A DNA stretch of 16,619 nt from Elusimicrobiota bacterium (GTDB taxonomy: Bacteria > Elusimicrobiota > Elusimicrobia > UBA1565): contig JBDREN010000135.1 in the NCBI GenBank assembly GCA_043819795.1, positions 1-16,619 on the forward strand. Reading direction: 5' to 3'. Of this stretch, positions 1-16,619 are shown in pieces. The position numbers and the translations under genes were made by a program. The notes under the pieces were generated by a model. That model did not search any database. It was not told the origin of the DNA and saw only the letters and a program-made list of their open reading frames with translations. Each line of letters opens with the position of its first letter. Position 1 is the first letter of the stretch.

Positions 1-217
1 GCACTCCAGCCATGAACGCCAGCACGATTTCCACGGGATCAGTCGCGTTCGGTGAGGTAAGTTTGAACGGCAATGCCTTGCGCAGGGACTGCTCCAGCCC
101 TATCTGCCGGGCCAGGCCGCCGAACAAGATAAGCCCTCCCCGGGGCGTTACGGCCTTCTCCGTAAACGTAACCCCTATTCCCTTCCCACCCAATAATGAT
201 GTAGCTTGATATGCCAT
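1..217 (-). CDS. IS1380-family (DDE) transposase, N-terminal 72 codons; runs off the window edge
   Basis: Manual translation from ATG at 217 gives MAYQATSLLGGKGIGVTFTEKAVTPRGGLILFGGLARQIGLEQSLRKALPFKLTSPNATDPVEIVLAFMAGV with no stop. An AGGAGG RBS lies just upstream. The FT.K.VTP.GGL..F motif followed by an SPN..DP..IV..FM segment resembles IS1380-family transposase N-termini (recognised from memory, not searched). Confidence 0.7.
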   Translation of the reverse strand, partial: MAYQATSLLGGKGIGVTFTEKAVTPRGGLILFGGLARQIGLEQSLRKALPFKLTSPNATDPVEIVLAFMAGV

Positions 218-279
218 CGTCTCGCCCTCCTGTGAGGTGCTAGCTCAACAGGAGTTTAGCGAGGCGGTGGCCTCTTTTT
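213..279. promoter_or_regulatory. Long imperfect hairpin covering the transposase RBS and start codon; T-tract follows on the + strand
   Basis: gccatcgtctcgc (213-225) pairs with gcgaggcggtggc (259-271) at 11/13 Watson-Crick positions. ctcctgt (227-233) pairs perfectly with acaggag (248-254). TTTTT follows at 275-279. Confidence 0.6.
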
Positions 280-312
280 GAAGCCTTTCAGCGGGCCAAC
301 TGAACTTTTCGG

Positions 313-337
313 GTTAACAAAGTTAACACCTGACGCC
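313..337. repeat. Copy 1 (25 bp, truncated by the IS) of the GGCGTCAGGTGTTAACTTTGTTAAC repeat
   Basis: gttaacaaagttaacacctgacgcc is identical to 4584-4608 and is the reverse complement of 4512-4536. Confidence 0.95.
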
Positions 338-3300
338 TTTTCTCTTTAGGTAGTGCAGGTGCGGGATCAGCACGCCGTTGGGATCGCCGGTGCCGTCGTA
401 GAAGATGTCGATGATGGGGATCCCGAAGTCCTCCTGCATCTTCCGGAAGATCGAGGCAGAGACCACCCCCGGGCAGCAGAACATCGGGTTGATGTGGACG
501 ATCGCGTCCACGCCGCCTTGCTTGATGTAGTAGAGCGCCCTTCCGATGTTGATGGACGTCTCCCCGGCGATGTAGTGCCGGATCTTGTAGTCCTCCATCA
601 AGCGCATGCAGTCGGCGAAGTCGGGCTCGAGCTGGTCGCCGATGATGTCGGCGGCTATCCTCTCGAAGCGGTGCTCGATCTTCCGGAGCGTGCGGTAGTG
701 CCGCGGGTCGTGGCCGTGGAGCCTGATATCCGCGTCGTAGAACTGGAACGGGTACTCGGTCATGGAGGAGACGGCCAGCTCGCCGCCGAGGTCCTCCACC
801 AAGGACTGCAGCCTCTGGTTGACCACCGAGCTGTACTTGACGTATAGGTCCCCGATCAGGGCTATCCGGGGTTTTCGCCCACCGGACTCGTCGCGGGGGA
901 CGCTCCGGAACATGTCCGCCACCGCGGCGAGGGCCGCGCGCAGGTCCTTGCCGCTCAGGATGGCCTCGCTGAGGGTCTCCTTCGCCTCCTGGGACACCCT
1001 GTCCGTGGCGCCCTTGTCGCGCTCGTAGGGCTTGATGCGGTTGTACATCTTGTAGATGATGCAGCTCACCATGAACGACTCGAACATGCGCACCGCCACG
1101 GGGTGGGGCAGGATCTCGCCCGGGGCCATGCTGTTGATCAGGCCGATCTTGAGCCCCTTGAGCCCCGCGGCCTCGAAGGCCATGTCCGAGAAGATGGGGT
1201 ACTGGGGCAGGTTGCAGGCCACGCACACGGTCGGCATGTAGAAGAAGGTCTTGCGGGGGTCGAGCCCTTCCGAGCGCACCTTCTCGATCACGCTCCCGGC
1301 GATGGAGACCAGCGGCATGCATTCGCCGCCGCTGGCGTATTTGTATCCGGTGCTCAAAGACTTCTCGTCGGCGTCGAGCGTCAGGGCCCGGTAGCCGGCG
1401 CGCCTGAAGCAGTCGGCCCAGAGCCGGCTGATGAGGTCGTCGAGGTGGAGGACCAGCACCGTGTCGCCCTTCTCCAAGCGGTCGTCGCGGGCCCGGGTCG
1501 GACGGACGGGCTCCGCGGGCTTGCGCCTGCCCAGATGGTTCTCGAAGGATCGCATCGCGGCCTCGATGCGAGTGGTGTAGCCCACGTCCGAGCTGTGCTC
1601 GTCGAGCTGCAGGACCAGGAAGGGCTTGCCGTAGTGCGTCATGATGTCCTTGACGTAGCTGATGAGGAAGGAATCCGGGCTACACCGGAAGCAGCTCAGG
1701 TAGACGACGAAGAGGTCGTCGGACTCGGCGCAGTACTCGGCGACCTTGACGATGGTCTTGCCGTAGTGCCAGTGCATGCGCTCGTAGAATTTGTTGGCAT
1801 AGACCGGCTGGAACCCCTCGAGGTCGAGCTCGTCCTGCCAGAAGAGCTCGGCCCCGAGCTCCTCGAGCTTCCGGGGCAGGCCGAGGTTCATGATGGGATC
1901 GAAGGCCACGTAAGGCCTCCCCATCAGGACGATCCGCGGCCCGCCCGGGCGGCGCCGGCCCGCCTCGAGGGCGGCGTGCGTCGCCTTCAGGTTCCTGCGA
2001 GCCGCGAGGAAATCCTCGTAGGCCGCGTGGAAGGCCCGCCCGACCTCCTCGAGGCCGAGGTCCGGGAATCTCCGCGCCAGCTCCTGGTGCAGCTCGCGCG
2101 CGATCTCGTCGAGATCGTTCTCGTTGAACAGGATGAGGGGAGAGAGGATCTTGTCCTCGAGGTCCATCGACGTGAGCTTGCTCAGGATGGAGGGCAGGTA
2201 CTGTGAGTAGTAGCAGAAATACGCGTCCCGGGTCTTCTTTTTGAAGGAAGCCGCTCCTTCGCGCTCCCGGTCATGCTCGTTGACGATCGCGGGGTAGAAG
2301 ATATGCTGGGCCCCCCGGTCCAGGAGCTGCTTGACGTATCCGTGGGCGGCCACCATGGGCGCGCAGAAATCCGAGTTCACGGCCTTCTTGCCCTCGGCCA
2401 GGGCCTTGCGCGAAGGGGTGGACGTGATCACCTTGAAGCCCAGCCGGGACAGGAAATCGTGCCAGAGCGGGGAATACTCCACGTTGTAGAGCCCGTGGGG
2501 AAGCCCGATGGCGACGTCCGCTCTCGACTTGCGGGCGCCCTCCGGCATGGGCGCCGCGCCGGGCGGCCTCCGATCGGGCCCCGGGGTGCGGAAGGGCGGC
2601 CGGAGCGCCTCGATGTAGCGCTTGGCGGGCGCGCTCCGCTCGACCTTTTTCGGACGCCTGTCCGAGTACTCCCGGCCGCATTTCATCCCCCACCCGGTCT
2701 TGACGCTTTCTTTGGCCACCACCGTCAAGAGGCAGTGATTGGCGCAGCGCTCGCAGATCTCCTCCTCGGTCCTCACGTCCCGGACATCCCATACGAAGCG
2801 GGAGCGCGTGAGGCCCGCCTCCCGGCAGAGAAGCGCCATGCCCAAGGCGCCGGTGAGATGACAGTAGGGCGAGACATGGATGGGCCGGTCCAGGAGCTGC
2901 TCGAAAGAAGCGACCAGGGCCGCGTTCCTGGCCGTCGCGCCCTGGAATACCACGTGCTCGCCGATCGGGCTGTGGCCGACCACCTTGGCCACGTAGTTGT
3001 CCCGCACCGAGTTGAGCACGGCCGCCGCCAGAGCCCGCTTGGACCAGCCCTCCCTCATGAGGACGTTCAGGTCCCGCTCCATGTACACCGTGCACCGGTC
3101 GCTGGTGAATGGGGCCTCGGCGGAGAGCGCCATGTCGGAGAAGTCCTTGAGGCTCACCCCCAGCCGCTTCGCCTGCTCCTCGATGAAGCTCCCCGTCCCG
3201 GCCGCGCACACGTAGTTCATCGCCGAGTAGTAGACGTCCCCGTCGCGTATGCGCGTGAACTTGGAGTCCTGCCCCCCGATCTCGACGATGGTGTCCGCCT

Positions 3301-4498
3301 CGGGGGTGAGGAACGTCGCCGCCTTGGCGTGGGCCGTGATCTCGTTGACCTCCATGTCCGCGCCGAAGAGCTCGTGGATCATCTTCCTGCCCGAGCCCGT
3401 GGTCCCCACCCCCCGCAGCGCCGGCCGCCTCCTTTCGAATACGGAGTCCATGGCTCCGATGAGCCTCTGCACCGCGGCGAACGGCTCGCCCCGGGTGGCG
3501 GTGTAGAAGCCCCCGGCGATCTCCCCGCCCGCGCTCATGACCAAAGTCTTTGTGCTCGTTGAGCCTATGTCGATGCCGAGATAAACCCCCTCCCCCAAAG
3601 ACGCGCGCTTCTTGGGAAGGAAGACCTCCACGTCCCCTTCCGGAAAGATGGAGAACTCCCGGAAATCCGGGTATTTCGTCAGCCGCATCTCCAGGCGCGG
3701 CCGCACGCTCCGGCGCGCCCGGACGCGCTTGGTCAGGGCGTCGAAATCGAAGGACGGCTCTTCGGCGAGCAGGGCCGCTCCCACCGCGCCCGCGACGTGG
3801 GCATGCTCCGGCACGACCACGCGCTTACCCAGGGTGCTCTCGATCGTGCCCACGATCTTGGGATTGAGCGAGACCCCGCCGACCACCGCCACGGGCTCGG
3901 TCATCTCCCGGCCCTTCACGAGGGCGTCCAGAACGTTGCGCGCGATGCCCTCGCATAGGCCCGCGCATATCGCGTCGAGCGAATAGCCCTCCTGCATGGC
4001 GTGGATGATGTCCGTCTTGGCGAAGACGGCGCAGCGGGTCGCGATGACGGGAGTCTTGCCCCGGAAGGCGGCGGCCCTGCGGGCGAGCTCGGCCGCGGAG
4101 ATCTCGAGGCGCTCGGCCTGCTGCTCGATGAAAGAGCCGGTCCCCGAGGCGCACGGAGAGTTCACCGAATGCTCCCGGTACTCGCCACCCTCGTCCAGGA
4201 CGATAATCGAGAAGGTCTCCCCCCCGATGGAGAACAGGTTCCGGCACCCGGGAAGCAGGAACCTCACCCCCTCGATGGTGGCGAGCGTGGCGTCCAGTAC
4301 CGCCTGGCCCGTGTCCTTGAGGCTCCCACACACGCCGATCCTGTCGTAGCGATCGGATCCCGGCTTCCCGATGGCCTCGGCGATCGCGCCCGCGATGTCG
4401 CCCTTGTGCTCCCGGTGATGCGTGTGGAGGACCCGGCCGGCCTCGAGGACGGCGCATCCCAGGTAGAGGGAGCCGATGTCGATGCCTATACGCCTCAT
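323..4498 (-). CDS. Large fused CoA-substrate-specific enzyme activase (two BadF/BadG/BcrA/BcrD-type ATPase domains) plus 2-hydroxyacyl-CoA dehydratase-like (DUF2229-type) domains; FeS protein
   Basis: 1391 aa. Two ASKHA-type modules (IGIDIGS...CASGTGSF...CAVF and LGIDIGSTST...EIGGQDSK...CAAGTGSF...CTVY), a CERCANHC linker, and dehydratase-like Cys motifs (FCAP, CFRCSPD, ECMP, FCCPG). Confidence 0.88.
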   Translation of the reverse strand: MRRIGIDIGSLYLGCAVLEAGRVLHTHHREHKGDIAGAIAEAIGKPGSDRYDRIGVCGSLKDTGQAVLDATLATIEGVRFLLPGCRNLFSIGGETFSIIVLDEGGEYREHSVNSPCASGTGSFIEQQAERLEISAAELARRAAAFRGKTPVIATRCAVFAKTDIIHAMQEGYSLDAICAGLCEGIARNVLDALVKGREMTEPVAVVGGVSLNPKIVGTIESTLGKRVVVPEHAHVAGAVGAALLAEEPSFDFDALTKRVRARRSVRPRLEMRLTKYPDFREFSIFPEGDVEVFLPKKRASLGEGVYLGIDIGSTSTKTLVMSAGGEIAGGFYTATRGEPFAAVQRLIGAMDSVFERRRPALRGVGTTGSGRKMIHELFGADMEVNEITAHAKAATFLTPEADTIVEIGGQDSKFTRIRDGDVYYSAMNYVCAAGTGSFIEEQAKRLGVSLKDFSDMALSAEAPFTSDRCTVYMERDLNVLMREGWSKRALAAAVLNSVRDNYVAKVVGHSPIGEHVVFQGATARNAALVASFEQLLDRPIHVSPYCHLTGALGMALLCREAGLTRSRFVWDVRDVRTEEEICERCANHCLLTVVAKESVKTGWGMKCGREYSDRRPKKVERSAPAKRYIEALRPPFRTPGPDRRPPGAAPMPEGARKSRADVAIGLPHGLYNVEYSPLWHDFLSRLGFKVITSTPSRKALAEGKKAVNSDFCAPMVAAHGYVKQLLDRGAQHIFYPAIVNEHDREREGAASFKKKTRDAYFCYYSQYLPSILSKLTSMDLEDKILSPLILFNENDLDEIARELHQELARRFPDLGLEEVGRAFHAAYEDFLAARRNLKATHAALEAGRRRPGGPRIVLMGRPYVAFDPIMNLGLPRKLEELGAELFWQDELDLEGFQPVYANKFYERMHWHYGKTIVKVAEYCAESDDLFVVYLSCFRCSPDSFLISYVKDIMTHYGKPFLVLQLDEHSSDVGYTTRIEAAMRSFENHLGRRKPAEPVRPTRARDDRLEKGDTVLVLHLDDLISRLWADCFRRAGYRALTLDADEKSLSTGYKYASGGECMPLVSIAGSVIEKVRSEGLDPRKTFFYMPTVCVACNLPQYPIFSDMAFEAAGLKGLKIGLINSMAPGEILPHPVAVRMFESFMVSCIIYKMYNRIKPYERDKGATDRVSQEAKETLSEAILSGKDLRAALAAVADMFRSVPRDESGGRKPRIALIGDLYVKYSSVVNQRLQSLVEDLGGELAVSSMTEYPFQFYDADIRLHGHDPRHYRTLRKIEHRFERIAADIIGDQLEPDFADCMRLMEDYKIRHYIAGETSINIGRALYYIKQGGVDAIVHINPMFCCPGVVSASIFRKMQEDFGIPIIDIFYDGTGDPNGVLIPHLHYLKRKGVRC

Positions 4499-4511
4499 AA
4501 AACGGTTAACC

Positions 4512-4608
4512 GGCGTCAGGTGTTAACTTTGTTAACTAACTTCAGTCACCGGGAAGTATTCCTGCTTCTCCTCTCCCCCATTAGTTAACAAAGTTAACAC
4601 CTGACGCC
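4512..4608. repeat. Perfect 28-bp inverted repeat pair (4512-4539 and 4581-4608) with a 41-bp spacer; REPIN/MITE-like unit
   Basis: ggcgtcaggtgttaactttgttaactaa and ttagttaacaaagttaacacctgacgcc are exact reverse complements. Each arm has two GTTAAC hexamers 3 bp apart. Confidence 0.95.
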
Positions 4609-5420
4609 TATAGCGCTAGCAGGCTCACGGCCATGACGGCCATGCCCGCGATCAGTCCGTATACCGCCAGGTGATGCTCGCCGTACTTGTGCGCGGCCGG
4701 CAGCAGCTCGTCGAACGAGACGTAGACCATGATCCCGGCCACTCCCGCGAACAAGAAACCGAACACCGCGTCGCTCAGGAAGGGCGCGAAAAGAAGATAG
4801 CCCACGAGCGCGCCCGCGGGCTCCGCCAGCCCCGAGGCGAAGGAATACAGGAAAGCTTTCCTGCGGCTGCCCGTGGAATAATACACCGGCACCGAGACGC
4901 TGATGCCTTCCGGGATGTTGTGGATGGCGATGGCCAGCGCGATGGGCAGGCCCGCGGCCGGGCTCTTCAGGGCGGCGACGAACGTGGCCAGGCCTTCGGG
5001 GAAATTATGGATGGCGATCGCCACAGCGGAGAACACGCCCATGCGCAGGAGCGCCCGGTCGCCCTTGGGGCTTCGCCCCGCGGCCATCTCCTCCAGCTTG
5101 CGGGCCTCATGGGGGTTCTCAAAGGACGGGACGAACCGGTCGATCACGGCGGTCAAAAAGATCCCAGCGAAGAACGCGCCCGTGGCCGCCCAGCCGCCCG
5201 CGGCCTCCCCCCATGCGGCGCCCAGCCGCTCGCCGGCCGCGCCGACCATCTCCACCAGCGAGATATAGACCATCACGCCGGCCGAGAATCCCAGCGACAC
5301 CGCCAACAGCTTGGTGTTCGTGCGCTTCGCGAAGAGGGCGATGGCGCTCCCGATGCCGGTGGACAGGCCGGCCAGCAAGGTCAGTCCGAACGCGAAGGCT
5401 ACGTGGTCGCTTTCCATCAT
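4608..5420 (-). CDS. zupT: ZIP-family divalent metal (Zn/Fe/Mn) transporter ZupT
   Basis: 270-aa hydrophobic protein with TLLAGLSTGIG, LGFSAGVM, AIAIHNFPEG, AIAIHNIPEG, SGLAEP and DELLP motifs. Confidence 0.95.
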   Translation of the reverse strand: MMESDHVAFAFGLTLLAGLSTGIGSAIALFAKRTNTKLLAVSLGFSAGVMVYISLVEMVGAAGERLGAAWGEAAGGWAATGAFFAGIFLTAVIDRFVPSFENPHEARKLEEMAAGRSPKGDRALLRMGVFSAVAIAIHNFPEGLATFVAALKSPAAGLPIALAIAIHNIPEGISVSVPVYYSTGSRRKAFLYSFASGLAEPAGALVGYLLFAPFLSDAVFGFLFAGVAGIMVYVSFDELLPAAHKYGEHHLAVYGLIAGMAVMAVSLLAL

Positions 5421-5443
5421 TCAGGACTCGGGACGGACCCGGG

Positions 5444-6475
5444 TCAATAGCTCATGGAGTCCAGCTTGACCTTGCCCCGGAACACCCGGTAGATATAGGC
5501 CGTGTAGACCAGCACCAGCGGCATGCCGATCAGGACCATCGTCAGCATGATCCTCAGCGTCTTCGCCGATGACGCGGCGTTGTAGATCGTCAGGCTGTGC
5601 GCCGGATCCGGGCTGGAAAGCACCATGTTGGGGAACATGCCGACGCCGAACAGAAGCATCAGGCACACGATCGTCGCGCACGACGCGAGGAACGCCCGGA
5701 GGTCGCGCCCGGCCCGCAGCTCGAACGGGATGTCCGCCATGGCCAGCACGAGGATGAGCGGGATCGCGAACAGCAGCGGCCGCTCATCGAAGGGACGGAT
5801 CATGTGCGGCAGCCCCAGCCAGGTCGCGAAGGTCAGCAGGACATAGAGCGCGGCGAACACGACGAACGCGCCCAGGGCCGATCGCCGGGCGCTGGCCTGG
5901 AGGTCACCTTCGGCCTTGAGGTTGAGATAGAGCGCCCCGTGCATGGCGAACAGCGCCGCGGTGCTCAGGCCCACCACGAGCGCGTACGGATTTAGAAGGC
6001 CGAGGAAGGTCCCGGCGAACTCGCCTTCGGCGTCGAGCGGGATGCCGCGGGCGATGTTGCCCAGCGCCACGCCCAAGAGCAGGGCCGCCGCGAGGCTGGC
6101 CGCGCTGAAGCAGAAGTCCCAGGCCTTGCGCCACAACGACCAGTCCAGCTTGCCCCGGAACTCGATGGAGACCGCCCGGAAGATGAGGGCGAACAGGAGC
6201 AGCATGATCGCGAGGTAGAACCCGGAGAACACCGTGCCGTACACCCTCGGGAACGCGGCGAACAGCGCCCCGCCCCCGGCTAGGAGCCAGACCTCGTTGC
6301 CGTCCCAGACGGGTCCGATCGCGTTGATCGCGATGCGCCGATCGTCGTCGGACTTCGCGAAGAGATGCACGATCCCCACGCCGAGGTCGAACCCGTCGAG
6401 CAGGGCGTAGCCCGTGAACAGGACCCCGATGACCGCGAACCAGACCGTGTTCAGATCCACGCAGCAGCAGCTCAT
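5444..6475 (-). CDS. cydB: Cytochrome bd ubiquinol oxidase subunit II
   Basis: LDGFDLGVG, IGPVWDGNEVWL, GALFAAFP and C-terminal YRVFRGKV motifs. ATGA overlap with cydA. Confidence 0.96.
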   Translation of the reverse strand: MSCCCVDLNTVWFAVIGVLFTGYALLDGFDLGVGIVHLFAKSDDDRRIAINAIGPVWDGNEVWLLAGGGALFAAFPRVYGTVFSGFYLAIMLLLFALIFRAVSIEFRGKLDWSLWRKAWDFCFSAASLAAALLLGVALGNIARGIPLDAEGEFAGTFLGLLNPYALVVGLSTAALFAMHGALYLNLKAEGDLQASARRSALGAFVVFAALYVLLTFATWLGLPHMIRPFDERPLLFAIPLILVLAMADIPFELRAGRDLRAFLASCATIVCLMLLFGVGMFPNMVLSSPDPAHSLTIYNAASSAKTLRIMLTMVLIGMPLVLVYTAYIYRVFRGKVKLDSMSY

Positions 6476-7824
6476 GCCGCCACCCCCGCCGGCTCAAGGT
6501 CCTCTTCCTCCGGCCCGTGGATGATCTCCTTGCCCAGCAGGAAGACGAACAGAAGAAACAGCAGGGCGTAGACGAGGCCGAACAAGGCTATGGACGCGAG
6601 CACCTGGGACGCGGGCACGACCTTCGAGAAGGCCTCGCTGGTGCGCAGCACGCCGTAGACGACCCAGGGCTGGCGCCCGACCTCGGCCGAGATCCAGCCC
6701 ATCTGATTGGCGATCTGAGGCCCGAGGAAGGACAGCAAGAACACGACCTGCAGCCACGTCTGCTGGAACAGCGTGCCCCGCCACCAAAAGAACACGCCGG
6801 CCAGGCTGAGACCGATGAGCCCCATGCCGATGCCGACCATCGCGTGGTAGGCCTGGAACACGAGATTGACCGGCGGCCGGTCCTCGGGAGGAAAGGCCTT
6901 GAGCCCCGTGACCGGCTTCTTGAAGTCGAAATGGACCAAGAAGCTCAGAAAGCCCGGAAGCCCGGGAGCGAACCGCACGCGCTCCGCCTTCTCATCCACC
7001 CAGCCGAACATGTACAGGTCGCCCGGAGCGGAAGCCTCGTAGTGCCCCTCGAAAGCCGCGAGCTTGGCCGGCTGGTTCTTGGCCACGCCGATCGCGCTCG
7101 TGTGGCCGGTCCCCAGCTGGCCCAGCGAGGAGGCGAGAGCCAGGCAGAGGGCCGGCTTCATCGACGCCTTGGCGAACTCGGTATGCCACCTCAGGAGCAC
7201 GTAGAAGGCGCTGATGCTGATCACTAGGAACGCGCCCGCCTGCCACGCGCCGCAAAACACGTGGCTGACGCGGTCGAAGGTCGAGGGGTTCAAGACCGCG
7301 GCCCAGAAGCCAGTGAGCTCCGCGCGCGCGGCCAGCCCCTCGCCCACGATGCGGAAGCCCGCGGGAGTCTGCTGCCAGGAGTTGGCCACCACGATCCACA
7401 ACGCGCTCAGATGCGCGCCCAAGGCAGCCATCACAAACGAGAATAATCGCGTCCGGGGGCCGATCCTGTCCCAGCCGAGCACGAGCAGCCCCACGAAGGC
7501 GGACTCCATGAAGAACGCCGTGATCACCTCGGCCGCGAGCGGGCCGCCGAAGACGTCCCCGACGTAGCGCGAGTACGCGGCCCAGTTCGTCCCGAACTGG
7601 AACTCCATCACGATCCCCGTCGCCACCCCCATGACGAAGATCAAGCCGAATACCTTGAGCCAGAACCGCGCCGTCCTCTCGTATACGGGCTTTCCCGTCC
7701 ACATCGACAGCGCCTGCCAGGCCACCAGGAGCACTCCCAGGCCGATGCTCATCGGAGGGAAGATGTAGTGAAAGGCGATCGTGAACGCGAATTGGACGCG
7801 CGAGAGCAGCTCGACGTCAAGCAT
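6472..7824 (-). CDS. cydA: Cytochrome bd ubiquinol oxidase subunit I (short Q-loop type)
   Basis: RVQFAFTIAFHYIF (heme His), GVATGIVMEFQFGTNW, ANSWQQTP, QPAKLAAFEG and EVGRQPW motifs. The 450-aa length fits a short Q-loop enzyme. Confidence 0.97.
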   Translation of the reverse strand: MLDVELLSRVQFAFTIAFHYIFPPMSIGLGVLLVAWQALSMWTGKPVYERTARFWLKVFGLIFVMGVATGIVMEFQFGTNWAAYSRYVGDVFGGPLAAEVITAFFMESAFVGLLVLGWDRIGPRTRLFSFVMAALGAHLSALWIVVANSWQQTPAGFRIVGEGLAARAELTGFWAAVLNPSTFDRVSHVFCGAWQAGAFLVISISAFYVLLRWHTEFAKASMKPALCLALASSLGQLGTGHTSAIGVAKNQPAKLAAFEGHYEASAPGDLYMFGWVDEKAERVRFAPGLPGFLSFLVHFDFKKPVTGLKAFPPEDRPPVNLVFQAYHAMVGIGMGLIGLSLAGVFFWWRGTLFQQTWLQVVFLLSFLGPQIANQMGWISAEVGRQPWVVYGVLRTSEAFSKVVPASQVLASIALFGLVYALLFLLFVFLLGKEIIHGPEEEDLEPAGVAA

Positions 7825-7868
7825 GGGGCCGGCCTCCGGGGCTTTCTAGGGTCGCGGCGCGCCCGCGG

Positions 7869-8243
7869 CTACGCCTTCCACAGGCCGTGGAGGTTGCAGT
7901 ATTCCCGAGCGGAGACCGATTCCGCCTTGATGTCGAAGACGGCCTCCGGGGCCTCCCCCGGCTTCAGGTGCCGGCGGTACACCTTCCCGTCGGAGATGAG
8001 CTCGACGAACTCGATGTAGTGCTTCTCTTCCATGGGATGGGCGACGCTCCCCACCTTGACATGGAAGCCGGCGTCGGTCTTCTCGATCACGGGGACATGC
8101 TTCTCCTTGGCCGCGTCCACCGTGTTCTCTTCCAGCAGGCTCATCTCCTGTCCGCAGCAGACGAGCGTTCCGCCCGCCGCGTGCAGCACCTCGACGATGT
8201 TCCCGCATCGCGAGCACTTATAGACCTCGTTCCTCTGCGTCAT
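7869..8243 (-). CDS. dfx: Desulfoferrodoxin (2Fe superoxide reductase), 124 aa
   Basis: The true start is ATG at 8243 ([10 protein letters not shown]), after a GGAGGAG RBS. Centre I ligands CSRC...LVCC; centre II ligands [14 protein letters not shown] and YCNLHGLW. Confidence 0.95.
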
Positions 8244-8280
8244 ATGGTTCTCCTCCGCTCCGACCGATATCCGACGCGCC

Positions 8281-8802
8281 TCACACGAGCTTCTTCGCCG
8301 CCTCCAGCGCCGCGGCGTAGTCCGGCTCGTTGGTGACCTCGTTGACCAGCTGCACGTACCGCACGACCCCTTCACGGTCCACGACGAATACCGCCCGGGC
8401 CAGCAGCCTCAGCTCCTTGATGAGCAACCCATAGGCGCCGCCGAACGCCGCGTCGCGGTGGTCCGAAAGGGTGACGACCCGGGTCGCGCCGGCCACTCCG
8501 CACCAGCGTTTCTGGGCGAAGGGCAGGTCCATGCTCACCGTCAACACGGCGACATCCTCGCCCAGCCTGGAAGCCTCCTCGTTGAACCTCTTGGTCTGCA
8601 AGTCGCAGACGGGCGTGTCCAGAGACGGCACGCTCGAGATGATCACGACCTTGCCGCGAAACGATGAAAGCTTGACCTCCGCGAGGCTGTTGTCCAGGGC
8701 GACGAAGTCCGGCGCCGCGTCCCCCGCCATGACCTCGCCCCCGATCAACGTCAGAGGATTGCCCTTCATGGTGACGACTCCAGCTTTCTCCTGTACCGCC
8801 AT
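8281..8802 (-). CDS. tpx: Thiol peroxidase Tpx (atypical 2-Cys peroxiredoxin)
   Basis: [17 protein letters not shown] (peroxidatic Cys), [12 protein letters not shown] (resolving Cys), LLARAVFV and EPDY motifs. GGGAGG RBS. Confidence 0.96.
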
Positions 8803-8827
8803 AGTCCCTCCCTGGTCAGAGTATCCG

Positions 8828-9247
8828 CTAACAGGCGGTGGAAACGCTCCGCCGGCCCGCCATGCAGGGTCCGCACACGCCCGTCAACTCCAGCCGGTGC
8901 CCGAGCACCTCGAAACCGTACACGCCCCTTATCGAGCCCTCAAGATCGGGCCGGCGTTCCAGCTCGATGTCCGCGACGCGTCCGCACCGCAGACAGCGGA
9001 TATGGTAGTGGTCTTTGAGGTTGCCGTCAAACCGCTTCTGGCTGCCGGCCATCTCGAGCTTGCGTATCGCCCCTTCCCGGCAAAGAAGCTCCAGGTTGCG
9101 ATAGACGGTGCTCAGACTGATCCGCGGCAGCCTCTTGCGGGCCGCCTTGTACAGCTCGTCGGCGGTCGGATGCGTGAAAACCTTTCTCAGCTCCTCGAGG
9201 ATGATCCGTCTCTGCCGGGTCATCCGGGGCTTGCTCTCAGCGGGCAT
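8828..9247 (-). CDS. perR: Fur-family peroxide-sensing repressor PerR
   Basis: HPTAD, TVYRNL, RFD, HYH and VADI supply the His/Asp/His/His/Asp regulatory metal ligand set of PerR (Asp rather than the Glu of Fur at the last site). Two CxxC motifs (CLRC, CGPC). It heads an oxidative-stress operon. Confidence 0.85.
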   Translation of the reverse strand: MPAESKPRMTRQRRIILEELRKVFTHPTADELYKAARKRLPRISLSTVYRNLELLCREGAIRKLEMAGSQKRFDGNLKDHYHIRCLRCGRVADIELERRPDLEGSIRGVYGFEVLGHRLELTGVCGPCMAGRRSVSTAC

Positions 9248-9265
9248 CGGTTGGGATCAACTGCT

Positions 9266-9284
9266 AATAATAACTATTCCTACT
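9266..9284 (-). promoter_or_regulatory. Putative PerR/Fur-type operator AGTAGGAATAGTTATTATT
   Basis: AT-rich imperfect palindrome just upstream of the perR start. It resembles the AATAGTAATnnTTACTATT-type PerR box of anaerobic delta-proteobacteria (consensus recalled) and overlaps the putative -10. Confidence 0.7.
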
Positions 9285-9312
9285 TATACAATACCCTCGC
9301 CCTCCCCGTCAA
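9283..9312 (-). promoter_or_regulatory. Putative sigma70 promoter of the perR operon (TTGACG - 18 bp - TATAAG)
   Basis: -35 at 9307-9312 and -10 at 9283-9288, read on the minus strand. Confidence 0.55.
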
Positions 9313-9314
9313 TA

Positions 9315-9348
9315 ACTCAAATCCGGTGCCTGGCACCTTTTGTTGAGT
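9315..9348. repeat. REP-like palindrome GGTGCC-T-GGCACC (9325-9337) inside an outer ACTCAA/TTGAGT inverted pair
   Basis: Read directly from the sequence; followed by TTTT. Only one copy in the window. Confidence 0.45.
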
Positions 9349-9380
9349 AACTCCCGGCTTTTTCATAATCTAGTGGAGGT
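9343..9380 (+). promoter_or_regulatory. Putative mutM promoter (TTGAGT - 17 bp - TAATCT) and GGAGGT RBS
   Basis: -35 at 9343-9348, -10 at 9366-9371, RBS at 9375-9380 just before ATG 9382. Confidence 0.45.
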
Positions 9381-9381
9381 A

Positions 9382-10185
9382 ATGCCCGAACTGCCCGAGG
9401 TGGAGACGATCCGCCGGATACTCCAAGAGCGCCTGGCCGGCAGGAGGCTGAGACGCGTCGTGGTCGGCCGCCCCACCTTCTACCGAAGGCCCCCGGCGGC
9501 GTCCGTGCGCCGTCTGAGGGGCGCCACCCTGCGAGAAATCGGCCGGCGCGGCAAGTACCTCGTATTCGACTTCACCGCGGGGGATCGAGGCCGGCGGACG
9601 CTCACCATGCACCTCGGAATGTCCGGACGCTTGGCCTTGGCCGGGCACGCCGCCGGCCGGCATCCGCACTGCCGCTTCAGGCTCATTTTCGACCGCTATT
9701 CGGTGCTCTTCATAGACCCCCGCCGTTTCGGCAGAGCCGGCTGTCCCCTGCCGAAGCTGGGGCCCGAGCCATTAGGGCCCGGCTTCGACCCCGCCTATCT
9801 CGTCCACGCGACGTGCGGCAAACGCGCCCCCATCAAGGCGCTGCTCCTCGACCAGGGCGTCCTGGCCGGCGTGGGCAACATCTACGCGACGGAGGCGCTC
9901 TTCCGCGCCCGGCTGCGTCCCCAACGAGCGGCAAAAAGCCTGACGAGCCGCGATGCGGCGCGCCTCTGCGGGGCTCTCAAGGACGTATTGAAACGGGCCA
10001 TACGCCTCGGCGGCTGTACGATGCCCGACGAGGCATACCTCGACCCGCTGGGCCGGCCCGGCCGGGCGTGGGATACGCTGGCCGTCTATGGCCGCGACTT
10101 CGGGGAATGCGGCCACCGGCTCAAGATCGCGCGACGAGTCATCGGGGGGCGCAGGAGCCGGTACTGTCCTCGCTGCCAGCGCTAG
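9382..10185 (+). CDS. mutM: Formamidopyrimidine-DNA glycosylase / AP lyase (Fpg)
   Basis: The true start is ATG 9382, giving the catalytic N-terminal PELPEVET. RRGKYL, HLGMSG, DPRRFG, LGPEP, H2TH motif LLDQ..AGVGNIYA.E, and C-terminal GR...CPRCQ. Confidence 0.95.
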   Translation: MPELPEVETIRRILQERLAGRRLRRVVVGRPTFYRRPPAASVRRLRGATLREIGRRGKYLVFDFTAGDRGRRTLTMHLGMSGRLALAGHAAGRHPHCRFRLIFDRYSVLFIDPRRFGRAGCPLPKLGPEPLGPGFDPAYLVHATCGKRAPIKALLLDQGVLAGVGNIYATEALFRARLRPQRAAKSLTSRDAARLCGALKDVLKRAIRLGGCTMPDEAYLDPLGRPGRAWDTLAVYGRDFGECGHRLKIARRVIGGRRSRYCPRCQR

Positions 10186-10195
10186 AACTCAGCGC

Positions 10196-10618
10196 CTATA
10201 GCATGACGCCGCCGGTATTCCGGCGGGCGGCGTGGATTCGCTGCCGGCCGAGGCAGATGAGCTGACTCACCCTGGCCCGCAGCTCTTTGATGTCGAAAGG
10301 CTTGCCTATATAGGCGTCCGCCCCGTTGTCGAGTCCGATGGAGACGCGCGGCAGGCTCGACAGCGTGCTGAGAATCAAGACCGGAATGTCCCTCAAGAGA
10401 GGGTCGCTGCGCAGCTCCCTGCAGACCCCGTATCCGTCGACGCGAGGCATCATGACGTCCACGACGATAAGGTCGGGCCAGCGAGCGCGCGCCGTGGCCA
10501 GCCCCTCTTCGCCGTCCTTCGCCGTCAGCACCTCGTAGGTCCCGAGCAGCGCCGACTTCAGCGTCCGCCGGACGGAGAAGTCGTCGTCTATAATGAGCAC
10601 CTTTGCCCTCTCGATCAC
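10196..10618 (-). CDS. Single-domain response regulator (REC with short C-terminal tail)
   Basis: VLIIDDD, VDVMMP (phosphoacceptor Asp), ILST and KPF motifs. GTG start after a GGGGAGG RBS. Confidence 0.88.
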   Translation of the reverse strand: MIERAKVLIIDDDFSVRRTLKSALLGTYEVLTAKDGEEGLATARARWPDLIVVDVMMPRVDGYGVCRELRSDPLLRDIPVLILSTLSSLPRVSIGLDNGADAYIGKPFDIKELRARVSQLICLGRQRIHAARRNTGGVML

Positions 10619-10819
10619 GTGATCCTCCCCTGCGGCTCCATGGTCCCCTTGCTGACGATAGCATCCCTTATGAAGCTCATACGGAGCTCAAGGGGAATTC
10701 ACGTTTCGCTCAAATTTCGCATCCGCACGGCGAGATTTAATCATCCGTTAATGGCGGACTGGTAGTAATATGCTTGCGGCCCGCAAGGTGCGTCGCGGGC
10801 CGCGACCGACGCAGGCTTT

Positions 10820-10857
10820 AGGAGCGCCGACCATCCGCACTGGGGGCGCTCCTTTTT
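10820..10857 (+). terminator. Terminator/attenuator-like hairpin in the leader of the hybrid kinase
   Basis: aggagcgcc (10820-10828) and ggcgctcct (10845-10853) form a perfect 9-bp stem, with a T-run at 10853-10857. Confidence 0.4.
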
Positions 10858-10896
10858 GACGGGCCGACGGAAAAACCACGTTCCGCGAGGAAGCCT

Positions 10897-12549
<1,653 letters not shown>

Positions 12550-12618
12550 GGAGACTCCGTCCGGCCCGGTCCGGCGGGCCGGCGGCCGGAAGGAATCCAT
12601 CGGACAAGGAGGTTTCGC

Positions 12619-13311
12619 GTGAACAAGAAGATCTTGGTCATCGACGACATCGAGAGCGTGCGCAAAAGCGTCGTAAGGGCGCTCCGCCAGAACAACTTTC
12701 CCGCCGTCTCGGCCGCCGACGGCTCGGACGGGCTCCTCCTAGTAAAGGAGGTGAAGCCCGATCTAGTGCTGACCGACGCGGACATGCCGGGGATGGACGG
12801 CCATGCCTTATGCCGGGTGCTCAGAAAGGACAAGTCCACTCAGCACATTCCCATCATCATCATGTCGGGCTCGATGACCGGAGACAACGACGTCGTCGCG
12901 GGCCTGCGGGACGGCGCCGACGGCTACGTGGCGAAACCCATCTCGATGAGCCTCCTCCTCGCGCGCATCCGCGCGGTGCTGCGCCGGTACGCCGACGTCC
13001 CTTCGGAGGGCGCGAGCCTCAAGATGTGCGGCATCGATATCGACCACGCGGCCCGGGAGGTCAGAGTCTCCGACAAGGTGATCCGGCTGACGCGCAAGGA
13101 GTTCGATCTGCTGAGCATCCTGATGTCCAACCCGGGCCGCGTGACGAGCCCCGCCTCGCTCCTCGAGTCCGTGTGGGGCCACAACCCGGCCGACTGCTGC
13201 GACGTCCATACGGTCGAGACGCATATCTCCCGCTTGCGCAAGAAGCTCGGCCCCAAGGTCTCGCAGCGCATCGTCAACGTCCCCAGCCTCGGATACAAGT
13301 TCGAAAATTAA
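12619..13311 (+). CDS. OmpR/PhoB-family DNA-binding response regulator
   Basis: REC (VIDD, TDADMP, AKP) plus winged helix (LTRKEFDLL, VW, TVETHISRLRKKL, GYKF). GTG start after AAGGAGG. Confidence 0.93.
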   Translation: MNKKILVIDDIESVRKSVVRALRQNNFPAVSAADGSDGLLLVKEVKPDLVLTDADMPGMDGHALCRVLRKDKSTQHIPIIIMSGSMTGDNDVVAGLRDGADGYVAKPISMSLLLARIRAVLRRYADVPSEGASLKMCGIDIDHAAREVRVSDKVIRLTRKEFDLLSILMSNPGRVTSPASLLESVWGHNPADCCDVHTVETHISRLRKKLGPKVSQRIVNVPSLGYKFEN

Positions 13312-13449
13312 AGGCCGGCGCGACGTCCCTCCACCATCTCCCCCTCCCCCGCGGCGCTTCGCCAGGCCGCGCGCAGGATATGTTAAGCTGACAGCGAGGC
13401 GGCCCGCCCGGCCCGTTCCGGCGGCGGACCCGCCTCGGGAGGAGGCCCG

Positions 13450-14967
13450 ATGGGCGCGCACGCGAAAAGCAGACGATCCCGTGATATCTCAGAGGACGAC
13501 ATCCGCCGGCTCGTGTTCCCCGGATTCCGGTTCGGGAAGGACGATCCCGCCTATGCGGAGCGCCTCACGGATCTGGGCGCGGGCGGCTTCTGCGTCTACG
13601 GGGGAGGCGTCCAGGAGATCGCGGCCCTCACCCGCCGCCTGCAGAGACGCGCGCGCGTTCCCCTGCTTTTCTGCGCCGACTACGAGGACGGTCTCCCCAC
13701 GATGGCGGAGGGCGGCACGGCGCTCCCTTCCAACATGGGCATCGGGGCCGCCGCCAGCGAGACCCTAGCATATAGGAAGGGCCGCATCACCGGGATCGAG
13801 GCGCGCGCGATCGGCGTGCGCTGGGTCTTCGCCCCGGTCGTGGACCTGGCCACCCGGGCCGAGAACCCCATCGTGAACATCCGCGCCTTCGGCGCCAAGC
13901 CTTCCCTCGTGAGCCGGCTCGCCCGCGCGTATCTGCGCGGGATGAGGAGCACGGGCGTGCTTTCCTGCGTCAAGCACTTCCCGGGCCACGGCGACACGCG
14001 CAAAGACTCCCACTTGGAGCTGCCGACCGTGGCGGCCGGGCGGCCCCTTCTGGTGTCCCGCGACCTGGCCCCCTATCGGGCGACGCTCCCGCTCGCGGAT
14101 TCCGTGATGCTGGCCCATCTGCATGTGCCCGCGCTCGGCACGCCGCGGGGCCTCCCCGCCTCCCTGTCCGGCGCGGTGGTGGGGCGGCTGCTGAGGGAGC
14201 GCATGGGATACCGGGGCCTGGTCGTCACCGACGCGCTCGACATGCGCGCGGTGGCCGGCCGCTTCCCCGAGGCCAAAGCCGCGCTCATGGCGCTCGAAGC
14301 CGGCGCGGACGTGATCCTCGTCCCCGCGCGGCCGGAGAGCCTCCTGCGAGCCCTGCCGGGACTCGTGGAGGACGGCGGGCTGGAGGCGAAAGCCCGCGCC
14401 GCCGCCGAGCGCCTGACGCGGGCCAAACGGCTGTGCGGACTCTTCCGCGACCGCGGCCTGACGCCCGCGGGGGATATCGAACGCGTGGAAAGCGCGAGCC
14501 ACCGGCGCGCGGCAGAGAAGATGGCCGCCGCCGCGACGGCGTGGGCGAGGCGAGGCGCGGGAGCGGTCCCGCTGCGGGGCGAAGTGGCATATCTCGAGCC
14601 GCGGACGGGCTCCTCGGGCGGCCCGCAAGGCTCGGCGCTGCTCGACGAGCTCAAGACGCTCGGCATCACGGCCGTGCCGCTCGGACGCGCGCGGCGTGCG
14701 GACCGAGTCCTCGTCGCGACGTTCGTCGGCCCGCGGGCCTACAGCGGACGCATCCGCCTCACGCCCGCCGAGCGGCGCAAGGCGAACGCCGCGCTCGGTC
14801 GCTCTCCCCGCTCGGTCGCGGCGTCCTTCGGAAGCCCCTTCGTGCTCGACGAGCTCCGCGGCTTCCACGCCGGGCTGTGCGCGTTCTCCGCGTCGGAACC
14901 GGCCCAGCGCGCCGCCGCGCGCGTGCTGGCGGGAAAGACCCGCGCCACCGGCCGGATGCCGGTGTAG
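13450..14967 (+). CDS. nagZ: Glycoside hydrolase family 3 beta-N-acetylhexosaminidase (NagZ-like, two-domain)
   Basis: FAPVVD, NIRAFG, KHFPGHGDT..DSH (NagZ signature with Asp-His dyad) and TDALDM nucleophile motif. C-terminal GSPF...G.MPV domain. No evident signal peptide. Confidence 0.88.
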   Translation: MGAHAKSRRSRDISEDDIRRLVFPGFRFGKDDPAYAERLTDLGAGGFCVYGGGVQEIAALTRRLQRRARVPLLFCADYEDGLPTMAEGGTALPSNMGIGAAASETLAYRKGRITGIEARAIGVRWVFAPVVDLATRAENPIVNIRAFGAKPSLVSRLARAYLRGMRSTGVLSCVKHFPGHGDTRKDSHLELPTVAAGRPLLVSRDLAPYRATLPLADSVMLAHLHVPALGTPRGLPASLSGAVVGRLLRERMGYRGLVVTDALDMRAVAGRFPEAKAALMALEAGADVILVPARPESLLRALPGLVEDGGLEAKARAAAERLTRAKRLCGLFRDRGLTPAGDIERVESASHRRAAEKMAAAATAWARRGAGAVPLRGEVAYLEPRTGSSGGPQGSALLDELKTLGITAVPLGRARRADRVLVATFVGPRAYSGRIRLTPAERRKANAALGRSPRSVAASFGSPFVLDELRGFHAGLCAFSASEPAQRAAARVLAGKTRATGRMPV

Positions 14968-15006
14968 CGATCGGTTGGCGCTTCGCGCGACCGGGGCTGA
15001 CTCGGA

Positions 15007-15360
15007 TCAGGAGCGCAGGAACTTCTCGATGTCGTCCAGGAGGACCGCGGCCTGGACGAGGACGGCGCGGTCGAGCGGCTGCGAGCCGGAGAGGACCGCG
15101 TGCATAAGAGCATCGAGGCGGACCCCGGCCTCGCCGAGGCGGGGAAGGTCGTAGGTCCCGCCCGAGCCAGCCAGTTGGTGGCCGTAGCGCTTGAGCAGCT
15201 TGGCTGCGGGCGCGGCTCCCCCCCCCGTCCCCTCCGTCTCCAGGTCCCGGAGCCAGGAGCGCGCCTTGGCGAGGTTCTCCCGACAGTCCGCGAAGTACTC
15301 CTCCATCACCTCGGGGCCGAACTCGCCGGCATTCTTGCCCGTCTGCTTTTCTTCGTCCAT
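15007..15360 (-). CDS. Stand-alone Hpt (histidine phosphotransfer) domain protein
   Basis: 117 aa, helical character, with HQLAGSGGTY matching the H.L.G.. Hpt motif. Confidence 0.82.
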   Translation of the reverse strand: MDEEKQTGKNAGEFGPEVMEEYFADCRENLAKARSWLRDLETEGTGGGAAPAAKLLKRYGHQLAGSGGTYDLPRLGEAGVRLDALMHAVLSGSQPLDRAVLVQAAVLLDDIEKFLRS

Positions 15361-15467
15361 CTCGAGGCCTGCCGGCGCCTTTCAACGCCGCCACAAAGTG
15401 GCGCTCCGGTCAGACGATCCGGATTCTACAAGATATAGGGGAAACCTTGCCGCTGACTCTCCGGGTG

Positions 15468-16619
15468 TCACTTCTTACGCCCGGCGCTGTCGATCACCCT
15501 TATGGTGTCGCTTCCCTCAAAAGCCGGTCCGTCGGTGATGTCGCCGGTCACGGTCAGTTCCACCGAATCCCCGGCTTGGAGCAGGTCCGCGAGCGCGGCC
15601 CTCTCGAACTTGACCATCAGGACGCCGTCCTGCTCGTTGGACCTGGAGGCCCCGATCTCGCCCTCCAGGAGGATGGTGCCGGCCTCGATCTCGGCCACGT
15701 CATATCCCTCGGTGAGCGTGATATAGCAGGTTATCCATCTGCCTTGGCTGGCCAAGTTCAGCGTGCCGGGGTCGATGTCCACAACGGCCGGGATCGTCTC
15801 TTGCTCCATGATGGCGAACTCAGAGAGATGGCTCACCTCGCCGTAGATGACGTTGTTGTCCATGTCCAGGTAGGTGGTCACATTGACCCAGTTTCCCCCT
15901 TCCAGGTGCATCAGCTTGAGGTTCTTCTCTTTCTTGCCGAGGCCGGTGTCGTCGTAGGCCAACGATACCGTGATCGGACCACTGTATTGGGCGGTCGTGG
16001 TTATCTCGTAGTAGTCCTTGAGCAGCTTGAACCCGGTGGGCGGGGGCTGGCCTCCCGCGCTCTCGGTGACGGTCGTGGTCCCATCGCCGGTGACCTCGTC
16101 GAACGTCAACGTGGTGCCCTCGTCGGACTCCACCACGACATCCTCGCCGGACGGAGTATTCGGGGGAAAGTCGACGATCAGGGTCTGGCCGGCGGCCAAG
16201 GTGACCTGGACGCTCGTCGTCGTCTCTTCGAACCACATCGTGACATCATAATCGCCCGGCTCGCGGAGCAAAGCCCTGTAATGACCCTCCTCGTCCGTCT
16301 GGGCCGTGCAGACGCGTAGGCCGGCCACATGGAAACCGACCGTGGCATTCTCCGCGGGAAGCCCGTCCGCGGTCACCGTTCCGCTGACGTTCGGGGTAAC
16401 GTCCATATCGAACACCTGGCTCTGCCCGGCGACCATCGTGATCCAAAAGCCGGACGATGATCCTTTATACAACACCCCGATCTGGTACTCGCCCGGCTCA
16501 GTGAGCACGGCCGTGTAATGACCCTCGCTGTCCGTGTAGGACGAGCTGACGCGCTGGCCGTCCAGATAGAAACCGAGGCTGGCGGGATATGCGGAAAGGC
16601 CGTCCGAGGTCACCGTTCC
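15468..16619 (-). CDS. Acidic beta-rich, probably extracellular protein with tandem carboxypeptidase-regulatory-like (Cna-B type) repeats; 5' truncated by the window
   Basis: The frame is open to the window edge (GGA ACG precede the GTG at 16613). Two ~79-aa repeats GTVT.DG......GF...G.RV....TD.EGHY.A.L.EPG.Y, followed by further beta-rich domains. Confidence 0.75.
   Translation of the reverse strand, partial: GTVTSDGLSAYPASLGFYLDGQRVSSSYTDSEGHYTAVLTEPGEYQIGVLYKGSSSGFWITMVAGQSQVFDMDVTPNVSGTVTADGLPAENATVGFHVAGLRVCTAQTDEEGHYRALLREPGDYDVTMWFEETTTSVQVTLAAGQTLIVDFPPNTPSGEDVVVESDEGTTLTFDEVTGDGTTTVTESAGGQPPPTGFKLLKDYYEITTTAQYSGPITVSLAYDDTGLGKKEKNLKLMHLEGGNWVNVTTYLDMDNNVIYGEVSHLSEFAIMEQETIPAVVDIDPGTLNLASQGRWITCYITLTEGYDVAEIEAGTILLEGEIGASRSNEQDGVLMVKFERAALADLLQAGDSVELTVTGDITDGPAFEGSDTIRVIDSAGRKK

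Follow-up and report, generated by a model that had tools for sequence, protein, structure and literature searches.

TIR-family doublets on both sides of an activase gene in an Elusimicrobiota genome: probable TIRYT-spread insertions near stop codons

Organization of the activase locus

The stretch of DNA analysed here (the window, 16,619 nucleotides) is contig C135 of a 4.99-Mb Elusimicrobiota genome, which comprises 241 contigs and is about 90% complete. Its left part is dominated by the gene of an activase/dehydratase-like fusion protein (ORF 4498-323) with two BcrAD_BadFG domains, a DUF2229 domain and an HGD-D-like region according to Pfam. An oxidative-stress operon is located directly ahead of this gene: a Fur-family regulator, a peroxiredoxin, a desulfoferrodoxin, cytochrome bd and zupT are encoded in one run (window 7869-9247 and 5444-7824). 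The activase itself is presumably oxygen-sensitive. The features discussed below are compiled in Table 1.

Table 1. Features of the activase locus and mobile elements found in arms of the repeat family
Feature	Position	Strand	Remarks
End of IS1380-family insertion sequence (IS), total 1,545 bp	1..313	-	14-bp TIR at 300-313; transposase ATG at 217, runs onto C130
TTAA target-site duplication of the IS1380 insertion	314..317		TTAA on either side of the inserted IS
Copy 1, right arm of split doublet D1	313..337	-	G313 is the last IS base; gives the activase its stop codon
Activase/dehydratase-like fusion gene, 1391 aa	323..4498	-	Pfam domains; C-terminal four residues and stop from the arm
Intact doublet D2	4512..4608		28-bp perfect inverted arms, unique 41-nt spacer
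zupT, ZIP zinc transporter	4608..5420	-	Last in the perR/fur-tpx-dfx-cydAB run; TAG ends on the first D2 base
Mobile elements in TIR arms	C120, C143, C202; C26, C42, C111, C141; C219:29535-31046; C6:3862 and C108:3666		

An identical 25-mer occurs three times in the window (313-337, minus; 4512-4536, plus; 4584-4608, minus), and a sequence search confirmed the positions, orientations and distances to gene ends that a first-pass annotation had given for these copies. Extended to 28 nt (4512-4539 and 4581-4608), copies 2 and 3 complement each other across a 41-nt spacer and together make up one 97-bp inverted doublet, D2 (28+41+28). Copy 1 belongs to another 97-bp doublet, D1, as its right arm; the left arm of D1 is found at C130:22097. 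Window bases 1-141 are the last 141 bases of contig C130 (a 141-nt exact overlap with matching ends), and D1 was joined across this assembly overlap, where both junctions match exactly. In-silico excision of the intervening IS together with one TTAA regenerates a perfect 28+41+28 doublet from copy 1 and the C130 arm. The C130 part of the IS ORF matches PF13701 (DDE_Tnp_1_4, E 5e-45), and with this transposase, its 14-bp TIRs and the TTAA duplication the element that splits D1 belongs to the IS1380 family, whose members produce target duplications of 4-5 bp.

The gene order thus reads ferredoxin gene (C130:21267-22070), split D1, activase, D2 and zupT. The outer tips of arms 1 and 2 are both directed at the activase, which places the gene outside both doublets; only with the outermost arms of the two doublets counted as ends would it be enclosed. 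The first-pass annotation had described copies 1 and 2 as an inverted pair enclosing one 4.2-kb gene: they do flank it in inverted orientation, but they do not enclose it. That annotation had not recognized that 1-313 is the end of an IS1380-family element, that copy 1 is one arm of a doublet cut in two, or that copies 1 and 2 turn their tips towards the gene.

Both zupT and the activase end in a repeat arm, as had been noted from the first reading. The activase ATG is separated from copy 2 by 13 nt. The stop codon of the gene, TAA at 323-325, is part of copy 1, and this copy appends the residues G-V-R-C to the protein; this C-terminus was found in none of the 119 activase homologues listed. 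zupT takes the G of its TAG from the first base of copy 3. In-silico removal of D2 restores the zupT TAG. If D1 is cleanly excised, the activase frame meets no stop for 117 codons, although a TAT three codons past the junction could be a decayed stop, one substitution away. At 14 other junctions where a gene reads into an element, removal of the element returned a stop within six codons in 9 cases and failed to do so in 5. On the coding strand, D2 RNA folds at -64.7 kcal/mol (z -8.1) into a hairpin that ends 13 nt ahead of the activase ATG. Rfam gave no match for the doublet, and a terminator scan flagged nothing at the repeats. The D2 hairpin would likely act on the zupT-activase message through pausing, cleavage or stability.

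A dispersed repeat family near stop codons

The window arm consists of a 10-nt tip and two 9-nt AT-rich boxes. Throughout the genome, we found 13 exact copies and 38 with up to five mismatches, and a weight matrix gave 52 matches against none in the reversed genome; the repetition of this arm is therefore not a product of chance. After merging, the window-arm family comprises 33 loci. Among 50 arms (45 identified by pattern and 5 added by hand, 3 of the 50 being of sister types), 31 have a stop as the closest gene end on their outer side, 17 have a start and 2 have no gene end there. The tips of 16 of these 50 arms fall between -25 and +5 nt from a stop codon, compared to a null mean of 0.5 (maximum 4 in 2000), with gene ends taken from a home-made gene caller and a null drawn from intergenic positions only. 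Count and stop-codon statistics thus bear out what the first-pass annotation had held as its alternative, a genome-wide REP-like family at gene ends. A reading of the arm as a PerR/Fur operator was rejected, as the arm is scattered at gene 3' ends.

The window arm is one of about six sister arm families in this genome. A generic scan for doublets of all sister families yielded 48, versus 1 in the reversed genome; 23 of the 48 are positioned within -30 to +10 of a stop, although of all intergenic DNA only 4.6% is at most 10 nt away from one. A target duplication of at least 3 nt was seen at none of the 48 doublets. Spacers of the window family measure 17-21, 41 or 56-60 nt and are mostly unique, and they match nothing in the rest of the genome except in two cases, C90 (TIRtron ends) and the nested doublet at C224. 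Spacers as captured DNA were ruled out on these grounds. In the C224 case (C224:1622-2210), a sister-family doublet is nested in a window-family doublet, the other arm of which is cut by a broken IS200/IS605-type element.

Tip-to-tip lengths of the doublets in this genome peak near 75, 85, 96, 108 and 116 bp, a periodicity of ~10.5 bp (36 lineages, R 0.50, smooth-null p 6e-4). The pooled relatives gave R 0.11 and p 0.09, based on 183 doublets from 17 relatives among those listed and after 16 entries had been dropped by eye (1 chance match, 1 dubious, 2 nested outer pairs and 12 composites from genome G052). Lengths of 67 and 78 in the relative G023 follow another phase than those of this genome.

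Family loci are clustered, with six neighbor pairs within 5 kb against 0.92 expected (P 1.5e-4). Of these pairs, three (C6, C224 and the activase locus) have the form doublet-gene(s)-doublet; the other three consist of TIR ends at C48 and C90, and two of the latter enclose ORF6N genes. At C48:9330-11243 (within the larger locus L058, C48:9330-13325), the TIR ends hold two ORF6N ORFs in the place of a transposase, along with an ORF for a membrane protein and a TIRYT helix-turn-helix (HTH) remnant (GC 60.5%, with codon percentiles of 4-6 for the two called genes), and a third arm comes after a symporter gene. ORF6N is also encountered inside the arm at C90:54244. The C48 locus is a candidate for a cargo-carrying TIRtron.

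Other mobile elements have cut 11 of the 33 family loci, including IS1380 at D1. All four ends found of one intruding element lie at the same tip position, and four of eight ends of another lie in window-type arms. One arm intruder is a 1.5-kb IS, and one contains an ORF whose sequence reads like a group II intron reverse transcriptase.

TIRYT enzymes and related repeat systems

TIRYTs are known but little-studied tyrosine transposases, and the literature on them, as represented by PMC6006769 and PMC3733652, is computational. As described by Di Nocera, De Gregorio & Rocco (2013, PMC3733652), TIRtrons are Y1 transposase genes flanked by long inverted repeats that recur as moderately abundant singles and dimers; TIRYT genomes contain several such genes with different TIRs, and a GGGGWSAS motif is present in only some TIRs. 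In the genome studied here, Pfam Y1_Tnp gave seven matches: two are fragments of one broken IS200-type gene, and the others are five long genes. Inverted repeats flank four of these five; the repeats start with GG[CGT]GTCAGGC, followed by tandem boxes of 8-9 bp that are specific to the family, and each of the four genes has its own dispersed doublet family. The HUH motif and the catalytic tyrosine are kept in 33 of 34 TIRYT proteins, including the four TIR-flanked ones of this genome. One doublet, at C128, is an internally deleted form of a TIRtron, and the 60-nt spacer at C90 joins window-type right-end sequence to left-end sequence as seen at C48.

A TIRYT profile, built from 34 proteins, matched inside two window-type arms, at C170:4065 (E 1e-7; 39 codons, then the contig end) and at C48:9330 (E 3.5e-4). 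These C-terminal remnants (39 aa and about 48 aa, respectively) share the helix G[RK]SRAGV and align to the C-terminus of the C140 protein. Both are one-sided, and the assembly contains no complete TIRYT gene flanked by the window arm in its exact form. The first-pass annotation had proposed to look for an HUH transposase flanked by the motif; the four sister families bracket intact genes of this kind, and the window arm was found with remnants of one. The two profile matches and the C90 spacer junction indicate, at the level of sequence, that the cognate enzyme of the window family is a TIRYT that was not assembled.

The TIRYT remnants and a paralogue at C72 also have the C-terminal, Bac_DnaA_C/HTH_23-like HTH extension, with individual matches below the cut-off (C48 remnant versus HTH_23, E 0.003; C72 paralogue versus Bac_DnaA_C, E 2e-6). 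This paralogue (C72:12718-13635, L002/L152; homologues L153-L166) is without perfect TIRs; of 17 family genomes, 15 have a single match to it, at 59-72% identity in the 14 relatives. None of the 15 proteins keeps both HUH histidines, and many of the genes have a TIR-tip-like motif upstream. Judging by these sequences, the paralogue has likely been domesticated as a DNA-binding protein that lacks catalytic activity.

The window family resembles the TIRtrons described in PMC3733652 in that its doublets are dispersed as singles and dimers at moderate copy number (33 loci), in a genome with several TIRYTs that have different TIRs. The tip is also near GGGGWSAS: that of the window arm, GGCGTCAG, agrees in 7 of 8 positions, and the C102 type, GGGGTCAG, is an exact match. 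Position 3 of the tip is C in the window family, unlike in the published tip, and only part of the family's own enzyme gene is assembled. Across 22 TIRtrons the tip varies as GG[CGT]GTCAG. Similarity of tips follows similarity of cores, a relation confounded by descent (partial r 0.30, p 0.006), and covariation of boxes with the recognition helix reached a partial r of 0.12 (p 0.065, n=22), with higher values for other protein windows. The tip-plus-tandem-box layout and the stop statistics have no counterpart in the passages of PMC3733652 consulted here; the supplementary TIR list of that study may include close relatives of the window family.

TIRYTs have been equated with TnpA(Y1) subclass 2.1 by Quentin et al. 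(2018, PMC6006769), and subclass 2.1/2.1.2 of that scheme corresponds to RAYT group 1 of Bertels et al. (2017, PMC5581495), which, among the true RAYT groups, is said there to resemble ISs most. The proteins found here resemble this class in their length of ~280-300 aa with a Y1 domain, in the C-terminal Bac_DnaA_C/HTH-like domain, in the lack of REP hairpins beside the gene and in that each genome has several diverged copies. Quentin et al. (PMC6006769) do not decide whether the TIR is recognized by the HTH. A preprint (10.1101/2020.03.09.984088) linked subclass 2.1 enzymes to lanthipeptide clusters, with the causal claim withdrawn.

REPs are reported to form dimers with spacers of equal length and unlike sequence, and to have termini that supply stop codons (PMC3733652); nesting of elements is known from REPINs (Bertels & Rainey 2011, PMC3116915), and REP sequences serve as IS targets (Tobes & Pareja 2006, PMC1525189). 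As far as these accounts go, the doublets studied here share the hairpin-forming inverted layout, the different spacers of the same length, the stop-supplying termini and the nesting. They differ from REPs and REPINs in arms without a GTAG foot and without a stable GC-rich palindrome per arm, and in tens rather than hundreds of copies. No GTAG was found; CGTC is present, 4 nt away from a 6-bp AT-rich stem, and this stem is lost in variant arms, which keep both boxes as direct repeats, unlike REPs, and lose self-pairing. The interruption of 11 of 33 loci recalls the targeting of REPs by ISs as described by Tobes & Pareja, but here several unrelated intruders occupy the same arm, with a family assigned for IS1380 and the C224 IS200-type pseudogene. 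Our literature search on translation effects of REPs at stop codons and on Elusimicrobiota repeats found nothing directly relevant.

TIRYT homologues occur in 53 of 61 genomes, this one included, and TIRs were found at 21 of 29 TIRYT loci of relatives. Doublets are present in 38 of 60 relatives, with 0-2 control matches per genome. The window's own arm is present in none of the 60 relatives, none of which belongs to the same genus, and the exact arm was found at no locus in metagenome contigs; a degenerate version matched two loci in one Elusimicrobiota genome and one metagenome locus, all of sister type. The relative G001 has a related family of 15 arms, none of which has a TIRYT at a distance of up to 1.5 kb. 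In another relative (L086, G007:C26:20719-24540), a TIRYT gene has a full 61-bp palindromic doublet on each side. Among the contigs of four runs, one run, which may be the source sample, contained short identical pieces, including one (143-457) across the IS/arm/activase junction; none of these contigs spans D2, and the sole repeat joint listed is a depth-4 record in X2 with other sequence between the arm pieces.

Eight regions of relatives were selected for two nearby doublets, and gene contents were scanned in seven. Genes between the paired doublets of these chosen regions include aspS with a Crp regulator, a thiolase, a PilZ gene, a Rieske oxygenase and a CAAX protease. A BrnT toxin and a CopG antitoxin gene lie between two near-identical direct doublets in G002 (C111:46052-46828; L144:1253-2029), which is the best cassette-like case seen.

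Independent insertions or a mobile activase

The activase locus is probably the product of two separate 97-bp TIR-family doublets, spread by TIRYT, which landed independently near stop codons, and of a later IS1380 insertion into D1. The doublets would represent internally deleted TIRtrons, as the C128 and C90 cases suggest, and would be moved as non-autonomous elements by TIRYT, a transposase of the HUH/Y1 type. From the anatomy of the arms we infer that the Y1 domain nicks at the conserved 10-nt tip, while the C-terminal HTH would read the family-specific 8-9-bp boxes. Insertion would proceed without duplication, be tolerated mostly just after stops and be locally biased, which could give rise to the gene-repeat-gene-repeat spacing. 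At this locus, doublets would have inserted independently at the stop codons of zupT and the activase, before the IS1380 element split D1. Since the doublet family is scattered genome-wide beside stops and was likely spread by TIRYT, the activase between the doublets is most likely a bystander and not a mobile cassette.

Alternatively, TIRYT could act on the two outermost tips, at C130:22097 and at window 4608, and move doublet, activase and doublet as one composite, or recombination between doublets could have swapped the activase in behind zupT. The clustering of family loci, the common 97-bp class of D1 and D2 and the missing activase stop after removal of D1 would fit such a transfer, as would the ORF6N ORFs of low codon score between the C48 TIR ends, the L086 TIRYT gene that itself sits between two doublets, and the bracketed toxin-antitoxin pair of G002. 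The activase is furthermore patchy, with any match in 14 of 61 genomes, and one 64% match is labelled Spirochaetes. Read from the sequence, removal of the whole unit would likewise restore the zupT TAG, but removal of D2 alone does so equally well. The spacers of D1 and D2 have only 17 of 41 bases in common and are thus unlike those of one recent composite insertion; the activase has native-like codon use (71st percentile of long genes), a GC content of about 66% and no second copy in the genome, and housekeeping genes are likewise bracketed by sister doublets in relatives. Two activase homologues of relatives, at 59% and 55%, have no arm-like motif at their gene ends, and one of them begins directly after the stop of another gene. 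We therefore consider a transferred composite, and with it the repeat-delimited activase insertion of the first-pass annotation, unlikely. zupT is present in 5 of 16 family relatives, none of which has the activase or other window genes within 1.5 kb of it; these relatives are too distant to be counted as an empty site.

In its widest form, this alternative makes TIRYT doublets the working ends of a gene-capture system, in which the HTH would grip the tandem boxes on double-stranded, helically phased ends and the activase would have been joined to the peroxide-stress operon in this way, its stop codon being replaced by the repeat. It draws on the locus clustering, the C48 ORF6N genes, the bracketed toxin-antitoxin pair, the unrestorable junctions and the 10.5-bp periodicity, which was not replicated in the pooled relatives, and we regard it as improbable.

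A reading of the doublets as ordinary MITEs that depend on a DDE transposase family would agree with their dispersed, non-coding nature and 28-bp terminal inverted repeats; the absence of target duplications of 3 nt or more at all 48 doublets, tips that match those flanking HUH/Y1 genes and the TIRYT remnants inside arms largely refute this reading, which is very improbable. Hardly credible at all is an invertible or excisable activase switch with copies 1/2 or 1/3 as recombinase sites, proposed initially in view of identical inverted and direct copies around one gene: about 50 such arms are dispersed in the genome, and each of these three has its partner in its own doublet (copy 1 in the C130 arm); neither element contains the gene, the IS interrupts copy 1, and the 15 window proteins scanned include no recombinase, as the first reading had already stated.

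The independent insertion of TIRYT-spread doublets, which we favor, extends a known repeat and transposase class to a lineage rich in it, with about six families in this genome and doublets in 38 of 60 relatives. If doublets did move cargo genes, this would constitute an undescribed HUH-based route of gene capture, for which the odds are low. The matched enzyme/TIR pairs of this genome provide material for a first specificity test. TIR repeats of this kind rewrite the C-termini of proteins and attract other mobile elements.
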